A stretch of 63,411 nt of DNA, the filler included, from Folioceros fuciformis (lineage: Eukaryota), in the NCBI GenBank assembly GCA_049999805.1. It is 14 parts of 14 records of this genome, joined end to end, with 100 filler letters (N's around TTAATTAATTAA, not from the genome) between each part and the next. Parts side by side here need not be neighbours in the genome. Positions count along the whole stretch, not along the records: positions 37,501 to 41,021 come from JBNGIO010001176.1; 13 more parts are not named here. One strand, 5' to 3'. Numbering within the stretch: position 1 is the first letter of the stretch; each line of letters starts with the position of its first letter. The position numbers and the translations under genes were made by a program. Of the stretch, positions 1 through 63,411 are shown one piece after another. The notes below the pieces were generated by a model, which saw only the letters and a list, made by a program, of their open reading frames with translations, had not been told where the DNA came from and searched no databases.

Positions 1-429
1 GTGCTGTAGGCCGGCCATGTCTCATGGCATCTGGTAAGGTTGTGGGGGGGAGATATCCAAGAGGGGAGTGTGTTCCCTTCTTTCTTTTCTTTGGGGTTAG
101 TCTAGTGACTCTTGCCGGGTAAGAGGAGTCATTAGGGAAGTGTAGAAGGTAGTGGTGTCATTGTTAATTGTTGGTGTTGGTGCTGGAGTGAGAGAGTGAG
201 TGAAGTGAGTGAGGGATGTCGCAGATCTAAGAGGTTAGGGTCGTTGTAGTGACTAGAGTGAGTTTGTGGGCACCGAGAGAGGTGCAGCTGACCGCCGGAC
301 AGCGAGGCCTATCCTACGCCTGATCACAGCTGGAGGGGAGCCCTCGAATCCATCATCGAGTTGATCAAGTCTGGCCCTCCATCCACAGCGCAAGGAACCC
401 CATCACTCCTTCGTGGGAACGAAACCCAA

Positions 430-1160
430 TGTCTCAACGACAGTGTGGCCACTAAAGGTGGAACCCGTTGGCAATCAGTGCCCGGGGTTTTGCCTCCATA
501 AGACGGAGCAGGGTCGCACACTCCCCCCCTCCCTACCGTTCGGCTTGAGCAACTTCTCCCTGTGGTAGGTATACGCCTTATACATAATTAACCCCCAGTT
601 TGGCTTTGCTCCTTGAGTCACTCTCCAAAGGCAGTAGAGGAAAGCATTGCTGAAATATGAGGTGCGTTGATAGTTCACCAATCCAAGAACCACCTTAGTG
701 AACAACCGCCATTTGAGCTCCTTGATCCTCTCAGTCCTCCACCCGTTCTTTGGTTTTTGCTAGCTCCCCTCCCAACAGCAATTTTGGTGCCCTAGATGGT
801 AGGGTGGTACTGGGTGACCTCCACCCAACTATGGTTTTATCCAGGATCCCAATACCATCACTCTCCTCTTCCGGCCTTCCGCACACCTGTCGGACGCTCC
901 AGACAGTCCAACACCGAGGTCAGTCCTCGCGTTTCGTTCAAGTCGGGCTTCTAGCTCCTCCTTCGATTGCTATAGGTTGGTATACCACTCCTTCACCAAG
1001 CCTTCATGAACATACGAACAATGTCTGCCATATATCCAGTCACGCTGGATGTTTGCGTCACATCCCCAAGTCCATAGGTCTATCAAATCCTTGGAGTTCA
1101 GTTGGCCCCCATAGCAGGAAAAGGACAGAACATTGGTTCGGGGAGAGTTGGCTGCCCTCG
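430..1160 (-). pseudogene. Degenerate ORF with an unnamed domain, probably TE-associated (copy 2)
   Basis: Frameshifted minus-strand translation DLIDLW..LVKEW..RGxPRCWTVWSVRQVCGRP..KPKNGWRT..FTKVVLGLVNYQRTSYFSNAFLYCLWRVTQGAKPNWGLIMY. It is colinear with the ORFs at 4190-4790 and 32030-32650. Confidence 0.55.
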
Positions 1161-2250
1161 TGGGTCATCCCCTACTGCCGGAACCCACCTGAGTATTGTT
1201 GGAGGTCTATGCCATAGTTGATGGAACAAAAGCCCAAGAATGTTGATTGCCCTCCTTTACGCAAGGTTATACCCCTACCTCCGTAGGCAACTGCTCCCAG
1301 CTGCTATCCAGCTGGTTTTACGTCCCCTACACCATTCCTCCCTATGGCTCTCACCATAGCAAAGCCCTTTCTCTCGCTCCAAGTCCACTTGGTCACAACA
1401 AGTAGGTCCCCGGCGTAGGTGTCTTGTCGCATAGCTACTTCCTTGTTCCCCGATATGCAGGTAGATGTAGTTCCCTACGTGGGGGAGAGCACCCTTTGTT
1501 GATGGGACACCTTAGGTAGGGACCCCTTTAAATACCCTCTTGTCGAAGGTATATTTCTATATGTAGTAACTGCCCTTAATTGATACCCTACAAAGGTGTC
1601 CCCTTTTCTATAGGTAGCTTGCCCTTCACAACTATATTTCTTACTTAGGTACTACCTCCCACATAGATATCCTCCCTACGTGGGCATACTTCCTTATAGG
1701 TAGCCATCCGAAAGAAGATAACTTCTTCATAATACTACCCCTTAGTATTGCCACTCATCTAACCTACCAAACCAAGACCAAACAAAACTGAAAATGTTAT
1801 TAGCCGCTCCCTACCTACTACAGGTACTTGCCAAAAACCTGCATTCCACACTCGCGGATTTGGCCTCTAGCACCTTTACCACTCCACGTAACCGTCGCAG
1901 GAATAGCTGGGGAGTTCGTCTTGCACTCGGTGAGGTGTCTCCTCCCAATTCGTTCCCGATTTCTGATTTCGGAGCATCCACCACCTGCAACCACACCTTT
2001 AGAACACTACATGCGATCGCTTGCCTGGACCTCCTATCCAGCAACGGCCATTGCTAGGCTTCCACGCAAGGTCGGAATGGCTGGCTAGTTTCTTGCTGAT
2101 TTGTCTGAGGCCTCAAACTGGCCTCTTGTACACGGTAGTGGCGATCTTTCCACCATAAAGTCTGTTAGGAGTCAATCAGTGCTCTTTAAGTTTAAGCGGC
2201 TTAGGTCCAAGCAAAAACAATCTAAAAGAAACTAGTCTAGATTGTAATTA

Positions 2251-4962
2251 CTATCGCCCCCCTCTTTGCCGCTGGTGCCTTCCTCCTGGCCATCGCGCTC
2301 CTCCCCCTACTAGTATACCTCTGGCCCTCCTGCCCCGCCGCTGGTCCGGTAGGTCCTCCCACAGGACCTCCACCTCATTGTTGCTGCTGTTGGTCCTCGC
2401 TGGCGGCGGCATGGGTGGGTCCCGTTGCAGGAAATTCCTCTCCTCTCTCCGTTGCCGATTACTGAGGATGAGGACAGGCTCTCGTTCAACCCACCGCTGC
2501 GCCTTCTTCTCTGTTAGTTCCTCCAAGACTGCCTCATAATAGCAGTGAGGCAGTCCCCATACCCGCCAGCGATAGTAATAGATGTCCTTACGGGTCTTCA
2601 GTTGCAGGCCGTAGCCCCGTGTCCCTCCTGTGCCCATACGTACATACAAAAATAGCTTCAAAACTTGGGCTCCCTCCACATAGAGGCCTGGCACATAAGA
2701 AGCCTCTTCCTCATACTGCAGCATAACCTGACCCTCTGTCATAAGGGAGGTGCTTACCCCTTCCTCCCTTGGGCTACCTCGAGCTGCCTGACCCCTGCTC
2801 TCCTGGGGTACCTGAGAGTCCTCCATTCCCCCAGCTGCTACTGCCTCCCCCAGCTCAATCCGCCTGGTGCGAATCGCCCTCCTGGAACGCCTGGGCACAG
2901 GCGCCTCCGTCCTTACTGCTTCAGCTACCGGGGTTGTGGCTTCAACTACCAGTGCCATACCTCTCCCACCGGTAGCCCCTTCAACTACCTTGTGCGTCGC
3001 GAGACTACCGGTATCCCCCCGGCTACCGGTGTGGCCATTCGACTACCGGTAGCCCCTCCAGCTTCCGGTTCTGGAACTAGACTACCGATAGCCCTTTCGG
3101 CTATCGGTTCTAGAACTGGACTACCGATAGCCCTTTCGGCTACCAGCATCGTCGTCCAACCACTGCGCCCAGCCTTGCCCTTCCCTTTTACTCGCTCTGT
3201 GGCCTCGTCCCGCTCCTGTTTGTACCTGTCCGCTTGTTTCTGGGCTTGTTCCATCACAACTATCTCCTGCTCCTGAGCCTTGGCCATCTCCTGCTGTATT
3301 TCCAAATTAGTCTCATGGGCTACCCTCACCTGAGCTAGGAGCGACTCTTGTTGCTCCATCAGCGCCTGGATTTCTGCCTTGGCCTGGCGCGCCTCTTCTT
3401 CTGCTTGTGCCTTGCCCTCGCTCAGGACCCGCTGCTCTTCTTCCAGGAGCCGTAGTGCCGTTTCAGACTCCGCCAGCTGTCTCCAGGCTTCGGACTCCTT
3501 TCCTCTTGCTTCTATCTCCCCACTTTGGGCCTCGGCCTCCTTCTCCGCCTGCCTGCTCAGCCAGGTCAATGCCCTAGCCACTTGGTCCAACACGTCCGCT
3601 TGTGCCTACACCATGGCTGAAGTTAGACCTGGCAGATCCACCTCCTGCGATCCCACAGGAGCCATTCCTCACTTGGTTATCTGCCTCCCCAGCAGCCCTC
3701 GTATCTTCTCCAGCTCCCCTGCCTGCAACTTATCCACCTGAGGAATTTTCCTAAAAACATCCTCCCATTCTAGGAAGGCTTCCTGCTCCGGAGCGTGCCC
3801 TAATTCACTCCTTCCCTCATGAGGGGCCACTTCCATTGCCGGCATCTGCTCCTAGGGTGCTTCTAGTTCCTCTTCGTTCGGTTCTTGCTCTGCCGACTCT
3901 TGGTCTACTGGTTCTTGGACAGCTCCATGCTCCCCCTCAGCCCATTCCAGGCCTACCTCATGTGACGCTGACCCGCTTCCTTTTCTGACAATCTGGCCAT
4001 TGGCCCGTCTCCTCTTGGCGGGAGCCTTTTCCCTGATCTTGTCTTTCTCTTCTGCCTGGCGTGGGTCCCTTCCTCTGAACTATCCGCATCGCCTGACTCC
4101 CAACTGTTGGAGTTAGGTCCCGCTGGCTCGGCGGGTTTCAACTTTACATCTCTTATTGGCCTCCACATGTGCAGTGAGGCGAGGATCTCCAGCTCAGACA
4201 CGAGATTAGCATAGTAGTAGATATGAACTAGAAAGGGAGAAATCATTGAAGGGCGGGGAGAGGACAGGGTTAGATTCTGCCTTTCCTCGTCCATCTTGGC
4301 ATACAGGATTTTCCCCTAGTCCACCTTGCTTCCCTTGACCACCTCGTGCACAAATAGGAGCATCTGGTCAAAAAGATAATCCTGCTTGCGAACCTGCAGG
4401 AAACATAGGAACCACCTAGCCAGACCCATCAGCTGAGGGTTGGCCATGTCGCGGACCAGCCACCCGTTGGCTTCCTTCTTAGTGCCTGGCTTGAGTAGCC
4501 CTTCGGCCTCCACCGTGCCACCTCGTTTCTTCAGGGACTCCAGCACCAGTCCCCCCTCCTCCTACTGGTCGCGGCCATACACTCGCCTTACCAGCTCCAA
4601 GTTCCATGCTTGGGGTCTCCCGCGAATTCCCCCTTCTCGGTACGCTCTCTCATTTTCAGGGCACACTCCCTAACCAGTTGCAGCGCCGCATGATTCCACC
4701 TCTGGGTCATGAACCCGAGGCCTAGTTCTCCGACAAGTCCTCTGGCTCTAACCCTCTAGTGCTCCATGTTGGGCCACAGGAGCATGTCAATCCTTGTTAC
4801 AGGGGAGTCTCCCACCTGCTCAGGTACCGTTACTCCCGATAGCAACTCTGGCCGTGACCTCATCCTGCCTAATTCTTCCTCGTAATCCGAACCCTGCTGC
4901 CCTCCTGCGCTTGTGGTCGCCGGCGCTCTCCGTCCACTCTGCTGTACTGCCCAAGCTTCCAC
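2251..4962 (-). pseudogene. Long degenerate ORF, probably a retrotransposon accessory ORF: unnamed N-terminal domain (copy 1), coiled coil, low-complexity tail
   Basis: Consecutive minus-strand ORF pieces (4756-4962, 4316-4546, 3953-4294, 2985-3593, 2251-2958) broken by stops and frameshifts. Motifs IRGRPQAW, EANGW, VD*GKIL, ISPFLVHIY. E/Q/A-rich heptads at 3200-3590. Confidence 0.55.
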
Positions 4963-5013
4963 CCCCTCCGGTCGTCACTGCGCTTTGCGGCTACTCCCGC
5001 TCCTACTCCAACT

Positions 5014-5113
5014 NNNNNNNNNNNNNNNNNNNNNNNNNNNNNNNNNNNNNNNNNNNNTTAATTAATTAANNNNNNNNNNNNNNNNNNNNNNNNNNNNNNN
5101 NNNNNNNNNNNNN
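5014..5113. other. Artificial contig spacer (first of 13)
   Basis: 44 N + TTAATTAATTAA (stops in all six frames) + 44 N. Identical spacers at 11843, 14687, 20943, 24090, 26988, 34486, 37401, 41022, 46213, 51264, 58553 and 60958. Confidence 0.99.
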
Positions 5114-7329
5114 GGCTACAGGCCAGAGCAACTTTGCAAAGGCTTCTGTCAGGTGTGTCCTCAGATCGAATTGCACCCGGAGCGCCAGATTTCAGCCGGG
5201 CACTGCCGATGATGTTTTCTTTTCTTTATGGGGTGGCGTTCTCTGAGATGGGAAACTGGTTGTACAGCCGAGGAGCCAACGCTGCGCGACAATGCCGATC
5301 TGAGGTCCCGAGCTCTTCTCCTGAGGGTAATCGATTGACCGGCTTGACGTCCGAAAGAGTCACCAGAGACATGTTGTGTTGGCAATGCATGTGGCTCAAT
5401 ATTTATGCATGCTTTTCTCCTGCTCAGAACCAGGTGAAGATGGAGCTACCAGCAGTTATCGGCGACTATACAGATTTTTTTTCCTCCAAAGAGCATGCAG
5501 TCAACTGTGGCACAATGTTCCGAGGGCCAGCGAATGCCCTCAATCCAAATTGGTATGGTTCAGTACGATGAAACTCCGAAGAAGAGTTAGAGGAATCCGG
5601 GGAGATATTATCTTGTGAACGCAAGGTGCCCACATGTTTGGAACAAGCAACGAGTCGTTATGATTCTGTTCGTTCCTTTTCACAGGGTTCAGATGCCAAT
5701 AGCATATCATGGAAGATCTTCGTCAGTTGTCATATCTGGAACGGATATCATCCGTCCTTGGTAATGTTTGAGTCGTGCGTGAGGTAATTCAGTTGTCCAC
5801 CCCTAAAATGCTGTGTCGGAGTCTTACCCAAAAGCAATGCTTGCCACCATTCAGCGGCCAGACACAGCCTGCAAGCGAGTCTTCGTCACCAGAATTCAAA
5901 CCATCAGCCTTACTCGACTTTGAGCTTGAAATGGTGCGTGATCGTATGCTGGTACACGTAAGTTGTTTTTTTTTTATTTTTTTTGTGTGTTTAGATGTCG
6001 GGCACAGAATGGATGACTCGTGTTCTATGCAGGCCCTGTTTGTAGGTCCTGCCAATGAGCTGGGGAACCCCATCAAGCTGGAAAATGCTGCAGATCACAT
6101 ATTTGGTCTAGTTCTCATGAATGATTGGAGTGGTATAGCCTACGCTGTTTCTTTCCATGGCGCTTTTCTCCTTTTGAGTGCTCCAGGTGTTTCAGACATG
6201 CAGGACTGACATTGTTGCTTATTGGTTTAACAGCGAGGGACATCCAAAGGTGGGAGTACGTCCCATTAGGCCCTTTCTTAGGAAAGAATTTTGGTGAGTT
6301 ACTCTTGGCTCTCCTGTTTGTGCTATGGCTGAAGCTGGCTTTTCTGTTGGTACACCATGCGTTAGTGGCTGTTGCCTTCATTTCGTACTATGCGTGGCAC
6401 CAATTGCCATGATCCTGGTTACCGTCAGGCACAACTATCTCCCCCTGGATTGTAACTCTGGAAGCTCTTCAGCCATTCACTTGTGAAGCCCCTACACAGG
6501 TCGTATGTCCTAACTGAAGATGCCAACAGATGAAATCTGCGTGGTTTTTGGTCATGTCCCCTCAAATTTGTATCACTTTTGCAGGACCCAGCTCCACTTC
6601 CATATCTGAGAGGACCTCGGACAACATTTGACATCCCGTTACAGGTGAGGCACATTTTTCCATGACCCTTTTGAACTCTCCGTCGTACCAGAGACAAACC
6701 GAACTGAAACATGCAGCGGGCATCGGCAGGTGGCTATAAGACCTGCAGGAGAGGAGAGAGCGTCAATTGTTTCCAGGAGCAACTTCAAGTATCTGTAAGC
6801 GTTGAAGTCCCGAATCGACCAGTAGGTGTTGAGTTATTTGGAAAGTTCATTCCATACTTTGTGCAGATACTGGACTATGCTGCAGCAGCTTGCGCACCAC
6901 ACGGTTAACGGCTGTAATTTGCGACCTGGTGATCTACTTGCATCTGGCACCATCAGTGGACCGGTCAGCCATCTACGGGGCATGCCGTTCAGTACTTGTG
7001 AAACCTGCTACTAAGCTACTGACTGGCAGGTGCTTTGTCTGCAGGAACGACAAAACATGGGTTCAATGCTCGAGCTGTCATGGGGTGGTAAAAACGTCGT
7101 GAAGCTGGAGCACGGTGGCACTCGCAAGTTTCTTGAAAACGGGGATGAAGTTATCATGACAGCGTCTTGTGTGGTAGGCTCCTTTTCAAAGTTGTAATCA
7201 CAACAAATTCGCTACTCAATTCATCAACATTAACAATGCTGGTGGCACTTGCAGGGCCTTGATTTCACTGTTGGTTTCGGGGAGTGTCGCGGCCGTGTAC
7301 TGCCGAGCAAACAGCTGAGCACTTCTTAA
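5114..7329 (+). CDS. FAH: Fumarylacetoacetase (multi-exon, 5' end cut by the fragment edge)
   Basis: GT-AG exons encode [111 protein letters not shown] and [12 protein letters not shown]. Stop TAA at 7327-7329. Confidence 0.96.
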
Positions 7330-7499
7330 CCAACGCTCGATGATAGCTAGTCATGCGCCTACTTGTTAGCCGGCTTGCAACTCCTGCCTAATTCCGTACT
7401 GGATATTTAGGCGGACGCCTTTTTCACTATCAACCGCTAACCGACTAACGCTAGATAAACTGCCTTCCGGCAGAGCTAAGCGATGTGGCACACACAATG

Positions 7500-7578
7500 A
7501 AACTGCCTACTTGTGGTTGATTCATCTCTCAGAAATTTGACGAAACTACCTACTTGTGGTTGATTCATCTCTCAGAAA
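7500..7578. repeat. 43-bp tandem duplication (about 2 copies) between the convergent FAH and SF3B2 3' ends
   Basis: GAAACT(G/A)CCTACTTGTGGTTGATTCATCTCTCAGAAA occurs twice, 43 bp apart. Confidence 0.9.
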
Positions 7579-7833
7579 CAGTACGTCCTTAGACACTTCC
7601 ACCGTTGGGAAACGACACGGGCACTACTGGCAAGAGTGCGGCAACGAGCTACTTCTCCCAAAACATATCCAAGTGGCAAAACATCGTCAAAGTGATTCCC
7701 AATCAAATACATGTTACACCAGCCCAATCCCGTCCAGTGCAGATCCTGAAGCTCTCTCGCAGCCGTAGCATATCGACAGGGTGAGCCGGACACCAGCAAC
7801 TACTATCTCGTATTGTCAAGCTACGTAAAGGGA

Positions 7834-7881
7834 TTCAGCCAAAGTGGTTTTCGGCCAAAGAGGGTTTCGGCCGAAGTGAAT
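7834..7881. repeat. Degenerate 16-bp tandem repeat x3 downstream of the SF3B2 stop
   Basis: TTCAGCCAAAGTGGTT / TTCGGCCAAAGAGGGT / TTCGGCCGAAGTGAAT. Confidence 0.7.
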
Positions 7882-7963
7882 TTTCGCCGGTTCCAAAGTC
7901 TGACTCCCGTGGCACCCGAGCTGAGCGATGGACACACCGAACACTAAACTGTTTTAAGAACTC

Positions 7964-10900
7964 TCAAAACTTGAAATCTTTTTGCTTCTTGGCCTTCCCT
8001 TCCTTCTCTTGAGCTTTCCTCTTTCGTTTCTTCTCAACCTACCGAAGTACAAACGGAGCGTCACCTACATCATCCCCGCTTCGGCGTGTCCAAAACATTT
8101 TTTCACCAAAAACACATGTACAATACCTCAGCAACCATGTCGCTGAAATCTTCAGGCTGGGCACTCCGTTTCTCCTCTTCCCGAGCTTCCTCAAACCTGT
8201 GTAACCAGTGTTAATCTCCTTGATACTCAGGAAAAGAAGGCATCAATGTCGGCAACAGACAACAGAACCCTTACTTGGCAGCAAGCGCCACGTCATCTAG
8301 ACCTTCAAGTTCCTCGGGCCTGAGCGTGATGTCGACCTTATCTGTTCTCTGACTCTTCAGCAAATCCACCTGGTACAAAACAAGGAGGGTATTGAAAACA
8401 GATCCAGCCAAACCGGGGAAGCAATCACCATCGCAAGAGATAAAATACCTTCTTGGCTCCTGGTTTATCTGCTGCTGGAATAACATACCTAGCGGAGTAC
8501 CACAATAATCATGATCAGCAAACGTCACTTGCAATCAAGAATTCTAACAACGCAAAGGTTCTGAGAATCAGTACGTGTGAGATACGCCCATCAATGCCCC
8601 TGGTGCTACACGCTCTTCTTTCTCTTCCAAAACCTACATAAATGGGTTAACGAAAGTAATCAGTAACTGGATAACAGGAATTGCAGCAGCTGATGAATAA
8701 GCTGTTAGACTTACGTGATACAACTGCTTGTCAGTTTCCTTTCTTTGGGATTTACGGAGATCGATAACATCTGGGGTCTCCACTCCAGTAGGTGTCCTGA
8801 AAACCAAATATTCAAACGTGACTCGTATGAACATATCCGGCTACCAAAAACTAGGAATGCAGATCAAACTTCACACAGGAAACCATACGTTGACAAGCTG
8901 TCGGCGACTGAAGCGACACCAGCTTGAAGCTCTGCTTCATCCATCTCTTCCTCCTCCTCTTCCTCCTCTTCCTCCTCCTCCTCCTCTTCTTCCAGATCAC
9001 CCCAGTGCTTTGACCGGTCTACAGGTTCTTCCTGCAAATTAGACCTCCTTGAATAAGTTACAACTATCAGGCGAATATACAAAGGCCACGTACTCAGCAT
9101 TCTCACTTACATCAAAGAGATCTGGTTCTTGCCGGTGAACACCAAACACATCACCATAAAGGGGCCGTCCATACTGTCCATGTCATACACAATCCCGTGT
9201 CAGTGTGCATCATACATAACATTTTTTTGAGCTGGCTGGACGCTCAACGATCTGTGCATTACCTCATCAACAGGAGGCTTTCCCCACCCTCCAGGATGGT
9301 AACCAAACATAGCATTCTCTGGTATGGGAGCATTTAAACCTGGTATCTTGAGGTGTGGGTACGAAGGAGGAGGGCCATAGCGCTGCAAGAATATCCAACC
9401 CCAACTATGAGATAAAATCCTGCCAGCGGGGCAACAGACTCATGGGCTTCCATTCAAGAAACCAAAGTGCTCAACAGATGCTTACTTGCATATTTATCAG
9501 CCAAGGGGGTGGAGATCCATCTGGCATGCCTAATGCATCCTTCAATTCATGTGACAGATGCCCAGGTTTCATCTCGCGCAACTTGACCTACACACCACTT
9601 CGGGGGTTATCAAAAGAGGCGCAAGTAAATTGCACTATAACACTAGCTAGTGCAAACATTTCAGAAACTGCCGACAAACCAACCTCAAACTCCTTGCCCT
9701 CGTGATACAAGTCTCCGTGAGAAGTCAATTTGGGTTTGGTTTGATATTTGAAGAACGCATCATGCAGAACCTAAAAAAGGAAACACAACCAAGGGGAAAG
9801 TGTTACGTCATAAAATGGCTGGCACAACCCAGGCTACAAACAGACACATGCAAGCACAAAAAAAAGCTAGCTCACTAAGGACGAAGGAACACACCTGATA
9901 GTCAATATCCATTTTCCCCATCTTTGGCTGCATCTTTTCCCTTTGCTTCTGTTTTAGTTTCTTACTATCCTCTTTGTCAATGTAAGCCTGAAACCCAGCA
10001 ACGACTACAAAGTGAATAAAAGAGACAAAAAACTTCCATGTCCCACTCACAAGCTTGTGATTCAGGCGACAGATTGTTAAAGCAGAGGGTCGTGACACAC
10101 CTGTCTTATCTTTTCAATGCCGGTTGCAGCAATGAAGTCTGGTAACTGAAATGGCTGCTTCTCTATACCACGCTTTCCCTGCGGCCACAACCATGCACAA
10201 GCAAGTCAGCACATCATTTCCACTAATCAATTGCACTGACCACTAACACCTAGAGTCCTCCTAGCAACAGGAATTAAGTGCTCATATTATGATGACTTCA
10301 CCAACAGCCGAGGACACTAGAGTTGCAACGCCCAACAAGTCTGCACTGCGAGGACCAATAGCTCCAAGTCAGAGCACAGAAGAGAAAGTTGGGGTTCGTC
10401 ATGCTTGCCACAATGTGTAGGCAGACGACACTAGTGTGGAAGATGCTAGGGAATGGGACTGAGCTACGAGGATTTGGATCAGTGACAAAACCCCGCTCAC
10501 GCCTGAAACGAAGTTCACCAACAAGGTTCCTACTTTCAAAATACAGGCAAGAGCCAATCCCAATCTCAGTACACAACACTGGACTCATCTCATACAGTCA
10601 AACAAAAGACAGTCTCCACTCCGCCTGTAGCCACCTACATGCCAGTCCTCCTTGCCAGTCAGAAACGGCGATGAACCGCACCCTGCATCCACCACGTGAA
10701 GCAAATAAGAGGCATGACACCTAAGCCACTAGCAGCCCCCTCTTCGCACTCAAATGCAAGACCCACATGCAGTGAGGTCATCCACCTCCTATAGGTATGA
10801 CTCATGGACGCATAGCCACAGACCAGGACATGAGGTGAAAGTGATCACCTGTAAGAATTTTCGCTTCTGACACCAATGCCTTGGTACGGGAACAGTGTTC

Positions 10901-11842
10901 CGATACGCCTTCAGGAAAACTAGCAGACGCGGGTCTGCAGCTGTGGCATCCCAAACCTGGCAAAAAGGAGCTGGACCTTTCAGGACAAAGATGTTCCAGA
11001 GCACCATCCGCACATGGAGCGCACAAGTTGATCTATAGATAGCAATAAACAGTTACCTCTACTACATCTGGCTTCAGACACTGCTGCTTGAGTTCAGCAA
11101 TCTTCATTCTTCGCTGAAGCTGCAGATACGAGCACAGTCCACAGAGTCCAGAAAGACTCAGCGACATGTACTAACCAAGCCGCAATAGAGCAGCCGTTTC
11201 TAGGCCCTGCAGAGCAAAGGGGAAACGTGCAAAAAAGAACCTTCTTCTGTTTGTTAGATAGACCCTTGGGATTCGACTTGTTGCCCTGATCGTCCTCATC
11301 GTCATCACTGTCTGCAGACGCTTTTTTCACGTCCTGTGCCTGAGCGACCTCGTTCTTCGCCTCATCATCCTGAAAGAAAAAGTCGAATCTAGAAATCTAT
11401 CATAACTGTAGGCAGAATGTTGCAGATGTGACCAGACAATTTAGAGTTGGAGACGCACCTTCAAAGAGACAGGAAACATCTCCTCAGCTACAGAAAACTT
11501 TTCAAAAACACGGAAGAAGTCCTGAACTGCGGGGTTTATGTTCCCAGAATCGTCTGCGAGATCCGGCTTCTCCGACACGTACTCCACCACAACCTTCTCA
11601 ACTGGCTGCAAAGAGTATTGCAGACTTATAAGAGACTGAATGATAAGCGGCCCAATCTTTCGAAGTCAAAGGGTATGGACTGAGGCGCAACAACAGGGGC
11701 CTGCACTTTCCACAATCTCTCGCAAGTCAGCGGGGGGTGAACACAAACCTCTTTGGCTGTCTCTTCTTCATCACTGTCGCCCCCGTCATCTGCACCATTT
11801 TCAGTCGTGTGATTGCCTTCTGCACCTTTCCCTTTCTTTTTC
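7964..11842 (-). CDS. SF3B2: Splicing factor 3B subunit 2 (SAP145/CUS1; DUF382 + PSP domains), multi-exon, 5'-truncated
   Basis: Exons encode VWDATAADPRLLVFLKAYRNTVPVPRHWCQKRKFLQ, KQREKMQPKMGKMDIDYQ, MQRYGPPPSYPHLKIPGLNAPIP, FGYHPGGWGKPPVDE and an acidic E-run. C-terminus KKQKDFKF*. Confidence 0.96.
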
Positions 11843-11942
11843 NNNNNNNNNNNNNNNNNNNNNNNNNNNNNNNNNNNNNNNNNNNNTTAATTAATTAANN
11901 NNNNNNNNNNNNNNNNNNNNNNNNNNNNNNNNNNNNNNNNNN

Positions 11943-14686
11943 CCCATGAGTGTCCGAGCTTGTGCGAATTGCTCCGTAGAGAGCCCCTTGGTAAGAACAT
12001 CTGCAGGGTTCTGACTGGTGTGAACTTTGACAAGCTGTACTCTCTTGTCTTCCAACACCTCTCGAATGAAGTGATACTTCACTTCCACATGTTTGGTCTT
12101 CGCATGAAACACTGGATTCTTCGCCAACTGGATAGCACTCTGGCTATCACAATGCAACACTGGCAGCTCACCCTTGATCCCCAAATCTCCCACTAAACGA
12201 GCAAGCCACATGGCTTCCTTGCAAGCCTCAGTCGCTGCAACATACTCGGCCTCTATGGTAGATAGCGTTATGCACGATTGCAAACGAGATTGCCATGAGA
12301 CTGCCCCTCCAGTGCACATGAAGACATAACCTGATGTGGACCTCCTTTTGTCCATATCCCCTGCATAATCAGCATCCGTATATCCCACTACAGATGCATC
12401 TTCACTACCAAAACATAAGCACAAAGCTTTTGTACCATTCAAATACCTCATAACTCCTTTCACTGCCTCCCAATGCTTCCTGCCAGGGTTTGACATGAAC
12501 CTGCTAACCACTCCCACTGCAAAAGCAATGTCAGGACGTGTAGCAATCATTGCATACATCAAACTCCCTACAGCTCATGAGTATGGAACCTTCTCCATTT
12601 CAGCTTTATCCTCCGCAGAACTTGGGCAATCCTTGCTCGAAAGTTTCACATATGGAGGCAACGGAGTACTTAAGACCTTCCCCTTCTCCATATTGAAACG
12701 TTGAAGCACCTTGTTAATGTATTCTGTTTGAGACAAGTACATCAAACGCTTCTGTCTGTCTCGACGAATACGCATGCCAAGAATATGGCTTGCCTCCCTC
12801 AAGTCTGTCATGTCAAAGCGACCATTCAACTTTGACTGCAACGCTGAAATCTCATCACTGTTAGTCCCAGCAATTAGCATATCATCCACATAGAGGACTA
12901 GAATGAGCAAGCTTCCATCCTTAGCTTGCTTCGTATAGAGGCAATGATCCATATCGCTACGCTTGTAGCCTTAAGAAAGCATAAATGAGTGGAACTTGAA
13001 ATACCACTCCCTGGGTGCCTGCTTCAAACCATAAAGGCTCTTCTTTAACTTGCACACCAGACTCTCTTTGCCCTTCTCAATGAAACCCTCTGGTTGCTGC
13101 ATGTATACCTCTTCCTGGAGATCACCATGCAGAAATGCCGACTTCACATCCATCTGGACAAGTTCCATGTCGTTCCTCGCAACCAGACCAAGAACACATC
13201 TCAAGGTAGTCATTTTGATAACTGGTGAGAAAATCTCATCAAAGTCAATACCTTGCTGTTGCTTAAAACCTTTAGCAACCAATCGTGCCTTGTACTTGGG
13301 TTTGCCATAATGGGGTATGTCCTTCATCTTATACACCCATTTGCATGGCAACGCCTTCTTGCCCTTAGGCAACCGAACCAACTCCCAAGTTTGGTTCTTA
13401 TGGAGCGAATCCATCTGCGACTGCATCGCCTTCTCCCACTTGTTTTTGTCAGTCACTGACATGGCCTCTTGGTAACAAGAGGGTTCCCCACAATCCGTCA
13501 GCATGACATAATCAAGAGATGCAATACCTGTCAGGAGGACGTGAGATCCTTTCTGACCTACGAAGCACTGGCGCCTCGACCGGAGCTGGTTGCACTCTCT
13601 CCTCGTCTACAAGTGGAGGAACTTGTTCCTGCACATCACGATGTTCAGCCTGCGCGGGACGGTCAAGTCCATCTTCTTGGAAGACCACCCGTCGCACCTC
13701 CACAGTTGGAGTAGGCTTCTTGTGCATCGTGGTCTCATTGAAGAACACATCATTGCTGCGAACCATCGTCTTGGCTTCTGGATCCCACAGACGGTATCCC
13801 ATCTCACCAGATTCACCATAGCCAAGAAAAATACATTTTCTTGACTTAGGAGCCAACTTGTCACGAAACTCCTTCGAAACATGGTAGTATGCTTCGCAGC
13901 CAAACACACGTAGATGTTTGTATGACGGCTTCTTTCCAGACCACATCTCCTCTGGAACCTGTTCATCCACAGCCCTACTAGGAGATCTGTTAATAAGATG
14001 CACTTCCGTAACCACCGCTTCTGCCCAAAATCCGTTAGGCAATCCAGAGTTTGACAACAAACTACGCATCCTCTCCTGGATGGTCTTGTTCATCCGCTGA
14101 GCCACACCATTCTGGGGAGGAGTATACGGTGCAGTCAATTCTCTCTTGATTCCCTTGGAATCACAGAATGACTGAAAAGCCTTCGAGACATACTCTCCCC
14201 CATTGTCTGTCCTTAGACACTTCAGCCGGAGGCCAGACCGATTCTCCACAAGGGTGACGAATTTCAAAAACACTGTCAGAACATCATCCTTTTTCCTCAA
14301 AGGATAAACCCACACCTTGCGTGAGAAGTCATCAATGAAAGTGACAAAATAAGATGCATCGCCTAACGACACAGTGGGCATAGGTCCACAAATGTCACTG
14401 TGAACCAATTCAAGAGGTTTACTTTTGTGTTTACCTCTTGCTCCATGTGGTGACTTCGTCTGTTTTCCATACAAACAGTGCTCACACACGGAGACATCGG
14501 AGAAGTCAAGAGCAGGGACGTAACCAAAACGAGATAAGATCTTCATTCCTTTCTGAGACATATGTCCTAACCGACTATGCCACAAGGAAACACTTGGCTG
14601 TTCCGCTACACAAATCACATGATCCTTGACAGTGGTTACCTGAAGTGAGTACAAAGTGCCACACTTCGATCCACGAGCTATCACAA
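11943..14686 (-). mobile_element. Ty1/copia pol fragment (GAG-pre-integrase, integrase, RT, RNase H), Tnt1-like, inactivated
   Basis: LWHSRLGH, HSDICGP, RTDNGGEY, YKARLVAKGF, QMDVKSAFLHG, LYVDDML, GYTDADYAGD, HCDSQSAI, NPADVLTK. Frameshift near 13512 and in-frame stops near 12971 and 12575. Confidence 0.96.
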
Positions 14687-14829
14687 NNNNNNNNNNNNNN
14701 NNNNNNNNNNNNNNNNNNNNNNNNNNNNNNTTAATTAATTAANNNNNNNNNNNNNNNNNNNNNNNNNNNNNNNNNNNNNNNNNNNNGACCCTAGGGTGCT
14801 GGGGAAGGCCCTGAACTAAGAGGAAAAGA

Positions 14830-15061
14830 AAGCGGCGTAGTGTTTCGTTTCACCCTAAACCTAAAACTATATATATATATAATTGTCTATACCTAGAAGT
14901 AGTTAGGGTTACGTGCTAGGACGGTTATTTATTTTTCTAACTACCGAGATGTCAAGCGACATGGACAAGCCGCGTGTAAGCCACCAGCACGTTCCCGTGC
15001 AATATTGAATATACTCTTATGCGATCTGCATGCGTGCGTGATGCTAGCTCGATCCACGTCA
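14830..15061 (+). repeat. 5' LTR
   Basis: Matches 20665-20896 except for 3 transitions and the first 3 nt (AAG instead of TGA). Ends CGTCA and contains a (TA)n TATA-like tract. Confidence 0.95.
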
Positions 15062-15073
15062 TGGTATCAGAGC
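15062..15073 (+). promoter_or_regulatory. Primer-binding site (initiator tRNA-Met)
   Basis: TGGTATCAGAGC immediately after the 5' LTR. Confidence 0.95.
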
Positions 15074-15265
15074 ACAAGAAGAGGGTCAAGATTTTGCCCC
15101 TAGATCCCGGCGAGACCTGTGAATCAATGATCAGCAGTTGTTCACGCACCTTATGTCGATCAGCAGACTTTCTGATGATGTCGCTAACCTCAGAATAGCG
15201 GAGAGGAAGGCGTGCGCAGTTGCGCCTGCACAAATGTCAAACAAAAACCAGTCTGGTGCTTGAAG

Positions 15266-15784
15266 ATGGCACCACGCCAGAGGCACAGCCGTGGAAACCA
15301 GCGAAGAGTTTTCCATACAGTCCCACCTTACGAAGTCACAAACATCCCTTCACCAAGGGGACAGCACGTCAGTAGGCTGCACAACTTTCTTGAGAGAATT
15401 CCACACCTTGCCAGTCCCAATCCGAGCATTCATGCTTACTGCAGGTCTCTAGCGGACAGTCGTAGAGAATCAGAGTGTCGTCAGGTTGAGTCTTTGACAA
15501 GGGAGAGGGAAGAGTCTCTCACTGCCTCTGTGCAGCACCTTACCCAGCGTCTGGATAACATAAACGGCACTGCACTTTGTCGCACCCAACACATCTTGTC
15601 AACCTTAGATAGTCTTACTGACCAGATCACTAGACTTGACTCCCACCTGCAGCAAGTAGATGCTAAGTTGTTCATTCTTGCAAAACCGCAAATCCAGGAA
15701 CAAACCAAAATCTTAGAGTCACTTGCTACCCAACAAAATCACAATATTTGCACACAGTGTCAACAGCGAATAAGTCGAGTCTAA
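15266..15784 (+). CDS. Extra 172-aa ORF between PBS and gag (predicted coiled coil, C-terminal CxxC); function unknown
   Basis: Uninterrupted ATG-to-TAA ORF ending 15 nt before the gag ATG. Heptad pattern LTASVQHLTQRLDNI..LDSLTDQITRLDSHLQQVDAKL, then CTQC. Confidence 0.55.
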   Translation: MAPRQRHSRGNQRRVFHTVPPYEVTNIPSPRGQHVSRLHNFLERIPHLASPNPSIHAYCRSLADSRRESECRQVESLTREREESLTASVQHLTQRLDNINGTALCRTQHILSTLDSLTDQITRLDSHLQQVDAKLFILAKPQIQEQTKILESLATQQNHNICTQCQQRISRV

Positions 15785-15799
15785 AAATGATAGCTGCTG

Positions 15800-18700
15800 A
15801 TGAGTGAAGAAGGGTTGTACAGGACGCCCTCCTGGCTGCAGCATCTTGCAAGTGAAGCTGGTCTGATAGACCTTGATGACGAAGATTTAAACACAGACAC
15901 TAGGTCTGCGGGGGGCACGGATGTTGATTCAGCACGAGCGTCAGTAGCTACCAACTGGTCAGATCCAAGTAGAAGAATGGGTGATTTAGACAACAAAGCG
16001 AGGGAGGATGTGCTCCAGGCACTTCAATCTCTTACCAGTGGCGGGTTTAAGGAAAAGGACCGCCTTGTTACTGGAAGCGAATACGATATATGGGCGATGC
16101 GCATGCAAGGCGCACTTGAAGAAAAGAATTTGTGGCACATGGTGAATGGGGAGACTCTCAAACCTGATGTAACCTCCGCAGACATGCCGGTTTGGCATTT
16201 GGCTGACATCCGAGCAAAGAACCTGATTAGATCAGGTTTGTCTCCAGAGATGATGAGGCAAGGCTCCGATGGGCCTGGGGACTCTGCCATGGACATGTGG
16301 ACGCACCTGGCAACGATGTTTGCATCCCACGATATGGTGGCTTCCATGGCTGCATCAGCAAAATACCACTCTCTTAGAATGCAGGAGGGTGAGACAGTGG
16401 AGCACTATGTTGCACGTTTTCGCATTGCCCGAGCCAAGCTAAGTTCTACAGGAACGAAGATTACCGACTATGATGCCAGTTGCAGATTGTTGAATTCACT
16501 TCCTCCGAGCTACGGGCCCTTTGTCACCGGCCAGCAAGCCATGGCGAAGGTCGAAGCTCGTCTCTCAAAGGCTTTGAAGATTGACGCTGAACCCCTTACA
16601 TTTAACGGTGTGGTGGGGGCTATGCTTCAAGAGGAAGCAACTCGGCTGTCCTCTCGCTCTGGGAAACAGCAAGTGCAGGGCCAGCAAGCCCTCTTTGCTG
16701 GTAGGGGCAAGCCCTACAGAAGAGGACGAGGAGGCTGGAATGCAAGCAGGGGCGGCAGGTCCAATTTCAGTGGACCTGGTCAAGCCTCAAGTAATCAGAA
16801 AAAGTCTGGAAATTGTAACTGGTGTGGCATACCTGGCCACTGGGCTCGAGATTGTCGCAAGCGACAAGCTGGTGAGCCGAGAAAGGAGAGTGCTGGCTCT
16901 CCGGAAGCACATGCTGTGCAAGCTTCTAGGAAGAAGCCGACACAGGTCATATTAACTGTGTGTCTTACAACATCTGGCCCTCACACTCCTGCTTGGTTCA
17001 TAGACTCGGGTGCATCGGCGCACATCTGCCATGATCGTGCACAGTTTTGTGATTACCAGCATTATCAAGATGTACAGTCAGTACTCCTTGGAGATGACAG
17101 CACTCTTCCAATTGTAGGGACAGGGAAGGTTACCTTGCAGCTGCATCATGGGAGGAAATTGGAGCTGTTGAACGTCCTTCATGTCCCGGCAGTGACGAAG
17201 AATTTGTTATCTGTTCGTAGGCTTACTTCAGATACTGGCATGCAAGTTAATTTCCGTGGAGAGAAATGTACAATCACCAATGGTGCACAACCAGATGAGG
17301 TGTTGGCTGAAGGGTATCCAGTCAACGATATTTACCAGCTGAGTGTAGTTGGGAGTCGCTTGCCCATATTACATGTTGCTGGTGTATCTACAGGTCTCTC
17401 CCCTAGTGAGACTGCCATGCTTTGGCATCTGCGCTGTGGTCACCCACATGAACGAAAGCTGTTATCAATGGCCAAGAGTTCTCTCTATTCAGATGGCATA
17501 CCAGGTTCAGTGGGGGCTCTACCTTTGTGTGAATCCTGCATTTATGGCAAGCATCATGAGTTTGCATTTGACAAGGATGGAGCTCATCGTGCCTCTGCAC
17601 CCCTGGAGTTAGTCCATTCGGACATTTGTGGCCCTATTTCTGTACCGTCGATTGGTGGAGGTGAATATTTTTTGACGTTCATCGACGATTTCACCCGCTA
17701 TTGCATTTTGTATATCCTGAAATACAAGAGTGAGACACTTCAGCGCTTTCAAGATTATCTGTTGATGGGAGAACGACAGACTGGCCACAAACTTCGATGC
17801 CTAAGATCCGACAATGGTGGGGAGTATACCTCAGGGGCCTTCCATGCATATTGTCGGTCTCTCGGCATCCAGAGGCAGCTTACAGTTCCGCATACAGCTC
17901 AATTAAATGGCGTGGCTGAAAAGAAAAATCAGTTGCTTCAGGAGACTGCTAGAGCACTGCTAAAACAATCTCGTCTGCCTCGAGGTTATTGGGCTGAGGC
18001 CATTAACACAACAAACTATTTATTGAACAGACTACCTACTCGAGTTGTACCTGGTCAGACCCCGTTTGAGGCATGGTGGGGCAGGAAGCCTGCATTCCAA
18101 CACCTTCGAATCTTTGGTGTACCTGCTTACGCCTTTGTTCCAAAGCCCAAGCGAAGAACCAAGCTGCATGATCGAGCACACAAGTTAGTGTTCATTGGAT
18201 ATACGGATGGTATAAAGGCCTATAAACTGTATGACCCTGCAACACGTGATGTCAGTCATGCTAGAAGTGTGTTGTTCGATGAACGAAGGGTAATGCGGCC
18301 ACCTACAGCCACTCTTGACACTGGCAGTGGTGTAGAGCAAATCCCAGCTGTGGTCACCGAACATGATGAGGAAGAAGACTTGCTTGAGGACCTTCAGGTG
18401 TTGAGCCAAGTTGATGTGGACACTCTGGAAGTGTCTAATTTTGATCAGTCAGGCGAGGACGATGAAAACATGCTGGAACCAGATGCAGACGATGATTTAT
18501 CTCCAGAACATGATCCTGGCGATCTGGAGCATGTACCTGAAGTGGGGGCCAAAGTTGATGACGATGTCGGTTTGGATGGAGCTGAACAGCCACCTGAAGA
18601 GCAGCCTCGGAGGTACAGTTTGAGAGAGAGGAATAGACCGTGGAAGGAGCCTCCTTTGGAGATGGAGGACTGGCGGCCTGTAGTGACACGCAAATCTAAG

Positions 18701-20462
18701 TCTAGAAAGCAGAAAAGCAACAAGGATCAGGGCAGTACATCTGCTGCTACTGATGTGCCACCAGTTGGGGCACCTGGATCTGGCGGAGAACCTCAGAGTG
18801 CTGGACATCCAGAAGAGGAGACAACACCTTCTACAGCCTATGTACAGGCTTTACTTGCAGCAACCACCGATTCCACGGAACCTGCAAACATGCAGCAGGC
18901 ATATTCAGGTCCTGAAGAAAAATTCTGGAAGAAAGCAGTAGATGAGGAGTATTCCTCAATCATAAAAAATGGAACATGGACTCTAGTTGAATTACCTGAG
19001 GGTAGAAAGCCCATATCCTGCAAGTGGGTATTTAAACGTAAAATGAATGCTGATGGTAGTATAGCAAGGTACAAGGCCCGCTTGGTCGCGAGAGGTTTCT
19101 CTCAGATTCCTGGAGTTGATTATTTCGACACTTTCGCACCAGTTGTCAAATTCTCTACCTTGCGCATGGTTCTGGCTCTGGCTGCCCACATGGATTTAGA
19201 CCTGGAACAAATGGATGTAAAAACGGCGTTTTTGCATGGCATGCTGGAGGAGGACCTGTACATGGAACAACCAGAGGGTTATGTTAAGCCAAATGCTGGT
19301 CACCTAGTCTGCAAACTACAGAAGACTCTGTACGGGCTCAAACAGAGCCCTCGAGCCTGGAATCAGAGAATTGATTCACACCTGAAGAGACTGGAATTCA
19401 AGCAGGGCACTGCTGACCCTGGCTGGTATGTGCTGCAAGAAGGTGGAGAGTTCCTGATCCTGTTACTATACGTTGATGATTTGATTCTGGCAGCTACCAA
19501 GGGCAAGGGAAGCCTTCTTCAGAAAGTAAAGGATCTCCTGAGGCGAGAATTCGAAATGACCGAGCTTGGGGAATTGACCTGGTGCCTAGGCATAGAAATT
19601 AAACGAGACAGGAAAGCACGGAGACTGTCCATATTTCAGAGGAAGTACATTAGGGACAGCCTTAAGAAATTTAACATGAGTGAAGCAAATGGGAGTGCCA
19701 CCCCTCTTGCTGCAGGACTGAGACTGCAGAAAAACATGGGTCAGCTAACCTCAGAAGAAGCAGAAGAAATGGCACGAACGCCATACAGGCATGTTGTTGG
19801 CACCTTGATTTATCTCTCAAATGTTACCAGGCCGGACATTGCTTTTCCAGTCAGTCTAGAATCCCAATTCCTGGACAGTCCACATCCAGAGCATTGGAGT
19901 CAAGTAAAAAGAACCTTTCGCTATCTGAAGAGCACTGCAAATTTCGGCATAACCTATGTGGGCACAGAGGACCAGGATCTCACCCTTGAAGGTTACTGCG
20001 ATTCTGACTGGGCTTCGGACCTGGACAGCAGAAAATCACTGTCAGCCTTTGTATTTATGCTTGCTGGAGGTCCCATTTCTTGGACCAGCAAGAAGCAAGC
20101 TACTATTTCTACTTCCAGCACAGAAGCGGAATATAAGGCTTTAACAGTTGCAGCTAAAGAAGCGATTTGGGTGAGAAGGAACCTGGCAGATGTGGGGGTA
20201 ACCCCAGAGGGAGGCAACCATCCTTCACTGTGATAACCAAGGGGCTGTTGCATTATCAAGAAATCCGGTTTTCCACTCCAAGGTCAAACACATGGAAATA
20301 CATCATCACTTCATTCGCGAAGTGGTAGGAAATGGACAAATTGCAGTCATCTACATATCTACTGCCGAAAATCCGGCTGATTTACTCACAAAAGCCTTGT
20401 CTAAAGAACAGCATAACAAGCATGCAGCAAGACTGGGCATAGCAGTCTGCAGTGAGGAATGA
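15800..20462 (+). CDS. Copia Gag-Pol polyprotein with one frameshift in RNase H (about 20210)
   Basis: 1477-aa ORF: zinc knuckle CNWCGIPGHWARDC, protease FIDSGAS, LWHLRCGH, integrase HSDICGP..RSDNGGEY, RT YVDDL, RNase H YCDSDW..EAEY. It continues in another frame as ATILHCDNQGAVALSRNPVFHSKVKH..NPADLLTK to TGA at 20460-20462. Confidence 0.95.
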
Positions 20463-20655
20463 AGACTACTGCCTGATAGCACCCTGGATTATGTCGCAGC
20501 TATGTAGTAATTTCGGGAGAGGCCGGGTGCTGACACGGTCCAAGGCGGTGACGATCCAGGCGAGAACAAATGCAAGATTCTTCAGCAGCAACGTGCAGAT
20601 TGAGAGAAAGTAGGTCAGCAGAGTCATGTCGTCGAGTGCTTCAGTCGTGAAACTC

Positions 20656-20664
20656 AAGTGGGGG
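20656..20664 (+). promoter_or_regulatory. Polypurine tract
   Basis: AAGTGGGGG directly before the 3' LTR. Confidence 0.8.
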
Positions 20665-20896
20665 TGACGGCGTAGTGTTTCGTTTCACCCTAAACCTAAA
20701 ACTACATATATATATAATTGTCTATACCTAGAAGTAGTTAGGGTTACGTGCTAGGACGGTTATTTGTTTTTCTAACTACCGAGATGTCAAGCGACATGGA
20801 CAAGCCGCGTGTAAGCCACCAGCACGTTCCCGTGCAATATTGAATATACTCTTATGCGATCTGCATGCATGCGTGATGCTAGCTCGATCCACGTCA
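20665..20896 (+). repeat. 3' LTR
   Basis: TGACG...CGTCA termini; direct repeat of the 5' LTR. Confidence 0.96.
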
Positions 20897-21078
20897 CTTT
20901 GGAGGATGTCTGATCTTCAAAGGTTTGCGGACGCCGCCTCTTNNNNNNNNNNNNNNNNNNNNNNNNNNNNNNNNNNNNNNNNNNNNTTAATTAATTAANN
21001 NNNNNNNNNNNNNNNNNNNNNNNNNNNNNNNNNNNNNNNNNNAAGGCTCAAGCACCCGAAATTGAACAAGATGGGTGC

Positions 21079-22236
21079 ATGGGAAGTAATGTGACATTGG
21101 GTCAAAAGTTGCTTACAAAAATTAGAAATAGAAAGTTATGCAGCACAAAGTTAGAAGAGAGATCGAGAGGAGAGAATTCTGGGATCGAATCCGGTGGCTG
21201 CAAAAAAGCAATGTGGAGTAGGATGATGAAAGGTGGACATGCTTTAGTGGATTTTAATGCTCTTCCTGAGTATTTGAAAGATAATGAATACATTTTGAAG
21301 TACTACAGAGCGGATTGGCCTATGAGACAGACTCTTTGGAGTATCTTCAGCATACATAATGAAACTCTGAATATTTGGACGCATCTTATTGGATTTATTT
21401 TTTTCTTGGGATTGACTATATATACATCATATAAACTTCCTAAAGTGAAAGAGCTGCCTATCAGCTTTAGGAATCTGTTGTCTATCTCAGACATTATGGA
21501 TTTCACTAAGGTGCATTTCAAGTTCTCTTTTCCCTATATCTCAAATTTTCATATTCCTCATATATTGTTAAAGTGCTTGTTTAGTGGCTCACTTTCCAAC
21601 ACTCCAAATGAGCAATGTGTTTTGAATCCCAGCCCGAGATGGCCTATTTATGTGTTTCTAGTGGGAGCTATGCTTTGTCTTTTGACAAGTAGCACATGTC
21701 ATTTATTGTCATGTCATTCTTGTCGTCTTTCGACATTGCTATGGAGATTAGACTATGCTGGGATAACTACCATGATTGGTGCTTCATACTTTCCTCCTGT
21801 TTACTATACTTTTCTGTGTAAGCCGTTTTGGAGATACTTCTATCTCATGGCTATCACCATCATAGGGATTGTGACCATCTCGATTTCTCTGATCCCAATT
21901 TTTCAGACCAGAAGTTTTCGGAAAGTTCGAGCATTGCTGTTCTTTGGAATGGGCATGTTTGGAGTGATCCCTGGAACTCATAAGCTTGTGACGTTTTGGA
22001 ATGATCCCATGTGCTTGGATACTCTTGCTCATGAGCTTGTTATGGGTTGTTGTTATATCTTAGGAACTGTGTTTTATGCTACTAGAATTCCAGAGAGATG
22101 GAAGCCTGGGTTGTTTGATATAGCTGGACATAGTCATCAGATATTTCATGTGCTGGTCATTGCTGGTGCCTATACTCACTACAAATCAGGTTTGATATAC
22201 CTAGCATGGCGTGACTCCAATGGATGTGAATCCTGA
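21079..22236 (+). CDS. Heptahelical transmembrane protein (HHP / PAQR-AdipoR, HlyIII family), intronless over this span
   Basis: LPEYLKDNEYILKYYR, SIFSIHNETLNIWTHL, SSTCHLLSCHS, RLDYAGI, RIPERWKPGLFDIAGHSHQIFHVLV. The frame is open upstream to the fragment edge, so the true start may be earlier. Confidence 0.95.
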   Translation: MGSNVTLGQKLLTKIRNRKLCSTKLEERSRGENSGIESGGCKKAMWSRMMKGGHALVDFNALPEYLKDNEYILKYYRADWPMRQTLWSIFSIHNETLNIWTHLIGFIFFLGLTIYTSYKLPKVKELPISFRNLLSISDIMDFTKVHFKFSFPYISNFHIPHILLKCLFSGSLSNTPNEQCVLNPSPRWPIYVFLVGAMLCLLTSSTCHLLSCHSCRLSTLLWRLDYAGITTMIGASYFPPVYYTFLCKPFWRYFYLMAITIIGIVTISISLIPIFQTRSFRKVRALLFFGMGMFGVIPGTHKLVTFWNDPMCLDTLAHELVMGCCYILGTVFYATRIPERWKPGLFDIAGHSHQIFHVLVIAGAYTHYKSGLIYLAWRDSNGCES

Positions 22237-22259
22237 ACATTGAACGTAGCTCTCGTCTT

Positions 22260-23660
22260 CTCTTCGTATCACAAGCCTGGATGGGTGATGAGGATGTACC
22301 TCCTGCCAATTTTTGATCCCGTGGTGTAGACTTATTCCCTGAACTAGTAGCTGGCTCGAATTCGGGGTTCCAGATAGGTTGTTCGCAAGATGGGTTCTTG
22401 ACAGCGAAATCGGTTGGAGGGGAAGGTCACCGACTTGCAAAACGAACGCTCAGGCCCACTACTGCTCATCGCGAAAAATCTTCTTTTGTTTGGCGAGGAT
22501 TGGGCCCTTGTACTGGAGAACTCCTGGAGGATGAGTTGTGAAGTGTTGCTGCGCCAGGTCAAAATGTGGTGTGAGTGGGATCCCAGAGGAGAGGACAAGA
22601 ATCCAAAAAGATTAGCTTGTAACGCATTTGGGTACTCCTGCTGCACGATAGGACTTGTCAGAGCTTGTGACGAGAGAAGCCTGGGGAAGCTGCTGACTGT
22701 GATGATCAGTTACATACCACACTACCATAACCCGCCCCTTCAATGGGCACTAGCTGTCCATGCCGACGAAGCTGCCGGTGCATCCCCATGCATCCTGGAA
22801 CGGGCTTCCTGGAGCCGGAATCTGGACGACGGACGCAAAGGTGACTCGTGGGCATCCACGGAGAGAAGGCTCTAGGTTGCGGGAGACTGAGGCGGAGTAG
22901 CCTGCCGTGTTCTCGTCGCTGTACTCTTAGTCTCCTAGTAGGGTCAAAGAAGCTCCTTCCAGACAGACTGCAAGTGCAAGCTCAGCGAACCGAGCATAAA
23001 TTGCGTGACAGTGGGGAGGGAGCCGCAAGTTGTTCAAGGTACCGGGACTCGCTGCATCGGAGAGCACAAGAGTAACCTAATCTGAGAGCTACTGCAGCAG
23101 CTCGTCGCTGGGCGGCCCTGCGAGTATCCATATCTGCATTCATAACTTCCTCCTCCAGCTCCGACTTCTTCATCGTTCCACTCCCGCCCGCCGGGTTAGT
23201 GATCAGACGCCCAGCCTGAGCTTCCTGCTCACCTTTCCCTCCTCGACACGTCTACAACTCCAAGAAGCAGATGCGGCCTACTCTGGCCCTGCTCTGCCAT
23301 GCAGCGTAGAAATCCTTTCAAACGTAACCCCTGCTCTGCTCCTCCAGTTTACAACGCACTCCATGGTTCCAATAAGAGTTGGGTCAACATCCTGGTTCAG
23401 TCGGAGTCCTTCGCATTTGCGGAGGCAGCCGACCTCGAAACAGTACCTTTCAATCCGGAAATGCAACCACCACGGTCGCCGGGATGCGGTGCTTGCAACG
23501 GCAAGCGACATGTAGCTCGGACCTAGACTTCGTAGAACTACACGATGTCTCAAAACCGCACCAACATTCCAATTCGAACTTGAGGTGGGAATCTATAAAC
23601 CTTGAGCTCAATATCCAGTTAAATTCCAACCATACAGGCAAGGCTGTACCCCGTCCAACA
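22260..23660 (-). mobile_element. Possible highly decayed L1-type LINE (ORF1 to start of the endonuclease)
   Basis: GC-rich block with LPVWLEF (ORF1-like), then SPNKRR and a QE(T)HL-like motif that needs a 1-nt correction. Many stops; weak. Confidence 0.3.
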
Positions 23661-23934
23661 AAGGAGGAGACATGAATTCGAAGTTTCTAAGTACCTACAC
23701 CTAGGACTCCATAATCATTCGATTGCTTTGTAAAGAGCATTGCGTAATAAAGCAATGAGCATTGTCCAATGCGATTTTTAAAACAGCAACATAGGTGGAT
23801 TTTTGTTAGTTCATATTTTTTATTATTTTATATTATAATATTTTGGGAGCACCAAATAGTTTTTGAGAATGCTGTTCGAGGCTAGTACTTTTTTTTTTTT
23901 TGGCCTTGAGTTGTTCCTTTAATCTTTGGAGTAG

Positions 23935-24050
23935 ATGGGACTTTCTATTTTTTTTTTAATAATAAAAAATACTCAATTCATTTGGAATTCCATTGTGTAA
24001 AGTTACTTTATCTCGATTTCAATTGTTATTAAAAAAAAACGAAGTCCCAT
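23935..24050. mobile_element. Small AT-rich foldback / MITE-like element
   Basis: Imperfect terminal inverted repeats ATGGGACTT..T-run..AATAA and TTATT..A-run..AAGTCCCAT, 116 bp in total. No clear TSD. Confidence 0.5.
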
Positions 24051-24189
24051 GGGATCATCTTACTTTGATATTATAATGTACATGCAAACNNNNNNNNNNN
24101 NNNNNNNNNNNNNNNNNNNNNNNNNNNNNNNNNTTAATTAATTAANNNNNNNNNNNNNNNNNNNNNNNNNNNNNNNNNNNNNNNNNNNN

Positions 24190-26114
24190 GTTGTTCCATG
24201 ATTCATGTGCAACTCATCCCTTAATTCTTTCACAAAGTGATCCTCCCTTTCATAATCTTTTGCTCCATTATGTTTGCAATGGTGGATCATCTTTTCAGAG
24301 TCTTTACTCAAGATTCCAAAATTATTCAAAACTCTCTCTTTATTGAATACTTGATTATCATTTCTAGTTACAAAGTGGTCCCTATCGTGAATTACAAGGT
24401 CCTTAGCAATCTCCTCTCTTTGACTATGATATCCACTCAAAGCATCCATGAAGTTTGAAGAGAATTCTTGATTTGTTGGGTTATAACACCGGCTTCCACA
24501 TTCCTTACCATTGTAATTTAATTCATGGCCAAGATGTTGTTCCTTTTGAGATTGCGAATCTCCATCTTGAACCCTTTCTTTCATGATAGAGTCTTGGGTG
24601 GCTCCCAAACACTCTCTTACAGTGGTGGAGTGATCAACACTGTGAATGTGTTGTTCTTTGAAATGGGAAACATCAGCTCGATAGTCTTTCAAGAAACATT
24701 GAGGATGCACAACCCTATCCTTGATAAAGGTTTCACCGGCACCTCGAAGTTTGATGTTACTATTCAGGGCTTGTTGATGATGAACATTCATGTTGCTCAT
24801 GCATTGCTCACTTGCTCGAACTCTATATTGATCTGAAACCTTACGACGTGCTCTTTCTCTTTTCTCCTCCTTCTCATTCTGAATAGCATGCAGTGAGAAG
24901 AAAACTATTTCGTCCATCTGAGGAGGCAGACTAGCATCTTTTCTCTCCTTGTTGGTCATTTCTTTGAAGTAGTTCTTTGTGGACCCAGGTGCACCGTCAG
25001 GTGATCCCATGGGCCCAACAAATTGCCACTCTCTTACTGCTTTGTAGTCCTTCATCATATTCTCCCACTTGTCTTGACACTGGCTTCCACTTCTTCCCAT
25101 ATCTTTCGATTCCATATGCATAGCTACAATGCGCCATTTCTCAGCTGCTGGCAACTTCACTCCAGAAGCCTTATACAAATAACATCTCTCCCTCTCGTCT
25201 TTCTTTGCATCTATCAAAGTTAGCATCTCTGTCACCGTCCAAGGAGCACTTCGACTCCTTTTCTTGGGCACATTCATCATAGGGCTTGGAATACTAATTC
25301 CCGAGCATGGAATATTAATCATATTAGTGCCATTGCCAGAGCTACTTTGACAAGCTAGAGTAGAGGCATTGTTAGTGAGTTGTATTGCGCTTGTGTTAAT
25401 CATACTCAAAGAGCTACAATCCAGGCTTGTGCCATTGAAGGTTAAAGGACCCCTTGTGTTACAACAACCATTACTCATGATTCCTACATTATTCAATATA
25501 ACACCATTGTTTGTCTTTGAGATACCATTTGAGTTGGTGTTGTGAATATGCAAACCATTCCTCTTCGTCATGCTATTCATGGTATCAGTAAGGGACATTC
25601 CATCTACTTTAGGAGAATGTCCCATATGCGTCACTGGCGAGTTATGAAATCCACAGAAAGAGCTCGAAAGAATAGTTACAGAGCCATTAGCTGTATCATT
25701 GAATGCATTTTGACGTAACACTAAAACATTGGATGTCTTGTTTGTATTGAGTCCATCTACAACAGTTGCAACATCCTCATTACCAATGAAGTCACTGATT
25801 CTCTCAAAATCAGTTGTGATTTTGGATTCCTCATTCTCAATCTGCCCAACAAGCAGAGAAGGAGGCTTCTGCAGCCAATCGTTTGGAGTTAGCTGAACCT
25901 CTTCTTTACTATTTGTTTGTTGAGGACTAGCACGTACCGCTGTGATATTGTTACTTGCTTTATTCTTTTTCAAACTGAGGCTACTACTTGAAGTGCGAGG
26001 AGAAGACACACATGAAGTGATGATAATATTGTTGTTATCTACAACTTGAATAAGAGCATCTAGTGTCTCATTTGCTGGATTGGACACTTCCATTTTTGCC
26101 TTCAAAACAGACAT
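24190..26114 (-). CDS. Trihelix (Myb/SANT-like) DNA-binding protein with a long N/S-rich N-terminus; 3' end cut by the fragment edge
   Basis: RSAPWTVTEMLTLIDAKK..AEKWRIVAMHM..RSGSQCQDKWENMMKDYKAVREWQ..NYFKEMTNKERKDASLPPQMD within an uninterrupted ORF of more than 600 codons. Confidence 0.88.
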
Positions 26115-27239
26115 ATGCAAGATGTCATGAGCATCCTTTTAGACCTTTCCAAAGACACAAGAACCCAATACTTCAATCATGTAAGTATTGATTATGTAAA
26201 TTATTGGCTTTCATAGTTTACACACATTGACAAAAAAGATAACCTGGCCAAGTATCTCTTCTTTGCAGTTCGGAACCTCAAGCTATCAAATCCAATTATC
26301 AATGCTTTGCTACTACCTGGATTAGCAAATGGTTGAACATGATGCAGTGATGGTACGAAAGCTATGTAAATTCACATACACCAATTTTTGCATTGGTAGT
26401 TGAACTTGTGCAGCTAGTAAGTAGTGTATGATAAAGAAATAGTCTCAGCAAAAAGCTTAAAGTTGTTAAAGCTTAAAGCACTATTATAACATACTTACAA
26501 GCCAAGACAAGTTCATTTGAATTGCATGGTCCATCAAATCTCTGAGCGTCTTTAGAGGTCGCAAAAACTCTTTTTTTTCTGACGTTTGTCAAAAATTCCT
26601 TACAAACAGTGGTGAGCACAATGTTTTCACGTCTGTACATGCTGAGACGCACGGTTTGAAAGAAGAGTTTACTGTGTTAATCACCTTGATTACATTCAAT
26701 TTGTTGAAAATACATCACTTGTAACACCTAAAATATAGAAGAGACTACAATTCCATGAGCGTTTGATGTAGAGAATTTTATGGTTTGGTTTGTGGTTGCT
26801 TCACATGAAATGAGAGAAAGGTGTTTTGGTTTGTATTCTCTTCACATGAAAAGTGGAGACGACTTTTGTTGTCTAGTGAAAAGGGGTTGGTTAGCTTAGG
26901 AAGTGGTGAGTATTCAGAGCAACTGTCTACAGCATGTCCGGACGCCATGACATTGGCAGTTATCCATAAGTAACTTAAAGGCTTAACNNNNNNNNNNNNN
27001 NNNNNNNNNNNNNNNNNNNNNNNNNNNNNNNTTAATTAATTAANNNNNNNNNNNNNNNNNNNNNNNNNNNNNNNNNNNNNNNNNNNNGGAAAAAAGGATG
27101 ATATTCTGATAGTGTTTCAGATGGAGCGGGATAGTGTGAAGTCAGCTCTGTACAGGTTTGCTGTTTTAGTAGCTCTTATTTACGCCTCATGCCTTATAGC
27201 GGCTAAGCTCATAGGGCACAAGCTCAACTCTTCAATGAA

Positions 27240-28299
27240 CATGGCGTTTTCAGGGTTTGAGGGAGACGCATCTCCTGCAAAGCGGCGCATCTACCAACGG
27301 GATCAGCTAGGGCGCTTCGCAGCAGCGATAGCTAGAGCAACTGCCTTTGTGGAAGGCGCAAGAGCGCATCAATCTGCACAAACAGTAAGACAGAGTACAA
27401 GGAGAGCAAGCAGCTCAGGACGGCCGCGAGGGAGACCCCGAGGCACCACCAGAGCTGTGCTTGAAGCAAGACACCGGGAACCTGCATCAGGGACAGCGGC
27501 AGTGACGGCGGCTGCATCTTCTCATCATACCTGCTTGACTCCAGGCATCAGGACTGGTCAACGTACAGCGACTGCGCCTCAACCTCAATCCCGCACAACA
27601 CCAACTGCTGCCATAGGAGGTTTGAGGGACAGGTCACGTGAAGACATCCATTCTCGGGATACAGTAGAAAGACACCGCTTCAATCGTGATGAGTTTGAGT
27701 ATGCCGATTCTGATCAGCGCCCTCTTGTTCCGCCTAGGTTCCCAATTCCTGCAGGTGTAATGTCAGAAACAAGAATCATAACCCCTAGCAATTGGGAGAC
27801 GCCCGGAAGTCCTCTCTGATACAGGTGCACATCTACTGGGTTGGTGATGAAACACATTGAGCTGCAGCTATGCCGAGAATACAAAGATCACATCATCAAT
27901 ATCTACAGTAAGTCTTCATACCAACTTGAGTCTGTTCTTTTGTACTTAAATAGTCAGTATAGGCAATCTGATTCTTTGCCTTTGTGTTTGACCTGGAAAA
28001 GTCTTAACCCCCTGCTAACCTATGTCAATTGTCTGTGAACCATACTCCCCCTGTCTATCAAATAGGATCTAAAGATAGAGTGGAAGAAGAGAACAGCCTC
28101 GAGACAAAGGAGAGAATTTCTTATCAGGAGGAAGAGGTTTCCTCCTCACGATGAAAATGAAACTTTCTCTTCAGAATCTGTGGACCGTGATTTCTGAGAT
28201 AGATATGATGATTCAACGAGCTCCGAGAGCAGGAGATCTTTCCAATCTCCACCAGGAAATTCAGGCAATGACAACAGCAATGACTGGGGTTGTTACTAG
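27240..28299 (+). pseudogene. Antisense extra ORF abutting the copia RNase H; AT-hook-like motif; four in-frame stops
   Basis: One frame runs from MAFSGFEG through GRPRGRPRG to TAG at 28297-28299, interrupted only by TGA 27817, TGA 28036, TAG 28063 and TGA 28195. Confidence 0.5.
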
Positions 28300-28308
28300 C
28301 TTGGTTGG

Positions 28309-31300
28309 CTAGGTCTTAGACATGGCAGTGGGGCTGCCTTCATGGCTCCCCATGCCAAGGACTTTCATGTGCTTTTCGTGAAGTTCCCTTCTTAGGGACT
28401 TAGTTAAAATATCTGCTGGGTTTTTAGCTGTTGGCACATATTCCAGATCAATCTGTCCAGATTTGATCAAGTCACATATGAAGTGGTATTCGACTTCCAC
28501 ATGTTTGGTTTTGGAGTGAAATAGTGGATTGTGAGCAAGACTCATTGATCCTTGATTGTCTGTTTTTATTGTGGTGTAGGTTGGAAGTGGCAATCCAAGT
28601 TCCTTGAACATCAACTTACACCAAGCAATTTCCTTTGCAGCAGCTGTAATACACAATACTCAGCCCCTGTACTTGATAAAGCCACAGTAGGCTATTTCTT
28701 ACTATACCAGCAGATTGGTCCTCCAGCTATCATTACTACATAGCCGGAAACTGACTTTCGTGTATCTATGTCCCCAGCATAATCTGAGTTTGTGAAGACA
28801 TCCAGCTGTAAAGGTACGTATATTTCTATACCTTATACCTGTGTTATGAGTACCTTTTAGGTATCTAAACACTCTTTTAACACCTGTCCAATGTGTTTGG
28901 CCTGGATTTTCCAGTTACTGAGAAAGCAGACTCGTAGCACAAGCTACTTCTAGTCTTGTAGTATTTGCATCATAGATAAGTTTTCCTACAACCTGTCTGT
29001 AGGGTACTGATCTCATTTGATCCTTTTGTGTTTGTGTGTTAGGACACTTTGACTTGCTCATTTTCAGTCCTTGTACAAGGTAAAGGAGTAGCTTATGGTT
29101 TGGCATCCTTCAAACCAAGCTGTTTAGCACTATTTAACAGGTATCGTGGTTGTGTTAAAGAAATAGTTCATTTATGCCTGTCACGCTGAATCAATATACC
29201 AAGGCAACTTTGTAGAGCACCTAGGTGTGTCATTTCAAACTTGGTTGATAACACCTTGTTTATGTCTTTGATGAAGGTAGGACTGTTACAGGCCAATATG
29301 AGATCATCTACATATACAGCAAGGTAACATACAACAGCTTTAGATCTGTAAACATATAAGCTTCCATCTGAGACACATTTAATAAAACCTAGGGATCACA
29401 GTTCTTCATCAAGAACAACATTCCATTCAAGGGCAAATTGTTTCAACCCATACAAGGTTTTAATGAGGCGTAAGACATAGACTTCTTTTCCTTTCACCTC
29501 GTACCCAGGTGGTTGTTGCATGTAAATTTCAGTGTCCAATTTTCCATGTAAGAAAGCCGTCTTTACATCAAACATATCTAACTCATAATCATAGTGTGCT
29601 GCAAGTGCACAGATAGTGTGAAAAGTGGCCAGCTTCATAATAGGAACATATGTTTCTAGGTAATCTAGACGTGAAACTTGAGAGAAGCCTCGGGCAACTA
29701 GCCGAGCTTTATAGCAATCAAAGGTACCATCTGCTTTAACTTTCAGTTTAAAAACCCACTTGCAAGATACAGGCTTGCGTCTAGGAGGTAACTTAGCTAA
29801 TTCCCATGTTCCTTTTTTTATCAATGAATCATATTCAGACTAAATAGCCTTTTGCCATTCTGCAGCATCAGGGCTACTCAAGGCTTCTTCATAAGACTGA
29901 GGCAATAGCATGTACAGAGGGTGTGAAATCTTGAGACTGATAATAATCTGGTGCTCGTCGTTCTCTTGCAGGATAGCGGCGCATAGGTTTAGGTTCATCC
30001 TCACCATCACGATCAAGATCAAGATCGGGATCAGGACCATCATCGTCATCAGGAACAAGAGGTTCAGGATCAACAGCAAAATGAGGAGGTGGATCCTGTA
30101 TGTGAGCAGCAAAGTCAGGTACTGCTAATTCATCTACCTGCTCTACTCCCTGTCCATTATTTTGCTGATTATCTTCCCCCTTTGCAGGAGCAAACTCCTC
30201 ATGTGGAAGGTCGGGAAAAATTATGATGTCAGAAAGAGTAGACAAATCAAAACCCTATTGGGAGGTGGGAAGTACTCCCACTGGCTGCCAAAAACGTGTT
30301 TCATCAAAAGTCACACTGCGGGCATAAGCCACCTGATTCTGAGGTACATCATTTAATTTATATGCCTTAATACCTTCAGTATAGCCTATCATGAGATATT
30401 TCTTGGCTTTAGCAGCTAACTTGGTGCGCTTGGCTTTAGGAACAAAAGCATAAGCAAGGCAACCAAAGGTGCGAAGATGAAGATAGCTGGTTTTCTGCCA
30501 AAGAAGGATTCATAGGGGGTTTGCCCCACAACGGCAGTGGTAGGCAGCCTGTTACGCAAGTACACAGCTGTCATAAGGGCCTCAGCCCAATATGGAAGTG
30601 GCAGAGAGGCCTAATGTAACATAGAGGAAACCATTTCCTGCAAAGTCTGATTCAAGAGCTCAGCAACACCATTTTGTTGTGGTGTGTAAACAATTGTAAG
30701 TTGTCTACCTATTCCCTCAACAACATAATAGGCCTGGAATTCATTAGATGTGAATTCTCCACATTGTCAGATCGGAGGGTTTTTAATTGTTTGCCAGTCC
30801 ATCTCTCTGTATATCTCATATAGTCTTTAAACAGAGAAAAACACTCACTCTTGGCCTATAAGATGTAGGCAATGACAAACCTAGTTTTGTCATCAGTGAA
30901 TGTGAGGAAATATTTGCCACCACCGATTGAAGGCCGGGACAGAGGCCCCCATATATCAGTGTGGACAAGCTCAAGAATATCTGAAGCTCTATGAGGGGAT
31001 TTGTTCTTGAAAGCTGCTTGATGACGTTTCGACAACACACAAGCTTCACACAGAGGTAGGGGTGGCAAGCTGCCTATTTTTCCATCACTGTATAGCTCAC
31101 TATTAGCAAGTTTGTACAGCTTTGCACTTTGAGGGTGACCTAGGCGAGCATGCCATAACTTAGGCTTATCTTCTAACTTACTTGTTGCTTCTGAAGAGTT
31201 AGAAGCTAAGTGTGTCTTTGTTGTGTGACTACGAGTGTGTAGGTGAAACAAGTCATGTTTTGATGACCCAGAGGCTAGTATCTTGCAGGGATCAAAAGCA

Positions 31301-31460
31301 TCAATGATCCTGCACTCTGCAGGGGTAAACAGGATGTGAGTATTGTTATTCAAGTTTAGTTTCCTAACAAAGATCAGATTCCTAGTCATTTCAGGGACAT
31401 AATATAAATCTCTAAGTATGAGTGTGATTCTAGACGGAACTGGAATTTTTATTGTGCCTT
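28309..31460 (-). mobile_element. Decayed Ty1/copia pol (post-protease region, integrase, RT, RNase H)
   Basis: LWHARLGH..SELYSDG, HTDIWGP, YKARLVARGFSQ, FDVKTAFLHG, TDNQGSMSLAHNP, NPADILTK, with many stops and frameshifts. It shares LYSDG, PSIGGG.YFLTF and KPK(R)RTKL with the 15800-20462 polyprotein. Confidence 0.93.
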
Positions 31461-31598
31461 AGATTACTCCAATAGGTGGCGAACTAGGAGAGCGGGGTCC
31501 TTGCCCCTTCTTCCTCCCATGAGGTGAGGGTGGCCGTTTAACTTCGAACAACTCAATCTCGTGCCGTTCGTTGTAGTCTAGTTGTGCAGCCAGTCGAA

Positions 31599-32700
31599 CT
31601 AGTTCCATGCGGTTCGCCTCTTCCTTATCCTTGGCGCTCCCCCTGTTCCTAGTACTAGAGCCAAGAAGTCCTCTAGCTCCAGACAGGTGGGTGGCGGGGC
31701 ACTCAGCAGCAGGAGTTGTTTTCCTGTCGTAGACATGGCCCTGATATTTTGCCGCTTGGGCAAAGGTGCATGGGCTGATGGAGCTCTTGCTTTCCGCTTC
31801 AAAGAAAGGCTGGTCAAGGAGTTGGGAGCAGAGGCCATGAACGGTGATTGCGGCGCTGCTTTGCGGCTATCCTCTGAGGGGTTTGAAATCGGTAGAGGCA
31901 TTGAGGTGGTAGGGAGAGCCTTGAGCTGAGTGGACGGCGTCATAGTCTTCTTCTTGGGGGCCAGTGGAGGGGCAATGGAGGAGGGTGTCAGGGCAAATGG
32001 TAGCTGAGACAATGATGCTTTCTCCAAATCCGTTAGGACCTTATGATGGTCCCTAATGTGGAAAAGGAAAGGTGAAAGGCCCGAGGCGGGTGGCTTCTCC
32101 TGCTTGAGCTTTCCAGCAGTGAACTGGATTCGATGTGCCACTACCTTTCCCCAATCCATGGGGGTTCCCTATGCTAGTCCGTAGAGGAGTAATAGAACTC
32201 TGTCTACTAAATGGTTGATCTTCGTCACCAAAAGCCACTTGATGATCAGGTGGGCCACTCCCCTAATCTTAGGTCCACGATGTCATGAATTAACCACCCG
32301 TTAGTGGCCTTGGTAGAATCCTTAGTCAGGAGCGTGGCTTCTACCTCCTTCACTAACTCCTTGTTGCACTGGGAGTTGAGGTAGAGTCCGCCACGCTCTT
32401 TCGCCGGACGTCGATAGACTTCCCGCATCATCTAGATGGTCCACAACGTGGGATTGTCCCTGATCCTGGAAAATGCAGGCTTGCCCCAAGCACACTGCAG
32501 CATGGTCTGAGTGAATTCGTGGACGATGGCCATCGAGTTGATGGCCCAGGAAAATTGGAAAATTCCCAACTCCCATTGTTCCATGAGGTCCCCCCCTATT
32601 GCTATCCAAGGCGCAAAATTGGGATAGGAGTGCTTCTGGATCTGCTCCACGTTGAGCCTCTAGGTATTGCCGACTTCAAGAAATTGTTGTGGTGCCATGA
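31599..32700 (-). pseudogene. Degenerate ORF with the same unnamed domain (copy 3) plus a P/S-rich tail
   Basis: YPNFAPW..DLMEQWELG..IVHEF..IRDNPTLWTI*MMREVYRRP..GGLYL..ATNGWLIHD..MDWGKVV..LSPFLFHI. Confidence 0.6.
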
Positions 32701-33202
32701 CGAAGGAGTCCTGAGAGCTAGAAGCGAAGGAAGGGGAGGGGTGAGGCAGCAGAGGGTGACAGCTCGTCAGATTCCAAGAGAAAGCGGAAGGGCTACCAAG
32801 AACGGGGGGGGAGCGAGAAGAACGTAGAGTGTTGGAAGATGGAGTGGAATAACAAGAGGACGGAGTGGGGTGAGAACGTCGTTAAAACTCTCAGTAGGGA
32901 TGGCGGGAAGGAGAGAGAGTGGAGTGGGGCATATCGGCTAGCGTACGCTCACGTCAATTCTTATGCCTAGCGGCTCTGGTACACCTGCAATCGTTTGGGA
33001 TGGTTACGCCTCGAGGCGCCTTCTACATGATATCAAGTACCAGAACTTGAATGGATCGTCCTTACTGTCAATCTATTTGTCTAGTGATCGTCTAGAGGTC
33101 CAGCATGCCTTCTACTTTGGAGCAATAAAAAGCATCAGAGTACTACTCTAGGGCTTATTATTGGACCTGACACCTTTCATATGATCATTGTTCTGTGATA
33201 CT

Positions 33203-34200
33203 CTATAGGTAATCCACAAGGGCCTGTCTATTCACCTCTCCTGTGTGTGCACCAGGATTAATAAAAGCTACAGGTCTGCGGACATCTTGCTCATCTTCAT
33301 GCTCTAATAAGTGGGCCATAGGTTCCACACCAATATCAATGAGCATGTTGTGAAGAACACAACATGCATATGTGACTTCAAAAAGGTACTTCAAATTGTC
33401 TCTCCATGTCTTACATCCAAGTATCTGAAAACACCCTTTAGTTGGCCGAAAGCTTGCTCGACAACCATGCTGGTAGATGACAACATGCAATTGAACCTAT
33501 CCACTTTTTCTAGTAAGCAATAGCTTGGTTTTGCCGATATCAATCATGGTAGTGCAACGTACCCAAAGTCCCCTATGATGCATTCTCCCACATCTGTTCT
33601 CAGTAGCTGAACATTTGGCCCATTCGAATGTTGCCCAAAATTCGCTAGACCATATGACACACTATTGGCTAGAATTCTTTGATCAGTTAGGCTTCCTGGC
33701 CAACCTATAGAGATGTCCAAAATTGGCCCCACTATGGCCTGCATTGCCATGGTATATGCTTTGTACTTGCCAAACCATGCTAAAGGGTCTTCTCCTCCTC
33801 CAAGCCTCACATAGAAATGTGTCACATCTATAGCTCCACAACAATTGGGGAGTCCTTTCTTAACATGAAACCCCTATTTCACTTTTAACATCTCAGTACC
33901 TACCAGCCAAGATAGATGCACTCCACCTCTATGAATAATCGCAGTCATGAACCTTCTCACAATCTTGTGCACTGTCGAAGTGCCTACTCCAAAGCTCTCA
34001 CCTAATGACAACAATGTATCCCTAGTTGCGAAGTGTCTTAATGCAATTCCCACTTGTAACTCAACAGACATCACTCTACTTCGGATATCAGCAAAGCTAG
34101 GGACAGCAGTTCGAGCTAAATCCTCACGTACAAGGTCACAAAGATACTAGAAATGGGCTAAGAGAATATGAAAACCTCCGGAAACCTGTGGGGTCAGACG
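33203..34200 (-). mobile_element. PIF/Harbinger DDE transposase (HARBI1/ALP1-like) pseudogene
   Basis: SVELQVGIALRHFAT..FGVGTSTV, LPNCCGAIDVTHF, GWPGSLTDQRIL, IIGDFGY, VVEQAFGQLKG, ACCVLHNMLID. Stops and frameshifts present. Confidence 0.9.
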
Positions 34201-34585
34201 ACCCAACTTCACACTCAAAGAGTCGTCACATTTGCTTGCATCTTGGCTTCATGTATTATGGCCTGCACTTTGTGCCATGAAGGAATCCCCTTGGTAGTTT
34301 AGTGACATTGTTGCCAAGCTGAGAAAACAATACTATGGTTGCTTCTAGCTCATAAGCTATGAGGCATGCTACTCATACATTGGTCTTCTGTCAATAACAT
34401 GATGAAATTCCACAGATCATGAATGATAGCCATGATGGCAACAATGACCGTATGGATGGCTTGTAGAAGATGAGGTTGCATGACANNNNNNNNNNNNNNN
34501 NNNNNNNNNNNNNNNNNNNNNNNNNNNNNTTAATTAATTAANNNNNNNNNNNNNNNNNNNNNNNNNNNNNNNNNNNNNNNNNNNN

Positions 34586-34680
34586 GCTCTGCGAGGGCCA
34601 TTGATGGAACCCACGTACGTACTGGTAATCCTGGGCACATGTACCGTGGAAGGAAAGGGACACAAACATACCAACACCAT
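34586..34680 (+). mobile_element. Short Harbinger transposase fragment
   Basis: Translates RAIDGTHVRTGNPGHMYRGRKGTQT, matching the GAIDGTH..YRxRKG catalytic segment of plant PIF/Harbinger transposases. Confidence 0.55.
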
Positions 34681-35024
34681 CGCAACCGCATGCGCCAGCC
34701 AGATGCAATGATCGGCGTCTCGGTACCTACCACGACACGACTCAATCGTCGCTGTTGCCACCACCGCCATATCCGTTCCGTTTGCCTCCATCCCACCCCA
34801 CCCCGCGCGGCGCGTCGCGTCTCGTCTCGTCTCGTCGCGTCTCTTACGCCACTCGCAGGTGCTGTCTTTGTAGCCACCCCACCTGGTACGAGCGGCGATG
34901 CGATCTTAGGGTTACCAGTCCCGTGTAACGGATAACGGATACCCAGGACGGACCAGTTCCAAGAAGCAAGGAAGGAGGGAGGCAAGGAAGCAAGGAAGAG
35001 GAACAAGCCATGAGCACCCGTATT

Positions 35025-35121
35025 CTTGCTCGCTTGCTTGCTTGCCTGCTTCATTACACCAACTTCTTCTTCTTCTTCCTTCCTTCCTTCCTTCCTTCCT
35101 TCCTTCCTTGCTTGCTTGCTT
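35025..35121. repeat. Compound microsatellite (CTTG)n/(CTT)n/(CTTC)n
   Basis: Direct reading of the sequence. Confidence 0.9.
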
Positions 35122-37040
35122 CAATCACGCCCATACCCAAAACCCCAACGTGCCCAAATGAGGAGCACGCTCGATGATAGATAAGTTGGGGAGGAAGTGT
35201 GGGACATGCTAACACCGAAACAAGCAGACATGCGTTAGCCGAACATCGATCCCGGTGGAAGGTAAGGAAGACGAATGGATGGGAGGCAGGTCCCCCCAAA
35301 AGACCATAGCCCGCACTTGCTACTGCATACATATGTTCGTGGCCCAGGTCTTGTGGTTAGCAGTATGAATAAATCAACTTGGGCAAGGCCACTGAGTGAT
35401 GCCCAGGACCGTTACCTTCATCCATGTATGTACCACCACCCACCATCACGCAAGTGCAACAACGGCAGTATGTTATAGTATCTGGCCAAGGGTCTGCTGT
35501 GCGGGGTGCTGTGCGGTGTTGTGTGCTGAGGCCTGGCAATGAGGTAGGTATACGGTGTTGTAGACCAAAATCTACCTCGTGATCACTTTTTACCTCTCAC
35601 CGGAGATTGGGGACAAGGGCGAGCTGGGCTCGTGCGTGTGGGCTTGGGAGGAAGCAAGGCCAAGCAGACTCGGGGCTGAGGCCCAAGGCGAACGGCGTGT
35701 GTGACAAGAGAGATGGTGAAAGAAAGAAAAACAAGCAGGTCCAGGAGTTAGGTGTGGTGGTGAAATGCGGTCTCGTGTTCTCTCGGGTTGCAGGCGCCAG
35801 GGGGCCAGGGGGCCAGGGGCCAGGGGCCAGGAAGTCCTGGGAGTCCTGGGGACCCTGGGCTTACTGGCTGTGTGCGGCTGATCCGTCTCCTTCAACAGGG
35901 GCCCCAGCGTTTAGAGTTGCAAGCAGGTACCGCCTGCCTGATGAGATGCAGTTAGTCCAGTACTGGTCTGACCACCTGAGTGACTGCTGGTGTGTGCGAG
36001 TGAAGCGGTGTTGGTAGAAGGTACGCTGGCACACATGGCCGTTGATGGTGCACTGGCTTGCTGCTGCTCCTGCTGCTGCTGCTCCGCTGGTGCTGGTGCT
36101 GGTTTTTTGTTGGGCATTAGGGCAGGGCGCCAGGGCCAGCCCATCGTTTTGGTGGGCGAATCGCCATGAATCCACACACTCAGATTCGGTGTTGTGGGGT
36201 TTTTGTGACCCAGCCCGCCCGCTCCCCCATCACCCCGGTGGCGGTGCCTCATGGGTGGGTTGGGTGCCGCTCTGCTGCTCTCTTCTCGCTGCTGCTGCTG
36301 CCCAGATTCGCTCCCTGGGCTTCCGCCCATGTAGGCGAGGGCGTTGGGCATCCGCCGCTACCCAACTAATCTGCCAGCCTCTTATTGCCAACGACTTGCA
36401 CTTGAAGCGAAGCCATGGAGTGGAGTGAAGTGGAGTGGACGGCTTCTCTCCTTCGATATGGAATCCACTCACACTCTCTGCAACGCAGTGACCAATGCTC
36501 TCTACTCTCCACCAGCCCGATCGTGAGACTCAACGCCATTCCTTCCTTGTCGCGTCTGGCAGCCAAGATATATGAGAGAATGCATTTGCAGTAGAGTATA
36601 CCACCCAAGTCAAAAAAGAAAGAAAAAAAAAGGCTCCGTCCCTCCCGCTCGATGTGAGATCTAGCTAGTGTTCGAGGTACCATAACCAAATCATGCCCGG
36701 CCTGGGCAATAGCCTTGTTTTTGTGGGTTTGGGCCAGAGGCGGTGTTTCCGTGGTGGGCTTTGCGAGCTCTGTCCTGCAACGGCCATGAGCAACCGGGTT
36801 GGCTTGTGGGTTTCCCTGGGAAGGAAGATAATGAAAAGTAGGAAGAGCCGGTTGCAGGCTTCCAGCAGCGATGGCATCGTCATAATGGGCGTAGGTAACA
36901 TGGTACTGGGCATGTGAGGGGGGAAGCAATTAGTTCGCAAGTACACAAGCCACAAGCAAGGCAGAGACAGAGACAGGGGAAGAGAGAGAGGCGGCAAGTA
37001 CTTTGCTGGGAGCTACGGCTGCCCAGCAGCAGCAGCAGGG

Positions 37041-37080
37041 TGCAGTGCAGTGCAGTGCAGTGCAGTGCAGTGCAGTGCAG
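37041..37080. repeat. (TGCAG)8 microsatellite
   Basis: Eight perfect copies. Confidence 0.95.
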
Positions 37081-37353
37081 GGCAGCGCAACGCAGCACAG
37101 GCCATCCTTAAAACTCCTCTGTGCTCGCTTACGGACGAGTGACAGGAAAGGAACTGGTACCCTGAGCCCTCAGTAAAGCCCCGAATTGACCACAGTAAAT
37201 GGGCGGCCTGACCCTGCAGTACCATGGACGCCAAGCCAGCCATAATCTCAGTGGTTGACACATAGATCCATCACGTTGAGGCGCGAGAGACGTCCAGCGT
37301 CTGCCCGCGCCGGTATCCTGCTAATCCTCCCCTCCCGCACTCGCGCTCTCTCT

Positions 37354-37400
37354 TCTCGTCTCCTCTCGTCTCCTCTCGTCTCCTCTCGTCTCCTCTCGTC
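37354..37400. repeat. (TCTCGTCTCC)n tandem repeat at the fragment end
   Basis: About 4.5 copies of a 10-bp unit. Confidence 0.9.
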
Positions 37401-37544
37401 NNNNNNNNNNNNNNNNNNNNNNNNNNNNNNNNNNNNNNNNNNNNTTAATTAATTAANNNNNNNNNNNNNNNNNNNNNNNNNNNNNNNNNNNNNNNNNNNN
37501 TAAGTTGAAAAAGAAAACCAAACCATACCACTATTAACCCTTTT

Positions 37545-38305
37545 TCAACCAAAACAAACTACTACCCCAAACTTTGGAGGTTCACAACGAGGGAAGCTCC
37601 CCACAGCATCTAAGTCATCATTAGTGGTTTTGGCAATGGGGTTGATGTTGGTCATGTTCGGCTCAAACTCAGAGGTTTTCAGCTCAACTAGAATCGGAGC
37701 TGAAGGCAAAGCCCTCATTGGAGGGCGCTCAACAATGGGGAGAGTGCCCATCATAGGCTCATATGCGTGCAGAGTAGCTCGACGTGTTATAGGCTGTTCG
37801 CGTCCTCCACTCTCGCCAATGCTGCTAGCTCTCTTCATGTTGATGTGTTGAGGACTCTGGGCAGGGCTTGCGTTATGTGAGGCTCCAGAGCGTGTCTTCA
37901 TCTTCAGTCTTGCGCGCGAAATCGTTTTGCTAAATAGGAATCTAGCGCAGTGTAGGGTTATTAAAGCCCAATGTGCTTAGACTACTATGTTTAGTCTAAG
38001 ATTAGTGTCTAGTTAAGTATCATTAGTTTAGATTAGCTTAAGCTAATCTGTAGGACGCTTCTTGCGCAGCTTCCTGTGCACTTCTTATGAAGCTTCCTTG
38101 GGAGCTCCTCTAGAGGGTATAAATACCCCCCTGAGCTCCCTTGCAATGTGAGAATCTGTGTGAGAGTATGACCTCTCTTTCTCCTCTCCTCCTTGCTTCC
38201 TCCTCTCCTCCTTCACCATGTGGCTCCTCTAGTGATCCTTCACACGGTATTCAAGGAAGGCAATCAAGAGCTCTGGGCCGTGTACGCTAGGAGTACGCTC
38301 CGTCA
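37545..38305. mobile_element. LTR-like segment (about 37951-38305) with an adjacent minus-strand ORF starting MKTRSG
   Basis: TG...CGTCA boundaries, TATAAATACCCC box and a CT-rich tract. An MxTRS start is common in retrotransposon ORFs. Orientation is ambiguous and no partner LTR is present. Confidence 0.4.
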
Positions 38306-38714
38306 CTAATAGTAGCTGAGGCATAATGGTATACAATGATTATAAATTCAAACCTATGGTTGTATAAACCATGCTGGTTTAGTGGGAGTGTTAGGAATGA
38401 AACCCTAACATAATTTATACCTTAGTTATTAGACTAGAGGTTAATTACATAACTCAAGAGACACATTTCAATTTTGTACTTAAAGACATTTTCCTCTTTA
38501 TTAATTAATGCTTTTCTTACAAGCACGCTTCCGCGTTTATTAGCATATTTCACTTTGGATAAAACCTATCTTCTTGAGATAAGAGTCCATTCTCTCATAC
38601 CATAAGCGTGGTCTTTGCTTTAATTTATAAATGGAACAAATAAGTTTACACATCTTGTTTGGGTATTGCTTATCTTTGTGGTTGACCATCAAGAAAAGCA
38701 ATAAAAACGTTAAG

Positions 38715-39960
38715 CTAGTAAATTTTCAAATTAAGCTTGAAACATAAAGCCAAAAGCATTCTAACTGAAGCAGCCTTGACTATAGGTGAATAAACCTTAT
38801 TGCCCTGATAGTCCACTCCCTCTTTCTTACTATAACTCTTAGCCACTAGTCTCGCCTTGTAGCAAACACAAGGTTCAACCTCTTGGAATTTAGTTTTGAG
38901 AACCCACTTGCATTTGATACTGGTCTTGTGGATTAAGAACACCAAAGTCTTCTTTGTTTTCATAAGGATCAGAAATTGCCTATTCATCTTCCCCCTCTTG
39001 AGCAAAAACATTAGGGATAGGCCCTACTTAAGGTGAAGAGGCCAGGGAGGGACTAGAAGTGCCAGGACGAGAGTTAGGGAAAATAGAGAGCCGAGTCAAA
39101 AACTCAAGCATAAGGTCACTTGGGCCGATAAAAGCAGTGTCATCTGAAGGAGTCAAAGTAGAATCCATGGATACAGAATGAGCATATACTAACCAAGCCT
39201 CATCAAAAGTGACAGTGCAAGCATATACAAGAGCATAGATATCCAAGTCAACCAATTTATAAGCCTTACAGCCTTCACCATAGCCAACAAACACCACCTT
39301 GTGAGCGCGAGTAGAAAGCTTGTCGTGAAGCTAAGAGGAAATATGAGCATAAGCTGGGCAGCCAAAAATCTGAAGATGAGTGATAAGAGGCTTGTATCCA
39401 TGCGAAGACTCAAAGAGAGTCCGACTGGGAGTTGACTTGAAAAGAAGCTTGTTGCACAGATAAACTGTTTAACTACTTTGGCCCATAAGGATTTGGGGAG
39501 CTGAGTGCGGGCTAGCATTGCACGGGCCATGGCAAGCATATCGGCATTGGTCTTTTCAGCAACCCAATTCTACTAAGAAGTATAGGGAACCGTAATCTGA
39601 AAGATAATCCCCCTCTCAACACAGAAATCCTTGAATTGCCAGTTATTTAATTCTCCTGCATTGTCAGATCTAATGCATTGAAGCTTGCAACCAATTTGTA
39701 GCTCAGCCATAGTCACAAAAGGAGTTGAAGGAATCACCCTTCAGCTTGAGTGGAATATCAAAAGTATAGCAACTATAGTCATCAACAATAGTCATAAAGT
39801 GTAGTGCATTGCCAAGTGAAAGGATTGGGAGTGGACCACAAAGATCAACAGTGACAAACTCCAAGCGCTAAGTAGCCTGACGGGCAAGTAGAGTAGGATA
39901 GGGGAAGCTATGTTGTTTAGCATATATACAAGGTTCACATAACAATGGAGTTTTGTAAAA
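38715..39960 (-). mobile_element. Decayed Ty1/copia integrase to start of RT
   Basis: MARAMLARTQLPKSLWA, VFVGYGEGCKAYKL, IKCKWVLK..YKARLVAK. Heavily frameshifted. Confidence 0.85.
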
Positions 39961-40754
39961 AGTGTGGTAGCTTATAACAAGGTTTGTGCCTAACGGTCAG
40001 ATTCCACAAAGTCCGTTTCGTGCACAGTTGAGTTTACATCATCTTGGTCACATCTACATTTTAGCCTTTTTTTCAAAAAACACGTATATTGACGTGTGTT
40101 GGGCATAAACAATCTCCATTTGTTTGCTTCAAGACCAAGATGATGTGAGACTTGTGCCCTTTCAAACTTCAAAAATTTTTAAAACAAGAATCTTGCTTTT
40201 AGTGCGCCAGTGTACCGTCTCACTAAAGTTCATGTTTGTCGGAGGGGAAATTGTGTGTCTGCATGTCGTGTATTAAAAAATGACATAATCAAATATGTTT
40301 ATGTGTATATTATACCATCCACTTCCACTATGCTCAGCACAAACTTAAACAAAAACATGATCGTCTTGGTTGGCTTCGAAATCCACAACTACATCTACAT
40401 CTTTCAGGCGCTAGCCCTTTGTGTCTCCGAAGTTGTCACCCTCCACTTCCAAAATAGAGAAATGCGACCCGGGTCATCCACTGTCTAAGGCGGGATTGTC
40501 TCGTTCTCATCCCATACTGCCATAGCATGCGTATAGGTCTTCAGCTGGTCTGTCGTCCTACTGAGAAAGGATCTCTCCTTTTTTCCCCAAAAAATTGAAT
40601 ACGTGCATCCAACAATCAACGCTACCATCCGCGCAGACTTCTTTGGCCCAAAACTTCGCGGGCCTATGCGAGAATGGTTCTGTGCTGATCTCCTTATCAG
40701 AGTCTGGCAAAGACCCTATGCCACTCACCCACTGCATAATGTAAGTGGTGCATC

Positions 40755-40975
40755 TTATGACAAATCCACTACAACAACATGCCTTGCTCTTTGAATCGTA
40801 GACTGTAGAAATGAATCGAATCCTGCACAACCATCCACCACCCAATCCCCTTTAACAGAGAACTTATTCACCAACATACCCATTAAACCAAGGGGCTTCT
40901 GGTAAGACGAGACAACTAGGGGATCTGAAGAGTGTAACAAATGTTTCTTCACAACAGCTCCATGTCTTATAACTC
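40755..40975 (-). pseudogene. Fragment resembling the C-terminal SAM-binding part of an N4-cytosine/N6-adenine DNA methyltransferase (beta class)
   Basis: YQKPLGLMGMLVNKFSVKGDWVVDGCAGFDSFLQSTIQRARHVVVVDLS matches the family pattern QKP..L...I...S..GD.VLD.F.GSG......A....R..IG.E/D. It is flanked by stops and the upstream part is cut by the fragment edge. Confidence 0.6.
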
Positions 40976-41592
40976 ATGTCAATAGGATCGACTCCAGTCT
41001 ACGTGCAAGTGTAGGAGAGGANNNNNNNNNNNNNNNNNNNNNNNNNNNNNNNNNNNNNNNNNNNNTTAATTAATTAANNNNNNNNNNNNNNNNNNNNNNN
41101 NNNNNNNNNNNNNNNNNNNNNGGTTTGTATATACTTAATTATACTTAACTATCTATTCTAATAAGTGTTGAAACTTAATAAAAAATAATACTGATAAATA
41201 TCAAAAAATTTAAAATATGTAAATATAAATGTTGAACCTTTATTTTCTAATAAAAAATAAATTTGAATATAGATTTGTTGAATCATCCTTTAAGCTATAG
41301 TATGCTAAATATTGGACTCAAAATGCAAGATGATGGTGTTTGGATAAATATTAATTTTCTGGAACATTTATGGAAGCATAGAGCTCAATATGTTTTTTAG
41401 CTTGAAGTTGCAAAAATTTGTAATAGAGTCATCCCATTCCATTAAAAGGTGGTGAACGGAGTTATGAAACCCAAATTTCAGCCTTCTCCTTCATATCCTT
41501 GAGAGGGTTGTAAGCCATTTCTGTCACAACATGAGAGCTACAAGGACAACATATGACATACACATAATAATTTTATATTTAAAGGACATGCA

Positions 41593-41784
41593 ATTAGAGT
41601 TCTTATAACCATGGTGCATCTTCACATACTAGATTGAGGGATTGGAGTTCTTATACCCATGGTGCATCTTCACATACGAGAATGAGGGATTGGAGTTCTT
41701 ATACCCATGGTGCACCTTCACATACGAGAATGAGGTATTGGAGTTCTTATACCCATGGTGCATCTTCACACACCAGATTGAGGG
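41593..41784. repeat. 48-bp minisatellite, 4 copies
   Basis: ATTGGAGTTCTTATACCCATGGTGCATCTTCACATACGAGAATGAGGG repeated head-to-tail with a few substitutions. Confidence 0.95.
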
Positions 41785-42099
41785 AGATTGGTAGCAGCCT
41801 TAGGCAAACATTTTCTGAAATTAGTAGAAGATTAAGGTTAGGCTGGACACCATTGGGAGGAGTTTTAACCTAATTGTATGGATGTGTGTAAAAACTTGAA
41901 CATTTATTGAAGTACCCCAAGCTTGAAATCTCAAACTAATGTAACCCAATCATCTATTTGCTTGATTATGTCTGGCATTTAGTGTCCCCCTTGGTGTATT
42001 GCCTTGCTTGTTTCTTGGTAAGCCCCTTGAGCTCTTAGCCTTGGAGTGGGTTGTCCTTGCTTGTTTCTTGGTAAGCCAACAGGACTACCTTTGGGTGAT

Positions 42100-42760
42100 C
42101 AGGCACCAAAGGAGTCCCAAACAGGACTCGATGGCTCCGAGATGAGGTTACGCATCTGTCGACAACGTGCCTCTCTTCATCTTCTTTGGTTAGCTATTGG
42201 TGTTCTTCGAAGGTCAGGCTTTTGGTTTGGTGTTTTTTTCATGGATGCTTGCTTATAGCGAACCGGTGGGATGGACTACTTATGGCGGTAGGGGAAGAAT
42301 TTTGTAGGATGTGCATTTTAGGTGCACCAAACGAAAGTCAACACCTCTTATTCCGATGTGCCTTTGCTTAAGAAATTTGAGGGGAGATCACCAATTGGTT
42401 GCAGCGCCTCCTCCTAGCGGCAAATGTCACCATTGCGGAACAAACAGCCCTCTTTGGGCTTCGAGAGTCCTCTGGCAAACCGTTTCTCCGATTTTAATGG
42501 TGGGGCCTATTATGGAGCTCCTGTCTCTCAAGTTTATGGTGCAACTGGACGGCAGTGGTTTATGGTGGAAAAGACCCAGTCTCAATTAAGTCCATATTAT
42601 GGAAAATTTGGGGACAAGTTTTGATTGTTGCAAAGGGGATAAGAATGGCATTTTGGAGGAAATTTAAGTGCAAGGATTGGAGATGAGCGGGCTTCCTTGC
42701 TGTAGGGAACGAGATGAGGTGGAACCACTCATTCCCCTAGAGGGATTGAGATCTCCTTAT
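42100..42760 (+). mobile_element. Decayed 3' end of an L1 LINE ORF2 (zf-RVT-like)
   Basis: CRMC..NESQHLLFRCAFA*EIW, a CxxC..E...HL...C motif, followed by W-rich degenerate sequence. Confidence 0.5.
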
Positions 42761-42864
42761 GGCAACAACCTCAGGTTAGTGTCCCTTTATTGGTACATTT
42801 TTGTTTTTGGTAGCTTTGCTCCTTATTCCTCACTTCACATCTTGTAACCTTTAAATAGTGCAAG

Positions 42865-43105
42865 CTATCATAATCCGACCTTTTTTTCCACGAAAAACAC
42901 AAAAGCAATTTCTTGTTTGGCCCCGCATCTCCTATATTGATGATTTTGTATCACAATCTATCATAATCTGACCTTTGTTTCCACGAAAAAAAACAAAAAG
43001 CAATCCCTTGTTTGGCCCCACATGTCCATGATTTTGTATCACAGCTATCCGACCTTTCTTTCCACGAAAAGAGGAAGCATTTTCTCCTTCGGCCCCACAA
43101 TGTCT
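42865..43105. repeat. About three degenerate direct repeats (roughly 80-95 bp) next to the tRNA gene
   Basis: GACCTTT..TTTCCACGAAAA..AAGCA..GGCCCC recurs three times; ATGATTTTGTATCACA recurs twice. Confidence 0.75.
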
Positions 43106-43167
43106 TTTGCAGAGAATTTCCTGTCGCACAAGGTACGGACTTATGGTCTCCCTCAACGTGAAACTTG

Positions 43168-43239
43168 TGCGTCTGCCGGGAGTCGAACCCGGATCTATTG
43201 CTTGGAAGGCAATTATCCTGACCGTTGGACTACAAACGC
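43168..43239 (-). tRNA. tRNA-Gly (anticodon TCC)
   Basis: Reverse complement GCGTTTGTAGTCCAACGGTCAGGATAATTGCCTTCCAAGCAATAGATCCGGGTTCGACTCCCGGCAGACGCA. 72 nt, folds as a cloverleaf, GGTTCGA T-loop; resembles plant nuclear tRNA-Gly(TCC). Confidence 0.95.
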
Positions 43240-43621
43240 CTATGCCACATTTTCGGGCCTTATAACTAAACATAACTACAAATAAAAGGTAGATAGTGAG
43301 CGACAACATTTGAGAGAGACAAGTGCGAGGTGCAACAACGACTGGGAATGCATCTTGGGGGAAACTAGCGGACGGTTTGCCTTCCGGTAGTCTCCCTCAG
43401 AATCTGTCTGGGGGAAACGACAATGCATTGCTGTTTTGGGAAACTTTTGAGTATAATATTCTTTTAAAGGCATACAAATCCCTTGCCGAGCGGACGTAGC
43501 TATACTTGAAACATCGGCTAGCGCACGTTATCTATTCCAACGTAGGCGCTTCAGTCTGAAGATACTGCAAGCACCCGTGGTGTGATGTGAAGTGGTGTTG
43601 TTCGAGTACGCGCGAGGCGAC

Positions 43622-45645
43622 ATGGAGCTGAACGTCTCGTTGCTGCAGCTGCTCGCAGGTTTTGTGGCACTTGTGGTGTTTCTGCGATGGCTGGAACAGC
43701 CCAAGGCTGGGTCCAAGCTGAACCTGCCACCGAAGCCGCCGTCTTGGCCGGTAATCGGGCACTTGCATCTGTTTCTGGGATCTTCTCATCTTCACAGGGA
43801 GATGCATAGACTGGCGGAGAAGTACGGACCGATTCTGCATCTCCGGCTGCCAGGGAGGTCGGTGGTGCTCATCGCTTCCGCGGACACTGCTCGCGAAGTG
43901 CTCAAGGATCAGGACCGGAACTTGGCCTCTCGACCTCCCTTCTCGGCCTTCAATGGCATGGGATTCGTCGAGGGGTCCATAGCTGCCGCCCCTTACGGGT
44001 TGCGCTGGAGATACCTCAGGTCTGTCCGCGTGCGTGTGCTTAGCTGCCAGTCGCTACCACTGTCAGCTGTTTGATGCCGATGCGTGGGCTGGTGTCTAAC
44101 CCGGGGGGAGCTGTTTCAGGCAGGTGGCCATTACGAAGCTCCTGAGTGAGAAGCCAATGCAGAAGCATGCGGCGATGAGAGAGCTGGAAATGGATGCCTT
44201 TGTGTGCGCCATTTTTTATGACTCCGCCAGAGATGTGGGATTCAATTTGCACGACAAGATTGCTGGTCTATTCATGAATCTGACGACTAGGGTGTTGCTT
44301 GGAAGCCGGCTTTTCCACCTCCGCCACGGCTCACCACACGATTGTAGCCATCAAGAGGTGAGTGAGCCTGGGATGCGTGTCGGATGCACGCAAACTCTGC
44401 TCTGCGTGTCAGTATTCTTCTGTGAGGACGTCGTTGGCTTGATTGCTGTTCGCGAGGTGAAAGAAAGGGAGGTCCTCTCAGACTGGCCTTGCAGGCTAAT
44501 GATTCCGAGGGTCTTGATCTCTCACGAACGTTGGAGGATCTCCAGCGCGCGTATGGAGTCCCGCTGGTGGGAGATCATAACCCACGCCTGGCATTTCTGG
44601 ACTGGTGGTCCAAGAGGCGAATCGTCAAATTGCACAAGAAAGTGGACAAATTCTTGAACAAGCACCTAGATGAGCACAGGAAGCGAAAGAACGTCCATGA
44701 AGCAAATGCAAAGCAGGACTTCATGGATGATCTGCTATCCCTGCCGGCTGACGAAGGATCGGTACCCAACACAGACAACATGATCAAAGGATTAATTCTG
44801 GTGAGTTGCTGCCTCTTCTTTGGACTGGCCCATGGTGAGTAATATCTCGTCCAGTCACGCCGAAGACCTCGCCGAAAGTCCCGCGTTACTTTATCAGACT
44901 GTTTGCGCTGCAGGACTTGATGGGTGCTGGGATAGACACCTCTGCTTTGACCTTGGAGTGGACCATGGCAGAGCTGATCCGAAATCCTCACGTCATGAAG
45001 CGGGCACACGAGGAGCTCGATTCTGTGGTCGGGCGAGAACGCAGGGTGCAGGAAGCGGACATTCCCAATCTGCCCTTTCTTCAAGCCATCGTTCACGAAA
45101 GCCTGCGTCTACATCCTCCTGCCGCACATCTGCTCCCTCACGAAGCCATCGATAGTTGTCAGATTGGCGGGTACGACATCCCGGCCAAGACGACCGTGCT
45201 TGTCAGTATCTGGAGCATCTCACGGGCCAAATCCGTGTGGGAGAGCCCTGCAGAGTTTAAGCCAGAAAGGTTCCTGGGAAGGTATCTTCTAAGATTACCT
45301 TCAAGCTTTTTCCAGCTAGTTTCGCAGGAGCAGTCCCACGTCTCACAGTTGGGAACATGCCTAACAAATAACGTCATGGTGTGCAGGGATTTCGACGTCA
45401 CTGGCCAAAACTTTGACTTCATCCCTTTCGGATCTGGGAGGAGACGTTGTCCCGGCTACCTAATGGGCCTCGTCCATCTACAATATGCTGTGGCCACGTT
45501 ACTGCAAAGCTTTGATTGGCAACTTCCTCAGGGCCACAATCACCAGCTTATGGACATGGAGGAAACTTACGGACTGGCCGTGCGCAAGACCGTCCCTCTG
45601 CATGCTGTAGCTACTCCTCGCTTGCCTCCCGACCTTTATTGCTAG
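43622..45645 (+). CDS. Cytochrome P450, A-type (CYP71 clan), 5 exons
   Basis: N-terminal TM segment and LPPKPPSWPVIGHLHL, I-helix AGIDTS, K-helix ESLRLHPP, FKPERF, heme motif PFGSGRRRCPG. GT-AG introns at about 44020, 44358, 44801 and 45282. Confidence 0.95.
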
Positions 45646-46369
45646 CTCTCCTCGCGGTGAAGTTGATATTAGGAAGTTATTGCAGGTCGTACCTGAAAAA
45701 ACCTCTCTTCTCATATATCTCTAGTTTTTAAGTCTTCACGCATCTACCACCGGGTCCCCACGCACGGAAGGCCACAAAATGCTTCAGGGGCGTGCCTTTT
45801 CCGACAAGTAAGACAGGCCATCGTCCACTCACGGATCGTGTGGCTTCTCTTATGCTTTCCTTGCGACCAGGGGGCTCGATTGGGGGTTCTTTTGGGTCTC
45901 CCCTTCCCTCCAAACAACGGTAGATAATAAGTAGTGTGGGGGATAATGACTAAAAGGTTTTAACGAGATATAATGGACAAGGATTGCTCGTGAAAGACAA
46001 CGAACACCAGGAGATTTCTAACAAAACAAGCGTGGACTAACATTGACCCTACGTACTGGCCTCGAGAGTCGACAGTGGCCTCGTGGACACGGATTTCAAG
46101 CCCTCAACGGTGATGCAGCTTATATCGTGCTCGATAGTGTCACTCACGATTCAAGCTGGCCAGCATGGGCTTCGATTCATGTTCTGCCACAAGCGTTGTA
46201 GTCCAATGTTGGNNNNNNNNNNNNNNNNNNNNNNNNNNNNNNNNNNNNNNNNNNNNTTAATTAATTAANNNNNNNNNNNNNNNNNNNNNNNNNNNNNNNN
46301 NNNNNNNNNNNNGTGTGGAATAGTGTGGCACTGAAGCTCTGGGCACTTGAGGGAGGGATGAATGCGGAG

Positions 46370-49300
46370 TCAGGAGTCGGGTGAATTGAGCGTGTCTGAT
46401 GCAGTGGCTGCATCGGCTACCAATGCTGCAGGGATTCGGCCTTGAAGGCATGTTTCGATGTCGAAGGGTGTAAGAAAAAGGCCGTCGAAGATGAGGTTGA
46501 CACCAGGGAGGGAGATGTCTCCGCTCTCATCCTCATCGACGAAGTTGGAGCTCAGGCCTTTCATGCTTGGGGAAAGAGGGACTGAGTCATCGAAAGCTCG
46601 AGATGGTGCTTCGAATAGGGTTCCAAGTGGTAGTAACCTGCACATGCCAATATTGGGATTTTTAGGGTTTCTGTGGGGATGGGAGGTGCGGGAAGGGTTT
46701 GGGTTTGGGAAGGGGGCGGGAAACGTACTTTGGTAGTTCTCCAACGAAACTAGCGACTTCGGATCGTCGTCGTGCTCGGGTGGGTTGCTGCAGATCTGAT
46801 GATGGCGTTAAAGTCGGGGTGAGAGGTGGCATGCCGTCCAAGGGACTCCATTGTCCTGAGATGGAGGAGGAGGGGTGGGTTCCTTTTCCTCCATCGTAGG
46901 TAAGCTTGCACACGGAGCCGCCGGGTTGATAGTTGGCCATGAACTCCAGTAAGGTCTTTCTGAGCTTCTGCATGGCTTCTCCGTGCTTGATCAGGGAGGT
47001 AGGGTGGAAGAGATCAGCACGGACTACCGCTTCACATACTTGCTTACATAGCTCTGTGTTGAAGAGGGGCACCCCGAGCTCTACACTCTGAGGCACCCAT
47101 TCCCAGGCATCACTATCCGCAGACATGTGAGATGCGTCATGGTCTTGACCCGGCCTGTGGATTCGTATGAACCTGACGTATCCAACTGTTTGGAGATTGA
47201 GCTCCTCTGTTGCTCGCATGATTCCTGGATGTGGAGCGAAGGGTTCTACTCTTCGGCCTCCCTCTACGCTGGAGGTGGGCTGTGATAAGGGTAAGGGCAC
47301 ATCCTTGGTCACAGGACCTCCAGTTTCGGTGTTGGTGAGACATGTTCTCGGGAATGGCTGGACGAGTACTGCAGATTGCTTCAGAACTGCATTCAAGCAA
47401 TGTAGCAGTATGTTTCCCTCCACCAAAGTGCCCTCAAATTTGCCTCCAAGTCCCGCAAGACCGGTGCCATCCCAGGACCATATCAGAGCCTTGGCACATC
47501 CCGCCAAGTAGGGTGGGAGTAACCTCAGTCGTTGGCCCCTCACAAGTACCATGGACACAGGCCCCGACTGAGCCACAGAGTACAGCAACAGCTTCATCCA
47601 TGGAGACGAGGCAGCTAGGAAGGGAGGACCAAAGTGTATAGGGCCTTCGCCATCTGCAGAGACTACCGAAGGAGGAGCCGGTAGAGGAACCATGGACACT
47701 ACCACATTGTAGTCTCTTCTCAACACACGCTGTACAGTGGCTGGAGGCAAACCTGCTAAGCTTTCACAACGAATGACATCAACTTTGCAGTTACGAGCTT
47801 TCCTGTTCCGCTTCCCAGGCCCTGATGCAGAATCGGAGGATAAACTCGCGCCTGCATTCGTATCCATGTCCATAAGACTGGGAGGATGTGTATCTTGAGC
47901 AGCTCCATTCTTCAGAGCTGTGTTGCCTGCTTCGTCTTCCATGTCTCCGTCTATACTCGCGCCGCCTGATCGGATGCAATCCAACGCATGACGCAGGCTG
48001 AAAGCATGGACTGCCAACTCCTGCAATTCTCCCTCTAATTTTGTGCCCTCAACTTGCCTCAGGTCCTCACACATGTCAGCTACACTGGAGTCTCCAAGCT
48101 TTCCAGCCTCGTACAAACTCACAGCATGTCCTTTCAAGCCTGGGAAAAAGTGCAAACCAAGAATAAAAAAAAAAACGGACAACTCACTGTGACTGCACTG
48201 TGGATTACGTTACTTCCACGTCTCACATACCCGGCGATAATGAGCCCATCATGAGATACGACGTGAGGTTCGCATCCACCATGAAAGCAAATCTTGTTAC
48301 CCCACTCAGAGCCTTGGACTCTCCCACAGCAGGGTCAGGTTGGAATGCTCCCGACGCAACTGAAGTGGGGCTTGCTGGATGTTGGAAAGCCCACCCTTCA
48401 GCATCGCCCCCATTGCCATCACTAACTGCAGAACTATCACTTTCCTGAAGCAAAGACGCCGGATCCAACACCTTTTTTGCCCACCCAAGGCGACAAGCCA
48501 ACGACACAGCAGACTCAAGCTGGCCAAGATCTGCTTGCAATGTCGTTGCAAGTTCGGCCACAGTGGCACGCTCGCTCGAGGCCACGAAAACAGCATACAG
48601 AAGTCTGCGCAGATACATCCATCACACAGCTCCTCAACGAACCAGAAAAAACAAACTTCGTGGGCTGCCATGCAAACCATCAAGGCAGCATTACGCTTAC
48701 TCCTCTGTAGGGTCTTCGTACGATTGATCCTTGTTTGAAACAAATCCTTCCAGAGCAGACACTGTCTAGCAGCAAGGTGTGGAGAAATCAGAAACCATGA
48801 TATCACACCTTAATAAACTATTTTAAAATCAAGAATCACAAACCTTGAATATGATCATCTGGAAACACAGGTACATCCAGATAAACAACACCCTTCCGAA
48901 AGAGACCACGCACCAAGTCAATATCCAGCTCTCCAATGAGGTTTTTCGGATTGTCTTTTGTGAGATAGTTGATCAATTGTACATCTCTATCTGAAAATTT
49001 CTGTTTCTCATAATAGTTAACATTAACTAATCTTTACAAGATTAATTCTTGTAGCACAAGATTTCCAGAACTGCATGCTCATCCACAAATATAAGACAAA
49101 ATTTACTTTCAAGTCCTCTTGAGTCATGTCTATGACTCCCACTGTCCACCAAGGTTCCATAGGAAAATCTATAGGTTGTGTTGGGAGCATGTCTTTTACA
49201 ATAGCTTTGTTTATCTTCCACATGATTTTCTGTGTAGAATAGAAGATTCTTCAGCATACTTTACCAAATATAATTTGTTAAACACAATCTACTCTGATCT

Positions 49301-50059
49301 TCTTGCCTTAGCTCTGCATTTGTTCATGATGTCTATGAACTCATTTCGACCGATCCCAGTCAATCTCAATGCATCAGCTGCTGTGAAGTTTGGAATACTA
49401 TCATAGGGCTTCTCTACAAATAGCGATGACAATCAAGCTCTGATCACATTTCAATAACAAAGAAGAAGCTTTTGTTTGATTCAATAAGTATGTTACCATT
49501 TTTCATGATATCAAACAAGATATCGCTGTAATATCGAAATGGAGTGATCTTCATCACCCGGCAAATGTATCCTGAAAGGTTGTATGGAAACAACTGCAAA
49601 GAGAAGGTGACAACATTGTGTTATTTTATGGACAGCTTGAGCCACTAATTTAGCTTTGAAGGTTCTCTTGTACAAATGAGAGGCATCAATAGGTTGGATA
49701 AAATTGCAGTACTTGAAACACACCGCCTGACTCGTACGTAAGTAAGAAACAAGCTCCTCATAGTATTCGCTTTCTTTGCAAATCATTCTTGCTAAACAAT
49801 CGCTCCATTTCAGTCGTTTCTTGATGCAGTAATCTTTAACCCTAGAAAGTGAGGGCAATGTTCCATATAAGAAGGCAAAGATGCCTTTAGGTGATGAGAA
49901 ATCATGTTGCAAGATGCATATCTTCTCTAACTTTTTGTTCCAATCTTCTGATGTTGCAAAAAATAACTTCAAACGCTTTGGAAGCTTGTCCCATGTTGCT
50001 TCTTCTTGTATAGCTCGTCCTATCATTCCTTCCTCCACATTTGTGGCTTCTCTTTGCAT
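46370..50059 (-). CDS. FAM91A1: FAM91A1 homolog, multi-exon
   Basis: [140 protein letters not shown]. Confidence 0.93.
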
Positions 50060-50853
50060 GATGGCTAGTGTAAAATGATCCAAGATTGTTTTGCTCACGA
50101 ATGATCACACAACTTGTGCTGGGGTAGAAGAGGGTGCCATGAATGATCAAGTTTCTTAGTTCATTGAACTTATGGGATCAATGTTGAGTAGGTTATTGCT
50201 ATGTGTTTATTATTCTGAAGTAAGGTCTTGTTGATTATTGAACATAAAAAGGGCCTTGTAGAAAAGCTACCCAACCTAGGACCTAAGGTCGAAAATGGTG
50301 CCTACCTATATGGAGAACCCTTTCCCTTGTAATCCAGGCCCTGCTTGATGTCACCAAACATGTATGTTACAGAGTCTCGGCAAGCGTTAACAGGACTTGG
50401 AGCCATGTTGATTGAGGAATGACCCATCGTGGAAGATACTCGGACACGAAGAATTGTATTGAACTCGGGCTAACTGGGACGAGAGTGCAGCGGGATGTTC
50501 AGCACAGCCTGGAGAAGTAGCGTTGGTGGAAGCTGAGGAGAGCGGAGCATTGTGGGCTTTCTTGTTCTCTGTCCAGTCCTGTGCCACCTGGATTACTTGA
50601 AACTGTGAAAATAGATGCTGCAGTGATGACAACAGTGGCTTTCATCCTCTTGGATGCCTGCAGGCAGAGAAAGGGAGTCTCCTGAAGCTGGTCAGCAGGT
50701 GAATGCACACAGCAGGAGATAGACCACCAGCTTTGTGGCTTGGAAATGCAGCAGCTGGTGGAGGCTGGAGCACCCGCATCGGCAGTAGGAGCAGCCCCGG
50801 ATTTGCAGTGATTGCTCCCAAGAGTGTGGAGTGCCCTGCAACTGTGGAAATGC

Positions 50854-51263
50854 TCATTTGTGATCTCCACAGGAGCACAAACCATCCCTGAAATGATGCA
50901 CACGGTGGGCATCTCGAACAATGATTTCCCTCTTTTCAACCCTGGAAACTGTCTTGGAGCCGATATGGCAGTGATCGCACATTCTGAGATTCTTCACTAT
51001 GAGCAGACTTGTGCCTGGAGGTGTGTTGAGGAGCCCAAATGCCAAAGCCAGCTTCTCAGCATGTCCACACAAGGCATCTTCCGTCTCGTCCTCGGGAAGT
51101 GCTCTCAGTACAGGACTAACTTGCCCTGTCCCCCGGGCCTGCAAAGTCAGACTTTTCAGCTTGGCAGATAGGTCTGCCCTCTTTTCTCCGACAACGAATT
51201 CGTACACCTTGTTGCCAACTTCTATTGCGGCCGTTGCAGGCTTTTTCTGAATCCCAGCAGACC
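50854..51263 (-). CDS. C-terminus of a PPR editing factor, DYW:KP-type deaminase-like domain ending in DHK (5'-truncated)
   Basis: SAGIQKKPATAAIEVGNKVYEFVVG..EDALCGHAEKLALAFGLLNTPPGT..KNLRMCDHCH..REIIVRDAHRVHHFRDGLCSCGDHK*. Confidence 0.92.
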
Positions 51264-51363
51264 NNNNNNNNNNNNNNNNNNNNNNNNNNNNNNNNNNNNN
51301 NNNNNNNTTAATTAATTAANNNNNNNNNNNNNNNNNNNNNNNNNNNNNNNNNNNNNNNNNNNN

Positions 51364-51576
51364 CCGGGCTTCCAGATGCTGCAGAAGAAGCCCGGGCAGC
51401 ACATTCCCACCATGGGCGGCCACGAGAGGTTCGCCTCCTCCGGCCTCCTCGTGCCCGACTGCAGCGTCTCCAGGTTCACCGATGCTGATGCTGATGTCGG
51501 TGACGTTCTCGGCAACATTCTTCCTGTCACCTGTGGCTCGACCGAGGCTGAGTCGGGCATGGTGTGCCGCCGTTGA
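51364..51576 (+). CDS. 3' end of a root-cap-domain (LEA-related) protein
   Basis: PGFQ..IPTMGGHERFASSGLLVPDCSVSRF..CGSTEAESGMVCRR*, the typical MP.MGG..F..S.L..PDC.V.RF..G.VC.R ending. Confidence 0.75.
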   Translation, partial: PGFQMLQKKPGQHIPTMGGHERFASSGLLVPDCSVSRFTDADADVGDVLGNILPVTCGSTEAESGMVCRR

Positions 51577-52376
51577 AGGCCTCAGGATGGGATCAGTTCA
51601 CAGTTTAGGACCTTTCTGTGTACGTATTTAGATTCAGAGATTGTGCCTTGCGGAAAATAACATGTGCAGGACTCCAACGCAGCGTAAGCTTCTACCGTCC
51701 TGCAGATCGCCGCTCATTCAGCAGCTGACAGAGCTGGATGGAGCTGATTGGGTGGCAGCTAATACACCTAACACTGTTTTGCTGCTGCTTCTGCGTAGGC
51801 TTCTGCGTCTGCTTCTGCTGACCAAGCCGATTGCAGGTGTGGAGAAATTTGGTCGTAGATCAACTGTTCTGCAGACCTGGAATTTGTATTCAAGGAAGGA
51901 AAGTGTTAGCCAAGAATTTTCTGTTCCTCAATACAGTAGCTAGTACATACCTAGTGTTGGATGCCCTCTGTCGGAAACTACCTTATGGCGCAGACCTATT
52001 ATTGTTTTTGTTGCAGACAAGCAAGCTTGTCCTCACCTACTGTGAACTTTCCTTCTCTTCGAAACTTTTGCTTAATAAGAACAGGTAGACGACAAGGCCT
52101 CCCGCATTTGGATGGTACTATTCTCGCTTGTGTTTCATCCCGTTGATTTACAATTTTCTGGTCGCTGATGAGGTGGAGACGTGAGAACGACTTGTTTCTA
52201 GTCGGAAGGACAAACTCTACCCACGGGTTTCCAAACCAGGGAGAGCCAGAATGTCAACTGCAAACAGGATACCGCATCGCATATTTTGAGGGCTCTCGAA
52301 AGATTCAGAATCCACGGGACGGAAGAATGGTAAATAAATTAGTGATCGATCTCCTTTAGCGTGAGGACTCACTGCA

Positions 52377-54504
52377 TCACGAATTCAACTGTGGGTAGAA
52401 TGTGACAGTTGTGGATGGTAGCCATGTCGAACCCTGAATGAAATTGTTCAGGAGGAACTCCTGGACCTGATCTGGTGTGTAGAATTGGTGGACTCCAGGC
52501 CATTTCACTCTGTCGGTTATCCCACCTCCTGGCCCCCGGCTGTTGTACTCCGCGTAGTATAGGGTTTGCAGAAACAAGTCTCCATTCCAAGGAAGCCATC
52601 CTGCGGGCTGGATGACCTTGTCCAAGGTGCTGTCCAGGATGATAGTTCTTGAAAAGTTTTTCCATGGCCTCCCCAGATACGTCCTGCAATGGGGAACAGC
52701 GATCCGTTAGGGGAGCTTTCACACACTCTGAACCCAGCTGTGGCTTCCACAAGCAGCTGTAACTCACAGGAAGGCGCTAGTGTTGGCCGAGTATGCTGGT
52801 GATGGTTGAAAGTCGCAATCTTGGAACACCAGTCCCGTATTCTGGTTAGGATCTGTTCTACCCTGAGCAGTGAAAATGTTTTGCTGAAGAACCAGCCCAG
52901 TGTCGGCAACGAGGGTGCAGTTTTGGAAGAAAGCTGCCGCGTTCCCAAATATGAAGTCCACAGTGCCCTGGACGATACATTGGCTGTAGAACTGTCGGTA
53001 ACTATGTGCATACAAGGTGTCTTGATACCCGACGGCTTTCACTTGGAACAAGGCCGACTGGTCAGCTGAAACCCTAATGGCTACAGCTTGATGGTTCGCT
53101 GCTCCTGCCGTGTTCTGGACGGTGAACCAGATCCCAATAAACCCGGCACCACTCACGGCTGCAAAACTCAATAGAAGAGTTTGTCAATGAAACCATACGA
53201 TTCAGAATACCATGAATGCATCCTCGTCGCGGAAACGAATCCTCACCCAAAGTCGCTGAGCGGAAGGTCGTCGTCCCTCCAAAAACACTCTTGTTGTCTG
53301 TGAGGACGGTTTTGTCGATCCCAGCTCCGACGAACGCAAGATTTGTCTTATTCTTAGAAACCTTGACTTGCCCCTGAAACGTACCTTCCGCGATCTGAAT
53401 GACGTAAATTATGTCGCTATGATCAGGAGCTTCGTCCACAGCATCTTGGATGCTTTGTCCAGCTCCCACAATAGCGTCAGCAGTCCTGCTCGAAATCTCG
53501 TCGAGCAAGCGGCGCAGGTGCACTTCTCTGTCAGGCCAATCTGGGAGCGCATCGTGTTGCCCCAAGCTAACCGCTTGAGGAGAGTTTGAATCTGTTGACA
53601 ACAGCTTTCTCAATCCGAGTCCACTGACACTGGGAAGTTTAGAGCTGAATGATCTGAGGTAATTGGCGAAGTAGAGGACGATGGAGTACAGCTGTCTCAC
53701 ATGATCACCACCTGTTGTCAATGGATCATCAGGCTGGAGAGGGTACTGCACATTCGTAGAGCGCAACGAAAAGTTCGAAGAACTGGTTGCTGGATAGTTG
53801 GGGTAGTTGTAAGCTATAAGCAACCCTTCAAGGCAAGTATCGTGATAGGTTGCTGATGCCGACAGCCATGTTTGGAGGTTGTTCAGTCCCTGCTTCAGAG
53901 TACCCAGATTGTGCAAGCCGTCGAGCTCCATACTGGATACACTTAGTTGCCTCCACGCTTCGTCCAGCAACTGCACAAACGCAGATGAGTAGGTTCTCTC
54001 ACCTTATGCCCTGAAAACTGTCCCAGCAATCGTGCAGACCAGGGCCGCAGGAACACACCGAATACGACATAGTCACAGCGTACTTACTTCACCACAGGTT
54101 GTCAAGACCTCAGTCCTGCTCGGATTGCTGTCGGCTAGTCTGATGAGCAAATCCGCCTCCGCTATAGATTGGTTGAGGGCGGTCTGTAACGTCTGGATCA
54201 GGTATGCGATGAAATCCTTAGGCTTCGCAGTGGAGTGGTTCGGATCACCCTGCAAAATAGTGGTACAGGTGTTGACGTACATCGTCCCACTGCAGATAGC
54301 CTTGATAAGCAACAAGCCAGCGGGAACGTCCTGGCCGTGATGATGCTTGCGACTCGCCACCACCCCCACCACGATGACGAGGATGAGCACAACCACGGCC
54401 ACCGGAACTCCAAACAAGCACCATTTCACTTTGCTGGACCGGCCAGCGCGAGTAATCGTGTACTCGGCCGGGTAGGGAAGATTGCGGTTGCCTGGAGACT
54501 TCAT
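52377..54504 (-). CDS. Pectin methylesterase with N-terminal TM anchor and PMEI pro-domain (copy 1), 4 exons
   Basis: LQTWLSASATYHDTC, RKLL and RRLL processing motifs, TTFRSAT, HQAVAIRVSAD, YQDTLYAH, GTVDFIFG, TAQGRTDPNQNTG, YLGRPWK, YYAEYNSRGPG. Confidence 0.95.
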
Positions 54505-55059
54505 GGTCCTCCTACCTCAGATCCGCTCGCCACAATAATCAAGCTTCCCCACCCTCCCGAACCGTCTCGCGCACTACCCTGTCCGATATCTGCAGGGTTC
54601 TCCTGCGTCGGCTCATCCCCACATACCCTCAGGCTCCAACCTCTCAGTCATAGCTTCCGCAGTAGGAAAGTACGCACATCCATTATGAGTTGTCCGGGAA
54701 TGCAATACCTTCGTCCCAGCCCCGGCCAGGATTAGGTGCTCCAGACCGTGCAGAACAGACTGCTATAATGACGAATTCTGACAGATGCCTGAGCTGAGAG
54801 TGAAGACTCCTCCCATCAGTAATACGACCGCGGCCCTGCGATGCGTCGCACAAACATGGGAACAAGGTAAATTGCTGCTCACGACTTCAGCACATGTTCA
54901 GAGTCACTGCGCGGCATTCATGGCCGTCGCCTCTTCCACCAATAACGCAGCGCAGGCAGTGCAGTACTGTGGAGTATGCACCATAACCGGAACCTCTCCT
55001 GCGAGCCCGCCTTCACATCCTGTTCTTCGTCGAGTTCAACGCAATACATCTGCTTGACT

Positions 55060-55560
55060 TCCATGTGCAGCGCCCTGTGCCCGACGGACAGACTACATTG
55101 ACCTCTGCCGCTCCCGCCGGGCGAGGCGGAGGCGTTTCCATCGGGGACCGCCATCGCGCGTATCGCGATGACGCTGCAGGTGGACGGCCACTTCCGCCTC
55201 ATTCTCTGCGCCGGGCCCGTGTCGGAGGAGGAGTACGCCGAGGCCCGCTGCTGAGTGGAGTGTGCCCAGGACTGCATGTCGCTTCTGAATGTGAGCCTCG
55301 AGTTCCGCGCCCTCACCACTCGGGCCACTCGGGTGGCCGGCTGGTTCGGCCAGACCTACTCCCCAGGCTTCCAGATACTACACGGAAGAAACACGGCCCG
55401 ATCACTCCCACGGGCGGCAACCCCAGGTTCACCTCCTCCGACGCCAGGCTCATGCCCGACTTCTGCGTCTCCAATTCTCACGAAAGCCGACGCTGCTGCC
55501 GATGCTGAGGACATTCTCGGCATCATTCGGACTGTCACCGGTGATTCCAGCCGGCAATAG
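55060..55560 (+). pseudogene. Decayed paralog of the root-cap-domain gene
   Basis: DCMSLLNVSLEFRAL..VAGWFGQTYSPGFQ then, after a frameshift, TPTGGNPRFTSS..MPDFCVS. DNA aligns with 51364-51576 and has an internal TGA and frameshifts. Confidence 0.7.
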
Positions 55561-56343
55561 TGTGCCGCCCTCGAGCTCATTGCTGACGATGCATTCTCAG
55601 TCACCGTAGTGAACCTACACTATGTAGCAAAGAGCTGGCTCACGGACCAGTGGCTTAGGAAACCACAGCACCCGACGTGGCAGCGTAAGCTGCTCTCATC
55701 CTCCCAGATGAGAAACAGCTGACACAGCTCGATGAAGGTCTGTACTGTACGTACATGTCTAAACACGTTGCATGACTTTGCTGCCTTTGCGAGTGTTGGG
55801 AAACATTGTCACATGTTGTTGTGCAGATAAGCAGTCGGTAAGCAGATCCGGAATTGTTCGTCCTGTATGCAAGTAAAGAACACTCATCTTTGGAGTCATA
55901 CTCTGTGGCTTATGCAGCCAAGTGTGGGGAAGTCTGCCGTGAGCCAAACAGGGATCTAGACGCGGTGTTCTCCTCAAAAACCGATTTCTACCCAATTTAA
56001 TGAAAAGACTGTTTTGAATTGTGTTTATACCAAAGTACATAAGACATGGTTATTTTACTGAAGTGGAGTTGAACAGGTCACCGGGGAAAGGATTGCCAGA
56101 ACAACTTCCAAAATTCCAAGAACCTTGTTTCAAGTGGGAAGGAGCACACTTTAATCACCTATCCCCAAAACCGGTAGAACCAAGATATCCAGTGCACAAA
56201 GCATAGTGTCGAGATAACCTCCGCAGGTGACAGAATGTTGAGGGCTCTGGGAAGAACCATGAAAGAATCAAAATCTAAAGGAGCCAAGCGTCTCCAATAC
56301 ATCACAAACCGAGGCTCCCTTCGCGAGGGAAGCTACAACAACG

Positions 56344-58466
56344 TCACGAATTTAGCTGTGGGTAAAAGGTGACAGATGTTGAAGGTAACCATGTGGACCC
56401 TTCGATGAAACTGTTCACAAGGAAACTTTGGATCTGACTTGGATCCGACACCTGATGGACTCCAGGCCATCTCACTCTGCCAGTAGTCCCACCTCCAGGT
56501 CCCCAGCTGTCATACTCCGCATAGTACAGGGTGTCCAGAAACAAGTCTCCATTCCAAGGAAGCCAACCTACGGGCTCGATGATGGAGTCCAAGTAGTTGT
56601 GCAGGAGGATAGTTCTGGAGTAATTTTTCCATGGCCTGCCCAGATACGACCTGCAATCGGAGCGGAACAAAGAGTCATTAGGAAATCTCGCACGAAGTCT
56701 GAAACCGGCTACAACCTCCACGATAAGTTGACAAAGTCCGGATAACTCACAAGTAGGCGCCAACGTTTAGAGAGTATCGAGGTGATGGTTGAAAGCTGCA
56801 ATCTTGGAAAACCAAGCCTGTGTTCTGGCCAGGATCTGTTCTACCCTGGGCAGTGAAAGTGTTTTGCTGACCAAGTATCCCAATATCAGCAATGAGGGTG
56901 GAGTTTTGGATGAAAGCTGCTCCGTTCCCGAACATAAAGTCCACAGTCCCCTGGACTATACACTGGCTGTAGAATTGACGGAAAGAGTGACAATACAGGG
57001 TATCTTGAAACCCGATAGCTTGCACCTGGAAAAGGGCCGATTTGTCAGCTGAAACCCTGAGTGCCACAGCTTGATGGTTCTCTGCTCCTGCAGTGTTGTT
57101 GACCGTAAACCCAATCCCAAGAAACCCGGCACCGTTCACGGCTGCAACAAAACAACAGAGACGTGGTCACTAAGAAGATGCAGCTCGTGGCTTCAATTCA
57201 ATGAGCTGCTTCACCGGCTAAAGCATGAGCTCACCTAAAGTTGCTGAACGGAAGGTCGTCGTCCCTCCAACGACACTCTTGCTGTCGGTGATTATGGTTT
57301 GATTGATCCCGGCTCCCAGGAACACAATATTCGTCTGCTTCTTAGAGATCTTGATTTGTCCCTCGAATGTGCCTGCAGCGATCTTAATGATATAAAGAGA
57401 AGGGCTATTGTCCGGAGCATTGTCCACAGCATCTTGGATGCTTCCACCAGGTTGTACATCGGCATCAGGTACCCTGCTCCAAACCTCGTCGAGCAAGCGG
57501 CGTAGGTGCCTTTCCCTGTCAGCCCATCCTGGAAGGGCATCCTGGTGCCCCAAGCCAAAGCCGTGCACAGAGTCATCTGTCGACAACAGCTTCCTGAGTC
57601 CACTCCCACCGAGACTGGGAAGTTTACTGCTATATGATCGAAGATAACCAACCATGGAGAGGACGATGCTGTACAGCTGCCTTATATGTTCACCATCACC
57701 TGTCACTGGATCAGAAGGCTCAACAGGGTAGCGGGAATCCGTAAAACTCAAGGGATAGCCCGACCTATTGGTCAGAGGATAGTTAAGGTTAGCAGCGACC
57801 AACAACTCTTCCAGACAAGTATCGTGATACGTTGCCGATGCTGACAGCCACGTTTGGAGGTCGTTCAGTCCCTGCTCCAGTGTGCGCGGATCGTTCAACC
57901 CCTTGAGGTCCGTAATAGACACGCTGAGCTGACTCCACGCTTCGTCCAGCAACTGCACAACGCAGACCAGACACCTACCTCTCTCAGAACCAGCCCTAAC
58001 GAGCCGCAATGCCAAAACCGCGGTAGCACGACACCAACAGTCACGCAAGTCTCACCTCACTGCAGGTGTCCAAGGCCGCAGCCGCAGTCGAGTTCACATC
58101 CGTTTGGGGGATGAGCAGCCCCACCAACGACAAGGAGGTATTGAGAGCGATCTGCAACGTCTGAATGAGGTACAAGGTGAGCTCCTTAGGGTTGGCAGTG
58201 TCGCGATTGGGGTCTCCGTTCAACGTGCTGTTACAAGTGTCGGGGTACAGCGTCCCGCTACAGATGGACCTGATAGCCGACGATCCAGTAGGGACGTCGT
58301 GGTCCTTATGATGCTTCCGGGTCGCCACCACCGACACCACAATGATAAGGATGAGCACAACCACCGCCACGGGGACTCCAACCAAGCACCATTTCCTCTG
58401 GCTGGATCGCTTAGCCCCAGGATACTCGTTCGGGTACGCGGGATTGAGGTGGCCGTACGCCTTCAT
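56344..58466 (-). CDS. Pectin methylesterase with TM anchor and PMEI pro-domain (copy 2), 4 exons
   Basis: Same exon layout as copy 1. FQDTLYCH, GTVDFMFG, YLGRPWK, RKLL and RRLL; ends TFYPQLNS*. Confidence 0.95.
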
Positions 58467-61400
58467 CTTCCTCCCTCGGATCAGTCCCCTCACCACTCAG
58501 TCCCCCTCTCCCGGCACCTAAACCACAGGCCACGAGACCACCTCACCCCTCCNNNNNNNNNNNNNNNNNNNNNNNNNNNNNNNNNNNNNNNNNNNNTTAA
58601 TTAATTAANNNNNNNNNNNNNNNNNNNNNNNNNNNNNNNNNNNNNNNNNNNNGTCTAACTTCGTCGTTAGGCTGTCCACTTGGGCGGGCTTTTTGGCCGC
58701 CCTCTTAATGAGGCAGGAAACAATCTTCAATGCCAAGTCTTTCGCAAAGTGGTCATCCAACACGAGGTCTAGATTTTCAAGGTCGAACTTAGAGTCGACC
58801 TCTGGTTGTCAACCATCACAAGCAATCGCTAAGAATAATATTCAAGGAAATTACATGAAGTAGTTGTAAAAAGACTAAAAAATAAGGATCATAACCGCCT
58901 ACTTTATGAAATTGGATTCAAGTTATGTTTTGAAGTGAACCTAGCATGTGGTAGATATGAGTGACTTGATATCACTACCTTCTTAATAGTGCAATGTTCC
59001 TCCAAGCTTTCTTTCATCCTTTAATAACTCGAGATACTACATCTCATATGCTTGATCCTCATAGGCCCAGGAGGTACTGGAGTATGATAAATAAGATGTA
59101 TTATGACAAGGTGTCTTGGGTTATTTGAAGATGATTCAAGAATTCCCAGACGTAGGTTCTATTCAGCTCTATTCTGCTTTGTTTGGCACCTGTTAGACGA
59201 TGTTAGTCAAGGTGGAACGCATCATAGCAGAGCACAGCTCTACCAAGAGCAACCGACGAACCCAACCAAATTAGACCCAAATACTCAAAGCATTGCCATG
59301 GCAGCATCGTCCTCTTATCTTTGGAGTAGATAAGACATTCCATCTCATTTTCAATAATAAAAAAATAATTAAACTTTTGTGGAATAGAAAAGTGGTATGC
59401 ATGACCCCAATCCCCAAACCTTACTACCTTACTTTTGTCTGCATTTAGAATAAAACACCCACTAATCAGTCATGTTTTGATCATCCTAGAAAGGAAAGTA
59501 TGTTTCCACAATTGTTTCAATGTACTTACATAAATTCTAAGCTTGTTATCCATTGACTTTATTTTGGAAACTACTTAAACTAGTAGTGAGGCATGAGTCG
59601 TTGATTTTGTCGGAGACTTGGAAACTACTTAGATCAGTGGTGGCTCTACAAGTTCCAAAGTGGTTCATAATTGTTGATTTGCTACATATTTGGAAACTAA
59701 CTAAAGTGATATTAAGTATTTCCCTTAAACAACTCTATTTAAGCTCTTTGTTTGTAGGCTTAATATCAAGTTGCTCCGTATTAAGTTTATGAAGGTCCAA
59801 CCTTACCCAGACTTCAAAATCATTTGAAACCTACAGCTGTGGGTATAAATTTTATGCAAGAGTTGAGTGATAATATAGAGACCTCAATTGTGGCACAAAA
59901 CGAATCATCTAAGAAGGGATAAGGAGACTTGCATCTGTAGTAATGCAATTCCTACAAATCAAAAGATGTAGATCATGCCGTTGGTGATCGATAGGGGTCA
60001 GAGAAGCACAACTATCTGGTCGCCAATTCAACATCCACAATGCAGCGGAATTTCTCGACGGTGGTTCCTATTACAGCACCTAAGGGCATGGATTCAACTA
60101 CATCTTTTGATGTTACTGACAATGCTTAAGAAAATTTATCAATGGTCACAAATGTTTTTCTTAATACTTACAACAAAGATCAAAAGAATTTATCAAGTCT
60201 ACCGTCTTTCCTTCGCCTTATCCATACTTGATTGGTGGGAGGAGTTGGTTTTTAGTATCCTTTTGTTGCAAATTTTTTTTATTTTTGTATTTTTTTTATT
60301 TGTATGTTTTTTCAGGATCATTGTGGAACACCTTAATTGTTTCTAACTAGATATATTTGTATAAGGTATATTTGGATTCCTACTTTTCTTGGCTATAATA
60401 TGGTTCAAGTTGTTTATTACATATGCCGTAGTGCTCATCACAATATTTGTAGTTGGTACTCAATTGTGGTTCAAGTTTCAATTTTGGTAACACCGCATGT
60501 AAGGATGTCATGTGCCTATCCGATTCTATTGTTTCATTAAAGCATATTGTTCATTTTTGCATGACATCACCCAACAATGTTTTGAAGATTCGTCATTTTA
60601 GTTAAATGATTTTGCACGTTTCTAGGTCGAATATCAAGTGTACAAGAGGAATTATGAGGGGAAGGTTTACTAGATCACATCCCAGCTTGTGGAACTACTC
60701 GTCATATGAATTTTCTTGTTTTTCACATTTTTTTTATGATCATATTGGTGTTGCTACTTAGCACGACCCATGGTTGTTTTGATTGTTTAATAAATTAGCA
60801 TGAGATTATTGCTTTACAAGATCAATTGTAAAGTTAGTACCCATGGTCATGTTATGGCCATTCATAACTCCTTGCTATTGAAACGATATCTAAAAAGATG
60901 AGGTTCTTCGAAACCCTCTTTTATATCTTGAGGTTTCTTCTCTATGCCAAAAAAACTNNNNNNNNNNNNNNNNNNNNNNNNNNNNNNNNNNNNNNNNNNN
61001 NTTAATTAATTAANNNNNNNNNNNNNNNNNNNNNNNNNNNNNNNNNNNNNNNNNNNNATGACACACCTCAAAACTACCCTCAAGTAGAACAAGCAACAGG
61101 AATTTATCAATGGGGACAACACATGGTGTATGATATATCTCAAAATTGCCCTCAAGTAGAATAAGCTCTGGCAATTCAACCAGCTCTGGAAATTCAACAA
61201 CAACAAGTTTATGAGGTTTATCAAGTTCCTCATGTCAATGAATGAGACCATATATCTTTCAATAACTTGGAGGATTTCATGATGAATATGGGTGAAGACC
61301 ATGATCCACAACAACAACAACCTCACCAAGAGGACAACTCGCAACCACAATTACATCATCAACAACATGAAGTTCATGAAGAACACATAATGCATCAACA

Positions 61401-61905
61401 AAGTTTGCATTTTCAATCTCAACCCAATTTGAAACATGTTATGGAAGAAGAAATACAATCTTTGTCTAATCCCAAGCATTCCAAATTAACCAAGTAATTC
61501 TCAAAATAGCATCAACGTTGGAAAGAAACTAATGTGCTAACCATTTACGACACATAATCTTAGATTATAGGTGTTGTGCTCCAAGAGATCTTATCTTTCA
61601 ACATCTAAATCTCTCCAACCCTAAGACTATCTAAACTTAACATACATCTTATATATGTATACTTAGCATGGATTAATGTATATATGAGGTGGCCAACCCC
61701 TACATTGATATACGCGCATATTCTTGCAACAGTGTATGCAGATGCCTCCCCTTGGGTGCTTCCTCCCCTCATGCACACCAAAGCTACTAGCCATCATTCC
61801 ACTTTTTGGTGGCTCACTTCACATGAGATCATCAAAAGGAGCAGCTTCTCTGCTCCCCCTCGCTTGATGTGAGCGGAACATAATACGTATATCCCAGGGT
61901 CATCA

Positions 61906-61916
61906 CCTCCCCCCTT
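61906..61916 (-). promoter_or_regulatory. Probable polypurine tract followed by the TG start of a 3' LTR (extending toward about 61530)
   Basis: Minus strand reads AAGGGGGGAGG|TGATG about 110 nt after the PHD ORF stop. Confidence 0.6.
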
Positions 61917-62023
61917 AATCTGCAGCCCAACTTTCGTGGGCAAGCCAGATTGACGAAAACGTACAGAAACTCCATCACGCAACATCATCCTCAATCTACC
62001 TTAATCAATAAATCATCTTCTCC

Positions 62024-63411
62024 TCACAATGTATCACTTGGAGCACACATTGGGCAAAACCAATGCCCGTTAGGCACCGCCTCCAATGGTGGTTCCAGAC
62101 AAGAAATATCCCATCCATCATTGCATCTATCACACAACAACATGCAATGATAACTACCCGGGTCTCCACATCCTTTACAAGCAAATCCCTTTCTTGGTAC
62201 AAAAGCTTGCACATCAATTGCCTAGTTCAAGCGAGGCAAATGGCATGGCGCACAATTTTTCCAAACAAGTTGTGTCATCCCTCCCTTCAAGCTCCAAGAC
62301 TCGAATTGGCCTCATACTTCTCACCCTCAATATTATCTTGATGGCACTTGTATCAACTGTTGTCAACGTCTTGCTTTGCAAGTACAAATAATCCCCTACT
62401 TCAAATTTCCTTATTTTAGGTCTAAAATGGCCACTCCTTGTTTTCCTATATCTCAACTCATCTCTATGTTGAGCTATTAACAAATTATCCATTGCCTTAG
62501 GCATAACCCTCTTAAACAACTCCGCTCTATACATGACTGTCTTTAATCACTGATTGGGATCATCTAGCTCCACGACAATGTTCATCTTGTCTCCTAACAT
62601 CCCAGAGAAAATTGTGGTCTTCGCCCAAACAATAACATGTAAAGCAAAAACTTTCCCAAAGATGTCTGTCTGCTCATTCGTATAACCTATTGCAAGAAAA
62701 GGTAACATTCTATCCCACTCATTTTTGTCCGTCACCAATCAATATTTCCTCAAAGCTCTCTTACACGTCTGTATCATCCTCTTTGCCAAACCATCAGCCT
62801 CTATATGATTCCTATACGTGGCCCAATGATTAATAAGATACTCATTAAAAGTTCATCAAATTCCCACATAAATTCTTTGCCGTAATCTATCACAACTTCT
62901 GCACAAGCTCCAAACATACTCAATACATGATTGAGGAATGCTTCCCTAACATTTGCCGCCTTCTCTTCTCTTAAGTGAACCAGGACTATTCACTTTGAGA
63001 AATGTTCTATCATTACTAATATATATTTGAAATCTCTTCAGGTGACTTGGGAGCTCTCTAGCCAAATCCAAACTCCATCTATAAAACATTCCTTTGATAG
63101 GCGACGGATGAAGCTGAGAAGTTTTATCTGAAAAAATCCGCTTTCACCCTATCACATATCTCACAAATATGTACCACCTTCTCCATCACATCCATCATTC
63201 CCTTCCAATAATAAATATTCATAAGTAAACTTAATGTTATCTTTCTACCAAAATGCCCCAACTTTTTATGAATTTTTCTTGCCAAAATTATTCTTTCTTC
63301 CAGCCTAGGCATTGCCTTCATATTTTCCTTAAACAACAACTTACCATCAACCCACATGTATCTTCTACTTCGCTTTGTTACTCTATCATTTTCTTCATAG
63401 TCAACATCTTC
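62024..63411 (-). mobile_element. Decayed Ty3/gypsy integrase with a C-terminal PHD finger
   Basis: H2C2 zinc domain IHKKLGHFG..YYWKGM..CEICDRVKA, degraded core (MFYRWSLD, WDRMLPFLAIGY), NLLIAQHRD..FEVGDYLYL, then CKGC..MLLCDRCNDGWDISCLEPPLEAVPNGHWFCPMC. Confidence 0.9.

What the first reader, a model, noticed from the sequence alone, without database searches (positions are those of the whole stretch)
40755..40975. Relic of a prokaryote-type N4mC/N6mA DNA methyltransferase inside plant repeat DNA
Seen: the minus strand encodes YQKPLGLMGMLVNKFSVKGDWVVDGCAGFDS...RHVVVVDLS, on the same fragment as a copia remnant and separated from it by a T/A-run-rich stretch. Known: QKP..L...S..GD.V.D...G.G followed by an acidic residue ending the next strand is the motif X/I/II signature of beta-class N6_N4_Mtase enzymes. 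These are mainly bacterial, but horizontally acquired N4-cytosine methylases are described in Marchantia and bdelloid rotifers. Inference: this is a decayed copy of an amino-methyltransferase carried by a transposon or acquired horizontally, and intact copies may exist elsewhere in the genome. This copy looks dead (flanking stops, GSG changed to GFD), and the catalytic DPPY/SPPY half lies beyond the fragment edge.
Basis: partly seen in the sequence, partly recalled or inferred. Interest (0 to 1): 0.75.

Follow-up and report, generated by a model that had tools for sequence, protein, structure and literature searches.

The report
Dead DNA-methylase gene fragment in plant repeats
A short, broken piece of a DNA amino-methyltransferase gene sits among plant repeats; it belongs to a eukaryotic gene family resembling one that algal giant transposons carry, and this copy is dead.

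Summary
The minus strand at 40755-40973 is a 72-codon open frame with the quoted peptide, and homology to relatives spans 40740-40982.

Alone it scores below Pfam's N6_N4_Mtase threshold (13.8 bits against 26.7). An exhaustive search of 1.84 billion proteins gave 17 hits, the best at E 1.1e-8. Fifteen of them carry PF01555; the other two are repeat proteins.

The relatives look eukaryotic. One family is a five-member, mostly decayed set of Ginkgo gene models, and some metagenome loci contain introns. Several share an N-terminal domain that may be ParB-like. Their catalytic motif reads D[IL]P[YHR]G, or DPPF in one locus. The closest solved structures are CcrM, MboIIA and RsrI, with rotifer N4CMT further off.

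The window copy is dead:
- an in-frame TGA replaces a conserved Asn;
- motif I reads GFD instead of GSG;
- a TAA removes the last helix;
- its tree branch is about ten times longer than its neighbours'.

Homology ends where a high-copy repeat starts, 45 bp before the contig end.

ParB-like plus N4C/N6A methylase proteins are described as accessory genes of giant algal transposons (PMC12477816). I therefore read this as a relic of such a gene in a land plant. It is a new member of a known kind, of modest interest.

The parts
40740..40982 (-). Whole stretch homologous to the C-terminal (AdoMet-binding) half of the eukaryote-like N6_N4 methyltransferase family; about 81 codons, read through two stops
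   Evidence: tblastn of 18 relatives against the whole window found this one place only. P0001 residues 219-297 align at 43% identity.
40755..40973 (-).
   Evidence: phmmer best E 1.1e-8; Pfam PF01555 E 0.057, 13.8 bits, profile positions 164-210 of 221
40974..40976 (-). In-frame TGA at the position where relatives have the conserved Asn of T-N-V-F/I-R-E
   Evidence: alignments (window 'LT*VIRH' against 'FTNVFRE' / 'VTNVFLE')
40893..40904 (-). Y-Q-K-P (motif X); Q, K and P are invariant and Y nearly invariant in the family alignment
   Evidence: A1 invariant columns Q246, K247, P248 and nearly invariant Y245
40812..40835 (-). Motif I region D-G-C-A-G-F-D-S; relatives read D-G-C-S/A-G-S/A-G-S, so the second glycine of the AdoMet loop is Asp here
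40764..40781 (-). H-V-V-V-V-D, the strand after motif I that ends in an acidic residue (motif II)
   Evidence: aligned with N-V-V/I-A-V-D of P0001 and P0003; corresponds to strand E294-299 of the P0003 model
40752..40754 (-). TAA stop that cuts the frame before the last helix of the domain (H302-319 in the P0003 model)
39943..40739 (.). 797-bp spacer with no recognisable coding homology, between the relic and the copia remnant; one bin (40569-40686) has raised word depth
   Evidence: no Pfam or NCBIfam hits for its frames; depth; 42% GC
38555..39942 (-). Truncated, frame-shifted copia remnant (pre-integrase, integrase, SH3, first part of RT); no gag or protease, no LTR pair on the contig
40977..41021 (+). 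Start of a high-copy repeat (begins TGTCAATAGG..., LTR-like 5' TG) that abuts the relic and ends the contig
   Evidence: summed word depth 5145 / 7062 in bin 40923-41021 against 8-12 for unique parts; joint 38014->40977 in runs X1 and X2, with only 24 letters on the short side; sequence. The exact boundary is inferred.
37951..38242 (.). Very high-copy repeat at the other end of the contig
   Evidence: word depth up to 68,764 / 86,007, with loose ends at 37950/37951 and 38242

Best explanation
The stretch 40740-40982 (minus strand) is a pseudogenised fragment of a eukaryotic gene. That gene encoded a beta-class (circularly permuted, motif IV ... X-I-II) DNA amino-methyltransferase of Pfam family N6_N4_Mtase. 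Only the AdoMet-binding C-terminal part survives: motif X (YQKP), motif I and the following strand.

Shown here:
- homology to the family;
- membership of a eukaryote-like subgroup;
- the disabling changes;
- the repeat-rich setting.

Inferred: the parent gene was an accessory gene of a transposable element. [quoted passage not shown] In an intact copy the N-terminal domain would bind DNA, possibly the element's own repeats, and the C-terminal domain would transfer a methyl group from AdoMet to the exocyclic amino group of a flipped adenine or cytosine.

The copy in this window does nothing. It lacks the catalytic half, has an in-frame stop, has a spoiled AdoMet loop, lacks the last helix, and has drifted far. 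It is junk DNA lying between a truncated copia and a high-copy repeat in a land-plant genome.
For: Homology:
- phmmer best E 1.1e-8; 15 of 17 hits are PF01555 proteins.
- A profile of the family including the window piece hits 11 solved beta-class DNA methylases at E<=0.01, with CcrM at 7.2e-13. A twelfth hit is an rRNA adenine methylase at 0.0044.
- The model of the closest full-length relative P0003 (pLDDT 69.9, core above 90) matches CcrM, MboIIA, N4CMT, M1.HpyAVI, M.BceJIV, RsrI and PvuII.

Eukaryote-like clade:
- P0017 is a Ginkgo gene model with four paralogues at 58-95% identity.
- Metagenome loci L001, L005, L014 and L016 have 48-50% GC and stop-ridden intron-like gaps inside the gene.
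- The window peptide aligns over 66-72 residues with this clade, but only over residues 25-72 with Myxococcota and Binatia enzymes.
- In a tree of 33 rows and 77 columns the window falls in the 'DGC' subgroup (P0001, P0002, P0003, P0012, P0018). Support is 93/97, and 98% of 200 bootstrap trees.

Decay:
- TGA in place of a conserved Asn, GSG changed to GFD, and TAA before the last helix.
- End branch of 1.46 against 0.055-0.19 for the other five members.
- No other piece of the gene anywhere in the window.

Repeat or transposon setting:
- The contig holds only a truncated copia, an anonymous spacer and high-copy repeats at both ends.
- Word depth over 40805-40922 is 91 / 147 against 8.3 / 12.4 where one perfect contig covers. 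The tool warns that this is not a copy number.
- Four of the five Ginkgo models carry internal deletions or altered motifs.

Architecture: a conserved N-terminal domain (30-36% identity between Ginkgo, L001 and L005; invariant F-D..N.Y..Y..GG.....A) precedes the methylase.

Literature:
- Passages of 10.1101/2025.02.11.637652 describe PF01555+SET (PAG2) and ParB+2OG-oxygenase (PAG3) genes in red-algal Plavaka, Mutator and Zisupton elements.
Against: - The peptide alone does not pass Pfam's threshold (13.8 against 26.7 bits). It has no PDB hit, no NCBIfam hit and no hit in the word-indexed search for longer proteins.
- No transposase, terminal inverted repeats or target-site duplication were seen near the relic or in the short relatives' loci, so the transposon link is circumstantial.
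- The source genome is not held, so copy number and intact copies could not be examined.
- The ParB-like nature of the N-terminal domain is weakly supported. DUF6551 matched at E 0.019-0.032 in 3 of 5 Ginkgo models and in none of the L001 / L005 frames. A ParB_N cluster appears only at rank 16 of feature look-alikes. The fold model was unusable (pLDDT 42.7). A profile search of the PDB found no ParB.
- No sequence of the algal accessory proteins was in hand, so direct kinship with them is untested.
- The clade that holds the window has support 93/97, below the tool's starred level, on only 77 columns, and the window is a long branch.
Confidence: 0.7

Rival explanations
1. It is a pseudogene of a domesticated host gene, not a transposon gene. 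On this reading an old eukaryotic acquisition of a beta-class amino-methyltransferase duplicated and decayed in some land plants, comparable in status to Marchantia DN4MT1 or rotifer N4CMT.
For: Annotated gene models exist in Ginkgo. Relatives have introns and long acidic tails typical of nuclear genes. No transposase was seen next to any relative.
Against: The family is multi-copy and mostly broken in Ginkgo. The relic lies in a contig made only of repeats, with raised word depth. Proteins of the same two-part description are reported as transposon accessory genes in algae (PMC12477816). Motif IV differs from the (T)SPPY of DN4MT1.
Confidence: 0.2
2. It is a relic of an endogenised large DNA virus, or of a recent bacterial or phage transfer, into the plant genome.
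For: The nearest large named clusters in the ESM Atlas for P0003 are phage (Uroviricota) PF01555 families, by feature look-alikes only. ParB plus methylase is a common phage and prophage pairing (passages of PMC4738411).
Against: A scan of IMG/VR gave 3 pattern matches and none was confirmed as a relative (the method depends on one peptide pattern). Bacterial relatives match only two thirds of the peptide, at lower scores, and have 57-71% GC against 41.6% here. The closest relatives are intron-bearing or plant gene models.
Confidence: 0.06
3. It is an assembly contaminant or chimera, with microbial DNA fused to plant repeat DNA.
For: The contig is short (3.5 kb), unplaced, and ends in repeats. 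Only two runs of one sample hold it.
Against: A 735-base contig with no differences spans 39914-40648 in two runs, joining the copia remnant to within 107 bp of the frame. All 30 depth bins are covered in X1 and X2. GC matches the rest of the contig. The relatives are eukaryote-like. The two runs come from one sample and may be the assembly's own data, so this is not independent support.
Confidence: 0.03
4. It is a chance open frame with a generic Rossmann-fold methyltransferase look (GxG loop plus an acidic strand end), or a piece of an RNA or small-molecule methyltransferase.
For: The Pfam score is below threshold, and generic motif I and II features are shared by all class I methyltransferases.
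Against: E 1.1e-8 against 1.84 billion proteins. All 15 non-repetitive hits are PF01555, and similarity covers the 24 residues upstream of YQKP, which are specific to this clade.
Confidence: 0.01

Closest known systems
ParB-like plus N4C/N6A DNA-methyltransferase accessory proteins of giant algal DNA transposons: Ectocarpus Sola1-1_Ec32 (PMC12477816); red-algal Plavaka, Mutator and Zisupton PAG2/PAG3 (10.1101/2025.02.11.637652)
   Same: A PF01555-type DNA amino-methylase domain in a eukaryotic, multi-copy, repeat-associated gene. Full-length relatives of the relic have a conserved N-terminal domain with weak ParB-like signals in front of the methylase.
   Different: Those proteins are reported from algae inside defined transposons. 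Here the host is a land plant and no transposon structure was seen. Red-algal PAG2 pairs the methylase with SET, not ParB. No direct sequence comparison was possible. The copy here is a dead 243-bp piece.
Bacterial beta-class N6-adenine DNA methyltransferases CcrM (6pbd), M.MboIIA (1g60), M.RsrI (1eg2), M1.HpyAVI/DpnA (5hek, 5hfj)
   Same: Same fold and permuted motif order. These are the best sequence-profile and structure matches of the family. QKP...GD.V.D..G.G is shared.
   Different: Identity is only 13-20% at the structure level. The bacterial enzymes have DPPY or DPPF, while full-length relatives here have DLPRG, DIPYG or DIPHG (DPPFG in L005). The eukaryote-like clade has W after GD, 'DLC/DGC' instead of 'DPF', and a clade-specific 24-residue lead-in.
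Eukaryotic N4-cytosine methyltransferases of bacterial origin: bdelloid N4CMT (8s9m, 8s9n, 8s9o; PMC8885841) and Marchantia MpDN4MT1a/b (10.1101/2021.02.12.428880)
   Same: PF01555-type beta-class enzymes resident in eukaryotic genomes. N4CMT structures are among the matches.
   Different: N4CMT scores much lower than CcrM against the family profile (6e-6 against 7e-13). DN4MT1 has TSPPY. N4CMT is fused to a chromodomain and was reported to have no eukaryotic homologues (passages). No Marchantia sequence was available for a tree.
Methyltransferase domain of DIRS1 retrotransposons (passages of PMC4738411)
   Same: A transposon-borne adenine-methylase-like domain in eukaryotes, judged inactive.
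   Different: It belongs to a different group (PCIF1-related, not permuted), is part of a retrotransposon polyprotein, and is not PF01555.

Membership tests
Pfam PF01555 N6_N4_Mtase (beta-class DNA amino-methyltransferases) | Profile match at or above the curated gathering score | tested here: not met
   The window peptide scores 13.8 bits, E 0.057, against a cut-off of 26.7. A fragment covering profile positions 164-210 of 221 cannot easily reach it.
Pfam PF01555 N6_N4_Mtase (beta-class DNA amino-methyltransferases) | Significant homology to bona fide members (transitive) | tested here: met
   phmmer E 1.1e-8 to 7.8e-4 to 15 proteins, 14 of which pass the PF01555 cut-off themselves. The family profile hits CcrM at 7.2e-13.
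Pfam PF01555 N6_N4_Mtase (beta-class DNA amino-methyltransferases) | Motif X (..QKP..L), then motif I, then a strand ending in an acidic residue, in that order and spacing | tested here: met
   YQKP, GDW.VD, G.G-position and VVVD align without gaps to relatives.
Pfam PF01555 N6_N4_Mtase (beta-class DNA amino-methyltransferases) | Intact glycine loop of motif I (F.G.G type) | tested here: not met
   The window reads A-G-F-D-S where the subgroup reads S/A-G-S/A-G-S. Some other members also lack the second Gly (P0016 GSA, P0019 GSN), so this alone does not prove inactivity.
Pfam PF01555 N6_N4_Mtase (beta-class DNA amino-methyltransferases) | Catalytic motif IV (D/S)PP(Y/F) upstream of motif X | tested here: not met
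   No homologous sequence lies upstream of 40982, nor anywhere else in the window. Full-length relatives read DLPRG (P0001, P0003), DIPYG (P0015, L001), DIPHG (P0017) or DPPFG (L005).
Algal transposon accessory proteins (ParB-like plus N4C/N6A DNA methylase) | ParB-like DNA-binding domain N-terminal to the methylase | tested here: inconclusive
   A conserved N-domain exists in Ginkgo models, L001 and L005. DUF6551 matched at E 0.019-0.032 in 3 of 5 Ginkgo models and nothing matched in L001 or L005. A ParB_N cluster appears at rank 16, score 0.93. The model had pLDDT 42.7. There was no ParB in the PDB profile search. That DUF6551 belongs with ParB-type folds is my recollection and was not checked.
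Algal transposon accessory proteins (ParB-like plus N4C/N6A DNA methylase) | Gene lies inside a DNA transposon (terminal repeats, transposase, target-site duplication) | not testable with these tools
   The source genome is not held. The contig is 3.5 kb, and the relatives' loci are 1-4 kb around the gene.
Algal transposon accessory proteins (ParB-like plus N4C/N6A DNA methylase) | Specific sequence kinship with Sola1-1_Ec32 or PAG2 proteins | not tested
bioRxiv supplements are closed, and I did not open those of PMC12477816.
Eukaryotic N4C methyltransferases (MpDN4MT1, bdelloid N4CMT) | (T)SPPY-type motif IV and closest kinship to N4C enzymes | tested here: not met
   Relatives carry D-type motifs, and the family profile prefers N6A enzymes (CcrM 7e-13, N4CMT 6e-6). 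The motif is absent from the window itself. The TSPPY statement comes from passages.

The most novel reading that the evidence does not exclude
Land plants, including seed plants (Ginkgo and the unnamed plant of this window), carry a lineage of transposon-borne ParB-like / beta-class DNA amino-methyltransferases so far described only in algae. It has a non-canonical catalytic motif, D[IL]P[YHR]G. Somewhere in these large genomes intact copies would still write 6mA or 4mC, perhaps on their own element, which would be a source of non-5mC DNA methylation in plants that current surveys do not consider.
Probability: 0.2. Interest if true: 0.65.

Novelty: new member of a known kind. Interest (0 to 1): 0.35.

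Why it matters
The fragment itself is inert. Its value is as a pointer.

A survey of eukaryotic adenine methylases states that land plants show few N6A methyltransferases (passages of PMC4738411). The rotifer paper reports no eukaryotic homologues for its PF01555 enzyme (passages of PMC8885841). Here a PF01555 clade with eukaryotic gene structure turns up in a land-plant contig, in five Ginkgo gene models and in several environmental eukaryote-like contigs.

If intact copies exist and are transposon accessory genes, as in algae, they bear on two questions:
- whether reports of 6mA or 4mC in plant DNA have an enzymatic basis beyond the MT-A70 family;
- how giant-transposon 'self-marking' genes spread across eukaryotes.

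My searches for such proteins in land plants returned only the algal papers. That is a limited library, not proof that nothing is in print.

Tried and rejected
Searches with the peptide that found nothing:
- phmmer against the PDB: 0 hits at E<=10.
- NCBIfam with the peptide and two neighbouring frames: nothing.
- Word-indexed search for longer homologues: 22 candidates, none significant.
- Word-indexed search with alignment A1: only 5 proteins.

Source genome: none is held, so the proposed tBLASTn for intact copies could not be run. Within the window there is no second copy, by blastn and tblastn.

LTR test: no direct repeat pair on the contig, so the relic is not shown to lie inside the copia. 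The copia remnant lacks gag and protease and stops at 39942.

Other collections:
- IMG/VR scan: 3 pattern matches, none confirmed.
- Sequencing runs: no RNA holder listed.
- Earlier findings of this scan: nothing by sequence, place or words.

N-terminal domain:
- Fold model unusable at pLDDT 42.7, so no fold search was made on it.
- The PDB profile search of A2 found only methylases, through the C-terminal part.
- Pfam found nothing in the L001 and L005 N-terminal frames.

Methylation calls from SMRT or nanopore data: not possible with these tools.

Rejected reading: that the 38014->40977 joint proves the 2,962-bp block is an insertion into a repeat. The joint has only 24 letters on its short side, which the tool flags as unreliable.

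Full report
**What is there**

The window is not one locus. It is 14 short contigs joined by identical linkers (N44-TTAATTAATTAA-N44), and the finding lies in the 3,521-bp contig 37501-41021. Other contigs of the window carry plant genes and elements, so the host is a land plant (or at least a streptophyte). They include two PMEI-pectinesterase frames, a P450, an HlyIII-type protein, FAM91 and an intact copia polyprotein. I did not try to name the plant.

**Is it more than chance?**

On its own the peptide is a weak Pfam match to N6_N4_Mtase: E 0.057, 13.8 bits against a threshold of 26.7, profile positions 164-210 of 221. It has no PDB or NCBIfam match, and a word-indexed search found nothing.

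The exhaustive phmmer search of 1.84 billion representatives settled the question. It gave 17 proteins at E<=1e-3, the best at 1.1e-8 with 44% identity over residues 2-71. Fifteen of the 17 carry PF01555, 14 above threshold and P0016 at 23.3 bits. The remaining two (P0004, P0005) are internally repetitive proteins and look like spurious hits.

The alignment is gapless over the whole peptide. It keeps the invariant Q-K-P, L, W and first G, and the nearly invariant Y, D and R. tblastn of the relatives against the whole window finds only this one place, 40740-40982.

**What family?**

A profile of the 16-sequence alignment hits 12 PDB sequences at E<=0.01, and eleven are beta-class DNA amino-methylases:
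- CcrM at 7.2e-13;
- TTHA0409, DpnA/M1.HpyAVI, M.BceJIV, MboIIA and RsrI;
- rotifer N4CMT at about 6e-6.

The twelfth is an rRNA adenine methylase at 0.0044.

A model of P0003, the closest full-length relative, has mean pLDDT 69.9, pTM 0.73 and a core above 90. It matches the same enzymes, with CcrM 6pbd at 3.9e-12 followed by MboIIA, N4CMT, M1.HpyAVI, M.BceJIV, RsrI and PvuII. Whether the family acts on adenine N6 or cytosine N4 cannot be told from these data; the better scores go to N6A enzymes.

**Who are the relatives?**

They do not look bacterial.
- P0017 is a Ginkgo biloba gene model, with four paralogous models at 58-95% identity.
- Four of the five Ginkgo models carry internal deletions or altered motifs (for example DISQG, or motif IV joined directly to motif I). 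The Ginkgo family therefore looks multi-copy and largely decayed.
- Metagenome loci L001, L005, L014 and L016 have 48-50% GC and stop-ridden, intron-like gaps inside the gene.
- Many relatives have long acidic or low-complexity tails.

Bacterial relatives were found with the same peptide pattern, in Myxococcota and Binatia at 57-71% GC. They have canonical DPPF or DPPY. They match the window peptide only over residues 25-72, at 24-35 bits. The eukaryote-like proteins match 66-72 residues at 48-64 bits.

In a maximum-likelihood tree of 33 rows and 77 columns the bacterial rows fall on one side. The window sits in a subgroup with P0001, P0002, P0003, P0012 and P0018, all reading D-G-C/Y before motif I. 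Support is 93/97, and 98% of 200 bootstrap trees. This is suggestive rather than firm, because the alignment is short and the window is a long branch.

**Architecture of intact relatives**

Ginkgo models, L001 and L005 share a conserved domain upstream of the methylase, at 30-36% identity with invariant F-D..N.Y..Y..GG.....A...L. Its pattern resembles the ParB N-terminal domain, but my tests were weak:
- DUF6551 matched at E 0.019-0.032 in 3 of 5 Ginkgo models.
- Nothing matched in the L001 or L005 frames.
- Feature look-alikes are mostly unnamed animal proteins and fungal DUF3723, with a ParB_N cluster only at rank 16.
- The model was unusable at pLDDT 42.7.
- The PDB profile search found no ParB.

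Motif IV in full-length relatives reads DLPRG (P0001, P0003), DIPYG (P0015, L001), DIPHG (P0017) or DPPFG (L005). A phage-like metagenome member reads DLPYN (P0019), so a D-L/I-P-Y variant is not confined to eukaryotes. The Arg and His variants may be inactive; that is inference.

**State of the window copy**

- An in-frame TGA (40974-40976) stands where relatives have the Asn of T-N-V-F-R-E.
- The AdoMet loop reads G-F-D instead of G-S-G.
- A TAA (40752-40754) removes the last helix, H302-319 of the P0003 model.
- The end branch in the tree is 1.46 changes per column, against 0.055-0.19 for the other five subgroup members.

Homology ends at about 40977-40982. From 40977 the plus strand begins TGTCAATAGG.... 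The last depth bin (40923-41021) has summed word depth of 5145 / 7062, against 8-12 for unique parts. Contigs in two runs join 38014 to 40977, though with only 24 letters on the short side. I infer that a high-copy repeat, LTR-like by its 5' TG, abuts the relic. The catalytic half is thus not simply 'beyond the gap'.

On the other side lies a 797-bp anonymous spacer at 42% GC with five A/T runs of 6 or more. After it comes a copia remnant equal to residues 578-1204 of the window's intact copia, with no gag or protease and no LTR pair.

A perfect 735-base contig in two runs spans 39914-40648, which ties the copia remnant to the spacer. Both runs are from one sample, possibly the assembly's own, so this is not independent support. 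Word depth over 40805-40922 is about ten times the single-contig level, which hints at further copies at 90% identity or more. The tool warns that this is not a copy number.

**Comparison with what is known**

- Passages of PMC12477816 describe an accessory gene in the 21.5-kb Ectocarpus Sola1-1_Ec32 transposon. [quoted passage not shown] - Passages of 10.1101/2025.02.11.637652 describe PF01555+SET (PAG2) and ParB+2OG-oxygenase (PAG3) genes in red-algal Plavaka, Mutator and Zisupton elements.
- PMC12115072 reports 66 N6_N4_Mtase genes in a red alga (one passage).
- Marchantia DN4MT1 has TSPPY and clusters with prokaryotic N4C enzymes (passages).
- Rotifer N4CMT carries a chromodomain and was reported to have no eukaryotic homologues (passages).
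- The 2015 survey of eukaryotic adenine methylases states that land plants show few N6A methylases (passages of PMC4738411).

My five literature searches returned no paper describing this family in land plants. The library is partial, and bioRxiv supplements are closed.

**Verdict**

The best reading is a dead relic of a eukaryotic, probably transposon-borne, ParB-like / beta-class DNA amino-methyltransferase gene. It is not a recent prokaryotic import and not a relative of the Marchantia or rotifer enzymes. I put about 0.7 on that reading as a whole. Homology and decay are near certain; the transposon-accessory origin is about 0.5-0.6.

The fragment has no function. It is a new member of a known kind and of modest interest, chiefly as a lead to look for intact copies in large plant genomes.

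Noticed in passing
window 1-63411 (linkers at 5014-5113, 11843-11942... 60958-61057): The window is a chain of 14 short contigs joined by identical N44-TTAATTAATTAA-N44 linkers (13 linkers). Adjacency between contigs therefore means nothing.
   Followed up: yes
window 15794-20233 (+): An uninterrupted 1479-codon copia polyprotein frame with gag, Pol_BBD, gag_pre-integrase, rve, SH3 and full RVT_2. It may be a young or intact element.
   Followed up: partly
window 53074-54003 (-) and 57218-58051 (-): Two frames on one contig each combine the end of a PMEI domain with the start of a pectinesterase domain. They look like tandem type-I pectin methylesterase genes or exons.
   Followed up: no
window 24138-26138 (-): A 666-codon open frame with a Myb/SANT-like (Myb_DNA-bind_4) domain. 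It could be a trihelix-type gene or a transposon-associated Myb-like protein.
   Followed up: no
window 43167-43239 (-): tRNA-Gly (anticodon TCC), 70.6 bits in Rfam. It was the only RNA family hit in the window.
   Followed up: no
P0017, P0021-P0024 (Ginkgo gene models): The five paralogous PF01555 models differ by large internal deletions and motif changes. P0024 joins DIPHG directly to DWVLD, P0023 reads DISQG, and P0021 and P0022 lack motif IV. The Ginkgo family looks mostly pseudogenised.
   Followed up: partly
L005 about 4099, L014 and L016, L020: In three eukaryote-like metagenome relatives the frame breaks right after the G-S/T-G of motif I and resumes later. This suggests a conserved intron position there. 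The window copy has no break at that point.
   Followed up: no
P0021 residues 255-430 (N-terminal domain): The best feature look-alikes are unnamed protein clusters from sponges, molluscs and cnidarians, plus fungal DUF3723 (scores 0.94-0.97). From memory, DUF3723 is an accessory gene family of fungal Starship elements; this was not checked.
   Followed up: no
window 37501-37618 and 37855-38326: Summed word depths are extremely high (up to about 115,000) in the DNA runs, and there are a few matches in a run guessed to be RNA. These are very abundant repeats at the other end of the contig.
   Followed up: no
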